In this document: positions 1-64,000 of the stretch, piece by piece | Position numbering within the stretch: position 1 is the first letter of the stretch | Layout of the letters: each line of letters begins with the position of its first letter | NCBI GenBank assembly: GCA_949292205.1 | Contig: CASEYR010000006.1 | Span: forward strand, 32,016-96,015 | Direction of reading: 5' to 3' | DNA length: 64,000 nucleotides | Origin: an uncultured Alphaproteobacteria bacterium | GTDB lineage: Bacteria > Pseudomonadota > Alphaproteobacteria > CAAHEQ01 > UBA3637 | Made by a program: the position numbers and the translations under genes | The notes under the pieces: model-generated | Told to the model about the DNA's origin: nothing | The model's database searches: none | What the model saw: only the letters and a program-made list of their open reading frames with translations

Positions 1-11
1 CGGAGCTGATT

Positions 12-644
12 ATGAAACAAGCGTCTAATCTAAAAGAACTGTCTTTTGTGGTGCACGGATTTTACAATGCCGAGGATTTTCAAAAAAGTCCGAATCCTAT
101 CTTGATGAATCAAGTCCATTCCGCTGATGTCTTGTTCTTGGCTGATGTCCCGCCGGCACCGCCTTCGGTTGATGCTTTGGTGACGGCAACCCCTTATCTG
201 AACTTGACCGTTAAAACGGCTGATTGTGCGCCGGTCTTGTTGGTGGATTCTTTCTCTAGAATGATCGCCGCCGTTCATGCCGGTTGGAAAGGGGCTTTCC
301 AAGGTGTCATCGAAAATACCGTCTTGACGATGATTCGTCATGGCGCCAGATTGTCCTCTATTCGCGCGGCCGTCGGACCTCATATCCAGCTGCAGAGCTT
401 TGAAATCAGTCCCGAAACAAAAGCTCTTTTCCCCGTAACGGAAAACCACTTCTTTACCGAAAATGACGGACGTATCTTTTTTGATTTTGATGCTTATGTT
501 CGCTATCGCTTGATGCGTGCCGGTGTGTCATCCATTGAATCTATTGATGATGATACTTTTACCGACCGGCACTATTTCAGTTATCGCCGGCAACCCGATA
601 ATCCCGGATGCCAATTCAGTTCCATTATGATTGAGGAGAAATAA
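12..644 (+). CDS. pgeF: PgeF/YfiH-family (DUF152) purine nucleoside phosphorylase / peptidoglycan-editing factor
   Basis: 210-aa ORF with HAGWKG and CAPV motifs typical of YfiH/PgeF/LACC1; GGAG 6 nt upstream of ATG; the reading frame is open to the window edge, so the N-terminus could extend upstream. Confidence 0.72.
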   Translation: MKQASNLKELSFVVHGFYNAEDFQKSPNPILMNQVHSADVLFLADVPPAPPSVDALVTATPYLNLTVKTADCAPVLLVDSFSRMIAAVHAGWKGAFQGVIENTVLTMIRHGARLSSIRAAVGPHIQLQSFEISPETKALFPVTENHFFTENDGRIFFDFDAYVRYRLMRAGVSSIESIDDDTFTDRHYFSYRRQPDNPGCQFSSIMIEEK

Positions 645-1561
645 TGATGTTGGACAATATTGAATTTATTATTCCTTGCGGTGGGAAAAGTACTCGGAAC
701 TATCCGCATTCAAAGAGCATTGCTCATAAATCTTTGCTTCCTTTCGGTGATGGACGTTTGATTGACTATGTGCTGCATGACATTATTAAAATGGGCGGAC
801 GACATATCACAATCGTTTGTTCTAATCAGGATACCATCGATCAATTCCGTGAGGCTTTGGCTACCGATATCGCAACGGAACAAAAATTGAGAAAAGCCGG
901 TCGTATCGCTATCGCAGATGCTTTGGCCGAAACGTTTTTGCCGTCTGATGTGGATTTGAAATTCGTTGTGCAATCGGAACCGTTGGGAACGGCTCATGTT
1001 CTGGGGTTGGCTCATCGGGTTTCTCATGAGCGTCACGGGATTATGATCTTCCCCGATGATGTCATCGTTTCAAGAGATCCTCAAAGCACTCACATCCAAC
1101 GCATGGTTGAGGCTTTCTTAAAAGATGAAAAACAAATCTTGCTGACCGGTGTCGAAAAAGAAGATGTCAGCAATAATGCCATTATTCACGAGGGACGCTT
1201 GATTGAAAAGCCAAAAGAACCGTATAATCATATCGGGGGATACTCGCCGATTATTATTCCGAAAGCGACGCTTGATTTTATTGAGCAACAAGTGGGTGTC
1301 TATGAACAAACCGGACATCTGCCCGATAATTTGCCCGGCGGGGAGTGGGTCTATACAGACGGTATCAACCAATTCTTGGATGCGGAGCCCTCTGATGCCG
1401 AATGGACGTTGGCTATGTTTATGAAAAAAGAGGGAGACTTGTTGTTGGATACCGGAACGCTGCCTCTGTATGAACAGGCTCAGCTGCGCGCTTTGTTGAA
1501 GCTGTCTCGATTTAGCTCCGATAATCGGATTGTGGCTCAGAAACTATTGGCTGAGGATTAA
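644..1561 (+). CDS. sugar-1-phosphate nucleotidylyltransferase, GalU (UDP-glucose pyrophosphorylase)-like
   Basis: N-terminal IIPCGGKSTR resembles the GalU glycine-rich loop; VEKPK motif shared with GalU; start overlaps the pgeF stop (ATGA). Confidence 0.55.
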   Translation: MMLDNIEFIIPCGGKSTRNYPHSKSIAHKSLLPFGDGRLIDYVLHDIIKMGGRHITIVCSNQDTIDQFREALATDIATEQKLRKAGRIAIADALAETFLPSDVDLKFVVQSEPLGTAHVLGLAHRVSHERHGIMIFPDDVIVSRDPQSTHIQRMVEAFLKDEKQILLTGVEKEDVSNNAIIHEGRLIEKPKEPYNHIGGYSPIIIPKATLDFIEQQVGVYEQTGHLPDNLPGGEWVYTDGINQFLDAEPSDAEWTLAMFMKKEGDLLLDTGTLPLYEQAQLRALLKLSRFSSDNRIVAQKLLAED

Positions 1562-1563
1562 AT

Positions 1564-2133
1564 ATGCGTTTTTTGGCTATCACGATTTTGTCCGTTTTCT
1601 TTTTGACCGCTTGTCAGGCGCCTGTCTTGAAACCCTTTACCGTGAAAAATTATCACGATGAAGCGCCCATCCAATTACGCGTTTCTGAAATTCAAATCGA
1701 TAATCAAATGACGGTTTATTCGGAGCTGCCGCACATCGAAAAACGAATGCCGGTTTCTCCGGCTACCGCTTTGCAGGATTGGATTCGAAATCGCTTCGTC
1801 GCCGCCAATCCTACTAGTCATGATGTCGCTCGGTTCGTCATTCGAGAAGCCTCGATGGTTCAGAAAACAAAGCCCTCCGGCAGTTGGTTTGTCCTAGATA
1901 ATACTGTCTATACATTGACTTATAAAATTGATGTGCTGTATCTGCGAAACGGGCGTCAAATCGCTTCGCAAAGCGTTGCCGGTTGGGAAAAACAAGGCTT
2001 GCCGAAAAAAAGCTCTTCTCTGGCCGAAAAAGAGGCTGTCTGGCAAAAAATGCTAAACACAATGATTCAAAAAACAAATGATAAAATTATCTCTGACTTG
2101 CCCCATGAGATTTGTTTGAACGAATGTCCTTAA
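1564..2133 (+). CDS. hypothetical lipoprotein
   Basis: Signal peptide ending in lipobox LTAC; no recognisable catalytic motif. Confidence 0.5.
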   Translation: MRFLAITILSVFFLTACQAPVLKPFTVKNYHDEAPIQLRVSEIQIDNQMTVYSELPHIEKRMPVSPATALQDWIRNRFVAANPTSHDVARFVIREASMVQKTKPSGSWFVLDNTVYTLTYKIDVLYLRNGRQIASQSVAGWEKQGLPKKSSSLAEKEAVWQKMLNTMIQKTNDKIISDLPHEICLNECP

Positions 2134-4115
2134 TTTCCCCTGCTTTTTATAACTTACTGCAAACAGAATATAAAAATATATCCGTCTTTTATATCGTCGC
2201 TTTTATCGCCGGTATCTTGTGTTGGTTGGACGGCTTTCATCCTTCGGGATTCTTGTGGGGCTTTTTGATTGCTCTGCCGTTTGTCTTATTGCTCCTAAAC
2301 AGAAAACGGTATCGTTGGCCGCATGTTCTGGCTTTTATGACTCTCTTTTTCGGTATCGGTTGTTTCGCAACAGCTTTTCGTGCCGAATCCGTTCAGGCGC
2401 CGACAATACCGAAACCGATGTATCATGTGGTGCTGACGGGAACGATTTCCGATGCCTCGGTTTTGATGGACTCGCAGAAAGTCATTGTGACGGATGTCCG
2501 TTTCCTGAATGAACCCGCTGTGATGCCGCCGACAAAAATAAAATTGACTTTTCATCAAACGGAGCCTCGCTTGACGGTTGGACAAACAGTGCAGGCTGAA
2601 GTTTTCTTGCGGCCTCCCGGAAGACCGGTGGCCCCCGGAGCTTATAACGAAGCCAGAGCGTTATGGTTTCAACAAATCGGTGCCGTCGGAACAATCAACA
2701 AAGTCATTCATCTATCAGAGGCACCGCACGTATCTGCTATTAAAAAATATATTGAGCGGATTCGAACCGTTATCAGTCTGCGTATTCAAAAGGCAATGCC
2801 GGTTGAACCGGCCCGAATTGCTATCCCGTTGGTTATCGGAGAGCAGGGCGTTGTTTCACAACACTTGTATGATATTTTTCGGAGTGCCGGTATCACCCAT
2901 GTTCTATCTGTTTCGGGTTTCCATTTGAGCTTGTTGGCGGCTCTGGTCTTTTTTCTGATACGCGGCGGATTGTCCTTTTTTCCGAGCATTGTTGAACGCA
3001 TCTCGACCAAAAAAGTGGCGGCTTTTACGGCGCTGGTTTTCTCGGTGGTCTATATCGCTATTTCGGGACTTCAGATTCCGGCTATCCGATCCTTGATTAT
3101 GATTGCCGTCGTCTTAATCGCGATGCTCTTTGACAGAAATGCTTTCTCGGTTCGATCTCTATCAATCGCGGCCTTCTTAATCTTAATCGTTCGTCCCGAA
3201 ATGGTATTAAATATCGGATTTCAACTTTCTTTTATGGCCGTTCTCATCCTTGTTACTTTGTATGATCCTTTGGTGCACTTGATTTTTCCGAGTCGCCCCG
3301 TTCATTTGCTGCTTCGTTTCGGTGCCGTTATCTTGAGTTTTATCATTGTTGATATTTTGACGGCTTTGGCTACAACTCCCTTTATTATTTATCACTTTAA
3401 TCAATATGCTCTTTACAGCGGTGTCGGTAACTTGTTAACCGGAACTATTTTATCCTTTTGGGTGATGCCGATGTTGTTGTTTGCGACTTTGTGTATGCCT
3501 TTCGGCGGGGAGGTGCTTTTCTTAAAAGGGGCTGCTTTGGGATTAGAATATGTCGTGGTTGTGTGTGAGGCAATCCAAAATTGGCCGTTGGCTTTGACGA
3601 CATTCCCCTCCTACGGCGTGGCCGCTTTGTTGACAATGACTTTCGGTGTTATTTGTTTATGCTTGATGCGGACGCGGTTGCGTTTCGTCGGATTTGGGGT
3701 GATTTCTCTTGGGGTAATCTTGGCTATTCTGACGCCTCGTCCTGATTTGTTGGTCGGTGATAAGGGCTTTTCCGTTGCCGAGCGGACAGCTGACGGCAAG
3801 TTGCACTTTTTAACGACCGGAGAGTCGGATTATGTTCGGCAGGCTTGGTTGTTGCGAAATGGAGAAAATCCTTTGGATAATAATGTGGCTTATCGGCAAA
3901 AATTGCCCTCGGCTATTTGGATGAAGCATCAGAAAATTGCTTTCTCGGCAAAAGAATGCTTGGATGCCGATCTGTGCTTTCTCCCCGAGCCTAACCCCAC
4001 GATGCCAAATGCTTTGCCCTTATACGAGTTTAATACGCGCGCCGTCTATATAACGCCCCTTGGCATCATCGTTCGTCGCGCCGAAGAGAGTGATGTCGGA
4101 AAGCCTTGGTTCTGA
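2112..4115 (+). CDS. comEC: ComEC/Rec2-family DNA internalisation channel protein (no metallo-beta-lactamase domain)
   Basis: 667 aa, polytopic; competence-domain signature ITHVLSVSGFHLSLLAALVFF. Confidence 0.8.
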   Translation: MFERMSLISPAFYNLLQTEYKNISVFYIVAFIAGILCWLDGFHPSGFLWGFLIALPFVLLLLNRKRYRWPHVLAFMTLFFGIGCFATAFRAESVQAPTIPKPMYHVVLTGTISDASVLMDSQKVIVTDVRFLNEPAVMPPTKIKLTFHQTEPRLTVGQTVQAEVFLRPPGRPVAPGAYNEARALWFQQIGAVGTINKVIHLSEAPHVSAIKKYIERIRTVISLRIQKAMPVEPARIAIPLVIGEQGVVSQHLYDIFRSAGITHVLSVSGFHLSLLAALVFFLIRGGLSFFPSIVERISTKKVAAFTALVFSVVYIAISGLQIPAIRSLIMIAVVLIAMLFDRNAFSVRSLSIAAFLILIVRPEMVLNIGFQLSFMAVLILVTLYDPLVHLIFPSRPVHLLLRFGAVILSFIIVDILTALATTPFIIYHFNQYALYSGVGNLLTGTILSFWVMPMLLFATLCMPFGGEVLFLKGAALGLEYVVVVCEAIQNWPLALTTFPSYGVAALLTMTFGVICLCLMRTRLRFVGFGVISLGVILAILTPRPDLLVGDKGFSVAERTADGKLHFLTTGESDYVRQAWLLRNGENPLDNNVAYRQKLPSAIWMKHQKIAFSAKECLDADLCFLPEPNPTMPNALPLYEFNTRAVYITPLGIIVRRAEESDVGKPWF

Positions 4116-4150
4116 TTTTTATCTTGATTTTTAATCTAAAAAAAAGTAGA

Positions 4151-4459
4151 ATGCGCTTCATGATGAAATATATGCCTCTCTTATTTTTATGTCTGACCGT
4201 GTCTGCTTGCTCGTCCGTTCCCGTTCCGAGTGAGGCTCCGGCTTCTCGAGAAAAAGTAACCGCTTTTTTGGCGGATAAGTCTCAGATCCAAATTGAACGA
4301 ATGTTGGGCGAGCCGGCTGTTGTCAGAACCGAATCACCCTATCAGCTATGGGCTTATCAAACAAATAATTGTTCGACCCTGATTTATTTTGATCAGTCCG
4401 GACAATCTCAATATGTTGATGTGCGTGGACCATGTTCGAAAACCGTGGCTAGCCGATGA
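4151..4459 (+). CDS. small outer-membrane lipoprotein, BamE/SmpA-OmlA-like
   Basis: Start taken at MRFMMKYM inside the longer ORF; lipobox LTVSAC; IERMLGEP...WAY pattern resembles the SmpA_OmlA fold. Confidence 0.45.
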   Translation: MRFMMKYMPLLFLCLTVSACSSVPVPSEAPASREKVTAFLADKSQIQIERMLGEPAVVRTESPYQLWAYQTNNCSTLIYFDQSGQSQYVDVRGPCSKTVASR

Positions 4460-4477
4460 AATGAAAGGATTTAAGTT

Positions 4478-5842
4478 ATGAAAACAACACCGAGGACTCT
4501 GTCCGGCTTTATGGAGCTTTTGCCGGCAGAACAGTTGGTCTTTAATCAGATACTTGATGTTATTCGCGATTCGTTCGAATCGTATGGCTTCGTCCCATTG
4601 GATACTCCCGTCCTGGAGTATGCCGATGTTTTGTTGGCTAAGGCCGGTGGTGAAACCGAAAAGCAAATCTATCGCTTTCAAAAGGGTGATTCCGATTTGT
4701 GTATGCGCTTTGATTTGACGGTGCCTTTGTCGCGCTATGTCGCTCAACATCAAAACGATATTACTTTCCCGTTTCGGCGCTATCAAATCGCAAAGTCTTA
4801 TCGAGGAGAGAGACCTCAGAAAGGACGCTTCCGTGAGTTTTATCAGGCTGATATTGACATCATCGGCAATGAACGGCTATCAATTATTCACGATGCCGAA
4901 GTTCCCGCTATCATGTATGGTATATTACGGCGCTTGGGACTGAATCGTTTCCGAATCAAAATGAATAACCGAAAATTGTTAAACGGATTTTATCAGCCCT
5001 TAGGACTGACCAAAAAGGCTACCGATATCTTACGCATTATTGACAAGTTTGATAAAATCGGAGTTGATGCCGTTCAGGATTGCTTGGTGGATTTGAGCCT
5101 GTCCGATGATCAAATACAATCAGTATTGTCTTTTGTTCAAACATCGGGAACGACGGATCAGGTATTATCTTATTTAAAGGGCCTGAACATCCAAAACGAA
5201 TCGTTTCAAACCGCTATTTCTGAATTGGAAACGGTTGCAAATGCATTAAAAACGCTGGGTGTTCCCGAAACGCACTATCAAATTGATTTAAAAATTACAC
5301 GCGGTCTGGATTATTATACCGGAACGGTTTATGAAACGTATGTTGAGGGTCATCCCAATTGGGGTGCTATTTGCTCTGGCGGACGCTACGATAATTTGGC
5401 CGAAAATTACACCGATCGTAAAATGCCGGGGATTGGTATGAGCTTGGGTGTGACACGCTTCTTTGATCTATTGAGAGGTGAAGGACTTTTGAATTTTGGT
5501 AAAATGACTTCTGCCGAAGTTCTGGTGTTGCCGATGGATGAGGATATGTCCTATGCTTGTCAAGTTGCAACCGTATTGCGACAAGGGGGTATTAAAACGG
5601 AGTTATACGGGGCAACGACTAAATTTAAAAATAAAATGAACTACGCCAATAAAATCGGCGTTCCTTTCGTTGCCATTATCGGAGAAGATGAGCGACAAAA
5701 TAATCTTGTTTCTTTGAAGGATATGGTTTCCGGAAATCAAACAAGTATTCCACTGTCCGATGTGGTCAAGTTTGTTTTTCAAAAACGATCCGAACAGCCG
5801 GAGCAACCGATTATTTTGGAAGTATCTCGTACTTCTAAATAG
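4478..5842 (+). CDS. hisS: histidine--tRNA ligase (class II, type-2 HisRS)
   Basis: 454 aa; class II motif 2 region FRRYQIAKSYRGERPQKGRFREFYQADIDIIG; C-terminal anticodon-binding domain present, so not HisZ; SD AAAGGA upstream. Confidence 0.78.
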   Translation: MKTTPRTLSGFMELLPAEQLVFNQILDVIRDSFESYGFVPLDTPVLEYADVLLAKAGGETEKQIYRFQKGDSDLCMRFDLTVPLSRYVAQHQNDITFPFRRYQIAKSYRGERPQKGRFREFYQADIDIIGNERLSIIHDAEVPAIMYGILRRLGLNRFRIKMNNRKLLNGFYQPLGLTKKATDILRIIDKFDKIGVDAVQDCLVDLSLSDDQIQSVLSFVQTSGTTDQVLSYLKGLNIQNESFQTAISELETVANALKTLGVPETHYQIDLKITRGLDYYTGTVYETYVEGHPNWGAICSGGRYDNLAENYTDRKMPGIGMSLGVTRFFDLLRGEGLLNFGKMTSAEVLVLPMDEDMSYACQVATVLRQGGIKTELYGATTKFKNKMNYANKIGVPFVAIIGEDERQNNLVSLKDMVSGNQTSIPLSDVVKFVFQKRSEQPEQPIILEVSRTSK

Positions 5843-5854
5843 TCGGATGGTGAA

Positions 5855-5896
5855 TCAAAAAAATCCCTTTATCGTATAGGATAAAGGGATTTTTTG
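5855..5896. terminator. bidirectional rho-independent terminator between convergent hisS and the antiporter gene
   Basis: ATCCCTTTATC-gtatag-GATAAAGGGAT stem-loop flanked by an A-run on one side and a T-run on the other. Confidence 0.6.
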
Positions 5897-5908
5897 CTAC
5901 AGATGCCG

Positions 5909-7372
5909 TTAGATGTGGATGAGTCCGCGTGCAAAAGCGTAAATGGCAATTAAGGCAACGGCCACAATTGCAACGGCTAAAGCTTTTTCCGGTTCGGAAA
6001 ATAACGGCTCTTTAGAGGGGGTATCTTGTCTTGCCCAAATATAAAACGGGATACCTATTGCGATAAAGATAGCGGCCATCAGTAAGTAGCTGAAGCCGGC
6101 TGCATACAGCAACCAAATCGCATAAACCGTTCCTAATATTCCGGTTGTTAACGCTGTAAAGCGACTGACGCCGGTTGTTTTGGGTAATTCATTATCCTCG
6201 CATAATTTCCACAAAAATAAGCAGGACATCAGATAGGCCGGTAAGACCATAACTCCGGTAATCGATAACATGGTGTTCCACGCATTATTCGCAAAATAAA
6301 CCAAAATCATAGCCGCTTGCATTAAACCACTGGTAATCCAAAGAGATATATTGGGCGAGCCTGCTTTATTTTCGTATCCGAAAATTTTTGGAAATGTCCC
6401 ATTCTTGGCCATTGCATAGGGCATCTCTGCAACAATCATTGTCCAGGATAGCCAGCTGGCTAAAATGGCAATAACAACGCCGATGTTCATCAACCAAGAG
6501 CCCCAGGGACCAACAACAAGCTCTAAAACACCTGCTGTTGACGGATTGGCTACCGCTGCCATTTGAACACGTGTCATAAATCCAAAGGGCAATACAGATA
6601 GCAAAACATAAATGGCTAAACACCCTAAATAACCAATTAAAGTGGCTCGCCCAACATAGGATTGTTTTTCGGCGCGTCCCGATAAAACAACGGCTCCTTC
6701 AATACCAATGAACGCCCACAGTGTAACCAGCATCGTGTTTTTAACTTGGCTTCCTAAATCTCCTAATTTGTCGGTCGACAGCTTACCCCAGAAATCAAAA
6801 TCAAATTTATCCATATTGAAAACGGCTGTCATAATGATGATAAAGAGGAGTAGAGGAACGATTTTTGCAATTGTGACCACGAGGTTTATCATGGTCGCTT
6901 GCTTAACGCCTCTTAACACTAAGAAGTTAAAAAACCAAATTAAAAATGATCCGCCGATGACGGAATATAGATTGTTTCCTCCGGTAAAAACGCCGGGGAA
7001 GAAATAGTCCAGAGCATCCATTGTGATGACTGCGTAGCCGACGTTTCCGAAAATTTGACACAGCCAATAACTCCAACCGATATTAAATCCCATGTAGGGT
7101 CCGAATCCCGAACGTGCATACATATAAATACCCGATGTTAAATCGGGGCGTGCATCTGATAAAATCCGAAATGTGTTTGCTATAAAATACATCCCAAAGC
7201 CCGTTACTAACCAAGCTAGGATGACGGCTCCGACCGCTGCACTTTGTGCCATGTTTTGCGGAAGTGAAAAAATACCGCCACCGATCATGGAACTGACGAC
7301 GATACCGGCTAAACCGAAAATGCCTAATTTACCCGCAGGGCTCATTCCTTGTTGCTTATTTTTTTGAACCAT
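5909..7372 (-). CDS. APC-family basic amino acid antiporter (arginine:agmatine or arginine:ornithine exchanger, AaxC/ArcD/AdiC-like)
   Basis: 487 aa, about 12 TM segments; N-terminal GLAGIVVSSMIGGGIFSLPQNMA... closely resembles ArcD/AdiC-type exchangers; lies immediately downstream of the pyruvoyl ArgDC gene on the same strand. Confidence 0.72.
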   Translation of the reverse strand: MVQKNKQQGMSPAGKLGIFGLAGIVVSSMIGGGIFSLPQNMAQSAAVGAVILAWLVTGFGMYFIANTFRILSDARPDLTSGIYMYARSGFGPYMGFNIGWSYWLCQIFGNVGYAVITMDALDYFFPGVFTGGNNLYSVIGGSFLIWFFNFLVLRGVKQATMINLVVTIAKIVPLLLFIIIMTAVFNMDKFDFDFWGKLSTDKLGDLGSQVKNTMLVTLWAFIGIEGAVVLSGRAEKQSYVGRATLIGYLGCLAIYVLLSVLPFGFMTRVQMAAVANPSTAGVLELVVGPWGSWLMNIGVVIAILASWLSWTMIVAEMPYAMAKNGTFPKIFGYENKAGSPNISLWITSGLMQAAMILVYFANNAWNTMLSITGVMVLPAYLMSCLFLWKLCEDNELPKTTGVSRFTALTTGILGTVYAIWLLYAAGFSYLLMAAIFIAIGIPFYIWARQDTPSKEPLFSEPEKALAVAIVAVALIAIYAFARGLIHI

Positions 7373-7443
7373 TTTATCCTCCTTTTGACAAAGGGGCGGT
7401 TCTTGACTGTTACGCCTTGAACCGCCCGATTATCAATTGAACT

Positions 7444-8028
7444 TTACTTTTTCAACTCGACGGCCGGTGCGTTTTCAAAATTCAGAAATCCTAATGCCGT
7501 TAAAGAATATCCAAATGCTTGCTCTATATTGACAAAGTTATGGAAAAATTGAAAATCACTATGTTGTTCCATACCGCGAAGCTCTAACTCATGCTTCAAT
7601 GATTTTGTTAACCACATCTCGGCATGTGCTTTCGCAATGTCGTCATCAATAAACGTGTCAAAGTATTCAACATATTCGGCTGCCCAACCGCCGACAAATT
7701 GATCGTCTTTTTTACCCCAGACAATCCCGACACCTGTTGCAATTGCTTTGTGATCTTCACGACGGGCTCCGTTTCCGGCAATAATGACCTCTAATACGGC
7801 TCCGTGCTTAAATGTGTGGGCAACTTGATCAACGGGTACAATGTTTCCAAATAGTTCCGGCGGTAATACCGATGTGTATGGAACGACATTGAAGTCTTGA
7901 ATCTTGGCGGCGGTTAATGCCGAATCATAACAAAATGTTTCAAACGGTTGCGGCGGAATGCCGTCTTCTGCTTGACCGGCTCCGCCGGTGTGAAAAGCAA
8001 GTGTTGGATATCTTGTTCCATATGCCAT
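7444..8028 (-). CDS. pdaD: pyruvoyl-dependent arginine decarboxylase (PvlArgDC family; AaxB/PdaD-like)
   Basis: 194 aa; [12 protein letters not shown] aligns with the self-cleavage region N-x-I-R-I-S|S-I-M-P-P-E of archaeal PdaD and chlamydial AaxB (Ser gives the pyruvoyl group); AAGGAG SD. Confidence 0.72.
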
Positions 8029-8058
8029 TTTTTTTCTCCTTATGTCTTATTAATTGCT

Positions 8059-8070
8059 TGATTGCAATCA
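8059..8070. promoter_or_regulatory. 12-bp perfect palindrome TGATTGCAATCA abutting a TATAAT on the pdaD side of the divergent intergenic region
   Basis: Exact palindrome seen in sequence; candidate operator; the binding factor is unknown. Confidence 0.3.
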
Positions 8071-8182
8071 TTATAAAAAATAGGTTTTTTTATAATTCCT
8101 CGTCAACCTGACCAAAAGTCGGATGGACAGCCATTTTTTTAATCCCATATGACTTTTGTAACTTTTTACAAAGGAGAAAAAT

Positions 8183-8524
8183 ATGAAAAAACTGTTAATC
8201 GCCGGCGTCGCCGCTCTTGTTTTGGTCGGAACTGCTTCTGCTCGTGCAGAAACAATTCAGGGGAAAGTTTTATCAACTAAAGGAAATATGGTTACCATTC
8301 AACAAAAAGATGGTACGATCAAGTCTTTGACGATGACCGATAATACGACTTATCGTAAAAAGAAAATGATGAAAAAAAATAAAATGAAACATGGCCACTT
8401 GAAAGAAAAAGGGAAAACATATTATGAACCAATGATGGAGGAAGATGATTGGATTGAAATCGTTTATACTCCGACTTCCGATACTGAAATGGTCGCCGAA
8501 GATGTAACTGTCTATGATGATTAA
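8183..8524 (+). CDS. small secreted Lys-rich/acidic hypothetical protein
   Basis: AGGAGA SD; Sec signal MKKLLIAGVAALVLVGTASARA; KKKMMKKNKMKHGHLKEKGK tract followed by an acidic tail. Confidence 0.5.
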   Translation: MKKLLIAGVAALVLVGTASARAETIQGKVLSTKGNMVTIQQKDGTIKSLTMTDNTTYRKKKMMKKNKMKHGHLKEKGKTYYEPMMEEDDWIEIVYTPTSDTEMVAEDVTVYDD

Positions 8525-8546
8525 AGATGTTATCACTTTTTATTTG

Positions 8547-8572
8547 AGGCTTCCGTTCGGAAGCCTTTTTTA
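8547..8572 (+). terminator. rho-independent terminator
   Basis: AGGCTTC-cgttcg-GAAGCCT followed by TTTTTT. Confidence 0.55.
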
Positions 8573-8663
8573 TGTCGCTTGAACGGGAGTTGTGTGTAAA
8601 AAAAAGATGACTTCTTGATTTGGGCATGCTATAATGTCGCCAAATAAGAAAAGGCTTTTCATG

Positions 8664-9761
8664 AATTTGATTTTATTTCGCTATATTTTAAAGCAGTTTG
8701 CTCTGATCTTTTTCGCAACCCTCTTTATCTTGACGGCTGTTATTATGCTGTTCGATGTTATTGAACTGCTGCGAGAGGCTTCAAAACATGAAGGCGTCGC
8801 TTTCTTTGATGTCGGGGTTTTGGCTCTGCTGAAATCTCCTCAGATGATTCATATCATCTTGCCTTTTGTTACCTTAATTGCCGGTCTTGTCTTTCTGTTT
8901 AAATTTAGTCGATCCTCGGAGTTAATCGTTATGCGCGCCGTGGGGCTTTCCGTCTGGAACTTTATCCTGCCCTTGATTATGTTTATCACGATTGTCGGCG
9001 TTTTTGATGTGACCGTTTTTAATCCGATTGCCGCTTTGACAGCTAAACGATTCGAACGTTTGGAAGAACGTTTGGGTATGACGCGTTCAACCCCGTTTTC
9101 CTGGTCCGAAGAGGGGTTCTGGTTGCGGGATATTCGCCCGAAAGAAGTCTTGGTTATCAGAGCGTCCCGCGTGCGTCAGGATAAACAAGATGTTTTGTTG
9201 GATAATGTGTCCGTTTTTGAACTGGATAATCAGGATAACTTTAAACGTCAGAGTGAGGCTGAATTGGGGACTCTTCAGGGCGGAATGCTGACCTTGAATA
9301 ATGCTTTCGTCATCGATTCAGAGTCCGAAACCGGACGAACCGTCGGGCGGTTGTTATTTAATACCGGTCTTAACCTAGATCGTATCTTGGAAAAATTTGA
9401 TGAACCTCAGACTATGTCCTTCTGGAGATTTCCTTATTTTATCCGCTTTTTAAAAGAGTCCGGTTTCGCTTCACAGGCTCATGAAATGTATTGGCATGAA
9501 CTTATCGCTTTTCCGGCAACTCTGGTGGCGATGATTCTAATCAGTACCGTGTTCGCTCTGCCGCCGACAAGTCGGCAGGGAAAGGTCTTGCTACGTGTCT
9601 TGTTGGCTATTCTGTCCGGCTTTACACTCTACTTCTTATCTCGCGTGACCAATGTCTTGGGGCAGTCCGGAAGTTTGCCGATGTTTCTGGCCGCTTGGGG
9701 CCCCGCTTTAATCGTTATCCCCTTGTGTTTGTCCGCTTTATTACATTTGGAGGATGGTTAA
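8664..9761 (+). CDS. LptF/LptG-family LPS export permease (YjgP/YjgQ)
   Basis: MNLILFRYILKQF... six-TM permease with periplasmic beta-jellyroll insert; start chosen at the Met preceded by AAGAAAAGG rather than ORF-track 8634. Confidence 0.72.
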   Translation, partial: NLILFRYILKQFALIFFATLFILTAVIMLFDVIELLREASKHEGVAFFDVGVLALLKSPQMIHIILPFVTLIAGLVFLFKFSRSSELIVMRAVGLSVWNFILPLIMFITIVGVFDVTVFNPIAALTAKRFERLEERLGMTRSTPFSWSEEGFWLRDIRPKEVLVIRASRVRQDKQDVLLDNVSVFELDNQDNFKRQSEAELGTLQGGMLTLNNAFVIDSESETGRTVGRLLFNTGLNLDRILEKFDEPQTMSFWRFPYFIRFLKESGFASQAHEMYWHELIAFPATLVAMILISTVFALPPTSRQGKVLLRVLLAILSGFTLYFLSRVTNVLGQSGSLPMFLAAWGPALIVIPLCLSALLHLEDG

Positions 9762-9963
9762 TCATCCCCCCTTTAATGAAAAGAAAAACACTCGGGCTTC
9801 TCCCCCGAGTGTTTCTTTCAGAACTATTTCTTCTTCGTTCCGCATCCGCAACCGTCCATCATGATATCCCTCCTTTCGTTCCATCAATTTGTTGTGTTAC
9901 ATATTTCAACTAATAAGACGTTTCTTGCTTGTCAAGAGACTCTCTTTTTGTTATGATGATATT

Positions 9964-10725
9964 ATGAGGTACTTTTTTATACTCTTGTTATCTTTGGTTT
10001 GTGTCGGATGCGCTCATCGAAATCCCCTGTCCGATTTTCGGTTTCAGACGGTGACTGCACCACCATATATCTTGGCGTCGTGGTATCAAATTACTCAGCC
10101 CGGCGAGCCGATAAAAATCTATATTGAGGGAGATGGAAATGCCTTTGATTCCAACGGAGTTCCAACCGATAATCCAACACCGACCGGTGAGTTTATGCGC
10201 CGATTGGCCGCCGAAGATCCGTCCCCAAATGTGGCTTATCTGGGAAGACCGTGTCAGTATCTACAGGCCGGTGCTTGCTCGCAAAAAGATTGGACAACCG
10301 GACGCTTTTCTAATCAGGTCATTGATAGTATGGATCAATCCGTTCGCGCTTTGATGAAAAAAGCACGCACAAATCAAGTCATCTTAATCGGCTTTTCGGG
10401 TGGGGCTCAAGTCGCCGGTCTTATCGCCGTTCGGCATCCGAATCAGGTCAAACAAGTGATTACAATCGCCGGCGTTTTAGATGTCGATGCTTGGGCTGAT
10501 TATCATGGAGATCCAAAATTAGTGGACTCTTTAAATCTGAAAAATCAACAGGACTCTTTTTCGAAAATTCCTCAAATACATTATGCCGGCGGACGAGATG
10601 ATGTCGTTCCTGCTAAACTTATTCAGGATTTTGTTAAAGATGAAAATCTGGTCGTTGTCGTGCCAAAGGCATCGCATGGCAAGGGCTTTGATTCTATTTA
10701 TGATGCCCTTTATAAGGTTAGATAA
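9964..10725 (+). CDS. alpha/beta-hydrolase lipoprotein (esterase/lipase-like)
   Basis: Lipobox LVCVGC after Met at 9964 (ORF track starts at an upstream TTG); GFSGG nucleophile-elbow motif. Confidence 0.5.
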   Translation: MRYFFILLLSLVCVGCAHRNPLSDFRFQTVTAPPYILASWYQITQPGEPIKIYIEGDGNAFDSNGVPTDNPTPTGEFMRRLAAEDPSPNVAYLGRPCQYLQAGACSQKDWTTGRFSNQVIDSMDQSVRALMKKARTNQVILIGFSGGAQVAGLIAVRHPNQVKQVITIAGVLDVDAWADYHGDPKLVDSLNLKNQQDSFSKIPQIHYAGGRDDVVPAKLIQDFVKDENLVVVVPKASHGKGFDSIYDALYKVR

Positions 10726-11676
10726 ATGTCAAAAATATGGTTGTTAACAGATGATCGTATGGGAAATGTTAATCAGTTATTGGGGATTGCCGAGGCTTTG
10801 GAACAGCCTTTTGAACGACGCGATATTCGCTATACTTCTTGGGTGCGATTGCCGAATTTTTTGCGCGGAAAATCGTTAATCGGGGTTGATGAACAAACTA
10901 AACAGTCTTTGTTGCCTCCATGGCCCGATGTCGTTTTATCCGCCGGTCGTCGGTCTTATCCCGTTGCCAGATATATTCGCAAAAAATCCGGTGGTCAAAC
11001 GAAAATCGTTCAACTGATGAACCCTGGATCTGCCGGTTTTGGGGAGGCCGATATCGTTGTTTTGCCGGCTCATGATAATTATAACGGACGGACGGATAAT
11101 GTTCTGGTCGTAACGGGGGCGCCTCACCGTGTTACGGGGGCTAAATTAAAGGAGGCTCGTCAACAATGGAAGGATACGTTGGGGCAATATCCCTCTAAAC
11201 GTGTTTCTTTAATCGTTGGCGGTGCAACAAAAAATAGGCCTTTTACCAGTCAAATGGCTCGTCAATTGGTGGACGGCGTTAAGGCTTTGAATCCTCAGTC
11301 CGTTCTGGTTACAACCTCTAGACGAACCCCAAAAGAGGTTGTTGCTATTTTGAAACAAGAGCTATCACAACCTTGCTTTTTCTACCAGTTCGGTGATGCG
11401 GGTGATAATCCTTATTTCGGATTGCTGGCTTGGGCCGATGAAATTGTGGTTACCGGCGATTCAATGTCTATGTGCTCGGAATGCTGTGCTGTCGGTGTCC
11501 CCGTGTTTATTTTTGCTCCGAATGATATGATGAGCCCGAAACATAAACGTTTTCATCAAACACTCTATCGCGATGGGTATGCCGCACCGTTGGGGGCTGC
11601 AACCGTTTTTCCGAAAGGCAGTCTGAATCCTTCCTTTACTATCGCAGAAAAGATTTTGCAACATATTTCAAGATAG
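10726..11676 (+). CDS. ELM1/DUF1022 (COG3660) family protein, predicted nucleoside-diphospho-sugar transferase-like
   Basis: N-terminus MSKIWLLTDDRMGNVNQ and overall length typical of alphaproteobacterial ELM1-like proteins. Confidence 0.5.
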   Translation: MSKIWLLTDDRMGNVNQLLGIAEALEQPFERRDIRYTSWVRLPNFLRGKSLIGVDEQTKQSLLPPWPDVVLSAGRRSYPVARYIRKKSGGQTKIVQLMNPGSAGFGEADIVVLPAHDNYNGRTDNVLVVTGAPHRVTGAKLKEARQQWKDTLGQYPSKRVSLIVGGATKNRPFTSQMARQLVDGVKALNPQSVLVTTSRRTPKEVVAILKQELSQPCFFYQFGDAGDNPYFGLLAWADEIVVTGDSMSMCSECCAVGVPVFIFAPNDMMSPKHKRFHQTLYRDGYAAPLGAATVFPKGSLNPSFTIAEKILQHISR

Positions 11677-11716
11677 GGTTCTGAACTAAACTTGAATCAA
11701 TCCGACTGAATATAAA

Positions 11717-11741
11717 AAATACCCCGACCATGGGGTATTTG
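11717..11741 (-). terminator. rho-independent terminator downstream of tRNA-Ser
   Basis: On the minus strand: ATACCCC-atggtc-GGGGTAT followed by TTTTTATATT. Confidence 0.5.
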
Positions 11742-11743
11742 AA

Positions 11744-11834
11744 TGGCGGATGGGGCGAGATTCGAACTCGCGTTAGGCTTTAGACCTAAACACACTTTCC
11801 AGGCGTGCGCCTTCAACCACTCGGCCACCCATCC
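11744..11834 (-). tRNA. tRNA-Ser (anticodon GGA)
   Basis: Reverse complement folds as a class II tRNA: acceptor GGATGGG/CCCATCC, long variable arm, T-loop GTTCGAATC, anticodon loop CUGGAAA, encoded CCA. Confidence 0.9.
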
Positions 11835-11908
11835 AGTAAAGACAAAAACCTTATACTCTATTTTTTTCTGAAAATCAAGTCTTTTCTTTTGGGGTATATT
11901 AAAAAAAG

Positions 11909-12055
11909 GGACATTAAATTGTTACGCTTTTACCCTTACCATAAATCAAAAATCATTACAAGTCTTTTTTAAGATTTTTTTTATTTTTTGAGTTGCTTTT
12001 TAGATGATTACTTATTTCTTTATGACATCAACTTTAGCGTAACAATTTAATGTCC
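11909..12055. repeat. perfect 19-bp inverted repeats (GGACATTAAATTGTTACGC at 11909-11927; reverse complement at 12037-12055) bracketing a 109-bp AT-rich segment upstream of the Cys-rich pilin gene
   Basis: Exact reverse-complement match read directly from the sequence. Confidence 0.8.
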
Positions 12056-12067
12056 GTTAAATTGTTA
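12040..12067. promoter_or_regulatory. palindrome TAACAATTTAA-tgtccg-TTAAATTGTTA (11-bp arms) overlapping the right inverted repeat and the putative -10, 18 nt before the SD
   Basis: Exact palindrome; the same 11-mer also occurs at 11914-11924, so three copies within 160 bp. Confidence 0.45.
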
Positions 12068-12085
12068 TAGAAGAGGAGTCGATTA

Positions 12086-14149
12086 ATGAAAAGCAAATAC
12101 CATATGACATCTATTGATGTAGCGGAAGAGTCAGCAGAGTTAAATAAAAGATATACCCGAATAAAGAGAAGTAAAGAGAATGAATCGGGGCGAAGTATGG
12201 TCGAAATGCTGGGCGTTCTGGCCTTGATGGGTGTGTTGGCTATTGCTGGTGTTATGGGGTATCGATGGGCTATGGATAAGTATCGGGCAACGGATACCAT
12301 CAATGAAGTAAATCGGCGGGCAATTGTTCATTCCACTCAACTGATGTCATCAGGCGTTTTAAATGCTTCCGAGTTTCCCCTGGAAACACGTCAAGGATAT
12401 GGCACAGAGGCAACTCTGCTGACCGGAAATCAAACGGGTTATTTTGAAATTTCTCTGACAGACGTTCCTGGTGGGGTGTGTCGCGAGATATTAAAATCCG
12501 ACTGGGTATGGCCGGTCATGAAGAAAGCCAACGGAATAGACTATACAGGCAATGCTGATATTTGTCGAACCGATACAGGCGTGCGAATGGTATTTGTATT
12601 TTCCAGTGATTTAAGCGGAAAGTCAGCAGACTTCAGACAACGTTGTCAAAAAGATGATGATTGTCGGAGTGCTTGCGGTGTCTGTGACAACGGATATTGC
12701 AGCAGTCAATGTCGAGAGGGAGAGACATGTGGACGAACCTATGATAATTCGGAATTTTATGCGTGTTGTTCAAACGATAAAGTCCTGAACGGCGTATGCT
12801 GTCCGACGATTATGAACGGACAATGTTGTGCCAGTATCGGCAGTTGTTGTCCTGCGGATAAGCCGTTAATGGACAAGGACGGGAACTGTCATACCTGTGA
12901 TGAGGAAGGCTCTGTCAATGTTACGGGCAATACGGTGATGTGTGGTATTTGCGACGGGCAGGACGGCCGAACGAAACGGGAGTTAAACGGAAATACATGT
13001 GTCTTGCCATGTCCTCCGGAAACACCTTTGATGGATAGAGATGGTAACTGTCATCGGTGTGATGAAGATTCTATTCAAATCACCGTTGCTAATAAATCAA
13101 AGTGTGATGTTTGTCCGGATAGAAATTATTGGGGACCAGGTGCACGATGTGAATTACCTTGTGGCATAAATTCATTTTTAGGAACTTACTCTAATTTGCC
13201 TTGTAATCCCTGTACGACAACAGACGCTATTAATATCACATATCGTTCCGCTGAAGAATGTATAACAAAATGTGATGGTAGCTCTCCAGATCGACCAAAG
13301 CGAATAGATATTTCGGCTGGGGCAGGATTGGCAACACACTTTTGTGCTTTGGCTTCTTGTCCTAAGGATAAACCGATACGTTCATCAAGTGGAACATGTT
13401 ATGCCTGTGGCGTTCGAACTGTAAATGTAACAGGATTTGAGCAAACATGTTTTTCATGTCCGGGCTATGTTTTAAGAGGGAAAATATGTACGAACACAGG
13501 GTGTCCAACAGGATCTCAAGCTAATGAAGAAGGGCGTTGTGTGTGTGATGACTCGACACAGGTGCAGGATTCAAGTGGAAATTGTTATCCCTGTGATTCG
13601 GGTACGATTATTGATGTAACGGGAGTTTCCGAAAACTGTGATGTGTGTCAAGGGAGGCGTGTTACCAAGGTTTTTTACCCAAGTGTTACAAAATGTATGA
13701 AGCCGTGTGCAGATGATGAGTTCTATACTGGTGAGGGATGTCGCAAATGTAATGATACGGCTGTCATAAGTATGTATGATGATGCTGAGTATTGTTTATA
13801 CTGTGATGGGCAAGAGGGACGTGCACAACGCGTATGCGTCCCAGGGGCGTGTCATGCTTGTGCGTTGGTGTGCTCTTCGGGTATGACGATGGCAGGAGAC
13901 GGCACGTGTCATACATGTGATGAAGTGGAACCGTTTAGTGTGTCAAACGGTATGACAGCCAGCTGTAATACTTTTTGTGCCGGAAAGAGATATCTGGTCG
14001 GAACGATGTGTTATAAGTGTCCGCCGGATACATACAGTCCCGATGCAAAACAATGTATTCAATGTCCTTATAACAATATGGAAACGCTAACACGAGAAGC
14101 TGATTGTCAGGCTTGTGGTGGTTCGTGGGACGGAACAACGTGTCAATAA
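12086..14149 (+). CDS. modular type IV pilin-like protein: class III (prepilin) signal peptide plus pilin-like head domain plus about 500-aa cysteine-rich tandem-repeat module
   Basis: AGAGGAG SD 7 nt upstream; 35-aa leader ending ...ENESG, then RSMVE with Glu at +5 and a 20-residue hydrophobic helix; Cys132/Cys160 fit a pilin D-region loop; residues 187-687 carry about 66 Cys with at least 5 repeats of about 35 aa (P-x-[DE]-[KT]-P-[LI]-x-D-x-D-G-N-C-H-x-C-D-E-x6-V-T-G-x4-C-x-x-C). Confidence 0.65.
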   Translation: MKSKYHMTSIDVAEESAELNKRYTRIKRSKENESGRSMVEMLGVLALMGVLAIAGVMGYRWAMDKYRATDTINEVNRRAIVHSTQLMSSGVLNASEFPLETRQGYGTEATLLTGNQTGYFEISLTDVPGGVCREILKSDWVWPVMKKANGIDYTGNADICRTDTGVRMVFVFSSDLSGKSADFRQRCQKDDDCRSACGVCDNGYCSSQCREGETCGRTYDNSEFYACCSNDKVLNGVCCPTIMNGQCCASIGSCCPADKPLMDKDGNCHTCDEEGSVNVTGNTVMCGICDGQDGRTKRELNGNTCVLPCPPETPLMDRDGNCHRCDEDSIQITVANKSKCDVCPDRNYWGPGARCELPCGINSFLGTYSNLPCNPCTTTDAINITYRSAEECITKCDGSSPDRPKRIDISAGAGLATHFCALASCPKDKPIRSSSGTCYACGVRTVNVTGFEQTCFSCPGYVLRGKICTNTGCPTGSQANEEGRCVCDDSTQVQDSSGNCYPCDSGTIIDVTGVSENCDVCQGRRVTKVFYPSVTKCMKPCADDEFYTGEGCRKCNDTAVISMYDDAEYCLYCDGQEGRAQRVCVPGACHACALVCSSGMTMAGDGTCHTCDEVEPFSVSNGMTASCNTFCAGKRYLVGTMCYKCPPDTYSPDAKQCIQCPYNNMETLTREADCQACGGSWDGTTCQ

Positions 14150-14180
14150 AAAAAAGAGCCGAAAGTTATTTCGGCTCTTT
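14148..14180. terminator. bidirectional terminator between convergent Cys-rich pilin gene and Lon-like protease gene
   Basis: AGAGCCGAAA-gtta-TTTCGGCTCT hairpin flanked by an A-run and a T-rich tail. Confidence 0.55.
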
Positions 14181-14193
14181 CATCTTTAGAGGA

Positions 14194-16587
14194 TTATTTG
14201 CGTTTATCCGGCGTACCTGCTTTTTGGGATTGCTTGAAAAACTGTGCTAAGCGTGCTTCAATCTTTCCGTTGATTGAGCCACTTGTCCAACGTCCGTTCT
14301 TATCCCTTTTGCCGGCTTTGTGGCCCGTCAGAATTTCCATGCCCTCGTCAATCGTTCGGACGGCATATAGGTGAAATAATCCTTTTTCAACCGCTTCAAC
14401 AACCTCCGGTCGTAACATCAGATTTTGAATGCTTGTCGCCGGAATGATAACGCCTTGGTCGCCGGTTAATCCGTTTTGTTTACAGACTTCAAAAAATCCC
14501 TCTATCTTTTCATTGACGGCTCCGACAGCTTGAACTTCTCCCAGCTGGTTAACCGAACCCGTAACCGCCAGAGATTGACTGAGCGGAATATCGGCAATCG
14601 CCGATAATAAACAATACAACTCTGCCGTCGATGCCGAATCTCCGTCTACTTCGCTATACGATTGTTCAAACACTAAACTGGCATCCAAAGACAACGGTGT
14701 GTGTTGTGCAAAGCGGGATGCTAAAAAGGAGGATAAAATTAACACGCCTTTTGTGTGAATCGGTCCGCCTAATTCAACTTCTCGCTCTATGTCAACAAAA
14801 TCACCGTGTCCCAGACGAATCTGGCACGTAACACGATTGGGGCGACCAAATGAGTAAATGCCGTAATCATGAACGACTAATGCATTGATTTGACCGACCT
14901 TGTGTCCGTCCGTATCTATGGCAATAATGCCTCGACGAATGGCTGTCAATAACTCTGTTTGAGCGTTCCCAAATCGCTTGCGTCGTTCGGCCAGGGCTTC
15001 CTCTATATGTGTCACATCAACAAATTTTGATTTTTGTGTGACGGCAATATAGTTGGCTTCCCTCATTAAATCGTTAACGTGAACTAAATAAGTGCTGAGC
15101 CGTTCTTGGTCGGTTGCCCAGCGAGAGGCTTGCTCAATCATACGCCGAATCGCCGGTGCCGAAAACGGACGGAGGCGTTCCGAACGAATGAAATTGGCCA
15201 GTAGTTGTGCATAGGCTCGCTCGGTTTGGGGTGTCCGCTCCATCTTTTCCGAAAAACGAGACTGTATTTTAAATAACTCACCAAACTCATCATCCTGTCC
15301 CGCCAAAGCGTAATAGAGAGAGGGCTCCCCGATTAAAACGACTTTGACAGACAGGGGAATCGGAGTCGGGTCTTGTGAAATAACGCCGAAAACAGAGTTG
15401 TCGTCAATGCCTGACTCCATCTTTATTTTCTTGGAAAACAGGCACCGTTTTAAAGCATTCCATGTCGACGGATTATCTAATAAATCTCGTGCTTCAATGA
15501 CTAAATACCCACCGTTTGCCAGATGAAGAGCTCCCGGACGAATCAAAGAAAAGTCCGTCATGAGTGAGCCTTGCAGCTGAATCCGCTCTATCTTTCCCAA
15601 CAAATTTGACAGCGTCGGATGGTTGACGTGAATAACCGGTGCCCCTTCGTCTGCTTTGTGACTGACGATTAAATTGACGGCGTAACGTGACCATAATGCG
15701 GCACTTTTATCAAAGTTTGTTTCTTCTGCTCCGTCCGTGTCCGGAATTAAAACTGAAACGTTATCTAACAGGCTTTGGCGAATACCGTCTAAAAATGCTT
15801 TGGCACCACTGTGCTTGGCATAACTTTTATTCAAATTCTTCATAACGGCATCAATCGTTCGGGAAGCTAATGAGATATTTAAATTATTTACCTCTTCTTG
15901 TTGATCGACTTCAAAAGACGGTGTATCACGGATCGCTTTTTCCAGTTTTGTTTGAGCCGTTTTCATTTGCTCTAAAATAGACTTGCGTTCCGGCTTTGGC
16001 AGGTTGTTGAAAACCTCCGGTGTTAAAACCTCGCCGTTCTTGGTGGGTGCAACAACAACCCCTTCGGGCATATGCATTAACGTCACATTTTCGCTTTGAA
16101 CCAATTTCTGAAGCGATGTGAAAAAGGCTTCTTTTGCAGCACGATACTTTTGATCAATCCGAGCGATTTTTATCTTATACGTTTCATCCGAAAAAACAGC
16201 ATTTAACTGCGTCTTGAGTGATGTGGCTAATTTTTTGATGTCCCGCTCAAAAATACGCCCTTTCCCTGCCGGAAAGTTAATGGCTTTCGGTTGATGCGGT
16301 GTATCAAAATTATGAACAAAGCACCAATCGTCCGGCGTCTTTTGCGTGGCTGCGTATTGTCGGATAACGGCTAATGATAAACTGGTTCGTCCGACCCCTT
16401 TCGGTCCCGTGCAAAAAATATTATATCCGTTCGCCTGCATTCGAATGCCGAAAGAAATAGCCTCTAGTGCTTGCTCTTGCCCGATGATGAGCGATTCATC
16501 GGACAGGGTTGTTAGGTCTTCGTCCGTTAATTGTGAGGGTGCATAAATCTGAGAAACTGTTAATTCATTTTCTGTGTGTTTTGACAT
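14194..16587 (-). CDS. Lon-like ATP-dependent protease (AAA+ ATPase plus C-terminal S16 peptidase domain; COG1067/LonB-like)
   Basis: 797 aa; Walker A TGPKGVGRTS; C-terminal LAVTGSVNQLGEVQAVGAVNEKIEGF, a Lon catalytic-Ser region; no LonA N-domain. Confidence 0.68.
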   Translation of the reverse strand: MSKHTENELTVSQIYAPSQLTDEDLTTLSDESLIIGQEQALEAISFGIRMQANGYNIFCTGPKGVGRTSLSLAVIRQYAATQKTPDDWCFVHNFDTPHQPKAINFPAGKGRIFERDIKKLATSLKTQLNAVFSDETYKIKIARIDQKYRAAKEAFFTSLQKLVQSENVTLMHMPEGVVVAPTKNGEVLTPEVFNNLPKPERKSILEQMKTAQTKLEKAIRDTPSFEVDQQEEVNNLNISLASRTIDAVMKNLNKSYAKHSGAKAFLDGIRQSLLDNVSVLIPDTDGAEETNFDKSAALWSRYAVNLIVSHKADEGAPVIHVNHPTLSNLLGKIERIQLQGSLMTDFSLIRPGALHLANGGYLVIEARDLLDNPSTWNALKRCLFSKKIKMESGIDDNSVFGVISQDPTPIPLSVKVVLIGEPSLYYALAGQDDEFGELFKIQSRFSEKMERTPQTERAYAQLLANFIRSERLRPFSAPAIRRMIEQASRWATDQERLSTYLVHVNDLMREANYIAVTQKSKFVDVTHIEEALAERRKRFGNAQTELLTAIRRGIIAIDTDGHKVGQINALVVHDYGIYSFGRPNRVTCQIRLGHGDFVDIEREVELGGPIHTKGVLILSSFLASRFAQHTPLSLDASLVFEQSYSEVDGDSASTAELYCLLSAIADIPLSQSLAVTGSVNQLGEVQAVGAVNEKIEGFFEVCKQNGLTGDQGVIIPATSIQNLMLRPEVVEAVEKGLFHLYAVRTIDEGMEILTGHKAGKRDKNGRWTSGSINGKIEARLAQFFKQSQKAGTPDKRK

Positions 16588-16722
16588 TTCAATTCCTTAT
16601 TCTTACGTATCATTTCCTATTTATACTCATTTTTAAATTAAAAAAAAAGAAAATAGTTTCGAAATGTGAAAAAAAAGTGTTTTGGGGAGCATATTTTTCT
16701 TTTATTCGGAGAGATTTTCGGG

Positions 16723-16728
16723 TATAAT
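16723..16728 (+). promoter_or_regulatory. putative -10 element (TATAAT) upstream of dnaN
   Basis: GGGTATAAT 40 nt upstream of the dnaN start; the -35 is weak. Confidence 0.3.
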
Positions 16729-16767
16729 TTGAGCTAGTTTTTAACAGTGTAAAAAGGAATATATAAA

Positions 16768-17883
16768 ATGATTAAATTAACGATTGAAAGAGCCCAATTA
16801 TTAAAGGCTTTATCTCATACTCAAAGCATTGTGGAACGTCGTCAGACAATCCCTATTTTATCAAATGTATTGATTGAATCGGTTGAGGGGGCAATCGTTA
16901 TTCGGGCAACTGATAATGAAATTGAAATTATGGAAAAAGTCCCCGCCGTTATCGAGGAAAGCGGGGCTGTGACAGTGCCGGCTCATAAATTATACGATAT
17001 CGTTAAACGCTTGCCGGATGGCGTTCAGGTATCTATGAGTGTTTCCGGTGAATCCGGTCAATTATCGTTGACCTCCGGTCGGTCAAAGTTTGCTTTGGCT
17101 GTTTTGCCCGCTGATGGCTTTCCGACAATGGTTCAGGAAAATATGCCGTTCTCGTTTGATGTTTCCGGTGCTGATTTGTTGGGCTTGATTAACAAAACCG
17201 GATTCGCAGCTTCTATGGAAGAAACACGTTATAACTTAAACGGTATTTATTTGCATGAAAAAGAAGGTGACACTTCTTTCCTGACCGCTGTCGCAACGGA
17301 CGGTCATCGATTGGCTTGTGCTAAAATGATCTTGCCGGAGGGCGCAAAAGGAATGCCGGGTGTTATTATTCCGCGTAAAACAATCGGGGAAATTTCTAAA
17401 TTGGCTGCCGAAACCGAGGGGAGTGTTTCCGTTTCGTTGTCCGCTAATCAAATTCGCTTTAAGTTGGGTGATGTCGTTTTGGCTTCTCGCTTAATTGACG
17501 GAACTTACCCCGAATATGAAAAAGTTATACCTGTCGCAAATGATAAAGTGGTTGAGGCTGATGCCACCGTTTTGGCCGGTGTTATTGAACGCGTGTCGGT
17601 CGTTTCCGAAAAATCAAGAGGAATTAAATTGAGCTTGTCACAAAACCTGTTGCGTGTGACTGCTGCTTCGGCAGATGAAGGCTCCGCCGAAGATGAAATG
17701 GATGCCGCTTATGCCGGTGAGGAAATGGAAATCGGATTTAATTTTAGATACTTGCTGGATATATTGGCTCAGGTTAAAGGCGGAACGGTTCGTATCAGCT
17801 TGAATGATAATATCTCGCCCGTCGTGTTGCGGGATACAGCCGATGAAAACGCTTTGTACGTTTTGATGCCGATGCGGGTGTAA
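16768..17883 (+). CDS. dnaN: DNA polymerase III beta sliding clamp
   Basis: 371 aa; typical DnaN N-terminus MIKLTIERAQLLKAL; three-domain length. Confidence 0.9.
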   Translation: MIKLTIERAQLLKALSHTQSIVERRQTIPILSNVLIESVEGAIVIRATDNEIEIMEKVPAVIEESGAVTVPAHKLYDIVKRLPDGVQVSMSVSGESGQLSLTSGRSKFALAVLPADGFPTMVQENMPFSFDVSGADLLGLINKTGFAASMEETRYNLNGIYLHEKEGDTSFLTAVATDGHRLACAKMILPEGAKGMPGVIIPRKTIGEISKLAAETEGSVSVSLSANQIRFKLGDVVLASRLIDGTYPEYEKVIPVANDKVVEADATVLAGVIERVSVVSEKSRGIKLSLSQNLLRVTAASADEGSAEDEMDAAYAGEEMEIGFNFRYLLDILAQVKGGTVRISLNDNISPVVLRDTADENALYVLMPMRV

Positions 17884-17885
17884 TT

Positions 17886-21477
<3,592 letters not shown>

Positions 21478-21582
21478 TATGTGTTTTATCCGACAACACG
21501 CCTTGTTTCAAGGCATGTTTGTCATATCCTAAACGTATTTGCCCGAAAATATAAACCTTTTTAAAATTATTTTTAAAATAAC

Positions 21583-21611
21583 TTGACTTTAAAATATAAC
21601 ATCTGTATACT
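21583..21611 (+). promoter_or_regulatory. strong sigma70-type promoter (TTGACT - 17 nt - TATACT)
   Basis: -35 TTGACT at 21583-21588, 17-nt spacer, -10 TATACT at 21606-21611. Confidence 0.6.
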
Positions 21612-21616
21612 TTCGT

Positions 21617-21915
21617 CGGATACGATGTCATCGTATCCTGAGTGCCGATAGGTGCAAAAGGGCCTTAACAAGCTCAAGTAGTAAAGGGGTGGGAGAGCCA
21701 CCCTACCGGAAAGAATGTCTGTCTTTTTTCGGACAGAGCGTGTATTCTTTCAAATCATTCCTTGACTTCGGTCGGGGAGCCTGTGGTGTATGTTCAGGGG
21801 CTTTGTTCCTTTGGGCATTGCCCTTGGGCATAGCTTCAAAGACTACAGGGGTCTTTTACTACTAGACTTGTTAACTCCCCGATCGCCTTTGTCAATCTCG
21901 GCAAGGGCTTTTTTG
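21617..21915 (+). ncRNA. candidate structured small RNA or long cis-regulatory leader of about 300 nt, family not identified
   Basis: No ORF; strong promoter and intrinsic terminator; multiple hairpins; long-range helix pairing 21665-21687 with 21852-21874. Confidence 0.4.
21885..21915 (+). terminator. rho-independent terminator
   Basis: GCCTTTGTC-aatctc-GGCAAGGGC (two G-U pairs) followed by TTTTTT; 20 nt before the SD of the OMP gene. Confidence 0.6.
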
Positions 21916-21939
21916 TAACGATAAAAAAAGGAGTTTAAT

Positions 21940-22518
21940 ATGTTTAATAAAACTAAAATCAGTATGCTTTCAGTTTTTGCATTGACGATGGCGGTGTCAT
22001 CTGCCGGATATGCTTATGACTTGAAGCCCTATGTCGGAGCCGGATATACTTATACCGATGTGGAGCTTAATCATCACTTTGACGCAGTCGCCGAAACCGA
22101 TTATCATTCGGCCTTTATCGCCGCCGGTGTTCAGCCTCATCAAAACTGGGGATTGGAAATGTTTTATCAAGCTTCAAAAGAAGAAAGCAAATCTATTGCC
22201 GGACTTGTGAAAAATAAAACGGATTTTCAAGCTATCGGTCTTGATGCTCTGGGATATTTGCCCGTTCATCAACGCGTGAATCTAATCGGCTCTGTCGGCT
22301 TGGGCCACTACCGCTTTCATACAGATGCCGATGGGCTTGTTTCACTCTCTGAAACAGAGAAAAATTTGGGCTGGCGATTCGGCGCCGGTGTCCAATATCA
22401 ACTAACCGATAATTTGGCTCTGCGTGGTATGGCTCGCTATGTTATGCTGGATACAGACTCCGGCGATGTCGTTGATCGTATGATGGATGTATCGGTGGGG
22501 GCTTACTGGCAGTTTTAA
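21940..22518 (+). CDS. outer-membrane beta-barrel protein (Omp25/Omp31/OmpW-like, OMP_b-brl family)
   Basis: AAGGAG SD; signal peptide ...SSAGYA; alternating-hydrophobic beta strands; C-terminal YWQF ending in an aromatic residue. Confidence 0.7.
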   Translation: MFNKTKISMLSVFALTMAVSSAGYAYDLKPYVGAGYTYTDVELNHHFDAVAETDYHSAFIAAGVQPHQNWGLEMFYQASKEESKSIAGLVKNKTDFQAIGLDALGYLPVHQRVNLIGSVGLGHYRFHTDADGLVSLSETEKNLGWRFGAGVQYQLTDNLALRGMARYVMLDTDSGDVVDRMMDVSVGAYWQF

Positions 22519-22679
22519 CTCCGGAATGGTTTAATTTACTCTGATAGGGAGGAATTGTATATTTAAAAACGACTTTATGGCTGTTCGTTTTTGGTGAATT
22601 ATTTTATCGAACAGCCTCCTTGCATTTCAAAAAAATCCGATGCCGGCGAACATCGGATTTTTCTTTTTTGTCCTTGTTA

Positions 22680-24497
22680 CTATGAACGACGTAACAGACG
22701 TTGTTCCAGCAATACCAGTTCGGCATCCATCTCAATCGGCAGACGATCATCCTGCCGGAATTTTTCAAAATGTTCTGATATTCTGGTTACGTCTTTCAGC
22801 GCTAAATCCGTATCAACCGACATTAAATCATCAAATTGCTTTTTAGATAAAGACAACCCTTTCCAATTTAAGTCTTCATAAGACGGAACAAAGCCTAAAA
22901 CGCTTTCGTTTGCCCGTATCCGACCGGCTGACCGTTTGACAATCCATTCTAAAACGCGCATGTTCTCGCCAAAACCAGGCCACATAAATGCTCCCTTCTT
23001 GTCCTTACGGAACCAGTTGACTCGGAATATCAGCGGTAAATGTGATACTGTCTTGGGCATATCCAACCAATGTGCCCAATAGTCTCCCATATTATATCCA
23101 CAGAATGGCAGCATGGCAAATGGATCTCGGCGAATCTCTCCGGCCGTTCCTTCGGCGGCTGCTGTTTTTTCCGACCCCATGGTGCTGGCTAAAAAGACGC
23201 CGTGTGTCCAATTAAACGATTGATATACAAGCGGTGTATTGGTTGCCAAGCGTCCCCCGAATACAAAAGCGTCTATCGGAACGCCTGCCGGATTTTCCCA
23301 ATCTTTATCAATAATCGGACATTGTTTCGCCGGTGCCGTAAAGCGGGAGTTCGGATGTGCTGCCGGTGTCGGGCTGGCCGGTGTCCAATCATTTCCTTGC
23401 CAATCTATCAGGTGGTTCGGTGCTTTGTCGGTTAAGCCCTCCCACCAGACGTCTCCGTCATCTGTCAACGCAACGTTTGTGAAAATCGTATTCTTGCGAC
23501 AAGATTCTATCGCATTCTTGTTCGTCTTTTCACTGGTGCCGGGGGCGACTCCGAAAAAGCCTGCCTCGGGGTTAATGGCATACAAACGTCCGTCTTTGCC
23601 GGGCTTAATCCATGCAATATCGTCTCCGACCGTGGATACTTTCCAATCAGACAGTACTTTCGGCGGAATCAACATCGCCATATTCGTTTTGCCGCAAGCG
23701 CTGGGAAATGCTGCTGCTATATAGGATTTTAACTTCTCTTTCTTATTCTCTAGTCCGACAATCAGCATATGCTCGGCCAACCAGCCTTCTTCCCGCGCCA
23801 TCGTGGAGGCAATTCGTAATGCCAGACACTTCTTTCCCAACAACGCATTTCCGCCATAACCTGACCCGAAAGAAATAATTTCTCGCGTTTCGGGAAAGTG
23901 CGTTATATATGTATTTTCGGGATTACATGGCCAAGAAACATCTTGCTCCCCTTTCTTCAGCGGAGCTCCGACCGAGTGGAGGCATCTGACAAAATCATTA
24001 TTCCCAAGGACTTTCCAAACCGCTTTGCCCATCCGCGTCATAATCCTCATGTTGGCGACAACATACGGTGAGTCCGTTATCTCAATCCCGATTTGCGCTA
24101 TCGGTGATCCCAGCGGTCCCATCGAAAACGGAATGACGTAAAGTGTTCGACCCTTCATACATCCCTTCATCAATCCCTTTAATTTTTTCTTCATCTCTTT
24201 CGGATCGGCCCAGTTGTTTGTCGGACCGGCATCAATTTCTTTTTGACAGCAAATGAATGTACGCGACTCTACACGTGCGACATCCTTAGGGTTAGAACGC
24301 GCTAAAAAAGATCCGGGGCGCTTTTTCGGATTGAGCGGAATAAATGTGCCCGCATCAACCAATTTTTGACAAATCGCTTTATTCTCTTTCTCGGAACCAT
24401 CGCACCAATAAATGGTATCCGGTTGCGTTAATTTGGCAACGGTGTTAACCCAGTCTATAACAAGCTTGTTCTTTGTCGGGATTGTTTGTTTGGTCAT
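22680..24497 (-). CDS. pckG: phosphoenolpyruvate carboxykinase (GTP-dependent)
   Basis: 605 aa; kinase-1a loop FPSACGKTN and overall similarity to GTP-type PEPCK; not the ATP-type PckA. Confidence 0.85.
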
Positions 24498-24584
24498 ATT
24501 TCCTCCTCAAAAAATAAATAACTTCTGTTTTTGTTGTAGCTATTTTTTGAGGAGGTGTCAAGACGTATTTTGACAGTAACCAGA

Positions 24585-25391
24585 TTACTCGCGTGCGTGC
24601 TCGGTTTTCGGAGACGGTTGAGCCATCATCTGGTTATCAATCTTTTTTGCTTGTCTGCCAATTGCTACGGCAATGATGGCTTGGATTTGGGGAGTAATTT
24701 GTGTCTTGTTTTGTTTCATGATATCGGGCAACGATGTGCCGTGCTTACTTGTTACATGAACCGACGCCCCTAAATCCAATAATTTTTGAAGAACTTTGGG
24801 TTTGTTCATCAGAGTGGCACAAAAAACAGGGGATTCTTCTACCTTTGGAATCCGTTGATTTAAATCAACCCCGTTTTGATGAAATAAATCAATCATTGCC
24901 GGCATATCTTGTATTAATGCTATTGACAGGGGGGATAGCCCTCTTTTATTTTGCGTCATTCGTGCGCCGTTTTTCAGTAAAAAGCGTGCAATCCTTGTGC
25001 GGCCGGCAGTGACAGCAAAGATTAATGGCGTGTTGCCATTCTCATCAGATACGTTAACATCAGCTTTCAGTTGTAGAACCAAATTCTTTACGGTGTCTAA
25101 TTGGCTTCCCTCGGATACGACGGAAAGAAGTGTTTGTGAGGCTTGTTTCCGAACGGAGCGTCCGATATGTTTCGGGTTAAACAGACCACAGGGATTAACT
25201 GTATCGGCACATAGATTGATGTTAAGGCGTGCCATATTAAGCGCTATTTCAAGTCGTTGAGTTTGACGAGCTTGAATCTGTTTTTGTTGTTCCGGTGTCA
25301 ATCTGGCCCAGATAGATTGGATACGTAGTTGCTTTTTGTCGGGGGCTTCTATTGTAGGTTCCGGTCGTTTTTTGCGAAAAAATAATCCCAT
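24585..25391 (-). CDS. ankyrin-repeat protein
   Basis: Several 33-aa ankyrin units, e.g. GNTPLIFAVTAGRTRIARFLLKNGARMTQ and GLSPLSIALIQDMPAMIDLFHQNGVDLN. Confidence 0.75.
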   Translation of the reverse strand: MGLFFRKKRPEPTIEAPDKKQLRIQSIWARLTPEQQKQIQARQTQRLEIALNMARLNINLCADTVNPCGLFNPKHIGRSVRKQASQTLLSVVSEGSQLDTVKNLVLQLKADVNVSDENGNTPLIFAVTAGRTRIARFLLKNGARMTQNKRGLSPLSIALIQDMPAMIDLFHQNGVDLNQRIPKVEESPVFCATLMNKPKVLQKLLDLGASVHVTSKHGTSLPDIMKQNKTQITPQIQAIIAVAIGRQAKKIDNQMMAQPSPKTEHARE

Positions 25392-25562
25392 TTAACTCTC
25401 CTAACTAAAATTGAACCAAATCTGAATTCTAATGATATCATTTGCCAGATGTGAAGTCAACTTGAAAATCCGAATATGAAAAAGGTCGTGTGTTCGTGTC
25501 ATTTTTTGTTGCAAATTAAAACTTTTATTGTTACCATATCAAAAAAAAGAAACGGGGAAAAT

Positions 25563-26315
25563 ATGAAGAAATTTTTATATCTGGTTATCTTGGGGGGTGG
25601 CTTTTGCTTGGGGGCTTGTTCGTCTCCTGATGTCGTTGGGGATTTGCCTCCCGAAGATCTGTATCGTAAAGGTTATGATGCTTTTCAGGAAAAGGATTAT
25701 GAAAAAGCGGCCGAGTACTTTGATGAGGTTGAAAAACAACATCCTTACTCGGTTTGGTCGGAGCGTGCTCAGATTATGGCGGCTTATGCTTTCTATCAAA
25801 AAAATGAATACGATGATGCTATCTTGGCTCTGGATCGGTTTATTCAACTGCATCCGGGTAATAGAAATACCCCTTATGCTTTCTATTTGAAAGGACTTTG
25901 CTTCTATGAGCAGATGTCCGATCCTGCCAGAGAACAGTCTTCAACAGAGCACGCAAAAGAAACTTTTGAAGAGTTAATTGCCAGATATCCCGAATCTGTT
26001 TATGCAAAAGATGCTAAAGCAAAAATGGCATCTATGGAAAATAGATTGGCGGCTCAAGAAATGGTTGTCGGACGATACTACTTAAAGCAACAGGATATTA
26101 TTCCCGCCATTAACCGCTTTAAAACGGTTGTGGAAACTTATCAAGGGACAAATCAGGTTCCGGAAGCTTATTATCGCTTGAGTGTCGGATATATGATGTT
26201 GGGTATGACGGAAACAGCCCAAAAGATGGTATCTATTTTGCAACAGAACTATCCGCAAAATAAGTGGACCGAGCGGGCTGAGCGTATGGTGAAAAAACAA
26301 GGAATATCATTTTAA
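25563..26315 (+). CDS. bamD: outer membrane protein assembly factor BamD (TPR lipoprotein, YfiO family)
   Basis: Start at MKKFLYL with lipobox FCLGAC; TPR repeats in the pattern YRKGYDAFQEKDYEKAAEYF. Confidence 0.7.
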   Translation: MKKFLYLVILGGGFCLGACSSPDVVGDLPPEDLYRKGYDAFQEKDYEKAAEYFDEVEKQHPYSVWSERAQIMAAYAFYQKNEYDDAILALDRFIQLHPGNRNTPYAFYLKGLCFYEQMSDPAREQSSTEHAKETFEELIARYPESVYAKDAKAKMASMENRLAAQEMVVGRYYLKQQDIIPAINRFKTVVETYQGTNQVPEAYYRLSVGYMMLGMTETAQKMVSILQQNYPQNKWTERAERMVKKQGISF

Positions 26316-30085
<3,770 letters not shown>

Positions 30086-30106
30086 AAAAGTTTAGGGGAG
30101 TGAGCC

Positions 30107-32770
30107 ATGGATGAAAAAAAACCACAGGAATTTCCGGCAAATCCGATGAATCAGGATTTATATAGTCAGATCGCTGCAGGCGATGAAATAAGAGTTGAAA
30201 AAAAACATAAAACATCTTTCATTATGTCTTTAATGATTGATTTTATGCGCTTGACTCTGTATCTTGACGAACAACGTCGGACACATCAAAAATTATTTCA
30301 TGCACTGGGGGTTTTTTGGGCCGGTGTGATGGTTATGCTGTATCTGTCTGGTATTATGATGTTTATTATTTTGGTGTATAGCTATATCCAATTCCCGACT
30401 TATGTTCGTCAGTATTTTGAGCGTAATGGTATTTTGTTTACCAAAATGGATATTCCGGGATATGTGGTGTCCCGTGTTGAGTTAAGAGATCTTCACGATA
30501 AAAACAATACATATAAAATTGATAGATTGGTGGTTCATTCAACGTTCTCTGACTTTTTGAACGGACGGGCTAAAAGTGTTTCTTTGAATGGTTTTCGATT
30601 GACTCTGGAAGAAGATACAAACAAAACGGAATCCGATAATTTGCTTGGATTGTTGTTGCATTTGAATGACATGCGTCAGTCTCAGGTCGCTATTCAGGTG
30701 GATTCATTGGAGGTGTCTGATGCGGTTTTAACGTTGAAAGGTCGGGATTATTCTCTGCCTATCTCTTTTTCTTTGACCGGTGTTTACGGAAAAGAAACAA
30801 ATATGAGTGCTTATGTGACGGTTGATGAGCCTTGGTTGGCTTTGAAGGGGCCGTTACTGATTCGTGGAAATGCTCGGGAAACAAATTGGGAGTTAGATAT
30901 TCAGTCCGGAATGATTACTTTCCCGAGTCGCCCTCCGGAAAAATTGTCGGGTAAGATTGCTGTGAATACACGTGATTTTAAGGTTCAATCCGTTTCTACA
31001 GATATCAAAATGCTCTTTAATCGATTTGAAAAAGCGGTGCAAATGAAGTTTGACCGAGATAACAAGAATAAGTTTAAGGCCTCTGTTGATTTAAAATGGC
31101 AGGATATTGCCGATGATGGTGTTGGGCGTAATGTGCGTTCAAATATTAATTTGGCTATGACCGGACTTGTTTTTGGAAAAGGAGGGGATGTTAAAACAAC
31201 AGAGCCGATTTCTGTCACGATGAAATCAAATTATTCAAAGGATTTGCAAGTGGAACGATTGACAGCTTCTTTGCGAGGGGAATTGTCTTGTCGTCTATAC
31301 GATTCTTGTAAATATCGTTTGAAAAATTCAGCTCAGTTGACGATGAATCGCTTGCGTGTCCCAGGACCGAGTGATATTTTGGAAAGTGATAGAACGGTTA
31401 CCATGATGTTGAATCCAACCGAAAAAACGTTTGAGTTGTTTTTTAAAAAGGGATTGTTGAGCTTTGATTTGTCTGGAACTCGCATCGGGTTTATCGGTAG
31501 AAAATTGACTTCTGAAGATGGAATATCTCTGCGTGCGGATAAAGCTAACATGAAGGGGACGTTGGATTTTCTGGGAAATAAAACTGAAGGGAGTTTGACT
31601 GCAACCGGTATTTCTTATGATACACCACATCAAGAAATAAAGCGTGCCTCTTTAACGGTTGCCAATATTTTTGATGATGAAAAAAATATAACTTTAAAGA
31701 GCCCTCAGGTAATATTGAAAAACAATTCGTATTTAAAGGCTCCGTTTGATTTGGATTATCAATCAGTTGATGGATCTGTGCGGGCGGTTTTGAAGTTTAA
31801 AAAAGAGGATCTACAAATTATTTTTGTCGGTGCATTCAGTCCAATGACCGGAAGCGTGAACGGGCAAATTATTATTCCGGCATTTGAATTGTCAAAATTG
31901 CCTAAGCCATTGTTGAGTTTTTCAGGTATTTTTCCCTTTGGCATGGATCAGGTTTCTGGAAAAATGGCTGTTTTTGGACGTATCAGCGGTACAACCAGAT
32001 CAGAGTTAAGCGGTCCGATGTATGTTGCTTTGAGAGATGTTGATTTTACTACGGAACAAGCACGTGTAAAAGGGTTGAATACCGTTTTGACTATTCAAAC
32101 ATTACGACCTTTTGTTACAGCGACAGCGCAACAGTTGTTTGCTAATGAAGTCAAAACCGTATTACCTTTCCAAAATGTGCGGATGTTCTTTAAAATTGAT
32201 AATCAATTTTTGCGATTGTCTTCTATGCTGGCTTCGGTAGCTGGTATCCCGCTTCGTTCTGATGTTGCCATCATTCCATATAAGGATATTAGTACCTTGA
32301 TTTATTTGAAAAGTCTAAGTCAAGATTTAACTCCTGCTGTTGGGCGTATTAAGGCAAATGGCTGGGAGATCGGCGGTAAGCCTCAAGGGACGATCTTATT
32401 GCCTCTGGAAATTAAAAATAAGCAAATGGCTGTTAAAAATGCAAGTGTTCGGATTGTCGGCGGTGAAGCTTTTTATAAGGGAGACGCAAAAAACAAGCCG
32501 GTCTTTTTAGAGGAGGGCAATCAGGTCAACCTGATCAATGGTGAAATTATGATTGATGAGCCTTTGGGGTTATCAAATGAAACATCGGTTCAATTTAATT
32601 TAACCGGGGCTATTCCTCCATCCGGAAAACGAATAACAATCCAAGAGTCTTTCAGAGGTTCTATTCGGAATTGGATACAGGATGCTCCGCTAAATGAGGA
32701 TGTCCCAAGTTCGATTAGAACCCAACAAAATGCTGTCTTTGATCAGGCCGAAAAGTTGCGTGTTAAATAA
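30107..32770 (+). CDS. large membrane-anchored hypothetical protein (AsmA-like/DUF3971-like architecture)
   Basis: 887 aa; N-terminal TM helices, then long beta-rich, Gly/Ser/Thr-rich periplasmic region; family assignment is tentative. Confidence 0.4.
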   Translation: MDEKKPQEFPANPMNQDLYSQIAAGDEIRVEKKHKTSFIMSLMIDFMRLTLYLDEQRRTHQKLFHALGVFWAGVMVMLYLSGIMMFIILVYSYIQFPTYVRQYFERNGILFTKMDIPGYVVSRVELRDLHDKNNTYKIDRLVVHSTFSDFLNGRAKSVSLNGFRLTLEEDTNKTESDNLLGLLLHLNDMRQSQVAIQVDSLEVSDAVLTLKGRDYSLPISFSLTGVYGKETNMSAYVTVDEPWLALKGPLLIRGNARETNWELDIQSGMITFPSRPPEKLSGKIAVNTRDFKVQSVSTDIKMLFNRFEKAVQMKFDRDNKNKFKASVDLKWQDIADDGVGRNVRSNINLAMTGLVFGKGGDVKTTEPISVTMKSNYSKDLQVERLTASLRGELSCRLYDSCKYRLKNSAQLTMNRLRVPGPSDILESDRTVTMMLNPTEKTFELFFKKGLLSFDLSGTRIGFIGRKLTSEDGISLRADKANMKGTLDFLGNKTEGSLTATGISYDTPHQEIKRASLTVANIFDDEKNITLKSPQVILKNNSYLKAPFDLDYQSVDGSVRAVLKFKKEDLQIIFVGAFSPMTGSVNGQIIIPAFELSKLPKPLLSFSGIFPFGMDQVSGKMAVFGRISGTTRSELSGPMYVALRDVDFTTEQARVKGLNTVLTIQTLRPFVTATAQQLFANEVKTVLPFQNVRMFFKIDNQFLRLSSMLASVAGIPLRSDVAIIPYKDISTLIYLKSLSQDLTPAVGRIKANGWEIGGKPQGTILLPLEIKNKQMAVKNASVRIVGGEAFYKGDAKNKPVFLEEGNQVNLINGEIMIDEPLGLSNETSVQFNLTGAIPPSGKRITIQESFRGSIRNWIQDAPLNEDVPSSIRTQQNAVFDQAEKLRVK

Positions 32771-32903
32771 GTTGTGTCCCACGATAAAAAGATCTTGCAA
32801 AATAAATAAAAATCGTGTATAACAACGTCCTGTTTATGTTGTCAGCATATCCTGAAACAGGTGTATGTCTGGCGGAAGTTTAATTTGTTATAGTGAGTTT
32901 AAA

Positions 32904-33089
32904 ATGGCAGTACCTAAGAAGAAAACATCTCAATCTAAGAAAAATATGCGTCGGTCTCATTTAGCTTTGGATACGAATGCATGTGTTGAATGTCCAAATT
33001 GTGGTGAACTTGTTCGCCCGCACCATGTTTGTGAGGCATGTGGGACATACAACAAAAAAGAGATTCTTGTTAAGAAAGAAGAAAAATAA
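32904..33089 (+). CDS. rpmF: 50S ribosomal protein L32
   Basis: [19 protein letters not shown] with C-x-x-C...C-x-x-C zinc ribbon; start chosen inside the longer ORF. Confidence 0.85.
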
Positions 33090-33107
33090 AACCGAAAGGG
33101 TGGACCT

Positions 33108-34163
33108 TTGAGCGATACTTTAATTATTTCAATAGATGCTATGGGTGGTGATAATGCTCCGGCTGCTATCATTGAGGGTGTGGCTCGTGTCGCAAAGGAT
33201 GACCCTTCCGTTTTCTTTTTTTTGTATGGTGATGAGGATCAGATTTTACCTTTGACCCAGCAATTCGGACTGAGAATGGATCGGTTCAAAATTCATCACA
33301 CAACACAAATCGTTCGTGCCGAAGATAAACCTTCGGCAGCTATTCGTAACGGTCGTGAAAGTAGTATGTGGAAGGCGATTATGTCCGTTCGTAACGGGTA
33401 TGCCAAGGCGGTTGTTTCTGCCGGTAATACGGGTGCTTTGATGGCTATGAGCAAGATTTGTTTGGGAACTTTGCCCGGTATTGATAGACCCGCTATCGCT
33501 GCTGTTATGCCGACAATGAAAGATGCCGTGGTCGCTTTGGATTTAGGGGCAAATGCAGAGTGTAATTCGCAAAATCTGGTTGAATTTGCCATTATGGGAC
33601 ATGTCCTATATCATGTCTTATTTAACAAAGAATTGCCCTCTATCGGTTTATTAAATATCGGGTCCGAGGAAACAAAAGGTCGCGAAGAGATTCGTGAAGC
33701 TGCCTCGGTTTTGAAAGGGTTTGGAAGTAAAATCAATTTCTACGGCTTTGTTGAGGGAAATGACATTTGTGCCGGTAAAACCCATGTTGTTGTGACGGAC
33801 GGCTTTTCCGGAAATGTTGCCTTGAAAACAATTGAGGGAACAGCTAAGTTTATTACAGCTAGCTTGAAAAATGTCGTAAACGGATCGATTTTATCGAAAA
33901 TCGGATTCTTGTTGGCTAGCGGTAGTTTGCGTCGTTTGAAAAAACAAATGGATCCGCGTCGTTATAACGGGGCTATGTTCGTGGGCTTGAACGGTATCTC
34001 CGTTAAAAGTCACGGCGGAGCGGATGCTTTTTCGTTTGCTTGCGCTGTTGAGTCGGCTATTCGAATGGCTCGGAATAACTTGTGCGATAAAATTAAAGAA
34101 GAATTGTTGAATGTAATGGATTCGGCTGAAGCAGATGAAAATTTGTTGAGCTCGTCCAAATAA
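33108..34163 (+). CDS. plsX: phosphate acyltransferase PlsX
   Basis: ISIDAMGGDNAP N-terminus and overall PlsX similarity. Confidence 0.85.
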   Translation: MSDTLIISIDAMGGDNAPAAIIEGVARVAKDDPSVFFFLYGDEDQILPLTQQFGLRMDRFKIHHTTQIVRAEDKPSAAIRNGRESSMWKAIMSVRNGYAKAVVSAGNTGALMAMSKICLGTLPGIDRPAIAAVMPTMKDAVVALDLGANAECNSQNLVEFAIMGHVLYHVLFNKELPSIGLLNIGSEETKGREEIREAASVLKGFGSKINFYGFVEGNDICAGKTHVVVTDGFSGNVALKTIEGTAKFITASLKNVVNGSILSKIGFLLASGSLRRLKKQMDPRRYNGAMFVGLNGISVKSHGGADAFSFACAVESAIRMARNNLCDKIKEELLNVMDSAEADENLLSSSK

Positions 34164-34180
34164 AAAAAAAGAGGGGTTTT

Positions 34181-35152
34181 ATGAAACGATCTGTTATCAA
34201 AGGCGTGGGTGGATATTTACCCGAAAAAAAATTAACAAATGCAGATTTGGAACAGATGGTTGATACCAGTGATGCTTGGATTCGTGAAAGAACAGGTATC
34301 CGCGAGCGACATATCGCTGCTGCGGATGAGTTGACTTCGGATCTGGCAATCCGTGCAGCTAAAGAGGCATTGAAAAATGCCGGATTGAGCGGAGATGATA
34401 TTGATGTTATTGTTCTGGCAACAACAACGCCGGATGATACCTTGCCGGCAACGGCCGTGAAGGTTCAACAGGCTATCGGTATGACGCACGGTTTTGCCTT
34501 TGATGTACAGGCGGTGTGTTCTGGTTTTATGTATGCTTTGTCTGTTGCGGATAATTATATTCGGACGGGTATGGCTACCAGAGCTTTAGTCATCGGTGCC
34601 GAAACATTGTCCCGTATCGTTGATTGGCAGGATCGTAATACATGTGTCTTGTTCGGAGACGGTGCCGGTGCTGTTGTTTTGGAGGCGCAAGATGGTGATA
34701 GTTCAAAAGCGGATCAAGGTGTTTTGAATATACTATTGCGTTCGGACGGAAGATATCGGGATTTGTTGGTAACGACGGGTGGTGTTTCCAGAAATCAAAA
34801 AGCCGGAACAATTTTGATGGAAGGGCGGGAGGTTTTTCGTCATGCCGTAACAAATTTAGCCGAAATTGCTCGTCAAGTAATGGGATCTATGGATGTTTGT
34901 GCCGATGAAATTTCTTATCTTGTTCCCCATCAGGCAAATGCACGTATAATTGACGGGACCGCAAAAAAGTTAAACTTTGATGCTGAGCATGTTATCCTAA
35001 CGCTGCCGTATCAAGGAAATACGTCTGCTGCCTCTATCCCTTTGGCTTTGTATGATGGTGTGACAAGCGGACGAATCAAAAGGGGGGACTTGTTGTTGTT
35101 GGAATCAATGGGTGGCGGCTTTACTTGGGCCGGTGCTTTAATTCGGTTTTAA
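34181..35152 (+). CDS. fabH: 3-oxoacyl-ACP synthase III
   Basis: 323 aa; active-site Cys in AFDVQAVCSGF, His and Asn regions; follows plsX. Confidence 0.88.
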   Translation: MKRSVIKGVGGYLPEKKLTNADLEQMVDTSDAWIRERTGIRERHIAAADELTSDLAIRAAKEALKNAGLSGDDIDVIVLATTTPDDTLPATAVKVQQAIGMTHGFAFDVQAVCSGFMYALSVADNYIRTGMATRALVIGAETLSRIVDWQDRNTCVLFGDGAGAVVLEAQDGDSSKADQGVLNILLRSDGRYRDLLVTTGGVSRNQKAGTILMEGREVFRHAVTNLAEIARQVMGSMDVCADEISYLVPHQANARIIDGTAKKLNFDAEHVILTLPYQGNTSAASIPLALYDGVTSGRIKRGDLLLLESMGGGFTWAGALIRF

Positions 35153-35231
35153 CTAAAAAAAAACTTGCACTTTTTAAAAAAATGTGTCACATATTAAACA
35201 GATAACTTTATTAAGAAAAAAGGATTGAAAA

Positions 35232-35522
35232 ATGACAAAAACTGTAACTCGTGCTGATATTGCCGATGCATTATATCGTGAACTGGGATTTTCTCATGCT
35301 GAATCGTTTAAGTTAATTGATCAGGTGTTGCAAAATATGATTGATGCTTTGGGGCGGGGTGAGGAAGTCAAATTATCAAAATTTGCTTCGTTTATTCCTC
35401 ATGCAAAGACAGAGCGAATGGGTCGGAATCCAAAAACCGGTGATAAACATGTGATCGCTCCGCGGACAGTTATCTCTTTTAAGGCTTCAAACTCTTTAAA
35501 GGCACTGTTACTGGGTAAGTAA
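35232..35522 (+). CDS. ihfA: integration host factor subunit alpha
   Basis: 96 aa HU/IHF fold; GRNPKTGD beta-arm motif. Confidence 0.8.
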
Positions 35523-35523
35523 A

Positions 35524-35862
35524 ATGACTAAGGCAGAAAACGCCTATCGTACAATTACAGAGGTTGCTGAGCTCTTGCAGGTTCAGGCCTCTGTTTTGCG
35601 TTTTTGGGAGACTCAGTTTCATCAGATTAAGCCTTTAAAAAGAATGGGGCGTCGCTATTACAGTGCTGAAGATGTTGTGTTGTTGGCGCGTATTCGGGAT
35701 GAGTTGTATAAGGAGGGATATACAATTAAAGGGGTTCAAAAACGACTTAAGGAATCATCGGGTGATATCTCTTTACAGATATCTGCTTCGGATCGGAATG
35801 TGACAGATGTTTTTGTTCGTGAGATAACCGATATTCGTGATTTTTTAGCCGATTATATTTAA
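35524..35862 (+). CDS. MerR-family transcriptional regulator
   Basis: N-terminal Mer[26 protein letters not shown]; stop/start overlap with ihfA. Confidence 0.72.
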
Positions 35863-36105
35863 GTGTATCTTTTGGAAATTGTTTTAATTTATCAGAAATT
35901 TTTATAAGTTCATTTTTATAAATGAAAACAGACACATTGTTTAGATCTGTTTTAATGGAGTAATCTGTATTTAAGAATGATATCACTTGTTCGGAGTCTG
36001 GAAAACAGGGGGCTTGAGTCCGAATATTTTTATGGGATTAATTTTTATATTTATTAGATACGAATATCCCCTGTTTTCAGGGGATATTGCTTTAATCTTA
36101 TGAGA

Positions 36106-36414
36106 TTACTCGCCGGACACAATTGTGCAAACGGTTGAGCCGATAAGATAATTTGTAATGTCATAATCGACACTGTATACTTTTGAAATGCCGGCACGTT
36201 GTTTGGCTGCCGAAATGGATGAGTCTCCGGTCGCTATGAGATACAATATGTTGTTAGAGCATGCTTTGCCCTGACGACGAATTGTGCCGATATTATCTGT
36301 TGCCCATCCAGAGGCGCGGGTTTTTGCAAATAAAGCCGGTCCGGTATCTCCACCACGGAACATACATCCGCTTAATAACCCACCGACAATACACAATAAA
36401 AATAATTTTTTCAT
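36106..36414 (-). CDS. hypothetical lipoprotein
   Basis: Lipobox LLSGC at the N-terminus; 102 aa. Confidence 0.45.
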   Translation of the reverse strand: MKKLFLLCIVGGLLSGCMFRGGDTGPALFAKTRASGWATDNIGTIRRQGKACSNNILYLIATGDSSISAAKQRAGISKVYSVDYDITNYLIGSTVCTIVSGE

Positions 36415-36473
36415 ATTTGATCCTTTCTATTAATCGTTACGACTTAAAGTATGGCATAAATTCGTATTAAAAA

Positions 36474-36502
36474 CAATAAAAAAACTCGCCCGAGAGCGAG
36501 TT
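36474..36502 (-). terminator. rho-independent terminator
   Basis: On the minus strand: ACTCGC-tctcgg-GCGAGT followed by TTTTTTTATT. Confidence 0.5.
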
Positions 36503-36524
36503 GAATAAAAGTGTATTTGTGTAT

Positions 36525-36980
36525 TTAGGCCCCGCCCAAACTTTCCAAAACAACCGTTCCTTTCTTTTGGCGAGCCATTGTATATTGTTGGCGTAATGCA
36601 TCACGAACAAAATGCGGATTTGGAATCTTTCTCATATACACCGATCCGGTCATATCGGTTGAGTCAACCGATATATTACCAAGGTTAGACCAAATATCAA
36701 TCAATGATTGATCGGTTGAGCTGTTCACAATACGAAACAGTTCAATTTCATCTACGGCTTTGCTGAAAATACCGGTAATGATAATCAATCGTTGGTTTGT
36801 TAAAACATAAGAACGGTAAATTCGCTTGTAATATAAAGCAATCGGAAAAATAAACAGGGTGACTATTGTTAACACCCAATAAACGGGATTATACTTAATA
36901 TCCGCAATGGATCCTGTTACATTCCAAATAAACTCTTCATCCGGATTGATGATATTACGGATAATGTCATAGTTGCTCAT
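36525..36980 (-). CDS. membrane protein with bacterial PH-like (DUF304/YdbS-like) domain
   Basis: Two TM helices followed by a PH-like segment; tentative. Confidence 0.4.
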   Translation of the reverse strand: MSNYDIIRNIINPDEEFIWNVTGSIADIKYNPVYWVLTIVTLFIFPIALYYKRIYRSYVLTNQRLIIITGIFSKAVDEIELFRIVNSSTDQSLIDIWSNLGNISVDSTDMTGSVYMRKIPNPHFVRDALRQQYTMARQKKGTVVLESLGGA

Positions 36981-37209
36981 TTATGAAATCCTTTCTTTTA
37001 ATTGCTTTATGATACAGAAAGAATAGCCGAAAAAAATGAAAAAAACAAGATTTAATTTTTTATGAATTCAAAAAAGCATATGCAGATATGATATTTTGCA
37101 TACAATTCTATTTATTTTACAAAAAAGCGGATTTTATGCTGGACAAGAGCGATTTTACACCCCAAAGTTTTTAATGCTTCAAATGATATTTTTAAGAAAG
37201 GAGAATTAC

Positions 37210-37797
37210 ATGAAGAAGTATTTATTATCAACTTTAGCGGTTGCCGGTTTAATGGTATGTGCAACAGCTGTATCCGCAGAGCCGATGCGTGGACCGTATG
37301 TTCTGGGTGAAGTCGGATATTCTTTCGGAACAAAGAATAATGATGATGCCGCTATTATGGGTTTAGGTGCCGGTTATCATATCAATGATTATATGCGTGC
37401 CGATATGACCGTTTCCTATCGTGGTTGGGGCAAAGTTGATTTCAAAGAAGCCGGTTCTAAAAAAGCTGATGTTTGGTCTATCCCTGTTATGGCTAACTTG
37501 TATGCCTCTTATCCAATTCATCATATGTTTGATGTTTATGCAATGGGTGGTATCGGTATGGCTTTCAACAAAACAGACAGCATCACAAATGCCAAAGGTA
37601 AATCCAAAACAAATTTTGCTTGGCAAGTTGGTGCCGGTATTGACTATATGATCAATAACTGCTGGTCTTTGGATTTGGGATACCGTTATTCCGATTTGGG
37701 TACGGCTCGCGTCAAAGCTCAAGACGGTTTCACGGGACGCAGCAAACAAGATATGCGTTCACACGATGTCAAGTTGACAGCTCGTTACTACTTCTAA
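37210..37797 (+). CDS. outer-membrane beta-barrel protein (Omp25-like, paralogous in type to 21940-22518)
   Basis: Start at MKKYLLSTLAVAGLMVCATAVSA inside the longer ORF; AAGGAG SD; C-terminal ...RYYF. Confidence 0.7.
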   Translation: MKKYLLSTLAVAGLMVCATAVSAEPMRGPYVLGEVGYSFGTKNNDDAAIMGLGAGYHINDYMRADMTVSYRGWGKVDFKEAGSKKADVWSIPVMANLYASYPIHHMFDVYAMGGIGMAFNKTDSITNAKGKSKTNFAWQVGAGIDYMINNCWSLDLGYRYSDLGTARVKAQDGFTGRSKQDMRSHDVKLTARYYF

Positions 37798-37827
37798 GTC
37801 GAATCAACAGTTTTTGTTGAACGCAAA

Positions 37828-37858
37828 AACACTCTGCTTACGGCAGGGTGTTTTTTTT
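37828..37858 (+). terminator. rho-independent terminator
   Basis: CACTCTGC-ttacg-GCAGGGTG followed by TTTTTTTT. Confidence 0.55.
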
Positions 37859-37878
37859 AAGGTATTATGTCAAAAAGT

Positions 37879-37908
37879 CAAAAAAATCCCGTGATTGTCT
37901 CACGGGAA
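37879..37908 (-). terminator. rho-independent terminator downstream of fabD
   Basis: TCCCGTGA-ttgtc-TCACGGGA with an A-run on the plus strand, giving a T-run on the minus strand. Confidence 0.55.
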
Positions 37909-37929
37909 GATGTTTTTGCTGTGAATAAC

Positions 37930-38883
37930 TTAACCGAACAAAGCTAAAGCGGCATCAATTCCGGCTTTGTCGCCAACTGATAACAGTGTTGCATTCGGTG
38001 CCATACGCTTCATTAAACCGGCAATAACTTTTCCGTTACCGCATTCAATGAATGTGTCTACCCCTTGTTCTGTCATCAATTGAGCGGATTCTGTCCACCG
38101 AACAGATCCCGTTATTTGGTCAATCAAATTCTTTTTTATTTCGTCTACCGATGTTTCAAAAGCTGCCGTTACGTTGGCAACAACCGGTACGTGCGGTGCT
38201 TTGAAGTCAGCTTGCATTAAAACAGATTTCATTTCATCGGCGGCGGCTTGCATATAGGGACTATGGAAAGCGCCTGCAACTTGCAATTTTAAGGCTCGTT
38301 TCGCGCCGGCTGCCGTTGCTGCAGCAATGGCTCGGTCAATTGCTTCTGTATGCCCGCTGATGACAACTTGTCCCGAGCAGTTGTCATTGGCGACAACGAC
38401 GCGTGATTCCGCCGTGGATGACGTTGATACAATCTCTTGAACCTGCCCTATACTTAATCCTAAAACAGCGGCCATTGCTCCGGGTGTGCCTTGTCCGGCC
38501 ATAGCCATGGCTCGACCGCGTGCACGCAATAATTTTGCCGCATCGGCAACCGAAAAAACACCGGCTGCACACAGGGCTGTATATTCTCCCAAAGAATGTC
38601 CGGCAACACAGGCTGCCTTATCCGTCAGAGGGTGTCCCAGCTCGCTCTCTAAAGCACGAACCGCAGCCATGCCGACTGCCATAATGGCCGGTTGAGCATT
38701 TTCTGTCTTTGTGAGCTCTGCCGCATCTCCTTCAAACATAAGTGTGCTCAGCTTTTCATTCAAAGCTTCATCTACCTCTTGAAAGACTTGGCGTGCTGCC
38801 GAAAAGTTATCAAATAAATCGCGTCCCATACCGATACTCTGGGAGCCTTGTCCCGGAAATACAAATGCTGTTTTCATATACAA
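37930..38883 (-). CDS. fabD: malonyl CoA-ACP transacylase
   Basis: FVFPGQGSQ N-terminus and GHSLGEY active-site Ser motif. Confidence 0.88.
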   Translation of the reverse strand: MYMKTAFVFPGQGSQSIGMGRDLFDNFSAARQVFQEVDEALNEKLSTLMFEGDAAELTKTENAQPAIMAVGMAAVRALESELGHPLTDKAACVAGHSLGEYTALCAAGVFSVADAAKLLRARGRAMAMAGQGTPGAMAAVLGLSIGQVQEIVSTSSTAESRVVVANDNCSGQVVISGHTEAIDRAIAAATAAGAKRALKLQVAGAFHSPYMQAAADEMKSVLMQADFKAPHVPVVANVTAAFETSVDEIKKNLIDQITGSVRWTESAQLMTEQGVDTFIECGNGKVIAGLMKRMAPNATLLSVGDKAGIDAALALFG

Positions 38884-39033
38884 TCCTCTTTATATAAAGT
38901 TAAAATCGGACTCATTATACACAAAAAACAGTAAAAAGAAATCCTTTTTTGTGACATTTTTTTGATAAGAATAAATGATATTTTGAAAATATCACTCCCT
39001 AATTTGAAAAGAAGTATTTTATGAAAAAAGTGC

Positions 39034-39062
39034 TTGACAAGAGAAATAAAAACGAATACAAT
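39034..39062 (+). promoter_or_regulatory. sigma70-type promoter (TTGACA - 17 nt - TACAAT) for the tRNA-Trp-secE-nusG cluster
   Basis: Consensus -35 TTGACA at 39034-39039 and -10 TACAAT at 39057-39062, about 55 nt upstream of the tRNA. Confidence 0.5.
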
Positions 39063-39118
39063 AACTCGTCCGAAGTTTATCGGGGTGTTTTGTGAACCTC
39101 GAAAGCGAAGTAGATAAT

Positions 39119-39194
39119 AGGGGCATAGCTCAACTGGTAGAGCGTCGGTCTCCAAAACCGAAGGTCGTGGGTTCGATCCCTACTGCCCCTGCCA
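39119..39194 (+). tRNA. tRNA-Trp (anticodon CCA)
   Basis: AGGGGCATAGCTCAACTGGTAGAGC...CTCCAAAAC...GGTTCGATCCC...TGCCCCTGCCA; 76 nt; universal position upstream of secE. Confidence 0.92.
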
Positions 39195-39216
39195 TAAAGA
39201 AAGAAAAGGAACAAAA

Positions 39217-39405
39217 ATGAAAACATCGCCAGCTCTGTTTGTTCGTCAGGTAAAACAGGAAGTTTCCAAAATTACGTGGCCGTCTCGTGCCGAAACAATG
39301 CAGGGGACCATTGCCGTTATCGTGATTTGCTTGATTTTGGCGGCTTTTTTGTTTGCTGTTGATTCTGTTTTTGCAAATGTTATTCGCTGGATTATAGGAG
39401 GTTAA
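39217..39405 (+). CDS. secE: preprotein translocase subunit SecE (short single-TM form)
   Basis: 62 aa with one TM helix; positioned between tRNA-Trp and nusG. Confidence 0.8.
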   Translation: MKTSPALFVRQVKQEVSKITWPSRAETMQGTIAVIVICLILAAFLFAVDSVFANVIRWIIGG

Positions 39406-39408
39406 ACT

Positions 39409-39936
39409 ATGGCTGCTCGTTGGTATGTGATTCATACGTACTCGGGTTTTGAAAACAAAATTGCCGATTTTATTATGGAACAGGCGGCTAAAAAAGGTCT
39501 GTCTGATAAGGTGGAGCAAGTCTTGGTCCCTTCTGAAAATGTTGTTTCGGTTCGCAATGGAACACGCTATGAATCTCAGCGGAAGTTCTTGCCGGGGTAT
39601 GTCCTGATTAAAATGGAAATGACCGAAGAAACTTGGTATTTGGTTAATGAAACGCCAAAAGTAACCGGATTCTTGGGTGGTAAAAAGCCGACTCCAATCT
39701 CGGAGGCTGAGGCTATGCGTATCTTGAATCAAGTTCAGGAAGGTTTGGAAAAGCCTCGCGCTGCGGTCAGCTATGAGGTTGGTGAGCAGGTTCGTGTTGT
39801 GGATGGACCGTTTGCTTCCTTTGTTGGAACGGTTGAAGAGGTGGATTCCGAAAAAGAACGTTTGAAAGTGTTGGTTTCGATTTTTGGACGAGCAACACCG
39901 GTCGATTTGGATTATATCCAAGTGAAAAAGGCTTAA
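39409..39936 (+). CDS. nusG: transcription termination/antitermination factor NusG
   Basis: NGN domain [15 protein letters not shown] and C-terminal KOW domain. Confidence 0.9.
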
Positions 39937-40068
39937 CTGTCCGAATTTGAGTCGGGGTAAAACCAGTTCGTGCCCTTTGACTTTGTAGGAGATGAGCCAT
40001 CATCGGACTACAGAACTTCAGAACAAGAAATTGTTTGATGAATTGGAAAATTTGTTAGAGGTTTAAAA
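39937..40068 (+). promoter_or_regulatory. rplK-rplA 5' leader (likely L1 autoregulatory mRNA site)
   Basis: Placed by position only, from the conserved organisation; no motif checked. Confidence 0.3.
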
Positions 40069-40497
40069 ATGGCAAAAAAAATTATTGGCTTTATTAAGCT
40101 TCAGATTGAAGCCGGTAAAGCAAATCCGTCTCCTCCGGTTGGTCCGGCTTTGGGTCAACGGGGCTTGAATATTATGGAATTCTGTAAGGCTTTTAATGCT
40201 AAAACACAGAAAGAAGAACCGGGGTCTCCGATTCCTGTGATTATTACGGCTTATGCAGACAGAACGTTCTCATTCGTAACAAAGTTGCCGCCGGTCAGCT
40301 ATTTGATTAAAAAGGCTGCAAATGTTAAGAGCGCTTCTAAAGAACCGGGACGGAGTAAAGTCGCAAAGATTACGAAGGCTCAAGTTAAAGAAATCGCCGA
40401 GAAAAAAATGCCGGATATGAACTGTCATACGGTTGAATCCGCTATGGAAATGGTTGCCGGTCAGGCTCGGTCTATGGGTATTGAAGTGGTGGAGTAA
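40069..40497 (+). CDS. rplK: 50S ribosomal protein L11
   Basis: 142 aa; [12 protein letters not shown]...[11 protein letters not shown] motif. Confidence 0.92.
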
Positions 40498-40501
40498 GAC
40501 G

Positions 40502-41194
40502 ATGAAACAAAGTAAAAGATTAAAAAAGGCTTATGAATCCGTTGATACCAATAAAGTGTACTCTTTGGAAGAAGCTATTGCTGTGGTTAAAGCTAATGCA
40601 ACAGCTAAGTTTGACGAAACAATTGATATCGCCGTTCGTTTGGGTGTTGACCCGCGTCAATCCGACCAAATGATTCGGGGGGCTGTTTCTTTGCCGGCCG
40701 GAACCGGTAAAACTTTGACAGTTGCCGTTTTTGCAAAAGGCCCGAAAGCTGAAGAAGCTCGTAAAGCCGGTGCCGATATCGTCGGAGATGAAGATCTGAT
40801 GAACGATATTTTGGCTGGAAACATTAACTTCCAACGTTTAATCGCAACGCCGGATATGATGGGTGTTGTTGGCCGTTTGGGTAAGGTTTTGGGACCGAAA
40901 GGTTTGATGCCAAATCCGAAATTGGGAACTGTGACGATGGATGTGGCTAATGCAGTTAAAGCAGCTAAAGCCGGTCAAGTTCAATTCCGTGTCGATTCCG
41001 TCGGGGTCGTTCATGCGGGTATTGGTAAAGCCAGCTTTGATGCCGATAAAATTGCAGAAAACGTTAAGGCTTTTGTGAAGACTTTGGCTGGTATGAAACC
41101 GGCTTCCTCTTCAGGTGTTTACCTGCAACAGGTTGCTTTGTCAAGCACTCAAGGTGTTGGCGTTAAGGTATCAATTCCGAGTATCGTCGGATAG
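40502..41194 (+). CDS. rplA: 50S ribosomal protein L1
   Basis: Start at MKQSKRLKK, an ATG 2 nt after the rplK stop; the ORF-track start at 40433 is an upstream extension. Confidence 0.9.
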
Positions 41195-41468
41195 AAATTA
41201 AGTCCGTTCATCGATGATGATAAAGATGATCGATGAACGGCATAAATACCTGTCCTAGACTGCGGGTATCTTATCACGGGATAAGATTTAAGGGAAAGCA
41301 TTCCGCCGGCACAGACAGAAATAAATCAGTGATTCCTTAGGGAGTTAAAGATGAAAGTTTCTAGGCAGGGTATGAGTGGGTTTTGAGAAAGAAAGCTTTT
41401 GATAAACCTGTGTAGAAACCGAGGGGAGGGATTTCCCAAACCTCACATGAAAATGCGGAGACATTATC
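41195..41468 (+). promoter_or_regulatory. long rplJ 5' leader (site of L10(L12)4 autoregulation in other bacteria)
   Basis: 274-nt noncoding stretch before the GTG start of rplJ; assignment by conserved position. Confidence 0.3.
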
Positions 41469-41957
41469 GTGAAACGTGAAGAAAAACAACAGCTGATTTC
41501 CGAAATGAAGGATGTGTTCAATTCTTCTGCTTTGGTCGTCGTTGTCTTGAATAAAGGCTTGACGATGGCTGAAACAACTGAATTGCGTAATAACGTCCGG
41601 AAAGACGGCGCCAGCTATCGTGTTGCTAAAAACCGTTTGGCTAAATTGGCTCTGGCAGGAACACCGTGCGAATCTATGGCGGATTTGTTGGTCGGCCCAA
41701 CCGCAATCGCGTATTCGGAAGATGCTATTGCTGCTTCCCGCGCTGTTGTGAAAATGGCTAAAGACAATGATCGCTTTGAAGTCGTCGGCGGTATTATGAA
41801 CGGACAAAAGGTAGACGCTAATATGATTAAGAATTTGGCGGCTCTGCCTTCTTTGGACGAACTGCGCGGCAAAATTATTGGTCTGTTGCAGGCTCCTGGC
41901 GGACAATTGGCTCGGTTGGCCAAGGCTTATTCCGAAAAGGAACAGGCTGCTGCTTAA
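41469..41957 (+). CDS. rplJ: 50S ribosomal protein L10
   Basis: GTG start; 162 aa with typical L10 composition. Confidence 0.88.
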   Translation: MKREEKQQLISEMKDVFNSSALVVVVLNKGLTMAETTELRNNVRKDGASYRVAKNRLAKLALAGTPCESMADLLVGPTAIAYSEDAIAASRAVVKMAKDNDRFEVVGGIMNGQKVDANMIKNLAALPSLDELRGKIIGLLQAPGGQLARLAKAYSEKEQAAA

Positions 41958-42018
41958 GGCAATTTAACAAAATTCAATCGTGTTCTGTGAACACATTAAC
42001 TTATTAAAGGAAATTAAA

Positions 42019-42384
42019 ATGACTGATTTGAACAAAATTATTGATGAACTGTCCGCTTTGACAGTGTTGGAAGCCGCTGAATTGGCTAAAATGTTAGAAG
42101 AAAAGTGGGGCGTTTCTGCCGCTGCTCCGGTCGCTGTGGCCGCTGCCGGTGCTGGTGCCGCTGCTGAAGAAAAAACTGAATTTGACGTTATCTTGGCTGA
42201 TGGCGGTGCAAATAAAATTGCCGTCATTAAGGAAGTTCGTACAATTACTGGCTTGGGCTTGAAAGAAGCTAAAGACTTAGTTGAGGGTGCTCCGAAGGAA
42301 GTCAAGAAAGGCGTTGCCAAGGACGAAGCTGAAAAACTGAAGAAACAGTTAGAAGCTGCCGGTGCCAAGGTGGAATTGAAGTAA
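42019..42384 (+). CDS. rplL: 50S ribosomal protein L7/L12
   Basis: Start at [11 protein letters not shown] preceded by AAGGAAA; Ala-rich hinge [18 protein letters not shown]; the ORF-track start at 41980 is an extension. Confidence 0.9.
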
Positions 42385-42470
42385 TTAGAACTTCTATCCG
42401 TGTGTTGGGTCGCATCAATTTCGTGTAAATTGATGACGACCCGATACCGGTAAATAAAGACTAACGGGTC

Positions 42471-42500
42471 CCGGTGCCCTTTCACCGGCCAGATTTTTTG
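42471..42500 (+). terminator. rplL-rpoB intergenic attenuator or partial terminator
   Basis: CCGGTG-cccttt-CACCGG then CC-AGA-TTTTTT; preceded by a larger hairpin at 42406-42441. Confidence 0.5.
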
Positions 42501-42522
42501 ATTATTTTATGGGGAAAAACGC

Positions 42523-45500
42523 ATGATCAAACAAGAAACGAATCGCAGAAGAGTTCGTAAAAATTTCGGAAAAATTGAAGCTGTTGCCCAAATGCCCAAC
42601 CTGATAGGGGTTCAGACGGATTCCTATAAGGAGTTTTTGCAATGGGGCGTTCCTGTTTCAAAACGTCAGGATACCGGACTTCAGGCTGTTTTTAAATCTA
42701 TCTTTCCGATTCACGATTTTGCCGGACGCGGCGATTTAGAGTTCGTTAAATATGAACTGGATGAACCAAAGTTTGATGTTGATGAATGCTTAAAGCGGAG
42801 CTTGACTTTTGCGGCTCCCGTTCGGGCTACTCTGCGTTTGGTCGTTTGGGATGTTGACGCCGCAACAGGTGTTCGGTCAATCCGCGATATTAAAGAACAA
42901 GACGTTTATATGGGTGATTTGCCCTTGATGACGGAAAAAGGGACTTTTATTGTCAACGGAACTGAACGGGTTGTTGTTTCTCAAATGCATCGTTCCCCCG
43001 GTGTATTCTTTGATCATGACAACGGTGAAACACATTCTTCGGGGAAATTCTTATTCGCTGCACGTATTATCCCCTATCGCGGGTCTTGGATTGACTTTGA
43101 ATTCGATGCTAAAGACTTAATCCATGTCCGTATCGACCGTCGTCGGAAATTGCCGGTATCTTCTTTCTTGTATGCTTTGGATAGCGATTATACCGCTCAG
43201 AAAAGAAAAGAAGCTGCTGAAGCCGGAACCGAAATTAATCCGGCCGATGTCTATGGCATGAGCAAAGAAGAAATTTTAAACTATTTCTATCAGACCGTTG
43301 TCTTCAAAAAAGACAAAAAAGGTTGGAAAACCGCTTTTGAGCCCGCTTTGTTGAAGGGCCAAAAATTGTCATTTGATTTGGTTGATGCCAAAACCGGTCA
43401 AGTTGTTTTTGAAAAAGGTCAAAAATTGATCTCTGCCAAAGCAAATAAGCTGAAAAAAGATGGTCTGGAAGAGTATTTAGTTCCGGAAGAAGAGTTGAAT
43501 GGTCGCTTTGTTGCTACGGATATCATTGATGAAAAAACGGGTGAAGTCGTTTTGGAAGCCGGTGATGAATTGACCGAAGATGATTTTGCTAAATTGCACG
43601 AATTGAAGATGAAGGAATTGCCGATTTTGCATATTGACTATGTAACGGTTGGTCCTTATATCCGGAACACATTGGTTGCCGATAAAAATACAACGCGTGA
43701 AGAAGCTTTAATCGATATCTACAAAATCATGCGTCCGGGTGAATTGCCGGTTGTTGAAACCGCTGATGTCTTGTTCCGTAGCATGTTCTTTGATTTGGAA
43801 CGCTATGATTTATCCGCTGTCGGTCGTGTGAAAATGAACGCTCGCTTGGGCTTTGACAACGAAGCTGTCCCAGATACCGTTCGTGTCTTGCGTAAGGAAG
43901 ATATTTTAAAAATCCTGAAGACTTTGGTCGAAATTAAAGATGGACACGGTGAAATTGATGATATTGATAACTTGGGTAACCGTCGTGTTCGTTCGGTTGG
44001 TGAGTTGATGGAAAATCAATATCGCTTGGGCTTGTTGAGAATGGAACGAATGATTCGTGAAAGAATGACGTCCAGCGAGATTGATTCGGTTATGCCCTAT
44101 GATTTAATCAATGCTAAACCGTTATCGGCTGCAGTCCGTGAGTTCTTTGCCGCCAGCCAGTTGAGCCAGTTTATGGATCAAAATAACCCCTTGTCCGAAA
44201 TTACGCATAAACGCCGTTTGTCAGCTTTGGGGCCGGGCGGTTTGACTCGGGATCGGGCCGGTATGGAAGTTCGCGACGTTCATCCGACTCACTATGGCCG
44301 AATTTGTCCGATTGAGTCTCCGGAAGGTCAGAACATCGGTTTGATTAACTCGCTGGCTTCTTATGCACGTATTAACAAATACGGCTTTATCGAAACACCG
44401 TATCGGAAAGTTGTAAACGGTAAGGTAACGGACGAAGTCGTCTATTTGTCCGCTATGGAAGAAGCGCGCTATAATATTGCTCAGGCAAACGCAAAACTGA
44501 ACGATAAAGGCGAATTTACGGAAGAGTTAGTTACTTCTCGTCATGCCGGAGAAGTCGTCTTGGTTAAACCTGAAGAAGTGGATATGATCGATGTTTCTCC
44601 GAAACAGGTCGTGTCTGTTGCCGCTGCTTTGATTCCGTTCTTGGAAAACGATGACGCTAACCGTGCTTTGATGGGTTCTAACATGCAACGTCAGGGCGTT
44701 CCTTTGTTGAAAGTTCAGGCTCCGTTGGTCGGAACCGGAATGGAGGCTGTCGTAGCTAAAGATTCAAAAGCTGCTATTACCGCAAAACGGTCAGGTATCG
44801 TTCAACAAGTCGATTCTTCTCGTATCGTTATTCGGGCAACTGATGAATTAAGCTCAACCGCTTCGGGTGTTGATATCTATACTTTGGAAAAATTCCAACG
44901 CTCGAACCAAGGTACTTGTATGACGCAACAACCGATCGTTAAAGCCGGTGAGTTTGTCTCAAAGGGCGATATCATCGCTGATGGTCCATGTACTCAATTG
45001 GGTGAATTGGCTTTGGGTCGGAATGTCTTGGTCGCTTTCGTTCCTTGGAACGGATATAACTATGAAGACTCTGTCTTGATCTCAGAACGAATTGCTCGTG
45101 ATGATGTCTTTACCTCGATTCACTTGGAAGAGTTTGAAGTGACGGCTCGCGATACAAAGCTGGGTCAAGAAGAAATTACGCGCGATATCCCGAATGTCGG
45201 TGAAGAAGGCTTGAAAAACTTGGATGAAACCGGTGTCATTTACATTGGTGCCGAAGTTAAAGCCGGTGATATTTTGGTCGGTAAGGTGACTCCGAAAGGC
45301 GAAACAATCATGACACCGGAAGAAAAACTGTTGCGGACAATCTTCGGTGAGAAGGCTGCCGATGTACGCGATTCTTCTTTGCGGGTTCCTCCGGGAGTTT
45401 CCGGAACTGTCGTTGATGTGCGTGTCTTTACGCGGCGTGGTCTGGAAAAAGACGAACGGGCTCTGTCTATTGAACAAGCTGAAATCAGTCGTTTGGCAAA

Positions 45501-46704
45501 AGATAGAGATGATGAAAAGGCAATTTTGCAAGGCAGCTTCTACGATCGTATTCGTGGCTTGTTGGCCGGTCAGAAAGTTTCTAAGGCAGAGGGCTTTAAA
45601 GCCGGTACGGTTTTGACGGCTGATGCTTTGGCTGCGGTTAAGAACTATAACTTGCGTAAAATCAATGTGGCCGATGATAAAATTATGAGCGAGATTGAAC
45701 AGTTGCTAACAACTTTGGATCAAGCCGAGGCTGCTTTACAGGCTAAGTTCGAAAATCGTGTTGAAAAATTGCAACGCGGTGATGAAATGATGGCCGGTGA
45801 GTTGAAGAAAATTAAGGTCTTTATCGCAACAAAACGTAAGTTGCAACCGGGTGATAAAATGTCCGGTCGTCACGGAAACAAAGGTGTGGTCTCTCGGGTA
45901 TTGCCGATTGAGGATATGCCTTATACCGAGGACGGAACGCCGATGGATATCGTTTTGAACCCCTTGGGTGTGCCGTCTCGTATGAATGTCGGTCAGATCT
46001 TGGAAACGCACCTAGGCTATGCTTGCCGTGAGCTGGGTCGTCAAATCGGTGCTATCGTTGATCAGGTTAAGGCTCAGAAGGTCGGTATGGACGATTTGAA
46101 AGCCAAATTAAAAGAAGTCTATGGTGATCGTGAATACAATAACAAAATCGCCGATATGGATGATTCCGAATTGTTGGCGATGAGTGAAAACCTGAAAGAT
46201 GGTGTTCCTATCGCAACACCTGTCTTTGATGGGGCTCATCAAGACGATATCAACAATATGTTGAAAATGGCTGGCTTGAATACTTCCGGTCAAGTAACAT
46301 TATACGACGGATTGACGGGTGAACCCTTTGATCGCCCGGTGACAATCGGATATATGTATATGCTGAAATTGCACCACTTGGTTGATGAAAAGATTCACGC
46401 TCGCTCCATCGGACCTTACAGCTTGGTTACACAACAACCGTTGGGCGGTAAGGCTCAGTTCGGTGGTCAGCGCTTCGGTGAAATGGAAGTGTGGGCTTTG
46501 GAGGCTTATGGTGCCGCTTATACGTTGCAGGAAATGTTGACGATTAAATCAGATGACGTTTCCGGTCGTATTAAAGCCTATGAAACCATTATTCGTGGTG
46601 ACAATAACTTTGAAGCCGGTATTCCGGAATCGTTCAACGTGTTGGTCAAGGAAATGCGTTCCTTGGGATTGGATGTTGAATTGAACCAGAACGAAAGCAA
46701 ATAA
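42523..46704 (+). CDS. rpoB: DNA-directed RNA polymerase subunit beta
   Basis: 1393 aa, collinear with E. coli RpoB over many blocks, e.g. [13 protein letters not shown] and [12 protein letters not shown]. Confidence 0.95.
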
Positions 46705-46760
46705 TATCACGGGGAGGGTTTATCCCCTCCCTTTAACCCAAACAAGAGGTAGAAAAAAAG

Positions 46761-49700
46761 ATGAATGAATTGATTACAAACTTTGGTCAAGTAGCAAACC
46801 CGCAGTCTTTTGATGATATTCGGATTTCCATTGCTTCTCCGGAAAAAATCCGTAGCTGGTCGTTCGGTGAAGTGACTCGTCCAGAAACAATTAACTATCG
46901 GACTTTTAAGCCGGAAAAAGACGGTTTGTTCTGTGCTAAAATTTTCGGACCGGTTAAGGATTATGAATGTTTGTGCGGTAAGTACAAACGAATGAAATAC
47001 CGTGGTATTACTTGTGAAAAGTGCGGTGTTGAAGTGACTCTGTCCAAGGTTCGTCGCGAACGTATGGGACATATTGAGTTGGCTTGCCCTGTCACACATA
47101 TCTGGTTCTTGAAGTCTCTGCCGAGCCGTATCGGGACTCTGCTGGATATGATGTTGAAAAATCTGGAAGCCGTCTTGTACTTTGAAAAATATATCGTGAT
47201 TGAACCCGGCTTGACCAGTTTAAAGTTACATGACTTATTGACGGAAGAGCAATATCAACAGGCTTTGGAAGAATATGGTGAAGATGCTTTCCGCGTCGGA
47301 ATCGGTGCCGAAGCCATTAAAGAAATGTTAAGCCAGATTGACTTGTCTGCCGAAGCAGCAAGTTTGCGCGCTGAACTGATTGAAACAAAATCCGATATGA
47401 AACGCAAGAAAATCGTCAAGAAATTAAAATTGGTCGAAGCGTTTTTGGAGTCCGGTTCTCGTCCGGAATGGATGGTTTTAGATGTATTGCCGGTTATTCC
47501 GCCGGAATTACGTCCGTTGGTTCCGTTGGATGGTGGTCGTTTCGCTACCTCTGATTTGAATGATCTCTATCGGCGTGTTATTAACAGAAACAATCGTTTG
47601 AAACGGCTGTTAGAGCTACGTGCTCCGGAAATCATTATTCGAAATGAAAAACGGATGTTGCAGGAAGCTGTTGATGCTCTGTTTGATAACGGTCGTCGCG
47701 GTCGTGCCGTCGCTGGTGTCAATAAGAGACCTTTGAAGTCTTTGGCTGATATGTTAAAGGGTAAACAAGGTCGTTTCCGTCAGAACTTGTTAGGTAAGCG
47801 TGTTGACTATTCGGGTCGTTCCGTTATTACGGTTGGTCCGGAATTGTTGTTACACCAATGCGGTTTGCCAAAGCGGATGGCTCTGGAATTGTTCAAGCCC
47901 TTTATTTACGCTAAATTAGAGCAATACGGTATGGCTTCGACAATTAAGGCCGCTAAAAAGATGGTTGAAAAAGAACGTCCGGAGGTTTGGGATATTTTGT
48001 CAGAAGTTATCCGCGAACATCCTGTTTTGTTAAACCGTGCTCCGACATTGCACCGCTTGGGTATTCAGGCGTTTGAACCGGTCTTGATTGAAGGTAAGGC
48101 TATTCAGTTGCACCCGTTGGTTTGTACGGCATTTAACGCAGACTTTGACGGTGATCAGATGGCTGTTCACGTTCCTTTGTCATTGGAAGCTCAGTTGGAA
48201 GCTCGTGTCTTGATGATGTCTACCAACAACATTTTGTCTCCGGCTTCCGGTAAGCCGATTATCGTACCGACGCAGGACGTTATTTTGGGCTTGTACTATA
48301 TGTCTATGGCTTTGGACGGTGAACCGGGCGAAGGAATGGTTTTCTCTTGCCCTCAAGAAATTGAACATGCTTTGTTCAATCATGTGGTCACGTTACATTC
48401 CAAAATTAAAGTTCGTTTGACGATTATGGAAGATAACGGACAAAAGAATACGCGTGTCGTTGAAACAACGCCGGGACGAATGAAATTAGCTGCTTTGTTG
48501 CCGGATAACAGTAAGATTCCGTTCAGCTTGATGAACCGCTTGATCCGTAAAAAAGAGGTATCCGATATTATTGATGCGGTTTATCGCTATTGCGGTCAGA
48601 AAGAAACGTGTATCTTTGCCGATCGTATTATGGGATTGGGATATCGTCAAGCGGCCAAGTCTGGTATTTCTTTCGGTAAGGATGACTTGATCGTTCCGGA
48701 AGCAAAGAAAAAACTGTTGGCTGAAACAGAGAAAAAGACAAATGAATTCGAACGTCAATATCAAGACGGTTTGATTACGCGTTTGGAAAAATACAACAAA
48801 GTCGTTGATGCTTGGGCCGCTTGTACAGATGCTATTGCCGACGCGATGATGAAGGGTATTTCTAAAATCGAGCCGGGCAAACCTGTGAACTCGGTCTACA
48901 TGATGGCAAACTCCGGAGCTCGTGGTAGTGCGGCTCAGATGCGTCAGTTGGCCGGTATGCGTGGTTTGATGGCTAAACCGTCAGGTGAAATTATTGAAAC
49001 GCCTATTCGTTCTAACTTTAAAGAAGGGTTGACCGTTATGGAGTACTTTAACTCGACTCACGGTGCTCGTAAAGGTTTGGCGGATACAGCTTTGAAAACA
49101 GCGAACTCAGGTTACTTGACACGCCGTTTGGTAGATGTGGCTCAAGACGCTATCATCACGATGGAAGATTGTGGAACCGATAACGGTATTACAATTCAAC
49201 CGATTATTGAAGGCGGTGATGTTATCGCAACAACCGGTGAACGAATTCTGGGTCGGACGGCTGCCGAGGATATTAAAGATCCGTCAACGGGTGAAGTCAT
49301 CGTTCCGAAGAACAAGTTGATTGACGAAAACGACGTTGAGAAAATTGATGCTGCCGGCGTTGATTCCGTTAAGATTCGTTCTGTTTTGACTTGTGAAGCT
49401 GAAGACGGTATTTGTGCGGCTTGCTATGGACGTGATTTGGCTCGCGGAACGGCGGTTAACTTGGGCGAAGTTGTCGGTATTATCGCGGCTCAGTCCATTG
49501 GTGAACCGGGGACTCAGTTGACCATGCGGACCTTCCACATCGGTGGTGCGGCTCAACGGGGTGCTGAACAATCCAGTATTGATGCCGCTTTTGATGCTAA
49601 AATCAAATTGGGGAACTGTAATACAATCAAAAATTCAGCCGGTGATACAATTGTGTTATCTCGTAATTGTGAGGTTTCTTTGTTGGATGCCAATAATCGC

Positions 49701-50903
49701 GAGAAGGCTCGTCATAAGGTGCCTTATGGTGGAAAATTGTTGGTTGAAGATGGGCAGTCTGTAACTAAAGGCGCTCGCTTGGCTGAATGGGATCCGTATA
49801 CAACTCCGATTATTGTTGATAAGGCCGGAAAGGTTAAATTTGAAGATTTAATCGATGGTGAAACTATTCGTGAAGTCATTGATGAAGCTACCGGGTTGGC
49901 TTCAACCGTGGTTATGGATTGGCGTCAACAATCCGGTAAGCATGAACGGAAACCGCATATTGCTTTGTTGAACGAAAAAGGTAAAATCTTTAAGTCGGCC
50001 AGCGGAGCAGAGGCTCGCTATTACTTGGCTGCTGATGCCGTCGTAACCGTTAAAAACGGACAGGAAGTTATGCCGGGTGATGTCTTGGCAAGATTGCCTC
50101 GTGAATCAACAAAAACAAGAGATATTACGGGTGGTTTGCCTCGGGTTGCCGAATTGTTTGAAGCGCGTCATCCAAAAGATGCTGCTATCATTTCCGAAAT
50201 TGACGGACGGGTTGAGTTCGGGGCTGATTTCAAGACTAAACGGCGTGTCTTTGTTATCGGTGAAAACGAAGAAGATAAACGTGAGTACATTATCCCGAAA
50301 GGTCGTTCCGTTGCCGTTCATGAAGGCGATATCGTTCAAAAGGGCGATTTGATTGTTGAAGGTGCTTTGGTGCCTCATGATATTTTGCGCATTTTGGGTG
50401 TGGAGGCTTTGGCTCACTACATGATTAAGGAAGTTCAAGCCGTCTATCGCTTGCAGGGTGTGCGTATCAATGATAAACACATCGAAGTTATCGTTCGTCA
50501 AATGATGCGTAAAATGGAAGTTGTTGATCCGGGTGATACAACTCTGTTGGCCGGTGAGCAAGTGGATAAAGAGACTTTGGTCGCCGAAAATGTTAAGGCT
50601 TTGAAAGCCGGCGGACGTGAAGCTAAGGCTGAACCGGTCTTGTTGGGTATTACAAAAGCCAGCTTGCAAACAAACTCGTTCATTTCTGCTGCATCGTTCC
50701 AAGAAACGACTCGTGTCTTGACCGAAGCTGCTGTCGCCGGAAAACGAGATACTCTGCACGGCTTGAAAGAAAACGTCATCGTTGGTCGCTTGATTCCTGC
50801 CGGAACGGGGGCTCAAATGCAACGACTCCGCCAGATTGCGGCAGAACGGGACAAAGAGTTCTTGGATGCTCGCAATAAAGAAACAGGAAATGCTGTCGGC
50901 TAA
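46761..50903 (+). CDS. rpoC: DNA-directed RNA polymerase subunit beta'
   Basis: 1380 aa; zinc-binding [23 protein letters not shown] and catalytic NADFDGD. Confidence 0.95.
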
Positions 50904-50921
50904 ATGGCGAATACACCAAAA

Positions 50922-50956
50922 GAGCGTCTCGAGTTAATCGGGACGCTTTTTTTATT
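50922..50956 (+). terminator. rho-independent terminator of the rpoBC operon
   Basis: GCGTCTCG-agttaat-CGGGACGC followed by TTTTTTTATT. Confidence 0.65.
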
Positions 50957-51023
50957 AAAAGTGATGCTTTGTTCAATCGGGGGAGATAGTTTTTTCAAAT
51001 GTTAAAAAATTGAAGTATTCTGA

Positions 51024-51056
51024 ACAAAAAAAATACCCCGAATAGATCGGGGTATA
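51024..51056 (-). terminator. rho-independent terminator downstream of recA
   Basis: On the minus strand: ATACCCCG-atctatt-CGGGGTAT followed by TTTTTTTT. Confidence 0.6.
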
Positions 51057-51073
51057 TCAATTAGCTCCTTAGG

Positions 51074-52102
51074 TTAAGCATCCGATAAAGTATCATCTCC
51101 GACCATCATCTGCTGAGACAAATCCTTTGCATCATTTCGGATGGCTGTTTCAATTTCCGCAGCCAATTCCGGATGAGCTTTCAAATAAGCCTTAGCTGTC
51201 TCACGTCCCTGTCCGATTCGCTCCCCTTTACAAGAGAACCAAGCCCCAGCTTTTTCAACAATACCGGCCTTTACCCCCAAATCCAACAATTCACCGGCTT
51301 TAGAAATACCCTCACCGTATAAGATATCAAAATCAACAGTTTTAAACGGTGGAGCCACTTTATTTTTAACAACCTTAACCCGAGTTTGACTTCCGATAGT
51401 ATCTTCCCGATCCTTGATAGCGCCCACACGCCGAATATCCAAGCGGACGGAGGCATAGAACTTTAAAGCATTTCCACCGGTTGTTGTTTCAGGGTTACCG
51501 AACATCACGCCGATTTTCATACGGATCTGGTTAATAAAGATGACCAACGTATTTGCACGAGCGACAGAGGCTGTTATTTTGCGAAGTGCTTGACTCATTA
51601 AGCGAGCTTGCAACCCCATATGCGAATCTCCCATTTCGCCTTCCAACTCTGCTTTTGGGACCAAAGCAGCAACCGAATCAACGACCAACACATCAATAGT
51701 TCCCGATCGAACTAAAGTATCTGCAATTTCCAATGCCTGCTCTCCCGTATCCGGTTGCGAGATCAACAAATCATTAATATTCACGCCCAATTTACCTGCA
51801 TACGACGGATCCAACGCATGCTCGGCATCGATATAAGCGCATACCCCGCCTTTTTTCTGAGCTTCTGCAACAACATGCAAAGCCAGAGTTGTTTTTCCCG
51901 AACTTTCCGGTCCATATATCTCAACAATACGACCTCTAGGTAATCCACCGATACCCAACGCCATATCCAATCCCAGCGAACCGGTTGAAATAGCGGGAAT
52001 CTCAACGGCATTACCTTGTTGCCCCAACCGCATAATAGACCCTTTACCAAAAGCTCGTTCAATTTGGCTGAGAGCCGCTTCTAACGCTTTATCTTTTTCC
52101 AT
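51074..52102 (-). CDS. recA: recombinase RecA
   Basis: 342 aa; Walker [11 protein letters not shown]1/L2 loops; classic RecA N-terminus [22 protein letters not shown]. Confidence 0.95.
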
Positions 52103-52104
52103 TT

Positions 52105-52119
52105 GTTCCTCTTTTGTTC
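52105..52119. promoter_or_regulatory. putative alphaproteobacterial-type LexA box (GTTC-N7-GTTC on plus strand, GAAC-N7-GAAC on recA strand) overlapping the recA RBS
   Basis: GTTCctcttttGTTC seen 3-17 nt upstream of the recA start; matches the direct-repeat SOS-box consensus reported for Rhizobiales-type alphaproteobacteria. Confidence 0.35.
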
Positions 52120-52137
52120 TCTATTGTTTCGTAAAGT

Positions 52138-52166
52138 CACTATACTCGATTTTTAGATCATGTGCA
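52138..52166 (-). promoter_or_regulatory. putative recA promoter (TTGCAC - 17 nt - TATAGT on the minus strand)
   Basis: Read on the reverse complement of 52138-52166. Confidence 0.4.
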
Positions 52167-52212
52167 ACTACTTTTTAATCTTTTTGTTAAAATCCGAAAA
52201 TTCGCTTCAGGC

Positions 52213-52244
52213 AGAAAAAAACCCTTGTCTAACAAGGGTTTTTA
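52213..52244. terminator. bidirectional terminator-like hairpin
   Basis: AACCCTTGT-cta-ACAAGGGTT flanked by an A-run and a T-run. Confidence 0.5.
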
Positions 52245-52252
52245 AGGTTATT

Positions 52253-52855
52253 TTAATCACGTTGCAAACATCCGTTTTGTGAATATTTCCAAAAGAATAA
52301 ACGAACGATTGGATTTTTAATCTGGGATCCTCTGCAGTGTAAATATTTCACCCTGTTTTCCTTACTGCATTTTGGATGGGAAATAATTTTAAATGCTACC
52401 TGAGCCCACTTACCGGCATACACTTTTGCATTGCACATAGACAAAGCCAAATCCAGCATATTCTCCCGCAAGCCGGTCTCTTGATTCGGATTAAAAGTCC
52501 GATGGCTAATAATTTTCGAAGCCAAATCAAAATCATATTTCTTTAAAGCTTCTTTTAAAGGCATTGATATCTGACCAAAACGAAAGGTATCACTGGCGCG
52601 CCATTGTGGATTTTTAACCAACAGACTAACAGCCTCATTCATATCATTATCATAAAACAATTCAAACGGACAAACATCACCGTCTTTTAATAAAACATGC
52701 ATATTAGGATCGGCTCCGTTTTGCAAAGCCTGAACAGCAACAGCTTTCCATTTTTGATCAGCCTCTTTTTTTCTGGGACTTGCAATTTTGATACAAGCCA
52801 ATCTCAGATTTTCATTAGCAGACAATGTATTGACATATTGAATTTTTTTAGTCAT
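52253..52855 (-). CDS. hypothetical protein with ankyrin-like motif
   Basis: 200 aa; ALQNGADPNMHVLLKDGD resembles an ankyrin repeat core; otherwise no family recognised. Confidence 0.4.
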   Translation of the reverse strand: MTKKIQYVNTLSANENLRLACIKIASPRKKEADQKWKAVAVQALQNGADPNMHVLLKDGDVCPFELFYDNDMNEAVSLLVKNPQWRASDTFRFGQISMPLKEALKKYDFDLASKIISHRTFNPNQETGLRENMLDLALSMCNAKVYAGKWAQVAFKIISHPKCSKENRVKYLHCRGSQIKNPIVRLFFWKYSQNGCLQRD

Positions 52856-53070
52856 AATCGTCCTTTCAGTTAAACTGTAAGGTCATTCTATCCCTATTTT
52901 TTTATTTTGTCAATATATTTTTTTATCAGATATTCAATTAAAAAAAATATTCATTCAAGATTTCATAAGCGACAGGACTTTTACAAATCAGTTACTTTAA
53001 GATGATTCTCTAAACCATATAAAAAAACACCCCGATAAAAATCGAGGCGTTTGCATTACTTTGATAAAGA

Positions 53071-53238
53071 TTATTTGATCTTTTTTTCACCAAACTCTTC
53101 ATGTTTCCGCGTTTTTTTGTCATACTTACGCATAACCAGTTTTTCTGTTTTTGTCCGCGGATTCTTTTTTGTAACATAGAAAGTACCCGTTCCGGCCTTG
53201 CTTTCTAATCTGATTTCAATTGTTGTCGGCTTTGCCAT
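53071..53238 (-). CDS. rpmG: 50S ribosomal protein L33
   Basis: Not in the ORF track (55 aa). Reverse-complement translation gives [55 protein letters not shown], matching the L33 consensus MAK...GTG.FY.T.KN.R...EKL..RKYD. Confidence 0.8.
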
Positions 53239-53325
53239 TTTTTTATTCCTCTATTTAGTTAAACTGTTTGGTATTATACAGAAAAATTTTTCAAAGTCAA
53301 GAAAAAAATCCAACCCATCCCGATT

Positions 53326-54126
53326 TTATACCGGTAGATTGATTTCATACCCATCCTGCTCTAATAAATCCATTATACGAACTAAGAAAGAACGTTCCTT
53401 ATCGTCTACACGTCCATCAGCCATAATAACATTCAGCATTGCTTCAACCAACCCTTGAACGGTTGTTTGATCCTTTGCCAAAGATTTCGCCAATGCAACG
53501 GAAAAACACTCTTCATCCGGAGCCAACGAGATAATATAATCATTCAACTCCTGATCATCATAAGACAAATCGGTTGTTCTGGATTTAGCATACTCAAAAA
53601 CTTTCTGACGCTCGGTCTTATCGCGAGCCCCATCAATTGCAACCAAGTACATCAAGACAGTTACTTCCTGTGCAATTCGCTCAATAGCTTTTGCGAAATC
53701 ATCCTTCGGATCGGAAACAACAACTGCCGAAGACTTATCCCGAACCGATATACCCAAACGATTTTGAATAAACTCATATGGATTATCATAAACACGACCG
53801 GATGTAATATCTCTGATTGCGGAAATATGTCCCACTTTAATCAAACGTGGAGCCCGCACATCCATAGCAACACCATCAATATACAGATCACCCTTCGTAT
53901 GGATAATTCGTCGAATCAAAATATCTCTGTCTTTTACGTTACCGGATAAAGACTTATAAGACATAGACACCAGCAAAGAGATACCGGCAGCATCTTCCTG
54001 ACCTTGTTCCAAAGTTGATTTAATATTTTCAGGGACAGCTTTAGCTTGTTCCGGCGTTGAAACAGCAACCGTTCCCCGAGTCAACAATCGAATAGCTTCT
54101 CGTAAATCTTGAGTTTTAATTTCCAT
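53326..54126 (-). CDS. hypothetical protein with C-terminal TerB-like domain; last gene of the MoxR operon
   Basis: Start taken at MEIKTQDL, preceded by AAGAGGA and overlapping the DUF4381 stop by 11 nt; C-terminal VIMADGRVDDKERSFLVRIMDLL resembles the TerB/DjlA-N fold; no vWA MIDAS motif. Confidence 0.45.
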   Translation of the reverse strand: MEIKTQDLREAIRLLTRGTVAVSTPEQAKAVPENIKSTLEQGQEDAAGISLLVSMSYKSLSGNVKDRDILIRRIIHTKGDLYIDGVAMDVRAPRLIKVGHISAIRDITSGRVYDNPYEFIQNRLGISVRDKSSAVVVSDPKDDFAKAIERIAQEVTVLMYLVAIDGARDKTERQKVFEYAKSRTTDLSYDDQELNDYIISLAPDEECFSVALAKSLAKDQTTVQGLVEAMLNVIMADGRVDDKERSFLVRIMDLLEQDGYEINLPV

Positions 54127-54598
54127 ATTTTTTCCTCTTAAAGAACTCAGTAATTGCGACACGTCCGGCTTTATACAAAGCTTCAGGATGATCGGTTACC
54201 AGAGTATTATCGGGCAAATAAGTCGAAAAAGCAAGTAATTTTGCTTGTTCATCCGAAAAAGCCCCTTGTGTTTTTGTTTTTAAAAAATCAGCCCAATCAT
54301 CTTCCGATAACGAAGCGACTTGCTTTCTGGGATAGCGAATCAGAGCAATTCTCTTAAAGAGTGCAGACATTTGTCGAGCCAAAATAACAGGATTATCTGT
54401 TTTTTGATACATTGATTTTAATTCACGCAAAGCATACTGTTTCGGTCCGGAACGCCAGAAAAAGAAAGCGACAAGACAACAGCTCAAGACAAAAATCAGA
54501 GCCGTGACAACGATCCACCAACCGATAGCCGGTGGCCACCAAGAAGGTTCAACGGGGATATGAATATCACGAAGTCCCGATAAATCAATTTCCGTCAT
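54116..54598 (-). CDS. DUF4381-family membrane protein (MoxR-operon component)
   Basis: 160 aa; one TM helix WWPPAIGWWIVVTALIFVLSCCLVAFFFW; 4-nt start/stop overlap with the upstream DUF58 gene. Confidence 0.6.
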   Translation of the reverse strand: MTEIDLSGLRDIHIPVEPSWWPPAIGWWIVVTALIFVLSCCLVAFFFWRSGPKQYALRELKSMYQKTDNPVILARQMSALFKRIALIRYPRKQVASLSEDDWADFLKTKTQGAFSDEQAKLLAFSTYLPDNTLVTDHPEALYKAGRVAITEFFKRKKYGN

Positions 54599-55515
54599 AC
54601 AGCATCCTCTCGACTAAACCGACTCAGCAGACTCAAATAGTCATCTGTTGTTTGAATCGGCAAATATCCCCAACCATATTTTTTAACAGCCTGTTGAATT
54701 GCATCTGTTTGCTTGTTAAAAGATGATTCAAAAGTCTCCCGAACCGATTTTTCATAAGCATTCACAGATACCGTTTGGCTACCATCTGTCATAGCCCATA
54801 CCCCCTCGGGTAAATTTTTCTCCAATCTATCGTAGATGTGAATCAAAGCGATTGTGCGACGAGAGCCCATTCTTCCCAACCGAAAAGCCGTATTCTCATC
54901 AAAGTCATGAAAATCGCTACATATAAAGAGCAAAGCACCACTTTTCAAAGTCGGCTCCAATTCCTGCAGAGCCTGATTCAGAGTTGTTTCATCGGTTGGG
55001 ACAACTGTCGGCAAAGAGGCTGCCACCAAATCGGGAATCAAAGCAAGAGAACCTTTATCACTTAAGCTTAACGACATGGTTTTAATCATATTCGGCAACA
55101 TAATCAACGTATGAACACGATCTTTTTTTTGCTCAGCCACCACAGCCAAGAACATTGCCATTCGTGCAGAGATAACGGATTTAAACTCCCCTTGACTGGC
55201 GAACTTCATATGACTCCGCATATCACAGACGATATAAACCGGACGTTCTTTTTCTTCCGTATATAATTTTGTAAAGGGCTTTCCATACTTTGCCGTAATC
55301 CGCCAATCAATTTGCCGAATATCATCACCGGGCTGATAAGCTCTTACCTCTTGAAAATCAAGACCACGTGTCCGAAAGACAGATCGCGTTTCACCGACAC
55401 CAAGATAAACCGGTTGAAGTGTTGCCTTTAATGAAATATTCCCAGCCGACGCCTTCAAAGCAATCAAGCTATCTTGATCCACGACAACGGGACTGTATGT
55501 TTCATCAAAAGCCAT
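54595..55515 (-). CDS. DUF58-family protein (vWA-like, MoxR partner)
   Basis: 306 aa; conserved VRAYQPGDDIRQIDWRITAKYGKPFTKLYTEE block typical of DUF58. Confidence 0.75.
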   Translation of the reverse strand: MAFDETYSPVVVDQDSLIALKASAGNISLKATLQPVYLGVGETRSVFRTRGLDFQEVRAYQPGDDIRQIDWRITAKYGKPFTKLYTEEKERPVYIVCDMRSHMKFASQGEFKSVISARMAMFLAVVAEQKKDRVHTLIMLPNMIKTMSLSLSDKGSLALIPDLVAASLPTVVPTDETTLNQALQELEPTLKSGALLFICSDFHDFDENTAFRLGRMGSRRTIALIHIYDRLEKNLPEGVWAMTDGSQTVSVNAYEKSVRETFESSFNKQTDAIQQAVKKYGWGYLPIQTTDDYLSLLSRFSREDAV

Positions 55516-55523
55516 TACTCCCC

Positions 55524-56486
55524 CTATGGTAACGGCACCCGCTCTAACAACATACGCAAAACATCATCAGTCGTTACATGGGCCGATTTAGCCTCAAATG
55601 ACAACAAGATACGATGACGCAACACGTCGGGAATAAGCGCTTGAATATCTTTAGGCGTTACAAAATCACGTCCGTCCAGCCAAGCGGCGGCACGAACGAC
55701 GATGTCCAAAGCAATTGTTCCGCGAGGACTGGCACCGTATCGGATTAACCGAGCCAAATCCGCACCATAAGCTTCCGGATGACGAGTCGCCATAATAAAC
55801 TGGATTAAGTACTCTTCCAGTTCCGGAGACATATAGATATCCAAGACCTCACGTCTGGCTTCAAAAATTTGTTCTTGTTTAATTCTATTAAAGCGAGGCG
55901 TTGGAATCTTTTTTTCCTCCCCCTGAACCAGTTTTAAAATACGCCGTTCCGATTCGATATCGGGGTAACCGATTTTAACATACATCAAGAACCGATCCAA
56001 CTGCGCTTCCGGCAAGTTATAAGTTCCTTCCTGTTCAATCGGATTCTGAGTCGCCATCACCATAAATAAGTCCGGCAACTGATAGGTTTCATTTCCGATA
56101 GTCGCCTGTCGTTCACCCATAGCTTCCAACAAAGCGGACTGGACTTTTGCCGGAGCCCGATTAATTTCATCAGCCAAAATCAAGTTATTAAAGATAGGTC
56201 CTTTTTGGAAAAAGAAGCCATTTGTTTCTGGGCGGTAGACATCACTACCGGTAATATCAGAGGGCAACAAATCCGGAGTAAATTGAATTCGTTGAGATCC
56301 GGCATCAATGGTATCAGCCAACACTTTAATGGCTTTTGTTTTTGCTAACCCCGGCAATCCCTCAACCAACAAATGCCCATCACTCAACAAAGCAATCAAC
56401 AATTTTTGAACCAACCCTTTTTGCCCAATAATGCGACTGTTCATATATTCTTGCAATCGTTCAAAATTATCTCTGATAATAGTCAT
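55524..56486 (-). CDS. MoxR-family AAA+ ATPase
   Basis: 320 aa; Walker A EGLPGLAKTK, Walker B LILADEINRA, sensor regions. Confidence 0.85.
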   Translation of the reverse strand: MTIIRDNFERLQEYMNSRIIGQKGLVQKLLIALLSDGHLLVEGLPGLAKTKAIKVLADTIDAGSQRIQFTPDLLPSDITGSDVYRPETNGFFFQKGPIFNNLILADEINRAPAKVQSALLEAMGERQATIGNETYQLPDLFMVMATQNPIEQEGTYNLPEAQLDRFLMYVKIGYPDIESERRILKLVQGEEKKIPTPRFNRIKQEQIFEARREVLDIYMSPELEEYLIQFIMATRHPEAYGADLARLIRYGASPRGTIALDIVVRAAAWLDGRDFVTPKDIQALIPDVLRHRILLSFEAKSAHVTTDDVLRMLLERVPLP

Positions 56487-56614
56487 GTTTATTTTCCTTA
56501 TTTTTTCTTTTTATAATTATCCATAATATATATTTTTTCATAATTGATTGCAATTGTTTTTCTGGACAAAAAACACTTTTTAAGGTATACTGACCAAAAA
56601 GGAGGATTATCATC

Positions 56615-57295
56615 ATGGTTAATTTATCCAAGCAAAAGTCTTTGTCGGCACGGGCTCGAACAAAATACGTCAAAACTCGTCAACACCCACTCAGCAAAAG
56701 GCAGATACAACGCTTTAAAGAAAAATCTAATCAAAAACAGCCCCCTGAATTATTACGTCAAAAACAACTTGAACAGCAAAAGATGATTGCCGAGATTCGT
56801 CGAGAAAAAAATCCGGACAAGTTAGCCGAACGGATGAATCAGGCAAAAAAAAGCGGTTTAACAGCTCTATTACAACAAGATGCCGACCGTCTTCAAAAGA
56901 TGCAAAAAGCTCGTGAGCGGTTAAAAGAGGCCGTCACACGTTTATTATCGACACAAGTTTCGGCCTCTGTTAAAGAGGGCTCCTCAAAGATTCAATCGGG
57001 ACATATTGATTCCGGATTACGGGACATTCAAGACACCGGTCGTGACGGAGCTATCGGCAATGATATAGCAGATGCCAGCTCTGATTTAGCCAAAAACGCC
57101 AAAAAACTTGCCGGATTAACGGGCAAGCATTTTGATTCAATTATGTATAGAACACTTCGCGATAATTCTCGTCCGGCAGACACCATCAATCAAGAGAAAG
57201 ACAAAGAAGACCGCGACCAAAATCTGGAAGGTCGTATTACGCAAAAATCAACAATTCGTCAGGTTATGGAAAAAAAGAGAAGAGACGGACGATAA
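56615..57295 (+). CDS. highly charged Lys/Arg/Glu/Gln-rich hypothetical protein
   Basis: AAAGGAGG SD; 226 aa, no signal peptide; predicted coiled-coil and low complexity. Confidence 0.45.
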   Translation: MVNLSKQKSLSARARTKYVKTRQHPLSKRQIQRFKEKSNQKQPPELLRQKQLEQQKMIAEIRREKNPDKLAERMNQAKKSGLTALLQQDADRLQKMQKARERLKEAVTRLLSTQVSASVKEGSSKIQSGHIDSGLRDIQDTGRDGAIGNDIADASSDLAKNAKKLAGLTGKHFDSIMYRTLRDNSRPADTINQEKDKEDRDQNLEGRITQKSTIRQVMEKKRRDGR

Positions 57296-57436
57296 GATAT
57301 CATCCATTCAAGAATTACCTAAAATCAGGCATTTTTTAATATTACGAGCATCTGATTCAAAACAAATGCCCCATCTCTAAAAAAATGGGGGCTTGTATTA
57401 AAAACGCAAAGGCCGTTGGCAGAACAACCTAACACA

Positions 57437-59305
57437 CTATATCGGTTTCATTTTTTTCAGACCTATCAATTCACGTGCCGTTATTAAAATAGCTTTTCGA
57501 GCGGCAGCCTTACCACGCAACTGATAAGGTGTTAATTCTTTCATATCACGATTTAACGACATCCAAACAGAAGAAGGCATATTCCGAACAAATGCATCAC
57601 GTACTGCCATCGGAGCCTGATGTAAAGCCAAAACAGCCACCTGACGGTCTATATACTTCAACAAGATTTTAATTTGATCATCTGATAAGTGTGCCAAATC
57701 ATCAAATTGCATCATCCAAGAACCCACTTTTTTTGCAACCTCCGGCTCTTTTTTAGAAACAGCAGATATCAAATCTGTTTTATCCTGCTTATTCATCGCT
57801 TTCAAAATCGCTGTTGCTTTTTCCACACCTGTTTTGCTTCCCGATTGTTGGATTAGTTCACACACTCGGACTGCAATCTCTCGTTCCAGTTTCTGACGAA
57901 CATCGGAACGCACATGCTTTAAGTGTGTTAAATGAATCATCAGACGCGTTGCAAAATCCCTATCCAGCAACCCCAAGGCCCGAGCAGACACATCATCAGA
58001 TAAATGGAATAAGATCAAAGCCGCCGTTTCAGGTTTTTGTTCAGCCAAAAAAGGAACCAAGATACCGATATCCAGTTCATTTAAACGACTCCAAACCGTT
58101 TGTCCGCCGGAAGACAACCGAATTTCAGAATACAGCTGATCACTGGTTTCCTTTGGCATCGTTCGATCAAAAACACGTCGCACTTGTTCGTTTGTTCCGG
58201 TTACACCGATCGGAGATGACACATCATGAATAAATTTATCCAAGCATTTCTGAACATCTTCAACACGAACCGATCCGAGAGAAGAAATTGCTTGCCCCAA
58301 CGAACGCACATCGGCCTCATCCATGCGTCGGAATAAATCGCGAGCCACCCCATCGCCCAAAGTCAAAATCAAGATAGCGGCTTGCTGTATCGGAGAATAT
58401 CCCCGCCCTTTATACAGCGGATAGCGAATCCAATTTTTCAAGACTCGAATAGCGCGTTCTGGATTTTGTCGACAGACCAAGATAGCCTTTTCCAAAAGGG
58501 AACGTTCAACACGTTTTATTTCAACCGGTTTAGCAACGGGACCACTGATTAGTTGACGCATCATAGGAATGATGAAGCCGGCACACAACCAGACGATAAC
58601 GCCCAACAATAAGAACAAGCCAAATCCTTGAGCCCAAGCAATCGGTTTAATTCCCAAGAAAGTTCTGGCATCTTCCGAGAAAGGCAAGTTCAAAACCTCC
58701 AGAGTGTCCCCTCTTTCCTCTTCAAATCCAACGATTGCCTTAATTAAAGTCGTATAATTTTCCATTTCAGCGCGCGTTCTGGGCTGATATAGGACACTTC
58801 CGTCCTGTTCTTGAACCATCTGTCCATCAATCAGCACACTAACGGACAAGCGTTGAACGATACCGGCGGTAGATTGAATCCATGATTTTGTGACGGACAA
58901 ATCCGAAAGAGCCTCATTTTGAAAAACGACACTTTCTTTTTCCCCCGAAGCCAGAGCGCTTCCCTCAAAAGAGTCCCCGCTCGGAATAACATCTTTTTGA
59001 TGAACGGTTTCCCGAGTTAAGTTTAAATCGACCTGAACGGTTGCATAAACCGTACCTGCGCCGGTTGTTCTTTCAATCAAAGAAACGATTTCTTTTTGCA
59101 GAGCCTCGGCATATTGTCGTTGAAGAACAGCCTGTTCTCCGAAAGAGTTTTCTGCGGGTTGTTTTTCGGCAAGGACGCCCCAAACAACTTTTTCACCGGC
59201 AGTCAGTTGAGCCATTCTCGGGATAAAATATCCAACCGTTCCGGCAAGAATCATAGCCAGAATTAAAACTGTTATCAGACGTATCAGCTCGGCTGTTTTT
59301 GTCAC
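57437..59305 (-). CDS. FliF-FliG fusion protein (short FliF/SctJ-like ring module plus TM, fused to a full FliG rotor/switch domain)
   Basis: aa 1-250: N-terminal TM, YATVQVDLN and RLSVSVLIDG...RGDTLEVLNLPF plus a second TM, as in the FliF C-terminal half; aa about 292-622: FliG-like N, middle and C domains, including LAEQKPETAALILFHLSDDVSARALGLL and MMQFDDLAHLSDDQIKILLKYID. Confidence 0.68.
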   Translation of the reverse strand: MTKTAELIRLITVLILAMILAGTVGYFIPRMAQLTAGEKVVWGVLAEKQPAENSFGEQAVLQRQYAEALQKEIVSLIERTTGAGTVYATVQVDLNLTRETVHQKDVIPSGDSFEGSALASGEKESVVFQNEALSDLSVTKSWIQSTAGIVQRLSVSVLIDGQMVQEQDGSVLYQPRTRAEMENYTTLIKAIVGFEEERGDTLEVLNLPFSEDARTFLGIKPIAWAQGFGLFLLLGVIVWLCAGFIIPMMRQLISGPVAKPVEIKRVERSLLEKAILVCRQNPERAIRVLKNWIRYPLYKGRGYSPIQQAAILILTLGDGVARDLFRRMDEADVRSLGQAISSLGSVRVEDVQKCLDKFIHDVSSPIGVTGTNEQVRRVFDRTMPKETSDQLYSEIRLSSGGQTVWSRLNELDIGILVPFLAEQKPETAALILFHLSDDVSARALGLLDRDFATRLMIHLTHLKHVRSDVRQKLEREIAVRVCELIQQSGSKTGVEKATAILKAMNKQDKTDLISAVSKKEPEVAKKVGSWMMQFDDLAHLSDDQIKILLKYIDRQVAVLALHQAPMAVRDAFVRNMPSSVWMSLNRDMKELTPYQLRGKAAARKAILITARELIGLKKMKPI

Positions 59306-59388
59306 CTGCCAAAACTCCTTTTTGCCTGTTTTTTAATGCATTCCATTAAACACTTAAAATTCTAAATTTTCGGTTAATAAAGGTATTT

Positions 59389-59682
59389 TTACAAAGTCTC
59401 TTTAAAAGTAATAATACTTTCTGCACGTCCTTTATCAGGATTAACAACGAACAGTCGGCGTCCCGATTCGTGACCGATAGTCAACACGCACAACATTTCC
59501 CCGCAAGGCAAGACATCGCGAATACTTTCCGGAAAAACCAGAGTCACCTCAGACGATTGAATAGGCAGAGGCTTGCTTTTCATTCGAAGATCTGTTATTT
59601 TAAGAGCGACGGCAACCAAACCGGCTAGGATTAATAAGCTCATGCCGATAGTAAGTGCTTTCAAGAAAGTTATTGTTTTCAT
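59389..59682 (-). CDS. small membrane-anchored hypothetical protein upstream of fliF-fliG
   Basis: Start at MKTITFLKALT with an N-terminal TM helix; the ORF-track start at 59766 would overlap rluD. Confidence 0.4.
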   Translation of the reverse strand: MKTITFLKALTIGMSLLILAGLVAVALKITDLRMKSKPLPIQSSEVTLVFPESIRDVLPCGEMLCVLTIGHESGRRLFVVNPDKGRAESIITFKETL

Positions 59683-59705
59683 TTTTGACCTCACTGGAGT
59701 AGAAT

Positions 59706-60704
59706 ATGGATACGGAATCCGATTTTGATGACGATCAAGACATAGTATACACGATGTCCACCCCACTTGTCACGCCAAAAGTGACATCAGATACTCCGAA
59801 ATTGCGTTTAGACAAGTTTTTAGCAGAAACATTTCCGCAATTTTCCCGCAGTCAAGTCGCACGAATGATTGAAGCTGATGCCGTTCGACTACAATCAGAT
59901 CGGACTCGAGTTTTATCATCGGATGATAAAGTCAAAGAGGGGGATATTTATGAATTGACGCCACCGGAAGCTGTTTCCGCGAACCCCGAGCCCGAGGATA
60001 TTCCACTGGATATTTTGTATGAAGATGACGATTTATTGGTTGTCAACAAACCGGCAGGATTAGTTGTTCACCCTGGGGCCGGCAATCCGCGAGGAACTCT
60101 GGTGAATGCACTGCTGGCACACTGCAAAGACTCACTTTCAGGGATCGGTGGCGTTAAACGCCCGGGTATTGTCCATCGGATTGACAAAGACACCAGTGGG
60201 ATTTTAGTTGTTGCCAAGAATGATTTTACGCACCGACATTTATCCGAACAATTTGCCGAACACACGATTGAGCGTATTTACCAAGCTTTTGTTTGGGGAT
60301 ATATTCAAAAAACGACGGGCATCATAACCGGAGACATCGGACGATCTCAGACGAACCGCCAAAAAATGGCTATAGTTCCGCACGGCAAAAAAGCCGTTAC
60401 GCATTATGAGCGTATTGCCGTTTTCGGGAATGGTATAGCCTCGCACATTCAATGCATTTTGGAAACGGGAAGAACACATCAGATTCGTGTCCATATGGCG
60501 TCTAACGGACACTCTTTAATCGGAGATCCGGTCTATGGTGTTATTCCCAAAACGGCACCGGATTTTGCGAAGTATTTTCCACGTCAAGCCCTGCATGCCG
60601 GCTTTTTAGGTTTTATTCACCCGACAACGGGGGAACATATGTCTTTTGAAGCTCCCTTACCGGATGACATGCAAGAACTACAGGACAATTTAACAGCTCT
60701 GTAA
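59706..60704 (+). CDS. rluD: 23S rRNA pseudouridine synthase, RluD/RluA family
   Basis: S4-like LRLDKFLAETFP and catalytic HRIDKDTSGILVVAKN; GGAG SD; start could be the later Met at 59754. Confidence 0.8.
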   Translation: MDTESDFDDDQDIVYTMSTPLVTPKVTSDTPKLRLDKFLAETFPQFSRSQVARMIEADAVRLQSDRTRVLSSDDKVKEGDIYELTPPEAVSANPEPEDIPLDILYEDDDLLVVNKPAGLVVHPGAGNPRGTLVNALLAHCKDSLSGIGGVKRPGIVHRIDKDTSGILVVAKNDFTHRHLSEQFAEHTIERIYQAFVWGYIQKTTGIITGDIGRSQTNRQKMAIVPHGKKAVTHYERIAVFGNGIASHIQCILETGRTHQIRVHMASNGHSLIGDPVYGVIPKTAPDFAKYFPRQALHAGFLGFIHPTTGEHMSFEAPLPDDMQELQDNLTAL

Positions 60705-60782
60705 CAGCATATTAATAATCTTCTTTTCAAGAATTCGCTTTTTTCTGTTGAGCCTGCTTTTATTTTCGGGTATAAATAAAAT

Positions 60783-62372
60783 ATGTCTTTATTATCTTCC
60801 ATAGCCACCGTCGGTGGATGCACAGCTGTTAGTCGTGTTGTTGGTTTTATTCGAGATATTTTAATTGCTCGATTTTTAGGAGCCAGCATGATGGCTGATG
60901 CATTTTTTGTTGCCTTACGATTTCCGAACTTATTTCGCAGTCTATTTGCGGAAGGAACACTCAATGTTGCCTTTGTTCCGCTTTTTTCCGGTGAGCTTCA
61001 TGGCAAGGGAGAAAAACGTGCCCGCACCTTTGCCCGATCGGTCTTCAGTTTTTTATTCTATCTGCTTTTAATATTCACCGTTGTTATGGAAATCCTGATG
61101 CCGGCACTAATGTTTTTACTAGCCCCCGGATTTGAAGAGATTCCCGGAAAACTGGCTTTAACGACAAGCCTCAGTCGAATTACGTTTCCGTTTTTACTCT
61201 GCGTTTCACTTGTTTCTTTAATGTCTGGCATTTTGAATTCAGTCGGTCGTTTTTGGGCGGCAGCCTTTACGCCAACGATTTTAAATTTAACGATGATTAC
61301 TTTTTTGCTACTGGTAACCCCATTGATTCACTCACCCGAAGCACCGGCTTATGCCTTAGCCTGGGGTGTTTTTGCCGCCGGATTAATTGAATTTGTTTTT
61401 CTGGCGTGGCATCTGAAAAAAGCGGGTATGACATTTAATTTAATCGGTCCCGTCAAAGCACTTTTCCATATGACGAAAGGGGTTAAACTTCTTCTTCGTC
61501 GCATGGCTCCGGGGGTTCTCGGTTCGGGCGTCTATCAAATCAATTTATTTTTAGATACGCTGTTTGTTTCGTTTGTCGGGGCCGGAGCCATCTCATGGCT
61601 CAATTATGCCCATCACTTATTTCAGCTACCGATTGGAATCATCGGCGTTGCCATTGGGACAGCTTTACTACCGGTTCTGTCAAAGCACATTAAAGCCGGC
61701 GAATTGGATTTAGCTAATACGCAACTTAATCGCGGATTGGAACTATCCATAGCTTTGTCCTGTTCATCTATGACAGGTTTAATTTTACTGGCTTATCCGA
61801 TTATCGGGATTTTATTTGAACGCGGAGCATTCACGATAGAAGATACACTGAATACATCACGCGCTTTGATTGCTTTTTCATTCGGGCTACCGGCCTATAT
61901 GATGACCAAAGCACTATCGCCTTTTTTCTACGCGCGCGGAGACACCAAAACACCGGTCAAAATAGCAATTGTTGGGGTTGCCTTAAATGCGATTTTAGCT
62001 TTAACATTGATGCAATTTTTGGGATACGTCGGGATAGCACTGGCAACCAGCATAACTGTGTGGGTCAATGCGGGACAGTATGCGATTCGTCTTATGCATC
62101 GGGGAGATTTCAGTCTGGATAAAACGTTCCGATATCGGCTTCCGCGTATTTTATCTGCCTGTATCATTATGGGGTTAAGTTTAAGGGCAGCCGAGCTTGG
62201 ATTAAGCTATTTATTTCCCGATTGGCAACAAGACACATCTATTCACTCCATTGTGCTTCTCGGAGTACTTATCGGTGGTAGCATAGGTGTCTTTTTGATA
62301 GCACTCATTATCAGCGGAGGCATTCCGATGTCTCAGATTCGAAATATTCTCCACAGACGTCATTTATCATAA
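60783..62372 (+). CDS. murJ: lipid II flippase MurJ (MviN)
   Basis: 529 aa, 14 TM; N-terminus SRVVGFIRDILIARFLGASMMADAFFVALRFPNLFRSLFAEG. Confidence 0.88.
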   Translation: MSLLSSIATVGGCTAVSRVVGFIRDILIARFLGASMMADAFFVALRFPNLFRSLFAEGTLNVAFVPLFSGELHGKGEKRARTFARSVFSFLFYLLLIFTVVMEILMPALMFLLAPGFEEIPGKLALTTSLSRITFPFLLCVSLVSLMSGILNSVGRFWAAAFTPTILNLTMITFLLLVTPLIHSPEAPAYALAWGVFAAGLIEFVFLAWHLKKAGMTFNLIGPVKALFHMTKGVKLLLRRMAPGVLGSGVYQINLFLDTLFVSFVGAGAISWLNYAHHLFQLPIGIIGVAIGTALLPVLSKHIKAGELDLANTQLNRGLELSIALSCSSMTGLILLAYPIIGILFERGAFTIEDTLNTSRALIAFSFGLPAYMMTKALSPFFYARGDTKTPVKIAIVGVALNAILALTLMQFLGYVGIALATSITVWVNAGQYAIRLMHRGDFSLDKTFRYRLPRILSACIIMGLSLRAAELGLSYLFPDWQQDTSIHSIVLLGVLIGGSIGVFLIALIISGGIPMSQIRNILHRRHLS

Positions 62373-62383
62373 AGGAGGCAAGA

Positions 62384-63634
62384 ATGAAACTCAAACAGAT
62401 ATTTGGTTTTTCATTTTTATCACTCGGATTGATTTGTTTTTACCAAGCATTTCAAGAAAACTCGATTTCTCCCCGCCTTGACACCCCTCAACAAGAGGAA
62501 GTCAATTTAATAGAGGGAACACAACAATATCTCCCCGGAACAATCATCACCCCCAAGACGACGGCAGATTTACGAGCTTGGTTTTCAAAAGCGACGCGTT
62601 ATCAAATGCCACGCGTTTTTGTAGATCGCTTGCCTGATGATTTTGCGGAAAAAGGGGATCCGGCATTATTTATTCAAGTCATCTCTGCGTTAATTATGCG
62701 AGAGAACGAGCAAGCATTGCGTGAGCGGATTGTTTTGATCGACCTGAATCGGAAACAGAAAAGCGGAGAATCTTGGTCTGAGTCAGAAACCTCATTTTTC
62801 AATAATCTTGTTGAAAAATATGATGCGAAAGCGAAACGCAGTCGAGAAAGTCAGCTAGCCGATTTAATGAAAAAAGTGGATACCATTCCCGTTTCCATGG
62901 CCGTTGCACAATCTGCCTTAGCGACAGAATGGGGGACCAAGAATCTCTCTCATCCTTTTGATCAAAAAGGCTGGTTGGATAACAAGACTTATGACTTTTT
63001 ACCTTTTGATTCGCTGATTCAAGCAACGAACAGTTATTTCAAAGAGTTAAACGGTATGCCTCCGCTCTTTGAATGGCGTGTCTCACGTGATCAATTTCGC
63101 GACCTAACCGCCAAAGATAAAGGATATCGTTTTTTACCCGGATTATATGCCTACATGCCATGGGATGACACATATGTTGACCGACTAAAAACAAAAGCCG
63201 ACGAGATGGATGTAATTGCGATTGATGCCTTAACATTTCTTCCAATGGAACAACCGATATCATTTGAAACGGGAAAAACGATTATCAAAACACAGACAGG
63301 GGAGCATACTTTTATAACGGAAAAAGCGATAACACCGAAACAACGAGCACGCGGTTTAATGTTCCGAACCGAGTTGGCATCGGATGCCGGTATGATTTTC
63401 ATAAACGAGTATTCCCGTCCGATAGGTCTGTGGATGAAGAATACGCTGATTCCATTAGATATGGTCTTTTTTGACGAGCACGGCAAAGTAACGGATATTG
63501 TTGAAAATGCCCAACCCCATGATGAAACCAGCCATATGTCTTCATCTCCGGTTCAAGGAGTCATTGAATTACCGGCCGGCACCGTTCAAAGACTAAAAAT
63601 CAAATCAGGTGATACCGTTATCATACCCAGATAA
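62384..63634 (+). CDS. secreted or membrane-anchored fusion protein: N-terminal region plus glucosaminidase (FlgJ/Bax-like) domain plus C-terminal DUF192 domain
   Basis: AAGGAGG SD; N-terminal hydrophobic segment; AVAQSALATEWGTKNLSHPF resembles the glucosaminidase active-site region (AQAALESGWG); C-terminal GLMFRTELASDAGMIFINE...PLDMVFFDEHGKV is DUF192-like. Confidence 0.55.
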   Translation: MKLKQIFGFSFLSLGLICFYQAFQENSISPRLDTPQQEEVNLIEGTQQYLPGTIITPKTTADLRAWFSKATRYQMPRVFVDRLPDDFAEKGDPALFIQVISALIMRENEQALRERIVLIDLNRKQKSGESWSESETSFFNNLVEKYDAKAKRSRESQLADLMKKVDTIPVSMAVAQSALATEWGTKNLSHPFDQKGWLDNKTYDFLPFDSLIQATNSYFKELNGMPPLFEWRVSRDQFRDLTAKDKGYRFLPGLYAYMPWDDTYVDRLKTKADEMDVIAIDALTFLPMEQPISFETGKTIIKTQTGEHTFITEKAITPKQRARGLMFRTELASDAGMIFINEYSRPIGLWMKNTLIPLDMVFFDEHGKVTDIVENAQPHDETSHMSSSPVQGVIELPAGTVQRLKIKSGDTVIIPR

Positions 63635-63641
63635 CACAGAT

Positions 63642-64000
63642 TTAATTTGCCTGATTCAGTAATAATCGCTGATATCTGGGAGATGATTTAATCATTTCGG
63701 CATCCAGCCGAGGATATCCGTAGCGCTCTAGCAAAGTTGGTTCTTGACGCAGTAAAGAAACCCCCAAGCCTAGCTTTCCATCCACGACAGGGACTTCGGC
63801 TACATCCAGTATCGTAGGTCCCCAATCAAACTGAGCAAAAGGTTTTTGAATAACATAAGGATAAATACTTTTTCGACCGATAATGACATTGTATGTCTTT
63901 CGATTAGGATACAAAGCCAAATCTTGATTGATCTCATCGGCTTCCATCATCAAATGATCGCCGATGATAAAGATAACGGTATTTTCAAAGAACGGCTGTT
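63642..64000 (-). CDS. alkaline-phosphatase-superfamily (sulfatase/LTA-synthase/EptA-like) protein, C-terminal part; gene runs off the window
   Basis: Frame is open to the window end; upstream in-frame translation reads ...QPFFENTVIFIIGDH, the sulfatase-family GDH motif. Confidence 0.4.
   Translation of the reverse strand, partial: QPFFENTVIFIIGDHLMMEADEINQDLALYPNRKTYNVIIGRKSIYPYVIQKPFAQFDWGPTILDVAEVPVVDGKLGLGVSLLRQEPTLLERYGYPRLDAEMIKSSPRYQRLLLNQAN

Follow-up and report, generated by a model that had tools for sequence, protein, structure and literature searches.

Decarboxylase–antiporter pairs in general carry out the electrogenic exchange of a precursor for its product. In Escherichia coli, the AR3 system combines an arginine decarboxylase, the PLP-dependent AdiA, with an arginine:agmatine antiporter of the APC superfamily, AdiC. 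The pyruvoyl-dependent arginine decarboxylases (PvlArgDC) of archaea serve polyamine biosynthesis, and we know of no pairing of the archaeal enzyme with an antiporter. Chlamydia species carry the aaxABC system (AaxB is CPn1032/CT373 and AaxC is CPn1031/CT374), which is stimulated by the AaxA porin. For Chlamydia AaxB, the pH optimum is ~3.4 and the Km ~5 mM; arginine is taken up through AaxC (PMC2720952). Finally, pyruvoyl histidine decarboxylase clusters are found in gut bacteria: their histidine decarboxylases adjoin aaxC-annotated antiporters, and aaxB is also present in some of the Bacteroides clusters (PMC8465708).

The stretch of DNA analysed here (64 kb, hereafter the window) carries a gene pair of the same two families as Chlamydia aaxB and aaxC, in the same order and strand. 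The pair belongs to a gut alphaproteobacterium, free-living or commensal, whereas Chlamydia is an obligate intracellular pathogen. Both open reading frames, aaxB (7444–8028) and aaxC (5909–7372), were confirmed on the minus strand at the positions reported by a first-pass annotation made from the sequence. We consider it roughly 80% probable that the locus is an aaxB–aaxC operon, corresponding by orthology to the two inner genes of Chlamydia aaxABC, whose products would couple arginine:agmatine exchange to arginine decarboxylation. The features of the locus are as follows:

5856–5896, both strands: bidirectional intrinsic terminator serving aaxC (minus) and the convergent hisS (plus)
5909–7372, minus strand: aaxC, APC-superfamily basic amino acid/polyamine antiporter of 487 aa, predicted arginine:agmatine exchanger (TIGR00905, identity to the C. 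felis protein)
7385–7436, minus strand: stem-loop between aaxB and aaxC, with a 9-bp GC-rich core stem GGGCGGUUC/GAACCGCCC at 7394–7427
7444–8028, minus strand: aaxB, pyruvoyl-dependent arginine decarboxylase proenzyme of 194 aa (PF01862, identity to the C. felis protein, catalytic residues)
8036–8041, minus strand: aaxB ribosome-binding site AAGGAG, 7 nt before the ATG (read from the sequence)
8051–8070, minus strand: leader stem-loop UGAUUGC-AAUCAA-GCAAUUA, at or adjoining the predicted transcript start (fold and covariation)
8077–8106, minus strand: predicted aaxBC promoter, –35 TTGACG (8106–8101) and –10 TATTTT (8082–8077) (promoter scan)
8107–8120, minus strand: conserved block GACTTTTGGTCAGG, lying between the aaxB –35 element and that of the divergently transcribed orf113 (alignment)
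8183–8524, plus strand: orf113, small secreted protein, divergent from aaxB

The assignment of the 194-aa protein to the PvlArgDC family held: residues 8–146 match Pfam PF01862 with 82 bits (cutoff 22.7), and the self-cleavage motif is present as FNVVPYT52|S53VLPPE. Over its full length the protein is 69% identical to Chlamydia felis AaxB, with the cleavage position unchanged, and T52|S53 coincides with Ser53 of C. pneumoniae AaxB, the reported cleavage site (PMC2720952). N47, S53 and E118 were invariant among 18 diverse homologues, including the cleavage-site serine on which the first-pass annotation had made its proposal depend, and they align to the M. jannaschii PvlArgDC structure 1n2m. 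G113 and G114 are conserved in the homologue alignment as well; in C. trachomatis D AaxB, replacement of a glycine (G115R) blocks cleavage (PMC2720952). Cleavage is predicted between T52 and S53 and would split the proenzyme into a beta chain of 52 aa and an alpha chain of 142 aa that begins with the pyruvoyl group.

The relationship to the archaeal enzyme is more distant. M. jannaschii MJ0316 (PDB 1mt1, 1n13, 1n2m) belongs to the same Pfam family, and the equivalents of its Asn47, Ser53 and Glu109 are conserved here; a search of the PDB with the single AaxB sequence gave no match, however, and only a profile search detected the archaeal proteins (E = 2e-6). The corresponding NCBIfam equivalog models were not reached either (TIGR00286, 23.7 bits against a cutoff of 106.95; NF009064, 31.4 against 207). 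Since the reference C. felis AaxB likewise falls below both cutoffs (32.8 and 30.7 bits, respectively), these two models delimit the archaeal type and not the AaxB type.

The downstream protein proved to be the APC exchanger that had been proposed. It scored 570.7 bits against the basic amino acid/polyamine antiporter model TIGR00905 (cutoff 409) and is 60% identical (76% positives) to C. felis AaxC over the full length of 484 aa, so that, with AaxB, the pair is a genuine AaxB–AaxC-like module. Among solved structures AdiC is the transporter's closest match (E = 1e-33), and the positions corresponding to the AdiC residues for gating and substrate, Y93, N101, W202, E208 and W293, are conserved, which is indirect evidence for the predicted arginine:agmatine exchange activity. 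The logic of the pair is that of AdiA/AdiC, but its parts differ: decarboxylation falls to a small pyruvoyl enzyme, the transporter is of the TIGR00905/ArcD-like branch and scores 154 bits against the AdiC equivalog NF007929 (cutoff 574), and an AdiY-like regulator is absent. That the transporter stays below the NCBIfam cutoffs of both arginine-transporter equivalogs, ArcD and AdiC, counts against the proposed exchange.

Could the pair serve a different substrate, such as histidine/histamine or arginine/ornithine, the AaxBC label being nominal? AaxC scored 519 bits on the ArcD model (TIGR03810) and 461 on the histidine–histamine antiporter model (NF040512), and the gut histidine decarboxylase clusters, which share both habitat and transporter subfamily with our locus, combine pyruvoyl histidine decarboxylases with aaxC-like antiporters in some bacteria (PMC8465708). 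Given these neighbours, the transporter clade is not strictly arginine-specific. Both scores are nevertheless below the curated cutoffs (591 and 725), and C. felis AaxC itself scores nearly the same (507 and 437). The adjoining enzyme, moreover, is of the PvlArgDC type, 69% identical to AaxB, and not of the pyruvoyl HdcA family, and the pair has no flanking hdcA, hdcB or arc genes. We thus regard a different substrate as most improbable. Both proteins share their NCBIfam score profiles with the Chlamydia references; together with the orthology and the invariant N47, S53 and E118, this makes an arginine- and proton-consuming exchange, as already proposed in the first-pass annotation, the best reading.

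As read from the sequence, aaxB and aaxC are a single operon composed of a promoter, a leader hairpin, aaxB, an intercistronic hairpin, aaxC and a terminator. The ribosome-binding sites are AAGGAG for aaxB, where AAGGAG or GGAG is kept at this position in related loci, and AAGGAGG (7378–7384) for aaxC. The terminator has a perfect stem, AAAAAAUCCCUUUAUC...GAUAAAGGGAUUUUUU, with U-runs on both strands, and folds at –22.6 kcal/mol (z = –5.5) on the minus strand and –24.3 kcal/mol (z = –4.6) on the plus strand. The intercistronic gap differs from that of C. felis, being 71 nt long and filled by a strong hairpin as opposed to 9 nt. This hairpin stops directly before the aaxC ribosome-binding site and folds at –29.6 kcal/mol (z = –6.07), none of 200 shuffled sequences being as stable. 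Of 72 distinct related loci, 69 have a strong hairpin between the two genes (mean z = –4.0), with no sequence relationship to the one here. We propose that it acts as a leaky terminator or an mRNA-stabilising element that sets the AaxB:AaxC ratio. An Rfam scan of positions 5700–8700 returned sub-threshold chance matches only.

Upstream of aaxB, the first-pass annotation had drawn attention to a 12-bp palindrome, TGATTGCAATCA (8059–8070), abutting a TATAAT (8075–8070 on the minus strand). Both are present, but a regulatory core made of the two is not supported. Perfect 12-bp palindromes are no more frequent in the window (14) than its base composition predicts (17), so that statistically the palindrome is nothing special. 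No acceptable –35 element accompanies the TATAAT, and in relatives the conserved –10 lies upstream of it; it is probably not the –10. A promoter scan and the relatives point to TTGACG (8106–8101) and, after a spacer of 17–18 nt, (C)TATTT(T) (8083/8082–8077), and TTGACG-N17-CTATnT recurs in related loci.

The palindrome instead constitutes the 5' arm and most of the loop of the leader stem-loop, and it is this hairpin that is conserved. The leader folds at –7.5 kcal/mol (z = –2.85), and its motif, GC-AAU-NNN-GC, recurs in 25 related loci besides the window. Covariation within the stem is 0.343, compared to 0.211 +/- 0.031 for shuffled alignments (0 of 500 reach the observed value) and at most 0.147 for slid registers; the pair types include AU/GU/GC and UA/UG/CG/GC. 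What is kept across relatives is a 5–7-bp stem with a 6-nt loop, a unit that overlaps the palindrome. The inverted repeat at 8051–8070 could also be read as a DNA operator, bound by a dimeric repressor over the transcription start, instead of an RNA hairpin: it sits at the predicted +1, relatives retain its inverted symmetry, and the separate conserved block further upstream suggests that the region is subject to protein-mediated regulation. On the other hand, the arms vary freely (GTTGC, GGTGC, TAGC, CTGC, ATTGC) while pairing is kept, and the many G–U wobbles preserve RNA pairing but not DNA symmetry. Unrelated hairpins are found at the same place in more distant loci, and no conserved regulator gene adjoins the module. 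An operator therefore seems unlikely, and we favour the RNA hairpin.

The upstream block was recognized in an alignment of 18 divergent intergenic regions: its CT and the adjacent –35 TTG do not vary, and ACTTTTGG is for the most part conserved, unlike the sequence on either side. Positions 8107–8120 are a candidate binding site for a shared regulator, or a candidate UP-like element.

The product of the divergent gene, orf113, bears a signal peptide; its core is an OB fold, one loop is rich in lysine, and the C-terminus is acidic. Such a periplasmic OB-fold gene is divergent from aaxB in 33 of 80 related loci and, like the leader hairpin, distinguishes the locus from Chlamydia aaxABC; orf113 is a lineage-specific accessory of the aax module. 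Conversely, the AaxA porin of Chlamydia has no counterpart in the window, which counts against the proposed exchange system. Its absence from the immediate neighbourhood, noted earlier, extends to all 64 kb (best E-value 2.7 in a tblastn search with the C. felis protein), and the window holds no complete AaxABC set, with AaxA encoded beside aaxB and aaxC. An OprB-family AaxA is encoded near aaxBC in 27 of the 80 related loci. The idea that orf113 replaces AaxA was dropped because 11 loci have both.

A genome scan with an 8-sequence alignment detected AaxB-type genes in at least 517 species-representative bacterial genomes. By their titles, most of the 80 closest carriers are Alphaproteobacteria MAGs from gut or rumen, and in 79 of the 80 the gene immediately 3' of aaxB, on the same strand, is aaxC; many related MAG titles name rumen, abomasum, caecum or colon samples. 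These counts do not bear out the earlier statements that an alphaproteobacterium-like genome would rarely have such a pair and that pyruvoyl arginine decarboxylase is, outside Chlamydia, mainly archaeal. As aaxBC is common in uncultured gut Alphaproteobacteria, the find is sound but ordinary. A literature search for RF32 or Alphaproteobacteria together with agmatine returned nothing.

The first-pass annotation had also suggested that the module was acquired horizontally. Such a transfer, if recent, could account for the presence of the same pair in Elusimicrobia and Opitutales MAGs (77–80% identity for AaxB, 60–66% for AaxC) and for the variation of the flanking genes among species-level relatives, and Chlamydiaceae are thought to have gained aaxABC by transfer. 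The composition of the two genes, however, is native: their GC (0.43–0.44) and GC3 (0.38–0.44) are inside the window's distribution. Their codon usage deviates (r = 0.51), but so does that of every other minority-strand gene (r = 0.43–0.67), and we rejected it as a sign of transfer because strand orientation accounts for the deviation. In a neighbour-joining tree, the pair lies deep inside Alphaproteobacteria-titled sequences and outside the Chlamydia, Opitutales and Elusimicrobia clades, and synonymous sites are saturated even in comparison with the nearest relatives. Furthermore, strains with an identical orf113 have the same flanks, hisS and lptG; no integrase or transposase gene lies between these two, and the sole nearby tRNA gene, tRNA-Ser (11744–11834), is located ~3.2 kb past orf113. 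Recent acquisition by this genome is thus very unlikely.

We therefore propose the following scheme for the aaxBC operon. Transcription would proceed from TTGACG-N18-TATTTT, starting around 8070, to give an mRNA whose 5' end is the short stem-loop followed by the AaxB coding region. The strong intercistronic hairpin would come next, probably lowering or stabilising downstream expression, then the AaxC coding region, and the transcript would end at the bidirectional terminator. The AaxB proenzyme would cleave itself at T52|S53, the alpha chain gaining its pyruvoyl group, and is predicted to decarboxylate L-arginine at acid pH. AaxC would bring L-arginine in and take agmatine out, and AaxB would consume one cytoplasmic proton per turnover. 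The net effect would be de-acidification of the cytoplasm and an outward movement of positive charge, which may provide this gut bacterium with acid resistance, a gain in proton-motive force, or both.

The same machine might be used for another purpose, namely to generate proton-motive force or alkalinise the environment in fermentative growth, or to supply agmatine for polyamines or cross-feeding. Electrogenic exchange is a general property of decarboxylase–antiporter pairs. The pair is under strong purifying selection (dN/dS ~0.02) in many gut MAGs, beyond acidic compartments, and several possible roles were named by the authors of the Chlamydia study (PMC2720952). A pH optimum of ~3.4 and a millimolar Km, as measured for the Chlamydia enzyme, nevertheless fit acid stress better than biosynthesis, and the operon link to an exporter speaks against retention of agmatine for polyamine synthesis. 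No gene for using agmatine was noticed beside the pair. Such a purpose is possible but not likely.

A broader and speculative reading, which we think doubtful, would make the aax module of gut Alphaproteobacteria a lineage-specific, co-regulated unit: orf113 would be expressed from a shared operator at 8107–8120, and the leader and intercistronic hairpins would form a conditional attenuator, responsive for example to acid or arginine, tuning the AaxB:AaxC ratio. Separately, the large gut-bacterial pool of aaxBC and aaxABC, some of whose Elusimicrobia clusters have their genes ordered as in Chlamydia, might be the long-sought source of Chlamydiaceae aaxABC.

The aaxBC locus is not a system of a new type. 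It corrects the view of AaxB-type decarboxylases as restricted to Chlamydia and archaea, and it offers for experiments both concrete cis-elements (the promoter, the two hairpins and the upstream block) and an unstudied periplasmic partner protein. A function can now be assigned, at the strength given above, to two genes that occur together widely among poorly known uncultured Alphaproteobacteria of the gut and rumen, and the presence of aaxBC suggests that this group tolerates acid with the help of arginine and releases agmatine.

The module comprises two ORFs on the - strand, both lying exactly where the first-pass annotation had placed them:

5909-7372, - strand: aaxC, a transporter gene (487 aa) starting 71 nt past the aaxB stop codon
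7444-8028, - strand: aaxB, a decarboxylase gene (194 aa) whose product contains FNVVPYT52-S53VLPPE

We consider it probable (roughly 0.8) that this pair is an arginine:agmatine exchange and decarboxylation module working as Chlamydia AaxBC does and, by analogy, as E. coli AdiA/AdiC. The decarboxylase scored 82 bits against the Pfam family PvlArgDC (cutoff 22.7) and the transporter 570.7 bits against TIGR00905, the basic amino acid/polyamine antiporter model (cutoff 409). The Chlamydia references were genuine recovered sequences, namely C. felis CF0286 (P0271) and the locus around it in the genome (L082), where aaxA, aaxB and aaxC all occur. C. felis AaxB is 69% identical to the window decarboxylase over its full length, with an identical PYT-SVLP site, and C. 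felis AaxC is 60% identical (76% positives) to the transporter over 484 residues. The NCBIfam score profiles of the two pairs are almost the same, which bears out the AaxB-AaxC likeness proposed initially.

Scores (bits) against NCBIfam models: window protein; C. felis protein
AaxB, TIGR00286 (archaeal PvlArgDC equivalog): 23.7; 32.8
AaxB, NF009064 (archaeal PvlArgDC equivalog): 31.4; 30.7
AaxC, TIGR00905: 571; 590
AaxC, ArcD model: 519; 507
AaxC, histidine-histamine model: 461; 437
AaxC, AdiC model: 154; 155

N47, S53 and E118 of the decarboxylase are invariant in an alignment of 18 homologues whose identity goes down to 27%. The profile of this alignment matched M. jannaschii PvlArgDC (1n2m) at E = 1.9e-6 and placed its Asn47, residue 53 and Glu109 opposite N47, S53 and E118; the self-cleavage serine read from the unaligned sequence is thus confirmed on proper alignment. 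C. pneumoniae AaxB is reported to cleave itself at Ser53, and a role for Glu109 and inactivation by the G115R substitution are reported as well (PMC2720952); the glycine equivalent to the G115R site is kept in the window protein. Chlamydia AaxB has a pH optimum near 3.4 and a Km of about 5 mM, and Chlamydia AaxC mediates arginine uptake (PMC2720952). The solved structure closest to the transporter is AdiC (E = 1e-33), whose Y93, N101, W202, E208 and W293 correspond to Y102, N110, W219, E225 and W310. Elsewhere, aaxC-like antiporters accompany histidine decarboxylases (PMC8465708), so that the pair might act on a different substrate; this is unlikely, since the enzyme is of the PvlArgDC type and no hdcA or arc genes flank the pair.

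Strong purifying selection acts on both genes (pN 0.03-0.12 versus pS 0.67-0.84; dN/dS about 0.02 for aaxB), and some members of the lineage already carry the NCBI name "pyruvoyl-dependent arginine decarboxylase". Among distant PvlArgDC homologues (P0131, P0133, P0137, P0138, P0155, P0135/P0139/P0144), some have signal-peptide-like N-termini and others are fused in proteins of 390-480 aa, which suggests that the family includes secreted or multidomain variants.

Scanning a single genome for each GTDB species revealed an AaxB-type relative encoded in at least 517 genomes. The best 80 of these relatives are 77-94% identical to the window protein. Most bear the title of an Alphaproteobacteria MAG, three that of Elusimicrobia and three that of Opitutales/Opitutia, and the sample source given in many titles is a human cohort, rumen, abomasum, caecum or colon. 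Protein searches also returned Victivallaceae and Cetobacterium members about 75% identical to Chlamydia AaxB. In 79 of the 80 loci aaxC is the next gene downstream of aaxB in the same orientation, and the single exception stops at a contig edge; the pairing is therefore typical of this alphaproteobacterial lineage rather than unusual, as had been thought. Three contigs from bins labelled Holdemanella, Desulfovibrionaceae and Lactobacillales (L023, L026 and L034) carry aaxBC with an AaxB 84-86% identical to that of the window, the same range as in Alphaproteobacteria-titled loci, and two of the three have orf113 (see below) or AaxA neighbours; they are probably metagenomic binning errors, not transfers.

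Nor is the suggested horizontal acquisition supported as a recent event. Indeed, the GC content of aaxB and aaxC (0.43-0.44) and their GC3 (0.38 and 0.44) are in line with the window, and the low RSCU correlation of the pair (0.51) is common to every minority-strand gene (0.43-0.67) and therefore reflects replication-strand bias. In a neighbour-joining tree of concatenated AaxB and AaxC, Chlamydia, Opitutales and Elusimicrobia each form their own clade; the Alphaproteobacteria-titled sequences fall outside these three, the window grouping with L003 and L007, and C. felis is about equally distant from the Alphaproteobacteria-titled, Opitutales and Elusimicrobia sequences. The order hisS-aaxC-aaxB-orf113-lptG is also kept in assemblies with an identical orf113. 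An ancient transfer of the module between phyla is plausible.

The cumulative GC skew reaches its maximum near 51 kb, just after two very long + strand ORFs (42523-50903), presumably those concerned where the first-pass annotation mentions an rpoB. At this point the genes change orientation and the A/T and G/C bias at third codon positions reverses, suggestive of a strand switch of the replication-terminus type or of an assembly junction.

The porin AaxA was rightly reported as not adjacent: the 64 kb window holds no homologue (best E-value 2.7). Of the 80 related loci, 27 have a porin gene close to aaxBC whose product is 31-39% identical to C. felis AaxA. In Elusimicrobia-type loci (L042, L054, L066 and L067, about 4680-8120) the porin is immediately upstream, giving the chlamydial order aaxA-aaxB-aaxC; AaxA-like OprB porins also occur at about 8340-9460 in L065, L069, L070, L076, L077 and L079.

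The non-coding and flanking features are as follows:

5856-5896, both strands: bidirectional terminator ending the aax operon and the convergent hisS
7385-7436, - strand: intercistronic hairpin in the 71-nt aaxB-aaxC gap (-29.6 kcal/mol, z = -6.07)
8070-8051, - strand: leader stem-loop UGAUUGC-AAUCAA-GCAAUUA, directly after the -10
8059-8070: perfect 12-bp palindrome TGATTGCAATCA
8106-8101 (-35) and 8082-8077 (-10), - strand: predicted aaxB promoter
8107-8120: conserved block GACTTTTGGTCAGG, lying between two -35 elements, that of the aaxB promoter and that of the divergent orf113 promoter
8183-8524, + strand: orf113, coding for a small OB-fold protein predicted to be secreted; it has a signal peptide, a Lys-rich loop, an acidic C-terminus and a conserved motif, TTYRKKK
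8546-8567, + strand: terminator-like hairpin GAGGCTTCCGTTCGGAAGCCTT then TTTTAT, after orf113

The promoter prediction rests on a promoter scan and on comparison of relatives, whose upstream regions conserve TTGACG-N17-CTATnT. The palindrome and TATAAT singled out at first reading are both present as placed, but TATAAT (8075-8070, - strand) sits downstream of the predicted -10 and is not conserved, and the palindrome taken alone is unremarkable: base composition predicts 17 perfect 12-bp palindromes in the window, and there are 14. The palindrome forms the 5' arm and most of the loop of the leader stem-loop. In 25 related loci a GC-AAU-NNN-GC motif recurs, around which the arms vary in compensatory fashion (covariation score 0.343 versus 0.211 +/- 0.031 in shuffles, 0 of 500 reaching 0.343; slid registers at most 0.147). 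The many G-U pairs of the stem point to a hairpin in the RNA rather than to an operator in the DNA, and the stem-loop may be a 5'-terminal stabilising or regulatory element. More distant loci have unrelated hairpins at this position (mean leader z -1.28; z < -2 in 20 of 78 leaders), and no known Rfam family matched the aax region.

An equivalent of the intercistronic hairpin, conserved in structure and not in sequence, occurs in 69 of 72 distinct related loci (L002-L079; mean z = -4.0), often followed by a U-run. Since the aaxC ribosome-binding site lies within about 10 nt after it, aaxC can be expressed only by reading through the hairpin, which is likeliest a leaky terminator or 3'-end stabiliser that would give more AaxB than AaxC. 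By contrast, the C. felis gap is only 9 nt and lacks a strong hairpin.

The orf113 product matches no Pfam family and is confined to this lineage, with 24 clusters among 5.8 billion proteins. In 33 of the 80 loci its gene lies upstream of aaxB in divergent orientation, although the other flanking genes are not conserved. The hairpin after orf113 indicates a monocistronic unit separate from lptG. A role as porin substitute was ruled out by 11 loci carrying both orf113 and AaxA; orf113 might serve the module as a partner in the periplasm, in stress or in ligand binding. The block GACTTTTGGTCAGG is a candidate regulatory site shared by aaxB and orf113, with no regulator gene apparent nearby.

The identification is correct and well supported, and the system is of a known kind, common in its lineage; its physiological role may be to resist acid, to conserve energy or to supply agmatine. 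Only secondary features are new: the conserved hairpins in the leader and between the two genes, the OB-fold protein as a partner, the upstream block shared with orf113, and the wide pool of aax loci in gut bacteria as compared with Chlamydia. Within that pool, the porin-bearing loci in chlamydial gene order are relevant to where the Chlamydiaceae cluster came from.

Follow-up and report, generated by a model that had tools for sequence, protein, structure and literature searches.

Does the perfect inverted repeat in front of a Cys-rich, pilin-like gene of an uncultured gut alphaproteobacterium act as a DNA switch, as a pair of regulator binding sites, or is it the remnant of a mobile element? 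The initial annotation of the window, by which we mean the whole 64-kb stretch of DNA that was analysed, had named a phase-variable invertible promoter, an operator with an auxiliary site and a MITE-like relic, and chose none of the three. Comparative evidence from related loci supports the first option: the element is probably a mini-inverton, a Hin/Gin-type or Mpi-type switch by which a promoter would phase-vary, and is predicted to be ON in the assembled sequence.

The 19-mer GGACATTAAATTGTTACGC is present at 11909-11927 on the plus strand and at 12037-12055 on the minus strand, as previously described, and the perfect match extends to 20 bp. A repeat search placed the left arm (GGACATTAAATTGTTACGCT) at 11909-11928 (plus strand) and the right arm at 12036-12055 (minus strand), with an imperfect extension over 34 nt (82%). 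When the upstream 450 nt were subjected to 1000 dinucleotide shuffles, no inverted repeat of equal score arose, the best shuffle reaching 15 compared to 20, and the repeat is thus real and non-random, far beyond chance. Direct reading confirmed that the DNA between the arms is AT-rich; with 20-bp arms it measures 107 nt (11929-12035) instead of the 109 bp given before. A short segment bounded by inverted repeats, as is typical of invertons, is therefore present at this locus. The right copy is embedded in the exact palindrome TAACAATTTAA-tgtccg-TTAAATTGTTA (12040-12067), which had been correctly recognised, as had the 11-mer, counted exactly three times in the sequence, at 11914-11924, 12040-12050 and 12057-12067. 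The 19-mer forms one single pair, and no further copy was found in the 64-kb window with 3 mismatches allowed (0.01 expected).

The three 11-mers do exist, but the array into which they had been grouped is better read as three of the four half-sites of two putative hix-like sites, namely both inner ones and the outer one on the right. Both sites comprise 28 bp in a 13-2-13 arrangement. The left, gene-distal site (11897-11924), delimited by direct reading and by near-identical relatives, is composed of the degenerate outer half TATTAAAAAAAGG (11897-11909), the core GA (11910-11911) and the inner half CATTAAATTGTTA (11912-11924). The right, gene-proximal site (12040-12067), delimited by direct reading and palindrome search, is composed of the inner half TAACAATTTAATG (12040-12052), the core TC (12053-12054) and the outer half CGTTAAATTGTTA (12055-12067). 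Three of the four half-sites match TAACAATTTAAYG, while the left outer one, with about 7 of 13 matches, would represent a diverged fourth half-site. Since the left core GA is the reverse complement of the right core TC, the two sites are mutually inverted, with a centre-to-centre distance of 143 bp. Inverted half-sites surrounding a 2-bp core that recurs, in the opposite orientation, at the partner site are the hallmark of Hin/Gin-type sites, and this layout was likewise found in the related loci L004, L008, L011 and L012. The left-site stretch AAAAAAAGG-GA-C is nearly identical in about 14 paralogous loci of other MAGs (e.g. L058 and L044), and a counterpart of the right site, a full palindrome of two half-sites, is located just 5' of the Shine-Dalgarno (SD) sequence in L004, L006, L011, L012 and L007.

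Two other readings of these sites were discarded. A dif/Xer-like 11-6-11 organisation fits the relatives less well than 13-2-13, which is preferred because a 2-bp asymmetry is the sole break in otherwise perfect dyads (L008, L011, L012, L043 and L053). The CtrA box TTAA-N7-TTAA does not apply either, given that the spacer is N6 in the proximal site of the window and in the distal site of L004, and that the proximal site of L004 has no TTAA.

A hexamer scan identified a candidate split promoter, ATGACA-18-TTTAAT (12022-12051, plus strand, 10/12 matches), with the -35 ATGACA (12022-12027) inside the interior, the -10 TTTAAT (12046-12051) inside the right arm and a spacer of 18 nt, exactly as had been proposed. 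In the assembled orientation it faces the gene and constitutes the sole plus strand match of at least 9/12 in 11835-12090 in a relaxed scan. A stricter scan of 11680-12200 returned no promoter, and the candidate is not significant alone, as 13% of shuffles give such a match. In-silico inversion of the segment removed the promoter from the gene side, in agreement with the expected loss of the -35, and directed it toward the tRNA side. Moreover, the placement of the -35 inside the segment and of the -10 in the right repeat matches the split-promoter design observed in relatives.

Direct reading located the SD sequence GAGGAG at 12073-12078 (plus strand), 7 nt 5' of the ATG and 5 nt 3' of the right site. 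The SD thus begins 5 nt after the last 11-mer, and the 18 nt formerly assigned to this distance instead separate the 11-mer from the ATG at 12086. The downstream ORF (12086-14149, plus strand) encodes a Cys-rich protein of 687 aa with a type-IV-pilin-like N-terminus, recognised in N-terminal profile searches: a 36-aa leader is followed by G/RSMVEMLGVLA, with Arg at +1 and Glu at +5. The matches to N_methyl (E=0.06, 13.4 bits versus a cutoff of 21.2) and to the pseudopilin XpsH (E=0.033) are below threshold, the whole protein matched no family in Pfam and NCBIfam, and an identity look-up returned no record. Of the earlier designation as a Cys-rich pilin, the Cys-richness and the pilin-like N-terminus therefore stand, whereas the identity as a pilin does not; judged from its sequence, the protein bears only a resemblance to type IV pilins. 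The neighbouring genes are an ELM1-like gene and tRNA-Ser(GGA), which is annotated at 11744-11834 on the minus strand and was correctly described as adjacent, although its distance to the left arm is 74 nt and not 75 nt. Relative to this tRNA, the element is situated on the 5' side. Adjacency to a tRNA was rejected as a defining feature of the family, as it occurs in a minority of the related loci only.

We propose that a small serine DNA invertase, whose gene would lie outside the window, binds both 28-bp sites, cuts at the GA/TC cores and turns the intervening segment round. This segment (~145 bp; 143 bp between the centres) carries the candidate -35, while the -10 located in the repeat arm would be unchanged by the inversion. 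In the assembled orientation, where AAAGGGACATTAAATTGTTACGCT is joined to TTTACCCTTACC and ACATCAACTTT to AGCGTAACAATTTAATGTCC, -35 and -10 would be united toward the pilin-like gene, corresponding to the predicted ON state. In the opposite orientation, defined by the junctions of TTGTTACGCT with AAAGTTGATGTCATAAAG and of ATGGTAAGGGTAAA with AGCGTAACAATTT (the latter also formulated as TTTATGGTAAGGGTAAA with AGCGTAACAATTT), the gene would be left without a -35 and the promoter would point to the tRNA-Ser side, corresponding to OFF. As the same switch design is found in front of many paralogs of this surface-protein family, combinatorial surface variation would result.

The 687-aa protein belongs to a very large paralogous family of gut and rumen Alphaproteobacteria MAGs, which comprises more than 580 loci in species-representative genomes and, in some MAGs, no fewer than 8 per genome. 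For comparison, an alignment of the N-terminal protein sequences, not of the full-length proteins, was used to gather about 90 related loci of uncultured Alphaproteobacteria from gut and rumen. An inverted repeat of this kind was found in 24 of 83 upstream regions, compared to 1.6 expected from shuffles. Two mutually inverted sites positioned 122-143 bp apart just 5' of the SD are present in L004/L006, L007, L008/L009, L011 and L012, and their sequences differ greatly among these loci. Despite unrelated sequences, the position of the repeat relative to the SD is fixed across many paralogs, with the gene-proximal site abutting the SD in all loci. Asymmetric 2-bp cores are mutually reverse-complementary at every locus that has them (the window, L004, L008, L011 and L012). 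Within one MAG, many paralogs have the site type AAAAGG-GA/TA-C in common, as seen in the SIG53 MAG (SUUT01) and in RGIG7750.

Signs of inversion were found in two pairs of paralogs, L016/L022 and L043/L053, in which the flanks are collinear and the interior matches solely as the reverse complement, one member of each pair having a clear promoter that faces the gene. These are the 2 opposite pairs among the related interiors, versus 97 pairs in the same orientation, and both have long arms of 38-39 nt, on which RecA could act as an alternative recombiner. Furthermore, in-silico inversion of L008/L009 created a 12/12 promoter, TTGACA-18-TATAAT, across the junction and facing the gene. A scan of the JGI metagenome collection for the common flipped junction of the relatives, GGGACGTATAAATGCAAC, gave just 3 chance matches in unrelated DNA.

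Assembly breaks are far more frequent at these sites than expected. Two independent assemblies of the same strain, found through neighbouring genes, both break at the element: the Logan contig ends at window position 11957 and the ENA k87 contig at 12061, which do not exactly match the positions 11928 and 12036 predicted by a simple mixture of two orientations. Across the family, 12 contig ends were counted in the 330 nt upstream of the pilin-like genes, compared to 2.0 expected, with five contigs beginning 1-5 nt ahead of the gene-proximal core. Switches of this kind would interrupt metagenome assemblies at predictable points, and their ON and OFF states could be scored in existing read sets.

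With respect to the recombinase, neither a motif search nor tblastn detected a serine recombinase in the 64-kb window, and ten ORFs of a size suitable for a tyrosine recombinase all encode housekeeping proteins according to a non-exhaustive check. To this extent the assertion that the window contains no recombinase gene is borne out. No Resolvase-family ORF was found in the window, and the segment, unlike those of Hin and Gin, has no invertase gene within or adjoining it. In L073 and L077, a Resolvase+HTH_7 protein of ~196 aa, similar in these respects to Hin and Gin, is encoded directly upstream of the pilin-like gene in divergent orientation, with the repeat pair between the two genes. Its best PDB match is the Gin DNA invertase, homologs with 73-94% identity (among the best 120 of 7,996 matches at E<=1e-20) occur widely across this clade, some sources labelling them 'invertase'. 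The invertase-adjacent segment of ~100 nt lies between AACC-AA-GGTT and AACC-TT-GGTT and has a -35 (TTGACT) inside the segment and a -10 outside. At one locus it was found in one orientation in 2 assemblies (L092/L098) and in the opposite orientation in 6 (L093-L097 and L099); L104 carries the same invertase cassette. The cores of the two site types do not match, the pilin-type AAAGG-NN-CCTTT (G-GA-C in the window) differing from the invertase-adjacent AAACC-AA-GGTTT, so the clade invertase is only a candidate for acting on the pilin-type sites.

The same architecture might serve a dimeric regulator that occupies both palindromic sites, one of which would overlap the promoter and 5' UTR and the other lie ~140 bp further upstream, and represses or activates the pilin-like gene, maybe through looping, with no rearrangement of the DNA. 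This corresponds to the operator and auxiliary site of the initial annotation, to which the dyad symmetry of the sites lends weight and from which their unphased spacing detracts, and which we regard as unlikely. It would agree with the bracketing of the promoter by dyad-symmetric sites, with the proximal site abutting the SD in all loci, with the absence of a recombinase from the window and with the single orientation shared by most related interiors. It would also accommodate the symmetric cores of L007 (TA) and of L016 and L070 (AT), as well as the L013-type loci, whose sites are just ~75 bp apart, a spacing that suits binding better and is awkward to reconcile with inversion. However, the distances between site centres (122, 128, 131-132 and 143 bp) are mutually out of helical phase, asymmetric cores are always reverse complements, which a symmetric dimer would not require, and no regulator gene is conserved beside the loci, whereas an invertase adjoins two of them. 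Binding alone also leaves out of account that interiors in two paralog pairs are reverse-complemented exactly at the site boundaries, that the perfect promoter in L008/L009 appears solely after in-silico inversion, and that contigs break at site cores. A related explanation, which we likewise consider improbable, is that of a decayed or locked former inverton, or one subject to rare RecA-dependent flipping, which retains a layout inherited within the family with no meaningful switching now. The degenerate left outer half-site (about 7/13), the lack of an invertase in the window, the RecA encoded at 51074-52102, the 38-39-nt arms of both observed paralog flips and the uniform orientation among about 14 related paralogs are all compatible with such decay. 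Set against this, 20/20 arm identity in a fast-diverging intergenic region suggests ongoing homogenisation or selection, only one half-site of the four is degenerate and the cores match in inverted orientation, both same-strain assemblies break at the element, and invertases of this family are very widespread across the clade.

An effect at the RNA level, with the 11-6-11 palindrome forming a 5'-UTR hairpin that tunes translation or mRNA stability and the distal copy being incidental, appears very improbable, even though the palindrome ends 5 nt 5' of the SD and the paralog L010 has a different hairpin (15-6-15) at the equivalent place. It would leave the distal inverted copy, the ~130-bp spacing, the flipped interiors and the invertase linkage unexplained, and a -10 at 12046-12051, as predicted, would put the transcription start within the palindrome and leave part of the stem untranscribed. 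The proposal that the element is a MITE-like relic, left by the insertion of a non-autonomous 147-bp transposon with terminal inverted repeats beside tRNA-Ser, was rejected and has a negligible chance of being correct. The size of the element, its terminal repeats and the nearby tRNA gene fit superficially, but it is situated 5' of the tRNA, no target-site duplication was found at 11909 and 12055, and the 19/20-mer pair is the only one in 64 kb even with 3 mismatches allowed. In addition, the placement of equivalent pairs of unrelated sequence with respect to the SD is constant among many paralogs. Neither 185,579 species-representative genomes nor the JGI metagenome collection contained the exact 20-mer, which places the source genome and any dispersed copies outside both collections and counts against a MITE.

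The preferred reading, an invertible promoter, can be related to several known systems. In Hin/hix and Gin/gix, as in the window, inverted half-sites surround a 2-bp core and the two sites are inverted, and in Hin/hix inversion re-orients a promoter in the way proposed here. The invertase-adjacent AAAACC-AA-GGTTTT looks hix-like in comparison with the hixL sequence, and the invertible segment of Gin comprises ~3 kb. The half-sites of the window differ from both, with 13 nt and G-GA-C cores instead of ACC-AA-GGT, and its segment carries part of a promoter only (the -35). The hix sites comprise 26 bp (PMC3798978, PMC2427008), and the segment of ~0.14 kb is much shorter than that of Hin with ~1 kb (PMC3798978).

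The Mpi system of Bacteroides fragilis, in which one trans-acting serine recombinase serves many short, scattered promoter segments and generates combinatorial surface variation in a gut commensal, follows a logic of multiple loci and an unlinked recombinase that by analogy fits the window family. It differs in belonging to another phylum and in targeting polysaccharide operons rather than a pilin-like protein family, and its segments are longer. Bacteroides invertible promoter segments measure ~170-190 bp, and Mpi repeats presumably contain ARACGTWCGT, which AAACGTACGT of L007 would fit. In the passage of PMC4747536 that cites Coyne 2003, 13 regions are inverted by Mpi, of which 7 are PS promoters. 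The fimS switch of E. coli (FimB/FimE) is likewise a short invertible promoter between inverted repeats that turns a fimbrial or pilus subunit ON and OFF. It comprises 314 bp with 9-bp repeats and adjacent tyrosine recombinases and is assisted by IHF and Lrp; in contrast, the asymmetric 2-bp core between dyad half-sites and the enzymes of the clade point to a serine invertase here. Catalogued invertons (PhaseFinder; DeepInverton, PMC11602134) represent the same class, with a promoter between inverted repeats, often near surface-structure genes of gut bacteria. In the papers searched, no inverton was linked to this alphaproteobacterial pilin-like family, and Alphaproteobacteria were mentioned in passing only.

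Most likely, then, the switch is of an already known type, which occurs here in an uncultured gut bacterium and recurs throughout a large gene family. More tentatively, and with somewhat less than even confidence, the comparison of loci suggests a clade-wide system in which one or a few highly conserved Gin-like invertases might flip many mini-invertons, with just ~120-145 bp between crossover points, in front of pilin-like genes. Each mini-inverton would precede one member of the Cys-rich family and split a promoter, its -35 being carried by the segment and its -10 lying within or past the fixed site; the window element would be one of them in the ON state. If so, uncultured gut Alphaproteobacteria would vary a large family of surface proteins by promoter inversion, a strategy best documented in Bacteroides, and the Cys-rich pilin-like family would become testable as phase-variable surface or adhesin fibres.

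The very short segments with their split promoters would also provide test cases for synapsis by serine invertases on tight loops. No Fis-type enhancer is evident at the window element, and Fis is not expected in Alphaproteobacteria. Instead of such an enhancer, segments this short would probably depend on intrinsic curvature of the DNA or on a protein that bends it. Across the gene family the phasing of T-tracts gives a weak signal. In the interior of the window element, T-tracts at offsets 36, 46, 55 and 68 show a phasing of ~10 nt, which may confer intrinsic curvature, and these weakly phased tracts might help the formation of a tight loop.

The element between tRNA-Ser and the pilin-like gene is probably an invertible promoter, as judged from its sequence and that of its relatives, and would give access to a possible system of such switches across the clade. 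The sequence features described in the initial annotation were all confirmed at or close to the coordinates given there. The 19-mer is present in a single copy per strand, at 11909-11927 and at 12037-12055, and has no further match in the 64 kb when up to 3 mismatches are allowed. The inverted repeat is perfect, as claimed, but its true length is 20 bp (11909-11928/12036-12055), and its arms enclose 107 nt. The real sequence scores 20, against 15 for the best inverted repeat among 1000 dinucleotide shuffles of the 450-nt upstream region. The 11-6-11 palindrome (12040-12067) and all three copies of the 11-mer TTAAATTGTTA proved exact, and the last copy, assigned to a position 18 nt before the SD, instead ends 18 nt before the ATG (12086) and 5 nt before the SD GAGGAG, which was located by sequence reading on the forward strand (12073-12078). 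Read as 13-2-13 as in relatives, the left site is TATTAAAAAAAGG-GA-CATTAAATTGTTA (11897-11924) and the right site TAACAATTTAATG-TC-CGTTAAATTGTTA (12040-12067); on this reading the three-copy array consists of both inner half-sites plus the outer half of the right site. The outer half of the left site has diverged, yet it closely resembles the left-site sequence (TGTAAAAAAAGG-GA-C) at some 14 paralogous loci from other MAGs. GANTC is the CcrM methylation site of Alphaproteobacteria; one such motif (GAGTC, 12076-12080) covers the SD end (12076-12078) and enters the spacer before the start codon, an overlap that may well be due to chance.

The downstream ORF (12086-14149, forward strand, 687 aa) matched no Pfam or NCBIfam family. 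Its N-terminus comprises a 36-aa leader followed by G|RSMVEMLGVLA with Glu at +5, a likeness to prepilin signals that stayed sub-threshold (N_methyl E=0.06; pseudopilin XpsH E=0.033), and the remainder consists of Cys-rich repeats. All homologs belong to MAGs of uncultured organisms labelled 'Alphaproteobacteria bacterium' and obtained from human or animal guts. When species-representative genomes were scanned for the conserved N-terminal motif, >581 loci were recovered, with at least 5-8 paralogs in each of several MAGs. The window itself is ordinary chromosome (LptG, ELM1-like gene, dnaN-recF-gyrB, rpoBC, recA). An ENA contig of the same strain (L002) is one CAG unit shorter where the leader is encoded (window 12126-12131; gtcagag vs gtcagcagag), giving 686 vs 687 aa. 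Furthermore, an identical family protein (P0005) occurs in two MAGs in different upstream contexts, ClpX/Lon vs CTP synthase.

Upstream regions of homologs share the architecture but not the sequence: AT-rich DNA is bracketed by two sites with dyad symmetry, which are about 28 bp long and lie 122-143 bp apart centre to centre (window included). The proximal site is found shortly before the ribosome-binding site, directly next to it in homolog locus L011 and 5-20 nt away in the window and L004/L007. Distal and proximal sites read TAACAATTTAATG-TT-CATTAAAATGTTA and TAACAAAAAAAGG-AA-CATTTTTTTGTTA in L004/L006, TAACGAAAAAAGG-GT-CATTAAAATGTTA and TAAAAATTAAATG-AC-CATTAAATTTTTA in L011, and ATATTCATAAAGG-AC-CCTTTAT and ATAAAGG-GT-CCTTTATGAATAT in L008, where the arms form a 22-bp perfect repeat around a 106-nt interior; in L007 the distal site CTGGACAAAAACG-TA-CGTTTTTGTCCAG has a near-identical second copy as proximal site. 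An inverted repeat (score >=12, spacer 90-160 nt) was found in 24 of the 83 upstream regions with enough sequence, compared to 1.6 from dinucleotide shuffles.

Inversion is indicated by paralog comparisons. In L016 and L022, two paralogous loci of one MAG, the flanks are collinear, the alignment starting some 45 nt before the left site and continuing into the gene, and the 103-nt interior is alignable only as reverse complement; TTGACA-17-TAAAAA abuts the right site and faces the gene in L022 and points away in L016. The paralogs L043 and L053 likewise have collinear flanks and a reverse-complemented interior (38-nt arms, 109-nt interior). In-silico inversion of L008/L009 joins the segment -35 to a fixed-flank -10, creating TTGACA-18-TATAAT 36 nt upstream of the ATG, a 12/12 consensus exactly at the junction that is hard to ascribe to chance. 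Moreover, 12 contigs end within 330 nt upstream of family genes vs 2.0 expected (8 vs 0.65 for contigs >10 kb only), and five begin 1-5 nt ahead of the gene-proximal core, the position at which sequences in the two orientations would part. For the window's strain, contigs of two independent assemblies with identical flanking ELM1-like and LonC-like proteins stop in or beside the element: the Logan contig of run ERR10610576 at 11957 and the ENA contig (ERZ17292904) at 12061. A third same-strain contig (L003) ends at about window 12210, inside the gene, perhaps because the paralogs have a conserved N-terminal segment.

At the window locus, a trans-encoded small serine invertase would bind both sites, cut at GA and TC, and invert the 143 bp between the cores. 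The -35 ATGACA (12022-12027) would travel on the segment, and the -10 TTTAAT (12046-12051), placed in the arm, would read identically in both states. The earlier proposal that inversion removes the -35 agrees with the in-silico result: the assembled state holds the sole gene-facing promoter-like match (10/12, not significant alone, being equalled in 13% of shuffles and missing from a stricter promoter scan), and none is left after inversion, when the ATGACA/TTTAAT promoter points toward the tRNA-Ser side. Therefore the element in the window is predicted to be ON. Most relatives look OFF as assembled, as 18 loci had a better gene-facing promoter after inversion, 5 as assembled, and 12 tied. The interior T-tracts are weakly phased at about 10 nt, which, speculatively, might help to close so short a loop. 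Judged by eye, the tRNA-Ser(GGA) gene (11744-11834, reverse strand) has its own promoter TTGATT-17-TATAAG (11878-11850) and a terminator; transcription from the predicted OFF-state promoter would run the same way as the tRNA gene. tRNA genes of several kinds (Ser, His, Arg, Tyr, Pro) lie within a few hundred nt upstream of several family members (also L004 5613-5689, L049 2552-2628, L053 2488-2573 and L033 2501-2577), and most members have no tRNA neighbour.

Other explanations were weighed. The sites could be an operator pair bound by a regulator with no inversion. Four paralogs of one MAG (L013 2820-2930, also L017, L018 and L020) carry palindromic sites of the CAAAAAAAGG-AT-CCTTTTTTT type with a symmetric core, about 75 bp apart centre to centre. 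This spacing seems too short for inversion, and both it and the symmetric cores of some loci are better explained by plain protein binding. The asymmetric 2-bp cores are, however, mutually reverse-complementary in all loci that have them (window, L004, L008, L011, L012), which a serine invertase requires and a symmetric DNA-binding dimer does not need. Alternatively, the switch could be locked or decayed: about 14 related paralogs share one orientation, and both flipped paralog pairs carry long arms that RecA could also recombine. The same-strain contig ends do not fall exactly on the arm boundaries and predicted divergence points. Because of these points, the weak promoter call, differing core types and the L013-type sites, both explanations are retained, the operator pair as an improbable one and the locked or decayed switch as equally doubtful. 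A MITE-like relic, also put forward initially, was rejected, since the 64 kb hold no other copies, the species-representative genomes and the JGI metagenome collection hold no exact ones, the arms lack a flanking target duplication, and paralogs keep the element at a constant place with respect to the SD.

As initially noted, no recombinase was recognised in the window: no serine recombinase motif or homolog was found, and ten ORFs of tyrosine-recombinase size are all housekeeping genes. In 2 of 80 loci (L073, L077), a Resolvase+HTH_7 protein of about 196 aa is encoded directly upstream of and divergent from a pilin-like gene, with the repeat pair in between. Its best solved-structure match is the Gin DNA invertase, and some sources name its homologs invertase or 'Pin-like'. 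These are widespread in the clade (73-94% identity among the best 120 listed; 7,996 of 8,000 scored candidates pass E<=1e-20). Many homologs among the matches listed lie on very short contigs (0.7-2 kb), which suggests assembly breaks on either side of the invertase gene as well. One homolog, P0156, occurs at the same locus in eight assemblies (L092-L099), where the intergenic region just before its gene (e.g. L092 3700-4000) holds a segment of about 100 nt, with a YadA-anchor adhesin gene in divergent orientation on the other side. The segment, flanked by ACAAAAACC-AA-GGTT and AACC-TT-GGTTTAAA (also written AACC-TT-GGTTT), runs one way in L092 and L098 and the opposite way in L093-L097 and L099, a direct same-locus inversion polymorphism. 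The promoter has its -35 TTGACT on the segment and a -10-like TACCAT outside, on the adhesin side. The same cassette in another MAG (L104 4818-4951; flanks AACC-AA-GGTTAA/TTAACC-TT-GGTT, 110 nt between) neighbours an HTH_3 gene and a glycosyltransferase operon, not an adhesin. Since pilin-type cores (AAAGG-NN-CCTTT) differ from invertase-adjacent ones (AAACC-AA-GGTTT), this enzyme is only a candidate for the pilin-type sites.

The proposed switch resembles Hin/hix and Gin/gix in the layout of its sites and the type of enzyme (PMC3798978, PMC2427008) and Bacteroides Mpi in its many unlinked promoter segments (PMC4747536). It differs in the very short segment carrying only part of the promoter, the lack of a segment-linked invertase gene and of a recognisable enhancer, the bacterial clade and the gene family under control. 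Our literature search found no link of invertons to the alphaproteobacterial pilin-like family.

Further repeats occur at family loci. GC-richer units (…CCGTCATTCTGAG…GAAGAATCT…) upstream of the switch have inverted copies in the 5' coding region of the same gene (L008 5580-5690 vs 6041-6098; L009 2283-2377 and 2671-2727; arms <=44 nt at 86%). The paralog P0007 (L010 5890-5985) has no repeat pair; its TTGACA-type promoter and SD are instead separated by a (CA)15 tract and, after it, a perfect 15-6-15 hairpin. This layout may subject another member of the family to slipped-strand phase variation or to control through its 5' UTR. In L091 (1-361), an 86-nt perfect inverted repeat flanking a 115-nt interior spans the site, 5' UTR, ATG and first codons of a pilin-like gene, and its left copy runs on for 37 nt to the contig end with three synonymous differences; this represents either one switch shared by two divergent twin gene starts or a chimera assembled from mixed orientations or strains.

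Follow-up and report, generated by a model that had tools for sequence, protein, structure and literature searches.

The subject of this analysis is a gene in the window, a 64,000-nucleotide stretch of DNA from an uncultured Alphaproteobacteria bacterium. We consider it likely that this gene encodes a modular type IVb (T4b)-class pilin, in which a pilin module is combined with a large Cys-rich module; the product is probably a pilus-displayed adhesin. The features of the gene and of its flanks are listed in Table 1.

Table 1. Coordinates of the features identified in and around the pilin gene; positions refer to the window.
Feature	Position	Strand	Remark
Perfect 20-nt inverted repeat around a 107-nt AT-rich segment	11909..12055	.	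left arm 11909-11928 (GGACATTAAATTGTTACGCT), right arm 12036-12055 (its reverse complement)
Shine-Dalgarno sequence AGAGGAG	12072..12078	+	7 nt 5' of the ATG; read from the sequence
Open reading frame	12086..14149	+	687-aa protein
Leader, residues 1-35	12086..12190	+	hydrophilic; end E-S-G35 = predicted -1 Gly, class III signal
Predicted mature N-terminus R36-S-M-V-E40 and hydrophobic α1-N, residues 36-60	12191..12265	+	
Pilin module, residues 36-180	12191..12625	+	~52-residue helix, four-stranded sheet, invariant pair C132/C160
Whole Cys-rich C-terminal module, residues 187-687, and stop codon	12644..14149	+	66 Cys
Cys-dense linker/knot region, residues 187-254	12644..12847	+	four CC pairs; conserved across subfamily
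Repeat units 1-2, residues 255-308 and 309-358	12848..13159	+	hmmsearch, profile A3: E 5.5e-20, 9.6e-19
Repeat unit, residues 425-471	13358..13498	+	E 7.4e-17 (profile A3)
Repeat unit, residues 493-539	13562..13702	+	E 1.6e-9 (profile A3)
Repeat unit, residues 602-644	13889..14017	+	E 5e-5 (profile A3)
Hairpin terminator on which the pilin and Lon-like protease genes converge	14152..14181	.	13-bp stem, then T run

The ribosome-binding site which the initial annotation had placed 7 nt before the ATG was found there, and the N-terminus is organized as it had been described: the 35-residue leader ends with a glycine and is followed by R-S-M-V-E, with glutamate at +5, and by a hydrophobic helix. 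The hydrophobic stretch MLGVLALMGVLAIAGVMGY (residues 41-59) begins directly after E40; Gly at -1, Glu at +5 and some 20 subsequent hydrophobic residues are the hallmarks of a class III signal. Among 42 diverse family members, G35 and E40 are invariant (42/42), whereas R36, S37 and M38 as well as the string MLGVLA are at least 90% conserved. This invariance supports the assignment made previously, namely a class III prepilin signal with type IVb character, and on its basis, together with the pilin fold, an ordinary Sec signal was rejected. In one MAG, 19 paralogues have kept the motif despite synonymous and serine-codon changes. Over the first 30 codons of these genes, amino acid identity is 74% and nucleotide identity averages only 70%; because of the latter value, it was rejected that the 5' ends have recently undergone gene conversion.

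The class III signal of the window protein is atypical in that the +1 residue is an arginine and that its scores reach neither the PF07963 nor the TIGR02532 cut-off. Type IV pilins usually possess at +1 a hydrophobic or aromatic residue such as Phe, Met, or Leu (PROSITE PS00409); in the window family, this position is instead occupied by Arg in at least 90% of the members and by His in a few. The N-domain alone reached 12.6 bits with N_methyl (PF07963), whose cut-off is 21.2, and the full-length window protein gave no match at E ≤ 10 to any Pfam model, including PF07963, or to TIGR02532. Sub-threshold matches to N_methyl were seen in 29 of the 42 members and to TIGR02532 in 16; PilS_N was matched by 3. 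The family is present in many copies per small genome but is missed by the current signatures IPR012902 and TIGR02532, and is therefore undercounted when type IV filaments or modular pilins are surveyed.

The pilin head with C132 and C160, which had been proposed on the basis of the letters alone, is supported by profile and structure comparisons: the module comprises residues ~36-180, and the Cys pair is conserved. When the family profile was compared with PDB sequences, 15 of the 16 listed matches were type IV pilins aligned in register (best E 3.9e-4), among them TcpA, PAK, and CFA/III; residues 36-60 coincide in register with α1 of the solved type IV pilins. In an alignment generated by means of hhalign with a bundlin-like T4b major pilin (KEEKG/LSLIES; the slash marks the predicted cleavage site), G/RSMVE was placed on G/LSLIE. 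The model of the module shows the pilin fold, in which an antiparallel β-sheet packs against a long helix at the N-terminus. A Foldseek search, as recommended in the initial annotation, identified T4b pilins as the best structural neighbors, at modest similarity (E ~4e-3, TM 0.37-0.57).

The family consists of at least 566 loci in MAGs of gut Alphaproteobacteria; tandem arrays are present, and one MAG contains at least 19 copies. One member (P0001) is 100% identical to the window protein over 686 aa. In the sources, family members are named 'hypothetical protein' or are left unnamed, and the literature searches retrieved nothing on the motif string or on alphaproteobacterial MAGs with T4b pili. 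The gene is part of a repertoire specific to this clade. The pilin module is constant in the family and the C-terminal modules vary: these are Cys repeats, discoidin (F5/8 type C), EGF-like, and other modules. The relative P0107, for example, has teneurin-type EGF repeats, which do not occur in the window protein. There are also pilin-only paralogues with real stop codons, in which 126-163 aa separate the conserved Gly from the stop; the major subunit that forms the filament may be one of these short proteins. The neighborhoods of the pilin-only genes and of a solitary ATPase gene hold only housekeeping genes.

That a large Cys-rich repeat module is fused to the pilin part was a further claim of the initial annotation, and it is supported by the succession of residues 36-180 and 187-687. 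The protein contains 68 cysteines (9.9%), of which only C132 and C160 belong to residues 1-186; the other 66 account for 13% of residues 187-687, in agreement with the figures of about 66 and about 10% given before. For 20 other ORFs of the window, the mean Cys content is 0.88% and the maximum is 2.2%. The module contains 17 CxxC motifs as compared to 8.6 ± 2.6 in shuffled sequences, and C187 to C255 are nearly invariant across the subfamily. At least five units of ~35 aa had been postulated. Five units are significant according to the HMM, and the length has to be corrected: the unit consists of 48-54 aa, contains six cysteines and has the signature CP.DKPL.D..G.C[YH].CD...C..C.NR...C. The ~35-aa motif represents the conserved N-terminal two thirds of the real unit.

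In the structural model of the Cys-rich module, the spacing of the helices suggests about eight structural units. Because the model is composed of short β-hairpins, with one short helix per unit, the module may adopt the shape of an elongated, disulfide-stapled rod. Within the repeat region, TRF detected no tandem repeat at the DNA level, and the DNA copies are only 63-75% identical; for these two reasons, the repeats are old. The six-Cys repeat is rare and occurs in only 383 protein clusters; among the other carriers seen, a source name was available for just one, which comes from an Alphaproteobacteria MAG. The repeats matched no Pfam family at E ≤ 10; the six-Cys unit defines a new repeat domain.

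The initial annotation had found no assembly genes in the window and had expected them elsewhere, which proved correct: a type IVb operon is present in close relatives. The operon TcpQ-Secretin-PAP_PilO-(PilP)-T2SSE-T2SSF resides on contig JAFYRI010000003.1, which also encodes the family member P0011. In locus L075, the operon is located 3 kb from a family member, and the same type recurs in two more loci (L093 and L094). It is homologous to the T4b clusters of E. coli and Bosea plasmids (ATPase 6e-99, platform 2e-67, secretin 8e-64) and is conserved in the clade without a pilin gene of its own; a separate PilT-like ATPase is found in the relatives. NCBI labels some of the ATPase homologues 'TadA'; the TadA-family model reaches ~40 bits on them versus 112 for PilT. 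PvlArgDC and a permease encoded in the window are 92% and 85% identical, respectively, to their counterparts next to the operon of L075, which speaks for the relatedness of the two. The T4b class is characterized by a leader of ~15-30 aa, a T4b-type head, and dedicated assembly genes (TcpQ, PilO2, PilN-type secretin). The window protein possesses a leader of 35 aa (in annotated homologues, the length varies between 5 and more than 100 aa) and T4b pilins as structural neighbors, and its close relatives have the T4b operon. No A24 prepilin peptidase was detected in the window, in ~1.5 Mb of related loci, or in the operon itself. For this search, tblastn and phmmer were used with E. coli GspO and the A24 peptidase of a T4b plasmid as queries, complemented by a screen for the GxGD motif and TM segments; the matches were spurious, like the one within the PBP1A gene of L073.

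In the mechanism we propose, the prepilin-type (class III) signal would target the protein to the inner membrane, and cleavage by a prepilin peptidase is predicted directly behind Gly35, so that the new N-terminus would read R-S-M-V-E, Glu being at +5. Helix α1 and the small pilin head would then permit entry into a type IV filament, presumably built by an R64/Bfp-like T4b machine like that encoded by the close relatives, composed of a PilL-like protein, TcpQ, secretin, PilO2, a PilP-like protein, ATPase, and platform, plus the PilT-like ATPase. The disulfide-rich stalk of 500 residues would be the displayed 'effector', most likely an adhesin or a ligand-binding rod at the pilus tip. If displayed, the members of the family are prime candidates for the attachment to hosts, protists, or other bacteria. 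The findings link the R64/Bfp-type T4b pilus to a large and variable repertoire of surface modules in Alphaproteobacteria that inhabit the guts of humans and ruminants, are uncultured and are poorly known.

It is rather unlikely that the pilin-like N-terminus is an uncleaved signal-anchor, which would tether the protein in the inner membrane such that the Cys-rich module acts in the periplasm and no filament is formed. The outcome of the peptidase search and the scattering of the family genes among housekeeping genes, outside pilus operons, are in line with such an anchor. The same holds for the occurrence of the Cys repeat behind Sec-like N-termini: most of the other repeat carriers seen begin with what resembles an ordinary Sec signal peptide and are devoid of a pilin module, and the repeat therefore folds in the periplasm. 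However, the invariant G(-1)/E(+5) pair and a globular head with a Cys pair are superfluous for a simple anchor; moreover, a T4b machinery lacking its own pilin gene is conserved in the same clade, and pilin-only paralogues exist. Alternatively, the T4b machine might be used in a T2SS-like manner, with the pilin module as the export handle of a short pseudopilus or piston; the Cys-rich module would then be set free, or exposed at the outer membrane, instead of being carried on a long pilus. We regard this as quite improbable. One or two minor pilins are the norm in T4b systems. Dozens of bulky paralogues per genome may therefore not all be components of a filament, and their number and bulk favor an export function, as do the secretin, the PilT-like second ATPase, and the weak matches of the GspG, GspH, and XpsH models to the N-domain. 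In contrast, components of the GspC/L/M type were not found, for which reason a T2SS pseudopilin was rejected; the machinery with TcpQ and PilO2 is of the R64/Bfp-like T4b type, and structurally the module matches best with the pilins of true T4b pili. A Tad/Flp assignment was rejected on the basis of size, motif, and machinery. Flp/Tad (type IVc) pilins consist of 50-80 aa with the motif G/xxxxEY and are assembled by TadV, TadA/CpaF, TadB/C, and RcpA, whereas the mature window protein comprises 652 aa, has EM in place of EY, and its relatives possess a TcpQ/PilO2-type machinery.

For the Cys-rich module, the initial annotation had proposed a host-mimicking or adhesive role. In the mimicry reading, the module would have been acquired from a eukaryote, and its CxxC repeats would derive from or imitate those of furin-like, EGF, VSP, or ciliate surface-antigen proteins. 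The Cys composition, the CxxC periodicity, and the short β-hairpins are indeed shared with eukaryotic repeats like those of the furin-like/insulin-receptor, EGF, and Giardia VSP types, and the ankyrin and Sel1 proteins as well as the dispersed T4SS genes encoded by the relatives fit a host-associated lifestyle. Foldseek also related the module to the Cys-rich region of the insulin receptor (prob 0.14-0.15) and to the Entamoeba Gal/GalNAc lectin (prob 0.01). These structural similarities are marginal, with no value exceeding 0.15, and no eukaryotic carrier was identified. The recommended HMM scan of the repeats gave no Pfam hit at E ≤ 10 and therefore none to furin-like, EGF, VSP, or GCC2_GCC3 families. 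In addition, the unit of the window protein has its own signature and a narrow distribution. Altogether, a eukaryotic origin or imitation is highly improbable.

Returning to the modular T4b pilin, a comparison with V. cholerae TcpA, ETEC CofA/CFA-III, EPEC BfpA, and S. Typhi/R64 PilS shows as common features a long and hydrophilic leader with a terminal Gly, S at +2, E at +5, the hydrophobic α1, an α-β head, and the Cys pair, as well as a machinery of the same type in the relatives (TcpQ, secretin, PilO2, ATPase, platform). The window family differs by Arg instead of Met, Leu, or Trp at +1, by HMM scores below the cut-offs, by a smaller head (~90 residues after α1), and by genes outside the assembly operon; dozens of paralogues and the extra 500-aa module further distinguish the window protein. 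As in modular pilins generally, the pilin module is followed by a separate module that is not pilus-specific. Modular pilins had been called rare; in fact, they are an established class, of which more than 1,200 in 264 architectures have been recorded (PMC8179133), including PilB (vWA) and PilC (lectin) of S. sanguinis (Raynaud et al. 2021). Their N-terminal pilin 'carrier' and non-pilin C-terminal 'effector' correspond to residues 36-180 and 187-687 of the window protein. Membership in that survey depended on IPR012902, a signature that the window family does not reach. The window protein also deviates from these modular pilins by the undescribed six-Cys repeat, by the diderm T4b system, and by at least 19 copies per genome with tandem arrays.

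The PilV tip adhesins of IncI/R64-type thin pili are associated with a shufflon (PMC5430464, PMC9045228). In contrast to PilV and to the T4b minor pilins TcpB and CofB, the window family varies by many separate genes and not by DNA inversion within one gene; its C-terminal modules are unrelated. A shufflon-type PilV, in which several inverted sfx repeats at the 3' end allow C-terminal segments to be exchanged, was rejected, as no such repeat set is located there; the gene and its 3' flank contain direct repeats that have diverged, and the only strong inverted repeat is located upstream. Tentatively, and with a probability that we rate as clearly below even, one T4b machine might serve a library of dozens of interchangeable modular pilins, which would all have the nearly invariant, non-canonical signal G/RSMVEMLGVLA in common and differ in their disulfide-rich or lectin-like 'warheads'. 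Some of these would be switched singly by invertible promoter cassettes flanked by inverted repeats (L011 versus L013), giving rise to phase-variable tip display, and the Arg at +1 would imply that the prepilin peptidase or the N-terminal chemistry deviates from the PilD paradigm. If true, such a library would be the gene-family counterpart of the R64 shufflon, with a combinatorial phase-variable display at the tip.

The upstream inverted-repeat segment is possibly a regulatory or invertible element and is tentatively regarded as part of the feature. A convincing sigma-70 promoter was not found between the two repeats of the window in either orientation. When metagenomes were scanned with a cassette junction, no more than three relevant loci were obtained, and these had the orientation of the eight genome copies; contig breaks at the cassettes can also be explained by the cassettes being multi-copy repeats. 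Should the cassettes invert, multi-locus phase variation would have a new example outside the Bacteroidales. The 20-nt repeat, for which the chance expectation is 0.02, ends 16 nt 5' of the Shine-Dalgarno sequence, and the same architecture was observed upstream of other family genes.

The open reading frame under study is genuine, and what the initial annotation had observed in it is confirmed: it encodes 687 aa behind a Shine-Dalgarno sequence, its hydrophilic leader (residues 1-35) terminates in E-S-G35, and this is followed by R36-S-M-V-E40 and 19 hydrophobic residues. Cys 132 and Cys 160 are the sole cysteines within residues 1-186, and residues 187-687 contain 66 (13%); the mean Cys content of the 20 other ORFs of the window is 0.88%. 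The protein has 17 CxxC motifs, compared with 8.6 ± 2.6 in shuffled sequences.

Locations of features in the window and in related loci
Feature	Location	Remark
ComEC/Rec2 DNA-internalisation protein	2112-4115 (+)	PF03772, DUF4131; TIGR00361 sub-threshold
Block of pyruvoyl arginine decarboxylase, amino-acid permease and small Lys-rich secreted protein	5909-8524; L075:7045-9654; L094:3335-5909	conserved
ORF	8634-9761	by eye, like a YjgP/YjgQ-type LPS-export permease (LptF/G)
'Mitochondrial fission ELM1' gene	10726-11676 (+)	PF06258, E 7.5e-81; immediately upstream of the pilin gene
Perfect 20-nt inverted repeat	11909-11928 and 12036-12055	flanks a 107-nt stretch immediately 5' of the Shine-Dalgarno sequence
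Shine-Dalgarno AGAGGAG	12072-12078	7 nt 5' of ATG
Candidate modular pilin gene	12086-14149 (+)	
Hairpin terminator	14152-14181	between the pilin gene and a convergent Lon-like protease gene
Ankyrin-repeat proteins	24585-25391 (-); L002:2005-3216; L087:1394-2275	
887-aa protein	30107-32770 (+)	weak similarity to YdbH (AsmA-family lipid transport), otherwise unannotated
Inverted repeats of two paralogues	L011:9734-9946; L013:3716-3896	one MAG
Two facing 5' ends of family genes	L038:1-440	contig end
DsbA-like thioredoxin gene, then LysM/M23 peptidase gene	L063:6075-6944; L086:1616-2473	near a pilin-only gene; near the solitary ATPase gene
Type IV secretion genes	L087:16441-19174; L090:5707-6093; L093:6174-6515	single, among housekeeping genes
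639-aa Cys-rich protein	L090:15873-17792 (-)	adjoins the type IVb operon

The full-length protein has no match in Pfam or NCBIfam, even at E ≤ 10. A search of 5.8 billion proteins recovered 173 relatives, all from Alphaproteobacteria MAGs and all unnamed or 'hypothetical protein', whose N-termini share the near-invariant motif E-x-G-R-S-M-V-E-M-L-G-V-L-A-I-x-G-V-L-S; two cysteines, G(-1) and E(+5) do not vary among 42 aligned N-domains chosen for diversity. When the profile of this domain was compared with all PDB sequences, 15 of the 16 matches at E ≤ 10 were type IV pilins (best E 3.9e-4), including TcpA, PAK pilin, CFA/III and geopilin. The alignment places M-V-E-M-L opposite L-I-E-L-M, so that the family Glu corresponds to E5 if cleavage occurs after Gly35, and hhalign paired ENESG|RSMVEM with KEEKG|LSLIES, which belongs to the bundlin-like major pilin encoded on an E. 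coli type IVb plasmid. Scanned singly, the 42 members gave sub-threshold matches to N_methyl (29), TIGR02532 (16) and the PilS N-terminal domain (3), and none reached a curated cut-off for any of these models. With Arg at +1, the class III signal is atypical and escapes the standard models. The AlphaFold2 model of residues 31-190 (pLDDT 91.4, pTM 0.80) consists of a 55-residue helix and a four-stranded sheet. Its best 14 PDB matches in Foldseek were all type IVb pilins (S. Typhi PilS, TcpA, CofA, CFA/III), with probabilities up to 1.0, E-values of only about 4e-3 and TM values of 0.37-0.57. Sequence comparison and predicted structure thus give good support for reading the N-terminal module as a type IV pilin with type IVb character; the initial reading, in which such a pilin is joined to a module of Cys-rich repeats, is supported.

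In regular relatives, the repeat unit comprises 48-54 aa with six cysteines (CP.DKPL.D..G.C[YH].CD-x5-V-x-V-x5-C..C.NR-x6-C). Searched with its profile, the window protein shows five significant copies (255-308, 309-358, 425-471, 493-539, 602-644); of 228 family proteins, 92 contain between 1 and 15 copies. The window gene has no tandem repeat at the DNA level, and copies of the unit share 63-75% nucleotide identity, so the repeats are old and have been kept up at the protein level. In the full-length AlphaFold2 model (mean pLDDT 85; 85-97 for most 10-residue blocks of the repeat region), there are short β-hairpins and one short helix per 50-65 residues, and this spacing suggests about eight structural units. 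The repeat is rare, as only 383 clusters were hit among 1.84 billion representative proteins. Among 135 new matches, 25 have a pilin-like N-terminus and a few more have variant ones missed by the motif screen; the majority of the remainder begin like ordinary Sec signal peptides. Only one new carrier has a named source, which is an Alphaproteobacteria MAG. We infer that this bacterial module is confined to the clade, serves in the periplasm or at the cell surface and is paired with two kinds of export signal. Among the Cys-rich proteins of the clade that have Sec-like N-termini, many, such as P0242, P0253 and P0257, carry the six-Cys repeat and lack the pilin module. The DsbA-like genes of two related loci may be relevant to the oxidation of Cys-rich proteins, or their proximity may be coincidental.

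In agreement with the initial annotation, no pilus assembly gene lies within the 64-kb window, which holds housekeeping genes, ComEC and an ankyrin protein; family genes are dispersed among housekeeping genes. A solitary, divergent T2SSE-family ATPase is conserved across the clade, and among plasmid proteins it is closest to the second, PilT-like ATPase that type IVb clusters of Bosea and E. coli plasmids encode. With the Bosea cluster as query, the related locus L075 showed a run of PilL-like, TcpQ, secretin, PilO2 and PilP-like genes and an ATPase start, stopping 3 kb from a family member. According to precomputed Pfam annotation, the same seven-gene operon occurs in three further contigs, in the order unknown, TcpQ (PF10671), Secretin (PF00263), PAP_PilO (PF06864), unknown, T2SSE, T2SSF; one of these contigs, JAFYRI010000003.1 (GCA_017559525.1), also bears the family member P0011. 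PilO2 homologues are widespread (296 matches), several being named 'type 4b pilus protein PilO2 [Alphaproteobacteria bacterium]' by NCBI. The operon contains neither a pilin nor a peptidase gene, and the former fits pilins encoded elsewhere in the genome. Sequence identities place the window organism close to these genomes: PvlArgDC shares 92% and the permease 85% identity with their operon-flanking counterparts in L075, and GyrB shares 90% with the GyrB of L058. Two relatives have the decarboxylase/permease block next to the operon, but its neighbours in the window are the LptF/G-like ORF and a histidyl-tRNA synthetase gene, so this region has been rearranged.

We consider a modular type IVb pilin the probable and best-supported model of the window protein. 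It would be cut after the predicted site Gly35 and taken up by the type IVb machine via its pilin module, and the disulfide-stapled repeat rod would be exposed as a binding module, probably at the pilus tip. This agrees with the established concept of modular pilins (PMC8179133) and parallels PilV of R64-type thin pili, whose alternative C-termini decide what it binds (PMC5430464, PMC9045228). The chief weakness of the argument concerns the A24 prepilin peptidase, which was found neither in the window nor in about 1.5 Mb of related loci; that the protein is an uncleaved inner-membrane anchor is nevertheless rather unlikely, given the conserved G(-1) and E(+5). A pseudopilus-like export handle would employ the pilin module, and we rate it slightly lower still; the Foldseek neighbours are type IVb pilins, and the operon of the relatives is of type IVb.

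Least probable is a eukaryote-derived mimic. The host mimicry proposed in the initial annotation is not supported: the repeat module has no Pfam match, even in relatives built mostly of repeats, and its likeness to PDB structures is marginal (insulin-receptor Cys-rich region, probability 0.14-0.15; Entamoeba lectin, 0.01). Neither comparison detected homology to eukaryotic repeats. Under the modular pilin model, the novelty would lie in a type IVb pilin family whose signal is non-canonical, whose repeat domain is new and whose variable repertoire is unusually large.

At least 566 family loci were confirmed when one genome from each GTDB species was scanned. The best 80 of these stem from uncultured gut Alphaproteobacteria of human (Hadza, Nepal, Brazil) and ruminant samples, bar one bin labelled Lactobacillales. 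The family member in that bin (contig CAYPVK010000013.1) and the PilO2 homologue P0456 both bear the label of a 'Lactobacillales bacterium' MAG, probably because an alphaproteobacterial contig was mis-binned or mis-classified. Tandem copies are frequent (four each in L033 and L040), and the single MAG SIG53 has at least 19 copies. Besides Cys repeats, the C-terminal modules include F5/8 type C discoidin domains, teneurin-type EGF repeats and other Cys-rich regions. Pilin-only members (L027, L034, L063, L066) have genuine stop codons, which follow the conserved Gly after 126-163 aa; they are candidates for a filament-forming subunit. Paralogues within one genome keep the motif despite synonymous and AGT/TCT serine-codon differences; these differences point to purifying selection and not to gene conversion.

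The architecture found 5' of the window gene, with perfect inverted repeats (at least 15 nt, spaced by 100-145 nt), is enriched in front of family genes, occurring at 12 of 82 of them versus 2 of 614 controls. More generally, inverted repeats of 12-32 nt bracket 100-145-nt segments just upstream of many family genes (window, L011, L013, L019, L022, L031, L033, L037, L040, L071). The paralogues L011 and L013 have near-identical flanks and carry the enclosed segment in opposite orientations, a promoter-like TTGACA-N17-TAAAAA site pointing towards the gene in L013 and away from it in L011. A second cassette of 127 nt, conserved among paralogues, has a single orientation in all 11 instances. Contigs often stop at cassettes: at least 10 of 80 genome contigs (L016, L017, L029, L062, L065, L067, L070, L072, L080, L081) and the ENA contig of the window gene, which stops at window position 12061, terminate 10-190 nt 5' of the pilin start, and in several cases the end coincides exactly with the right repeat arm. 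These ends could reflect inversion or simply multi-copy cassettes. This is why an invertible promoter giving phase variation may be proposed as a lead, not as a result. At L038, the facing 5' ends lie in a perfect inverted duplication of 86 nt whose spacer measures 115 nt; this may mark a junction left by inversion or duplication.

Since a type IV filament is usually required for DNA uptake and the window encodes ComEC, the pilus may also serve competence. Relatives encode Sel1 proteins as well as ankyrin proteins. Their type IV secretion genes comprise VirB4/CagE, preceded by a 95-aa ORF, and a TrbC/VirB2-like pilin, the latter directly upstream of the type IVb operon in two genomes; such a scattered layout may resemble that of Rickettsiales. 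The family name of the gene preceding the window pilin gene, Mitochondrial fission ELM1, is unusual for a bacterial gene.

Follow-up and report, generated by a model that had tools for sequence, protein, structure and literature searches.

Antisense RNAs of the C4 type have been described in the phages P1 and P7 (C4, RF01695, clan CL00128; leader c4-a1b1, RF03163). In the P1 record, the elements follow each other in the order promoter, a1, b1, C4 RNA, a2, b2 (on the icd ribosome-binding site) and icd. In the C4 RNA itself, a closing stem encloses two hairpins; the loop of the second one carries b', and a' occupies the joiner that leads to the 3' strand of the stem. C4-type RNAs carry a GGW motif at the start of the closing stem, which marks the RNase P cleavage site (PMC5320573). 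In Acinetobacter baumannii, the C4-like sRNAs of 'Group 1' are cut from longer transcripts; their coverage starts at GGW, and a' and b' are variable (PMC5320573). The list of C4-bearing taxa from Weinberg et al. (2010), as given in the same article (PMC5320573), does not include the Alphaproteobacteria. A second family, sRNA-Xcc1 (RF02221), is encoded by integrons of Xanthomonas. It was described as trans-acting, and RNAs of this type are present in multiple copies in other genomes (PMC12189769; PMC5320573).

We analyzed a stretch of 64,000 nucleotides (64 kb) from an uncultured Alphaproteobacteria bacterium, in the following called the window, in which a structured RNA lies between gyrB and a gene for an OMP beta-barrel protein. 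The RNA looks like a distant, so far unannotated relative of the C4 and sRNA-Xcc1 antisense RNAs that is contained in a longer precursor. The region from 21612 to 21915 is probably the primary transcript of such an antisense RNA cassette. The link to sRNA-Xcc1 and C4 is architectural and statistically weak. The first-pass annotation had left the choice between an independent sRNA and a cis-regulatory leader; if the present reading is correct, both would apply at once, as the antisense RNA would be derived from the 5' leader of an mRNA. All features of the locus, together with their counterparts in phage P1, are listed in the table.

Features of the RNA locus and of the gene behind it (positions in the window)
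Feature	Position	Strand	Counterpart in phage P1	Details
Sigma-70-type promoter	21583-21611	+		TTGACT-17-TATACT; -35 and -10 boxes equivalently placed in homologues
5' leader hairpins P1 and P2	21618-21655 (P1 21618-21638; P2 21642-21655)	+		Compensatory changes among RNAalifold pairs
a1-like and b1-like sites	21665-21687 (a1-like 21665-21672; b1-like 21676-21687)	+	a1 (21665-21672); b1 (21676-21687)	a1-like site: UUAACAAG
Variable leader hairpins P4 and P5	21686-21749 (P4 21686-21707; P5 21711-21749)	+		Hairpin kept here in homologues
Alpha strand	21758-21766	+		UUCCUUGAC; pairs with beta (hairpin P6 of the precursor fold)
Beta strand	21770-21779	+	Closing stem (21770-21779 with 21875-21884)	GGUCGGGGAG; G-rich, invariant; 5' strand of closing stem, begins GGU
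Hairpin 1	21780-21849	+		P7 21780-21787/21842-21849; P8 21798-21837, a variable insertion
Hairpin 2	21851-21867	+	b' (21855-21863)	Stem GUCU/AGAC; 9-nt loop b' 21855-21863, the variable antisense loop
a'	21867-21874	+	a' (21867-21874)	CUUGUUAA; final base of hairpin-2 stem and joiner up to closing stem; complementary to a1
Gamma strand and GCC	21875-21887	+	Closing stem (see beta strand)	CUCCCCGAUC (21875-21884), 3' strand of closing stem
Intrinsic terminator	21885-21915	+		9-bp stem, 6-nt loop, T6; compensatory stem changes in homologue alignments
OMP beta-barrel gene with SD	21928-22518 (gene 21940-22518; SD AAGGAG 21928-21933)	+		PF13505, E = 2.4e-21
Possible weak a2-type site	21929-21947	+		Duplex with a'/gamma, -13.7 kcal/mol

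The promoter matches the consensus at 10 of 12 positions (promoter scan). Transcription probably starts at about 21618, and the primary transcript was taken as 21612-21915. The terminator has a GC-rich stem and reads GCCTTTGTC-AATCTC-GGCAAGGGC, followed by T6 (21885-21914). The transcript of 304 nt reaches a minimum free energy of -133.1 kcal/mol, compared to -90.2 ± 5.5 kcal/mol for shuffled sequences (z = -7.8, RNAfold), and none of 100 shuffles was as good. The earlier description is borne out by these results: the non-coding RNA is a discrete unit, highly structured and equipped with a separate promoter and terminator. It had also stated that the region contains no ORF. This does not hold in the strict sense, as the RNA region overlaps with mechanically called ORFs of 42-58 aa. 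However, these are read as non-coding, because the homologues differ through indels and compensatory base-pair changes, and nothing in the compared sequences suggests a coding function. The hairpins named in the first-pass annotation are all present, among them GGTGG...CCACC and TCTGTC...GACAGA, although the first one is located at 21618-21638, one base off the position reported there.

The 5' leader starts with two hairpins, of which P1 has the arms GGATACGA/TCGTATCC and P2 carries a GNRA-like loop. The following segment with the a1-like and b1-like sites is complementary to a' and b' and forms the 5' strand of a long-range helix; in the minimum-free-energy fold, 21665-21687 pairs with 21852-21874. 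This helix had been noticed in the single sequence, and the comparison of relatives shows that it is real and covaries strongly: strands of the same lineage form duplexes of -23 to -37.5 kcal/mol, whereas strands combined across lineages only reach -3.5 to -21.5 kcal/mol. No other sense-strand site in the whole 64 kb window pairs with a'/b' as well as a1/b1 does (-29.9, duplex scan). The leader hairpin at the position of P4/P5 varies in length and sequence among the homologues. Further downstream, pairing of the alpha strand with beta would mask the 5' strand of the closing stem. In this hairpin (P6), for which the register of the alpha strand was picked by best fit, 96% of the cells are paired and 4 of 9 pairs are changed on both sides (15 sequences).

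The embedded RNA has a length of about 115 nt (21770-21884). Its closing stem encloses two hairpins, the second of which is followed by a single-stranded joiner. This stem, formed by beta and gamma, is 97.5-98.7% paired, with double changes in 4 pairs (98.7% on 15 sequences). In hairpin 1, P7 is paired in all sequences (100%), and 4-5 of its pairs show double changes. Its internal loop is conserved, with GUAUGUUCAG (21788-21797) opposite AAAG (21838-21841) in the window and GUAUGUYCA / AAAG as the highly conserved form across the family members. In relatives, this hairpin aligns with hairpin 1 of sRNA-Xcc1. Hairpin 2 is 99% paired, with double changes in 4 of 5 pairs, and also appears in the minimum-free-energy fold of the excised RNA. 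The motif AACUCC (21873-21878), which comprises the last two bases of a' and the 5' part of gamma, is complementary to the SD region. The GCC directly behind gamma corresponds to an RCC motif, which is ACC in most relatives. Over the whole compact fold, 98.5% pairing and 16 of 27 compensatory pairs were counted in an alignment of 20 sequences, which was fitted to our own covariance model R1 and leans towards this fold.

The beta strand has two possible partners, namely alpha upstream (P6) and gamma downstream (closing stem). Judged by the aligned sequences, two overlapping folds, that of the precursor and the compact one, are both maintained by covariation. For P6 and the closing stem, none of 500 shuffles matches the observed covariation score or the percentage of paired positions, with most of the compensatory changes coming from one divergent clade (L021-L024) and thus from few independent events. 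When the registers are slid off the alignment of these two helices, pairing drops to 32-50%. The two folds lie close together in energy in the precursor: with the closing stem enforced, -127.2 kcal/mol is reached, only about 6 kcal/mol above the masked fold (-133.1 kcal/mol). For the excised RNA (21770-21915), the compact architecture is the minimum-free-energy fold.

A search of the whole window with Rfam 15 in gathering mode revealed two tRNAs only. At E <= 10, the region 21450-21960 gave chance matches, and C4, sRNA-Xcc1 or c4-a1b1 were not among them. The RNA is therefore absent from Rfam at threshold, in line with the first reading of the sequence. The gathering thresholds are 53 bits for sRNA-Xcc1 and 45 bits for C4, and no tested family member reaches any curated Rfam threshold. 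Under a relaxed threshold, the best Rfam match was found for L024, a locus with a remote OMP homologue, which aligns with positions 1-87 of the sRNA-Xcc1 model (35.7 bits, E = 0.0026). The related loci L021-L023 match sRNA-Xcc1 or C4 over the full length and at the same place. Their scores are 27.6 (L022), 22.9 (L023) and 22.0 bits (L021) for sRNA-Xcc1 and 26.6 (L023) and 22.5 bits (L022) for C4, for which the P1 control gave 68.8 bits. In the alignments of these four loci, the closing stem of the models corresponds to beta:gamma, with aCC directly behind it, and hairpin 1 corresponds to P7/P8. Hairpin 2 corresponds to the GUCU/AGAC stem, and its loop is the 3' strand of the long-range helix.

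The reverse comparison was carried out with R1, which represents the compact fold and was trained on 11 short members with the window excluded. R1 detected the RNA in the window with 68.4 bits (E = 8e-13), and other untrained members were scored as well. It also finds sRNA-Xcc1 RNAs that pass Rfam at 69-73 bits, namely L030 (1182-1269, 27.0 bits, E = 8.5e-5), L029 (1185-1267, 19.0 bits) and L031 (1197-1278, 15.3 bits), with E values up to 0.036. These coordinates deviate from those of the Rfam matches by 1-3 nt at most, and each alignment covers the full length. For P1, the top match of R1 in the first 2 kb of the stretch, where the c4-icd-ant operon lies, is C4 itself (12.1 bits, E = 0.052). 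Overall, these reciprocal matches to C4 and sRNA-Xcc1 are weak (12-27 bits).

Twenty related sequences were collected; the carriers are gut alphaproteobacterial MAGs, metagenomes and plasmids of rhizobia, agrobacteria and Paracoccus, the plasmids numbering more than 120. When the GTDB species representatives were searched with the core pattern, two MAGs of uncultured Alphaproteobacteria were identified; the pattern also gave seven metagenomic contigs, and the remoter OMP homologues (31-37% identity to the OMP of the window) led to L021-L024. BLAST with the window RNA identified a 43-nt core at 189 places on 126 plasmid records. The carriers are mostly conjugative plasmids of Rhizobium and Agrobacterium, and many records show two to three places. 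In viral contigs and a phage collection, the scan only hit ORFs of phage proteins or short unannotated stretches, which are not homologue-like. A literature search by sequence string and topic found nothing on the present RNA.

In the window, the context is chromosomal (gyrB, OMP gene, PEPCK) and no phage or prophage immunity setting is present. Contigs with OMP homologues carry the same RNA upstream with 70-75% identity, while all other neighbors differ; gyrB is found in the window and a LysM-like gene, ileS or pnp in relatives. The physical coupling of the RNA to the OMP gene, which had been proposed from the short distance between them, is confirmed. In all three plasmids inspected, the RNA is located upstream of an XRE-type regulator gene. 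A second copy in the 64 kb window was not detected by BLAST or nhmmer. Nevertheless, more than one copy per genome is likely in the organism of the window, because independent assemblies break in the core, plasmids carry two to three copies, and RNAs of the C4/sRNA-Xcc1 type are multi-copy elsewhere. The contigs L001-L004 start at the position corresponding to 21768 of the window and L020 ends at 21786, the L009 contig begins with the core, and the first position of L021 lies inside the RNA. L026 carries two copies at a distance of 1 kb. A co-occurring strain variant, L002-4, is known from its 3' half, with contigs breaking at the core. It differs essentially only in the b' loop, which is UGCUAAGGUU there. 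The difference between P1 and P7 resembles this change.

The genes behind the RNA are mutually unrelated and encode OMP, an XRE HTH regulator, DUF5818, pilin-like and unknown proteins; the Pfam analysis of the non-OMP proteins mostly gave no matches. For the OMP gene, the promoter scan did not find a promoter between the terminator and the start codon at 21940. Read-through of the terminator is therefore apparently its only route of expression, and at the very least, the cassette would gate this gene. Complementarity to the OMP ribosome-binding site in the window is restricted to AACUCC:GGAGUU with imperfect extensions. The duplex energy of -13.7 kcal/mol is about 1.5 standard deviations from the background of the window (-8.9 ± 3.3 kcal/mol) and lies within the background range. 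The duplex scan of the 64 kb window did not reveal a convincing trans target beyond background either. Since duplex energies are non-discriminating in GC-rich loci, counts of exact repeats were used instead. Exact repeats of the a2/b2 type occur at the SD and start codon of the next gene in four loci. L022 carries the 10-mer TTAACAACCG and the 7-mer CCACATA at this ribosome-binding site, L006 and L024 carry 8-mers, and L015 a 7-mer. L024 has no terminator, and its SD is located about 15 nt past gamma. Any further target sites would be expected to resemble UUAACAAG and AGUAGUAAA and to lie near ribosome-binding sites.

The background level of the complementarity at the OMP ribosome-binding site would also fit the same C4-like RNA acting in trans only, with the OMP gene not being a target but merely expressed when transcription passes the terminator. 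In favor of this, the RNA ends with a separate terminator, and trans action and multiple copies were described for sRNA-Xcc1 and RNAs of its type (PMC12189769; PMC5320573). Nevertheless, we regard this explanation as rather unlikely. All loci inspected have a next gene in the same orientation, whose start lies 23-74 nt past the closing stem (gamma), and the linkage between the RNA and OMP genes outlasts the rearrangement of all other neighbors, down to OMPs of 31-37% identity. The exact repeats at the SD and start codon of the next gene in some relatives also argue against a function in trans only.

A ligand-sensing riboswitch or attenuator, as considered in the first-pass annotation, now appears improbable. 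In such an element, the junction at the long-range helix would be the aptamer, and the exchange between alpha:beta and beta:gamma would be the expression platform that controls termination or access to the SD. Riboswitches typically show the order promoter, structured RNA, terminator and SD that is seen here, the conservation of the internal loop GUAUGUYCA / AAAG is high, and there are three overlapping pairings (alpha:beta, beta:gamma and gamma:SD). Of the 13 members with a terminator, 8 have a terminator base that shares 4-5 nt with gamma, but in the window there is no overlap at all. The supposed closing helix is hypervariable and lineage-specific, like the specificity sites of antisense RNAs. 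It closes no aptamer but pairs a1/b1-like sites with a'/b', which fits the a1/b1 logic of P1. The downstream genes are heterogeneous and functionally unrelated, and therefore control by one metabolite does not fit. Moreover, no Rfam riboswitch family was matched, whereas the core matches the models of C4 and sRNA-Xcc1. The matches of distant members to sRNA-Xcc1 and C4 and the fitting layout of P1 speak against the riboswitch reading.

It is very improbable that the element is a long structured 5' UTR which stabilizes or times the OMP mRNA in the manner of the ompA leader, without an antisense function. The OMP gene lies directly behind it and has no detected promoter, as would be the case for such a leader, but the same RNA also precedes unrelated genes, the terminator sits before the SD, and two alternative folds are both kept by covariation. 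A MITE, a repeat remnant or a housekeeping RNA is hardly credible: the arms 21665-21687 and 21852-21874 resemble terminal inverted repeats and assemblies break inside the element, but the arms covary between lineages instead of staying conserved, the window holds just one copy, the element comes in all cases with a promoter and an unchanged orientation to the next gene, and no housekeeping RNA was matched by Rfam or ARAGORN. The MITE was rejected on the grounds that the arms differ between lineages and yet remain complementary. 6S RNA, which had been mentioned as a possibility, and tmRNA were ruled out, and RNase P RNA and SRP RNA are not supported either; the RNA has a multi-branched architecture without a central bubble, a tRNA-like domain or a P4 helix, and ARAGORN detected no tRNA or tmRNA at the RNA locus.

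For the preferred reading of an antisense RNA cassette of the C4/sRNA-Xcc1 type, the following mechanism can be assumed. In the full-length transcript, the antisense RNA would be masked by pairing of a1/b1 with a'/b' and of alpha with beta. A processing event at about 21770, possibly carried out by RNase P at GGU in analogy to the C4 RNA of P1, would set the compact RNA free. The freed a'/b' sites and the anti-SD motif AACUCC might then pair with target mRNAs at their ribosome-binding sites and thereby repress translation. That the precursor is processed, that it switches from one fold to the other and which target is bound are inferences.

A more far-reaching interpretation is put forward tentatively only. 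The Alphaproteobacteria might carry an unrecognized and widespread branch of C4/sRNA-Xcc1 RNAs with a self-masked precursor, in which a phage-immunity RNA was domesticated for the control of surface proteins of the host (OMP) and of XRE regulators on plasmids. The pairings alpha:beta, beta:gamma and gamma:SD, occurring in succession, together with a1/b1:a'/b' would then act as a conformational gate on the substrate helix of RNase P. Such a branch would be chromosomal in gut lineages and multi-copy on conjugative plasmids of rhizobia, agrobacteria and Paracoccus. Its fast-diverging b' loops would provide a strain-specific, 'immunity-like' specificity.

While the kind of RNA is known, the present alphaproteobacterial branch is new. 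New are the long hairpin 1 with its internal loop, the alpha strand, the terminator, the gene partners and the position below all Rfam thresholds. The RNA family is well supported but missed by Rfam at threshold for all members tested, and it includes copies on heavily studied plasmids of Rhizobium and Agrobacterium. It would extend antisense control of the C4/sRNA-Xcc1 type to the Alphaproteobacteria. As both the masked precursor and the mature fold covary, it offers a natural system for the function of the upstream a1/b1 sites of C4-type RNAs. For annotation, the cassette would account for an OMP gene without a detected promoter and for recurrent assembly breaks in the conserved 40-nt core.

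Compared to the C4 system of P1 and P7, the window shows the same order of a constitutive promoter, a1, b1, a spacer and a compact RNA. In both cases, GGU forms the beginning of the closing stem, (R)CC stands directly behind it, and the next gene is co-transcribed. The closing stem of P1 has 17 bp and hairpin 1 is plain, whereas the present family has a stem of 10 bp, and its hairpin 1 is long and contains a conserved internal loop. In contrast to the C4 RNA of P1, the family adds the stem-masking alpha strand, extra hairpins in the leader and usually a terminator before the SD; P1 has no terminator between C4 and the SD, whereas most family members have one. The context of C4 is phage immunity with icd and ant, that of the family is chromosomal or a conjugative plasmid. 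The a2/b2 sites at the next gene are annotated in P1 but clear in only some members of the family. The 'Group 1' RNAs of A. baumannii come from another group at the phylum level and are recognized as C4 by Rfam, and a linkage to OMP genes is not described for them.

Riboswitches and attenuators in general share the promoter, the long structured leader, the mutually exclusive helices, the terminator and the SD. Unlike them, the present family has no coherent regulon and no known aptamer, and its supposed closing helix is formed by lineage-specific antisense sites. The closing stem GGnCGGGG/CCCCGnCC with ACC behind it is shared with sRNA-Xcc1, and so are hairpin 1, whose internal loop is asymmetric and A/U-rich, hairpin 2 and the joiner. 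The members of sRNA-Xcc1 that pass Rfam likewise precede a gene of the same orientation, e.g., for a BRO-family protein, at a distance of about 40 nt. The family has a covarying 5' leader of 110-160 nt with a1/b1 and alpha, and sRNA-Xcc1 was compared over its core only. In contrast to sRNA-Xcc1, the family belongs to the Alphaproteobacteria, and its partner genes encode OMPs and XRE regulators.

In the related assemblies L002-L004, a strain variant was found that shows 95% identity over the alignable 3' part of the element, 3' of the half that holds the upstream complementary site b1. Within the RNA, the difference is essentially confined to the variable antisense loop of hairpin 2, in which CUUGCUAAGGUUAG replaces CUUUUACUACUAG. 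The conserved RNA core is also the point at which independent assemblies break (window 21768-21786; L001-L004, L009, L020 and L021). These breaks suggest that the core is repeated inside these genomes or common to co-occurring strains.

Locus L010 was compared with L011 and L014. The RNA, which differs by two bases, and the two genes downstream of it are near-identical, whereas the islands upstream of the promoter are wholly different, one carrying a DNA methylase and the other an AAA ATPase and a nuclease-like gene. The junction is located approximately 10 nt 5' of the -35 box. Part of an integrase gene is found downstream. In the window, a weak terminator-like hairpin (GCCTTGTTTCAAGGC, 21500-21514) follows the gyrB stop codon 5' of the RNA promoter. 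At the other end, the U-run of the terminator can pair with the A-run immediately 5' of the Shine-Dalgarno sequence (21909-21930), which would form a second hairpin in read-through transcripts. An equivalent U/A-rich hairpin is present 3' of the terminator in L005 and L007.

Coordinates of window genes and of the strain-variant loop
Feature	Position	Strand	Remark
Cysteine-rich ORF, 687 aa	window 12086-14149	+	prepilin-like N-terminus ESGRSMVEMLGVLALMGVLAIAG
LonB/LonC-like AAA protease	window 14194-16587	-	
Ankyrin-repeat protein	window 24585-25391	-	
Strain-variant loop	L002-L004 ~85-100 = window 21853-21864		hairpin 2

A Pfam search with the cysteine-rich ORF gave no match. The gene 3' of the RNA homologue in L013 (3272-3766) begins with the same prepilin-like motif. 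The LonB/LonC-like protease, the ankyrin-repeat protein and a GTP-PEPCK, together with an anaerobic ribonucleotide reductase-like gene observed on the related MAG contig L008, suggest that the window organism is a host-associated, anaerobic alphaproteobacterium.

Additional copies and neighbouring RNAs were identified in other records. An Agrobacterium pAt plasmid (L026) carries two C4-like RNAs 1 kb apart (2516-2604 and 3544-3632); the gene that follows encodes an XRE regulator in one case and an AraC-family protein in the second. In Rhizobium etli p42d (L025), the C4-like RNA is preceded at a distance of about 1 kb by an ar14 sRNA (RF02344, 97 bits; 1380-1506, minus strand) encoded on the opposite strand. 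The Neisseria gonorrhoeae record L029, labelled a plasmid in PLSDB yet 2.17 Mb long, contains a second C4-like match (1409-1478; 26.7 bits with our own covariance model) 140 nt 3' of an Rfam-passing sRNA-Xcc1.

Follow-up and report, generated by a model that had tools for sequence, protein, structure and literature searches.

A natural fusion of truncated FliF with three-domain FliG in uncultured Alphaproteobacteria, a putative non-rotating membrane ring

Introduction

A single gene in the DNA analyzed here (the whole 64-kb stretch from an uncultured alphaproteobacterium, referred to as the window) encodes both a flagellar M-ring protein, FliF, and a flagellar motor switch protein, FliG, and no other flagellar genes lie around it. 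This raises the question of what such a protein does. A preliminary description of the sequence suggested either a remnant of the MS-ring/C-ring base with a use other than motility or one visible piece of a dispersed flagellar regulon. We compared the domains, motifs, relatives, and gene contexts of the fusion and weighed such a remnant against a working flagellum, a secretion remnant, and a functionless relic.

Results

The fusion gene

The FliF(RBM3-only)-FliG fusion gene occupies positions 57437..59305 of the minus strand, as do all of its parts given below. It is an intact ORF of 622 aa with a GTG start and an AGGAG ribosome-binding site upstream. Two terminator-like hairpins (57369..57430, minus strand), found by consensus scan only, lie directly 3' of its stop codon. 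The preliminary description of one ORF joining a FliF module to FliG is borne out by Pfam, NCBIfam, and PDB matches and agrees with the AF2 model (mean pLDDT 79) and Foldseek. Pfam matches to YscJ_FliF_C (PF08345, aa 136-209, profile positions 83-147, 59.5 bits), FliG_N, FliG_M, and FliG_C all exceed their gathering cut-offs. A PDB sequence search returned FliG and FliF matches, the best of which was a 945-aa Vibrio chain (8z4d) named [quoted passage not shown] The order of domains is TM1, RBM3 with a short collar, TM2, FliF C-terminal helix, and FliG N, M, and C. An additional match to MgtE_N (20.4 bits against a cut-off of 25.9) was ascribed to the known homology of FliG and MgtE and not to transporter function.

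The FliF part

As in FliF, two TM helices surround a periplasmic region that carries RBM3 with a beta-collar. Hydropathy gives exactly two hydrophobic segments, at about aa 1-32 and 219-254. TM1 (about aa 9-32; 59210..59281) falls within AF2 helix 2-35, and TM2 (about aa 221-250; 58556..58645) within AF2 helix 221-253. The second TM had been placed at about aa 212-240; it exists, but hydropathy moves it toward the C-terminus.

The periplasmic RBM3 with its shortened beta-collar (aa 54-210; 58676..59146) is supported by Pfam, by PDB FliF alignments covering aa 48-101 and 132-252, and by AF2, which predicts helix 54-81, strands 86-108 and 126-159, helix 178-192, and strand 201-206. Foldseek matched RBM3/S-ring chains with E about 1e-7 and TM about 0.6, and SpoIIIAG (5wc3) with E 2e-2. 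The collar tip (110-134) has low pLDDT and is deleted in relatives. RBM3, the retention of which the preliminary description had left to be checked, is present. RBM1 and RBM2 are absent: Pfam gave no PF01514 (YscJ_FliF) match, and in the AF2 model TM1 is followed by the first RBM3 helix after only about 20 residues. The full-length fusion P0048 does match PF01514, unlike the window protein. The module had been called a shortened FliF/SctJ-like one; its relation to FliF stands, but in place of SctJ-like RBM1/RBM2 it has the FliF-specific RBM3/collar, which resembles SpoIIIAG. The fusion scores 48.7 bits against the NCBIfam fliF equivalog TIGR00206, under the cut-off of 129.75.

The segment following TM2 (aa 268-294, "...QNPERAIRVLKNWI"; 58424..58504) aligns with the C-terminal residues "NPExAAKVIKxWLAEE" of stand-alone FliFs (L022, L023, and P0007), and the W is invariant. 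AF2 models helices at 270-294 with pLDDT of about 89-90, and a short-peptide PDB search with this helix gave no match. The alignment identifies aa 268-294 as the retained FliF C-terminal helix, predicted to bind FliG, and puts the junction where FliF natively ends.

The FliG part

The fusion has the three-domain FliG architecture: an N-terminal domain (aa 304-400; 58106..58396; PF14842, 78.9 bits), a middle domain (aa 416-479; 57869..58060; PF14841, 35.6 bits) with QKPE replacing EHPQ, and a C-terminal domain (aa 516-614; 57464..57760; PF01706, 74.6 bits) that keeps an MMQF hinge. PDB sequence alignments to FliG structures span aa 306-614, and Foldseek matches FliG with E 1e-11. The score against the NCBIfam fliG equivalog TIGR00207 is 121.5 bits, under the cut-off of 226.7. 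In the alignments, QKPE and MMQF occupy the places of canonical EHPQ and MFxF, as the preliminary description had read them. The EHPQR motif of FliG_M is the FliM contact. Its E is found in 25/25 canonical FliGs versus 9/31 family members, and the window protein reads QKPE(T) here.

Column counts for FliG compared 31 family members with 25 canonical FliGs. Five columns correspond to E. coli FliG K264, R281, D288, D289, and R297, charged residues of the FliG_C ridge that contact MotA (numbering of Lloyd and Blair, 1997). Canonical FliGs carry K (24/25), R (23/25), [ED] (24/25), [DE] (25/25), and [RK] (24/25) at these columns, versus H, S, R, D, and Q in the window fusion, in which four of the five charges are replaced. 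The pattern is family-wide: the K column has K in 4 of 31 members, at the R column, Q, A, K, T, or S predominate; the first acidic column has 12 K, 5 Q, 4 R, 4 E, and 3 D; and eight members have a gap at the last basic column. Trp581 is invariant (31/31) at a neighboring position, where canonical FliGs have A or G. A separate RBM3-only fusion, P0037 (L020), is encoded near FliN and keeps most of the stator-contact charges, so loss of RBM1/RBM2 alone may not prove that flagellar function is lost. The FliG part had been called complete. This holds for the N, M, and C domains but not for the rotor interface, the charges of which are lost; the residue pattern suggests a FliG complete in domains but not as a torque-generating rotor.

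Family, distribution, and selection

The fusion family comprises about 30 clusters at 50% identity, of 530-650 aa, which rank above ordinary FliGs. A neighbor-joining tree (without support values) groups them together, and we regard the family as monophyletic on this comparison of sequences. All members with a source name come from uncultured Alphaproteobacteria MAGs, mostly from animal gut. Every member seen in databases is labeled only "hypothetical protein," and the family is apparently undescribed so far. A single-protein scan of reference genomes with the fusion gave no match, a genome-collection scan with alignment A1 recovered no more than three MAG loci, and a word-indexed profile search with a 28-sequence alignment found no further members. 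A metagenome scan with A1 returned only ordinary operons in which fliF and fliG are separate (L022-L024); in L022 and L023, the order is flgB-flgC-fliE-fliF-fliG-fliH-fliI.

The fusion could be what is left of a lost flagellum, functionless and in decay. Degradation of canonical functional motifs and progressive loss of partner genes along the tree would fit this. Against it, ORFs are intact in about 30 clusters, and identity to the window protein falls to about 22%. Strong purifying selection acts on the gene: close family pairs have dN/dS of 0.125 and 0.157 (in the range 0.12-0.16) with every domain conserved. W581 is one of the new residues that have become invariant, and synteny, the GTG start, and the ribosome-binding site are conserved among relatives. 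A relic is therefore disfavored, and we consider it highly improbable.

Gene neighborhood

The fusion is flanked by genes for a 97-aa membrane protein, RluD, MurJ, DUF192, a MoxR-DUF58-DUF4381-TerB operon, and a 226-aa charged protein, confirming the neighbors already described. The window also encodes an ankyrin-repeat protein. The 97-aa protein (59389..59682, minus strand) is encoded 83 nt upstream of the fusion on the same strand, and the two genes are probably co-transcribed. It is a conserved bitopic membrane protein that has a TM helix and a beta domain of four strands, in which a CGxx[LIV]C motif is invariant. The rluD-type pseudouridine synthase gene (59706..60704, plus strand; assigned by Pfam and locus contexts) is divergently transcribed. 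It adjoins the fusion module in 9/9 distinct family loci sampled and serves as a synteny marker; in L009, it is on the same strand, downstream of flhG.

Pfam analysis of 29 window ORFs, including all that were not evidently housekeeping, found no further flagellar family, and tblastn of the relatives' FliN, FlhF, and FlhG against the 64-kb window gave no match, in agreement with the earlier reading of the window. Contexts of relatives were examined up to 10 kb to either side, and partner genes form a gradient. Deep-branching loci L009 and L013 have fusion-FliN-FlhF-FlhG; intermediate loci L010, L012, and L015 carry small TM protein-fusion-FlhF-FlhG; and in the window, L001-L008, and L014, only the small TM protein and fusion occur. 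The FlhG-like protein of relatives is closer to FleN and FlhG (133 and 113 bits) than to MinD (66). The FlhF-like proteins have TIGR03499 as their best NCBIfam match and a conserved N-terminal segment. Neighbors without assignment in L009, L013, L015, and L020 had no Pfam matches. Neither flhF nor flhG was found in the window or in flanking DNA from its clade. Divergence of the EHPQ motif does not track loss of adjacent FlhF/FlhG; this idea was ruled out by P0009, which has KKPE and keeps both. The fusion had also been called an orphan, which is accurate for the window's clade. In deeper relatives, genes for FliN, FlhF, and FlhG directly follow the fusion, and with about 30 clusters, the protein is not a singleton.

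These contexts bear on whether the fusion is the working MS-ring and rotor of an unusual flagellum whose other genes are scattered in the genome. Flagellar genes are often dispersed in Alphaproteobacteria. All FliG domains, RBM3, and the C-terminal helix of FliF remain intact under selection, relatives keep FliN, FlhF, and FlhG, and engineered FliF-FliG fusions assemble rings (PDB 8z4d; PMC10941966). However, four of five stator-contact charges are replaced throughout the family, RBM1 and RBM2 are absent, and EHPQ has diverged. Flagellar genes in nine distinct contexts and the 64-kb window are limited to FliN, FlhF, and FlhG: FliM is absent from these, and no export, rod, hook, or stator genes were found in the window or in about 250 kb of flanks from the nine contexts. 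The usual fliH to flhA genes are also missing between fusion/fliN and flhF in relatives. We consider a working rotor unlikely.

A secretion-related remnant, as proposed for Chlamydia flagellar orthologues or Buchnera basal bodies, appears less likely still. Here, the ring would scaffold what is left of a type III export apparatus, with the genes for it located elsewhere. The organism looks host-associated, having gut-derived relatives and the ankyrin-repeat protein in the window, and a natural FliF-FliG fusion is known in non-flagellated Chlamydiaceae beside FlhA and other remnants (PMC4768692). However, RBM2, the domain that encloses the export gate and is kept in the chlamydial protein, is missing here, and this weakens the likeness to secretion remnants of obligate intracellular bacteria drawn in the preliminary description. 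Furthermore, no FlhA, FliI, or FliPQR gene adjoins any family member, and the conserved partners are the positioning factors FlhF and FlhG, not export components.

Discussion

The fusion has lost the features for spin and for a secretion gate and therefore looks like a flagellar part that is reused as a fixed membrane ring. We consider it probable, with some reservation, that it forms a non-rotating ring, maintained by selection, that descends from the earliest intermediate of polar flagellar assembly and has a putative polar landmark role. The non-motility use first suggested for a remnant MS-ring/C-ring base is favored by the lost stator charges and RBM1/RBM2, the changed EHPQ, and purifying selection.

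The gene links the truncated FliF covalently to a three-domain FliG, and the join lies at the native FliF/FliG junction. In the proposed mechanism, the fusion would insert in the inner membrane, where its RBM3 domains would build an S-ring-like periplasmic ring. Each subunit would bring one FliG, giving a FliG ring of 1:1 stoichiometry beneath the membrane. This ring would neither rotate nor hold a type III export gate, because the stator interface and the RBM2 inner ring are lost. The FliF-FliG complex, recruited to the pole by FlhF, may have been retained as a stand-alone static ring, probably a polar landmark or docking platform. A possible role is spatial control of division, comparable to Campylobacter jejuni, where FlhG and MS-ring/switch proteins inhibit polar division (PMC3228812). 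The Trp-bearing FliG_C surface and the 97-aa membrane protein may be new partner sites. FlhF and FlhG are non-adjacent, and perhaps absent, in the window's clade, so the polar-positioning part of this proposal rests on relatives. A further step, which we offer tentatively and regard as possible but doubtful, is that these Alphaproteobacteria are without a flagellum and that the FlhF/FlhG-positioned FliF-FliG ring, streamlined here to the RBM3-only fusion and a small membrane partner, is an autonomous non-rotating organelle. It would mark the pole, for instance for placing the division site or docking other polar machinery, as an exaptation of the flagellar base serving neither motility nor secretion.

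If these genomes truly are without the rest of the flagellum, an MS-ring/FliG core and its positioning GTPase/ATPase pair would persist under selection for a job that is neither motility nor secretion. The fusion would then be a natural minimal MS ring, with RBM3 only and FliG held 1:1 through covalent linkage. Such a ring would serve the study of ring assembly, FliF:FliG stoichiometry, and FlhF-FliG recruitment, and it bears on stepwise loss and reuse of flagellar parts in host-associated bacteria.

Comparison with known systems

The fusion shares with canonical FliF and FliG the two TMs around RBM3/collar, the C-terminal "NPE..A..V.K.W" helix, FliG N/M/C, and an MFxF-like hinge, and its structure matches the Salmonella and Vibrio S-ring and FliG. 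In contrast to these, it is one polypeptide without RBM1/RBM2, its collar is short, stator charges are replaced, a Trp is added, and EHPQ reads QKPE. The gene is outside a flagellar operon and scores under both NCBIfam equivalog cut-offs. SpoIIIAG of the sporulation channel also builds a non-flagellar membrane ring, using a ring-building fold that is RBM3-like and contains a beta insertion (5wc3; PMC4768692). This likeness is remote and confined to the fold; SpoIIIAG is without a FliG part and belongs to another lineage and context.

Relatives of the fusion encode exactly the early-recruitment set of the FlhF/FlhG polar assembly module, FliF-FliG, sometimes FliN, FlhF, and FlhG/FleN. In model organisms, however, this module builds a complete rotating flagellum (PMC11236974; PMC3228812), and no further flagellar genes were seen in the fusion contexts. 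Engineered Salmonella and Vibrio FliF-FliG fusions (PDB 8z4d, 8z4g), which form rings (PMC10941966; PMC11481574), share the covalent 1:1 FliF-FliG arrangement and include the best PDB sequence match. They differ in that their FliF is full length, for 945 aa in total, and their FliG is stator-competent.

The nearest precedent, though a different protein, is the Chlamydiaceae FliF-FliG fusion. This protein (CT719 type; Bergeron, 2016) has about 330 aa with RBM2, a second RBM-like domain, and an FliG-M-like segment only (PMC4768692). Both fusions are natural, join a shortened FliF to FliG-like sequence, and are encoded away from a full flagellar cluster; Chlamydiaceae are regarded as non-flagellated (PMC4768692), which may also hold for the bacteria studied here. 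Judged by the description in PMC4768692, the window family is set apart in being alphaproteobacterial, in having RBM3 as its only ring-building domain, and in carrying the C-terminal helix of FliF and all of FliG N-M-C, and it is linked in relatives to FliN, FlhF, and FlhG.

Results

The FliF-FliG fusion is encoded by a single minus-strand ORF (57437..59305, 622 aa) with a GTG start, an AGGAG ribosome-binding site on its 5' side, and terminator-like hairpins on its 3' side. Pfam assigned four domains, each over its gathering cut-off: YscJ_FliF_C (aa 136-209, C-terminal half of the profile only), FliG_N (aa 304-400), FliG_M (aa 416-479), and FliG_C (aa 516-614). The preliminary description of one ORF joining a shortened FliF to a full FliG was thus borne out. 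Scores against the NCBIfam equivalogs were well under cut-off for both fliG (121.5; cut-off 226.7) and fliF (48.7; cut-off 129.75). The top PDB sequence match was a 945-aa Vibrio FliF-FliG fusion chain (8z4d), followed by ordinary FliG chains and FliF MS-ring chains.

An AlphaFold2 model from a 28-sequence family alignment (mean pLDDT 79) comprises a transmembrane helix (aa 2-35), an alpha/beta module with long beta hairpins (helical at 54-81 and 178-192; extended at 86-108, 126-159, and 201-206), a second transmembrane helix (aa 221-253), two short helices (aa 270-294), and an all-helical FliG (aa 305-615). Hydropathy gave exactly two hydrophobic segments. In Foldseek searches, the C-terminal half resembled FliG in Salmonella C-ring structures (E ~1e-11), and the periplasmic module resembled the RBM3/collar (S-ring) of FliF chains from Salmonella and Vibrio (E ~1e-7, TM ~0.6) and, more distantly, SpoIIIAG. 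The SctJ-like YscJ_FliF domain, which spans RBM1 and RBM2, had no match in the Pfam scan of the fusion, and just ~20 residues separate the first transmembrane helix from RBM3 in the model; what the fusion keeps is therefore the FliF-specific RBM3 and not the SctJ-like part. Of the FliF/SctJ-like module first proposed, the FliF origin stands, with RBM3 kept (Foldseek, YscJ_FliF_C), and the SctJ-like portion does not.

Stand-alone FliFs end in 'NPExAAKVIKxWLAEE', and the fusion segment 'QNPERAIRVLKNWI' aligns with this extreme C-terminus, including an invariant Trp; the FliG N-terminus starts ~10-15 residues past the segment. By this alignment, the fusion point is exactly the native fliF-fliG boundary, with the predicted FliG-binding helix kept.

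An exhaustive HMMER search over 1.84 billion representatives recovered ~30 clusters (50% identity) of 530-650 aa with the same architecture, which outranked ordinary FliGs (~335 aa). Source-named members were all "hypothetical protein" from uncultured Alphaproteobacteria MAGs, one of them sampled from roe deer abomasum. A neighbor-joining tree of the FliG part, an analysis called for earlier and built without support values, placed the short fusions in one clade apart from the 25 canonical FliGs sampled. In close pairs, dN/dS was 0.125 and 0.157, and conservation between the window fusion and a 71%-identical relative extended to every domain; the gene is under purifying selection.

Other fusion lineages were also found. 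P0037 (L020:1702-3648, 648 aa) is an RBM3-only fusion that falls among canonical FliGs in the same unsupported tree. It keeps most torque-helix (stator) charges and is followed by a 120-aa ORF without assignment, FliN, and a 238-aa ORF without assignment. It may represent either an intermediate stage or a separate origin, and RBM1/RBM2 loss may have preceded motility loss. P0048 (L021:1852-4404, 850 aa; also P0125, 809 aa) represents a separate lineage with full-length FliF (RBM1/2, PF01514) fused to FliG and most stator-contact charges kept. Its 9-kb contig has no flagellar neighbours (DUF6781, UbiB, MgsA-type AAA), so orphan FliF-FliG fusions may have more than one origin.

The window as a whole is ordinary chromosomal DNA (dnaN-recF-gyrB, rpoBC, recA, ligA, and similar). 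Pfam scans of 29 ORFs found no other flagellar families in the 64 kb, and tblastn queries with the relatives' FliN, FlhF, and FlhG drew no match there, in agreement with the first reading. Nine distinct genomic contexts fell into three groups. L009 and L013, basal in the tree, carry the fusion, FliN, an FlhF-like SRP GTPase, and an FlhG-like ATPase; L010/L011, L012, and L015 carry a small membrane protein, the fusion, FlhF, and FlhG; the crown clade (window/L016, L001/2/5, L003/6/7, L004/8, L014) has the small membrane protein and fusion only. The description as an orphan therefore holds for the crown clade and fails for deeper relatives. An rluD-type gene adjoins the module in every sampled context. 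The FlhG-like protein matched structures of FleN (133 bits) and FlhG (113) far better than that of MinD (66); FlhF-like proteins matched TIGR03499 FlhF best, under cut-off, and FliN scored 82.1 (NCBIfam cut-off 84.05). The genes that large flagellar operons usually carry between fliG/fliN and flhF were absent from the relatives' loci, and ~250 kb of flanks held no flagellar genes beyond FliN, FlhF, and FlhG.

The small membrane protein (97 aa; 59389-59682, minus strand) is encoded 83 nt upstream of the fusion, has its own RBS, and is called as a gene in public assemblies. Homologues occur in 8/8 distinct FliN-less loci examined and in neither FliN-bearing locus (L009, L013). Only 23 nt (59682-59706) separate its start codon from that of divergent rluD as called, so either their promoters extend into coding sequence or rluD really begins at a more internal start codon.

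Other neighbours were also recorded. A MoxR (AAA_3), DUF58, DUF4381, and TerB-domain operon (53326-56486, minus strand) lies just downstream of the fusion, and in L013 and L014 VWA/TPR/BatD genes occur a few kb from those loci's own fusion genes; Bat/MoxR-type genes are thus found repeatedly in the vicinity of the fusion in this lineage. In L009 (6585-9913), a TolQ-TolR-(283-aa ORF)-TolB cluster has the fusion gene immediately downstream on the same strand. Convergent with the window fusion is a highly charged, Lys/Glu/Arg/Gln-rich 226-aa protein (56615-57295, plus strand), with no significant Pfam match and tblastn matches among related loci in near-identical assemblies only.

Farther away, a 687-aa protein (12086-14149, plus strand) without a Pfam match has an N-terminus ('...GRSMVEMLGVLALMGV') resembling a prepilin-type cleavage/methylation signal preceded by an unusually long leader. 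Similar N-termini in L015, L014, L013, and L001/L005 (tblastn) suggest that it may belong to a multi-copy lineage-specific family; in L015 the counterpart is the inserted 532-aa ORF that separates the small membrane protein from the fusion. A pyruvoyl-dependent arginine decarboxylase adjoins an amino-acid permease (5909-8028, minus strand), possibly an acid-resistance pair, and the pair recurs in L015 a few kb from the fusion gene. The window also encodes an atypical 797-aa Lon-like protease (14194-16587, minus strand; LonB-like AAA, LonC helical, and Lon_C domains) and an ankyrin-repeat protein (24585-25391, minus strand; Ank_2, 86 bits). Ankyrin-repeat proteins are common in bacteria living with eukaryotic hosts.

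Discussion

Five charged residues on a FliG_C ridge contact the stator: K264, R281, D288, D289, and R297 in E. coli (numbering after Lloyd and Blair 1997). An alignment set 31 family members against 25 canonical FliGs. K264 is K in 24/25 canonical FliGs and 4/31 family members (window protein, H). R281 is R in 23/25, and mostly Q, A, K, T, or S in the family (window protein, S). D288 is E or D in 24/25; the family has K (12), Q (5), R (4), E (4), and D (3), and the window protein R. D289 is D or E in 25/25; the family has E (10), D (2), and others (19), and the window protein D. R297 is R or K in 24/25; 8 family members have a gap there, 5 have K, and 4 have R (window protein, Q). A Trp stands two residues past the former Arg in all 31 family members, at a position that Ala or Gly occupies in canonical FliGs. 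In the FliG_M EHPQ motif, the E is invariant in the canonical set and kept in 9/31 family members; the window protein has QKPE, as first noticed, and departs from that E. Together with the absence of RBM1/RBM2, these changes argue against a basal body that rotates and is competent for export.

FlhF binds FliG-MC through its structured N-terminal domain, and FliG in complex with FlhF still binds FliF-C (Dornes et al. 2024, PMC11236974). The gene set of deeper relatives would be exactly the earliest flagellar intermediate, the FliF-FliG complex recruited by FlhF. We infer that the family probably preserves this intermediate as a static membrane ring, with FliG_C carrying a putative new partner surface marked by the invariant Trp. 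In the window's clade, FlhF/FlhG genes are not adjacent to the fusion and could lie elsewhere in the genome or be lost. That the fusion is one piece of a dispersed flagellar regulon is improbable: the crown-clade loci show the fusion apart from other flagellar genes, and the stator ridge and EHPQ are altered.

For the preserved-intermediate reading, Campylobacter jejuni offers a parallel: there, FlhG acts jointly with MS-ring and switch proteins to inhibit division at the poles (Balaban and Hendrixson 2011, PMC3228812). Flagellar parts of this kind can thus have a non-motility role at poles; any specific function for the family, for example in division as in C. jejuni, is speculative.

In the literature searched, the only natural FliF-FliG fusion described was the chlamydial protein, of ~330 aa with RBM2, a second RBM, and a FliG-M-like piece only (Bergeron 2016, PMC4768692). 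By that published description, its architecture differs from that of the window fusion. Engineered Salmonella and Vibrio fusions carry full-length FliF, whereas FliF in the window fusion is RBM3-only. The window protein departs from canonical FliG and FliF in equivalog cut-offs, charged ridge, EHPQ, and RBM1/RBM2; it clearly derives from both.
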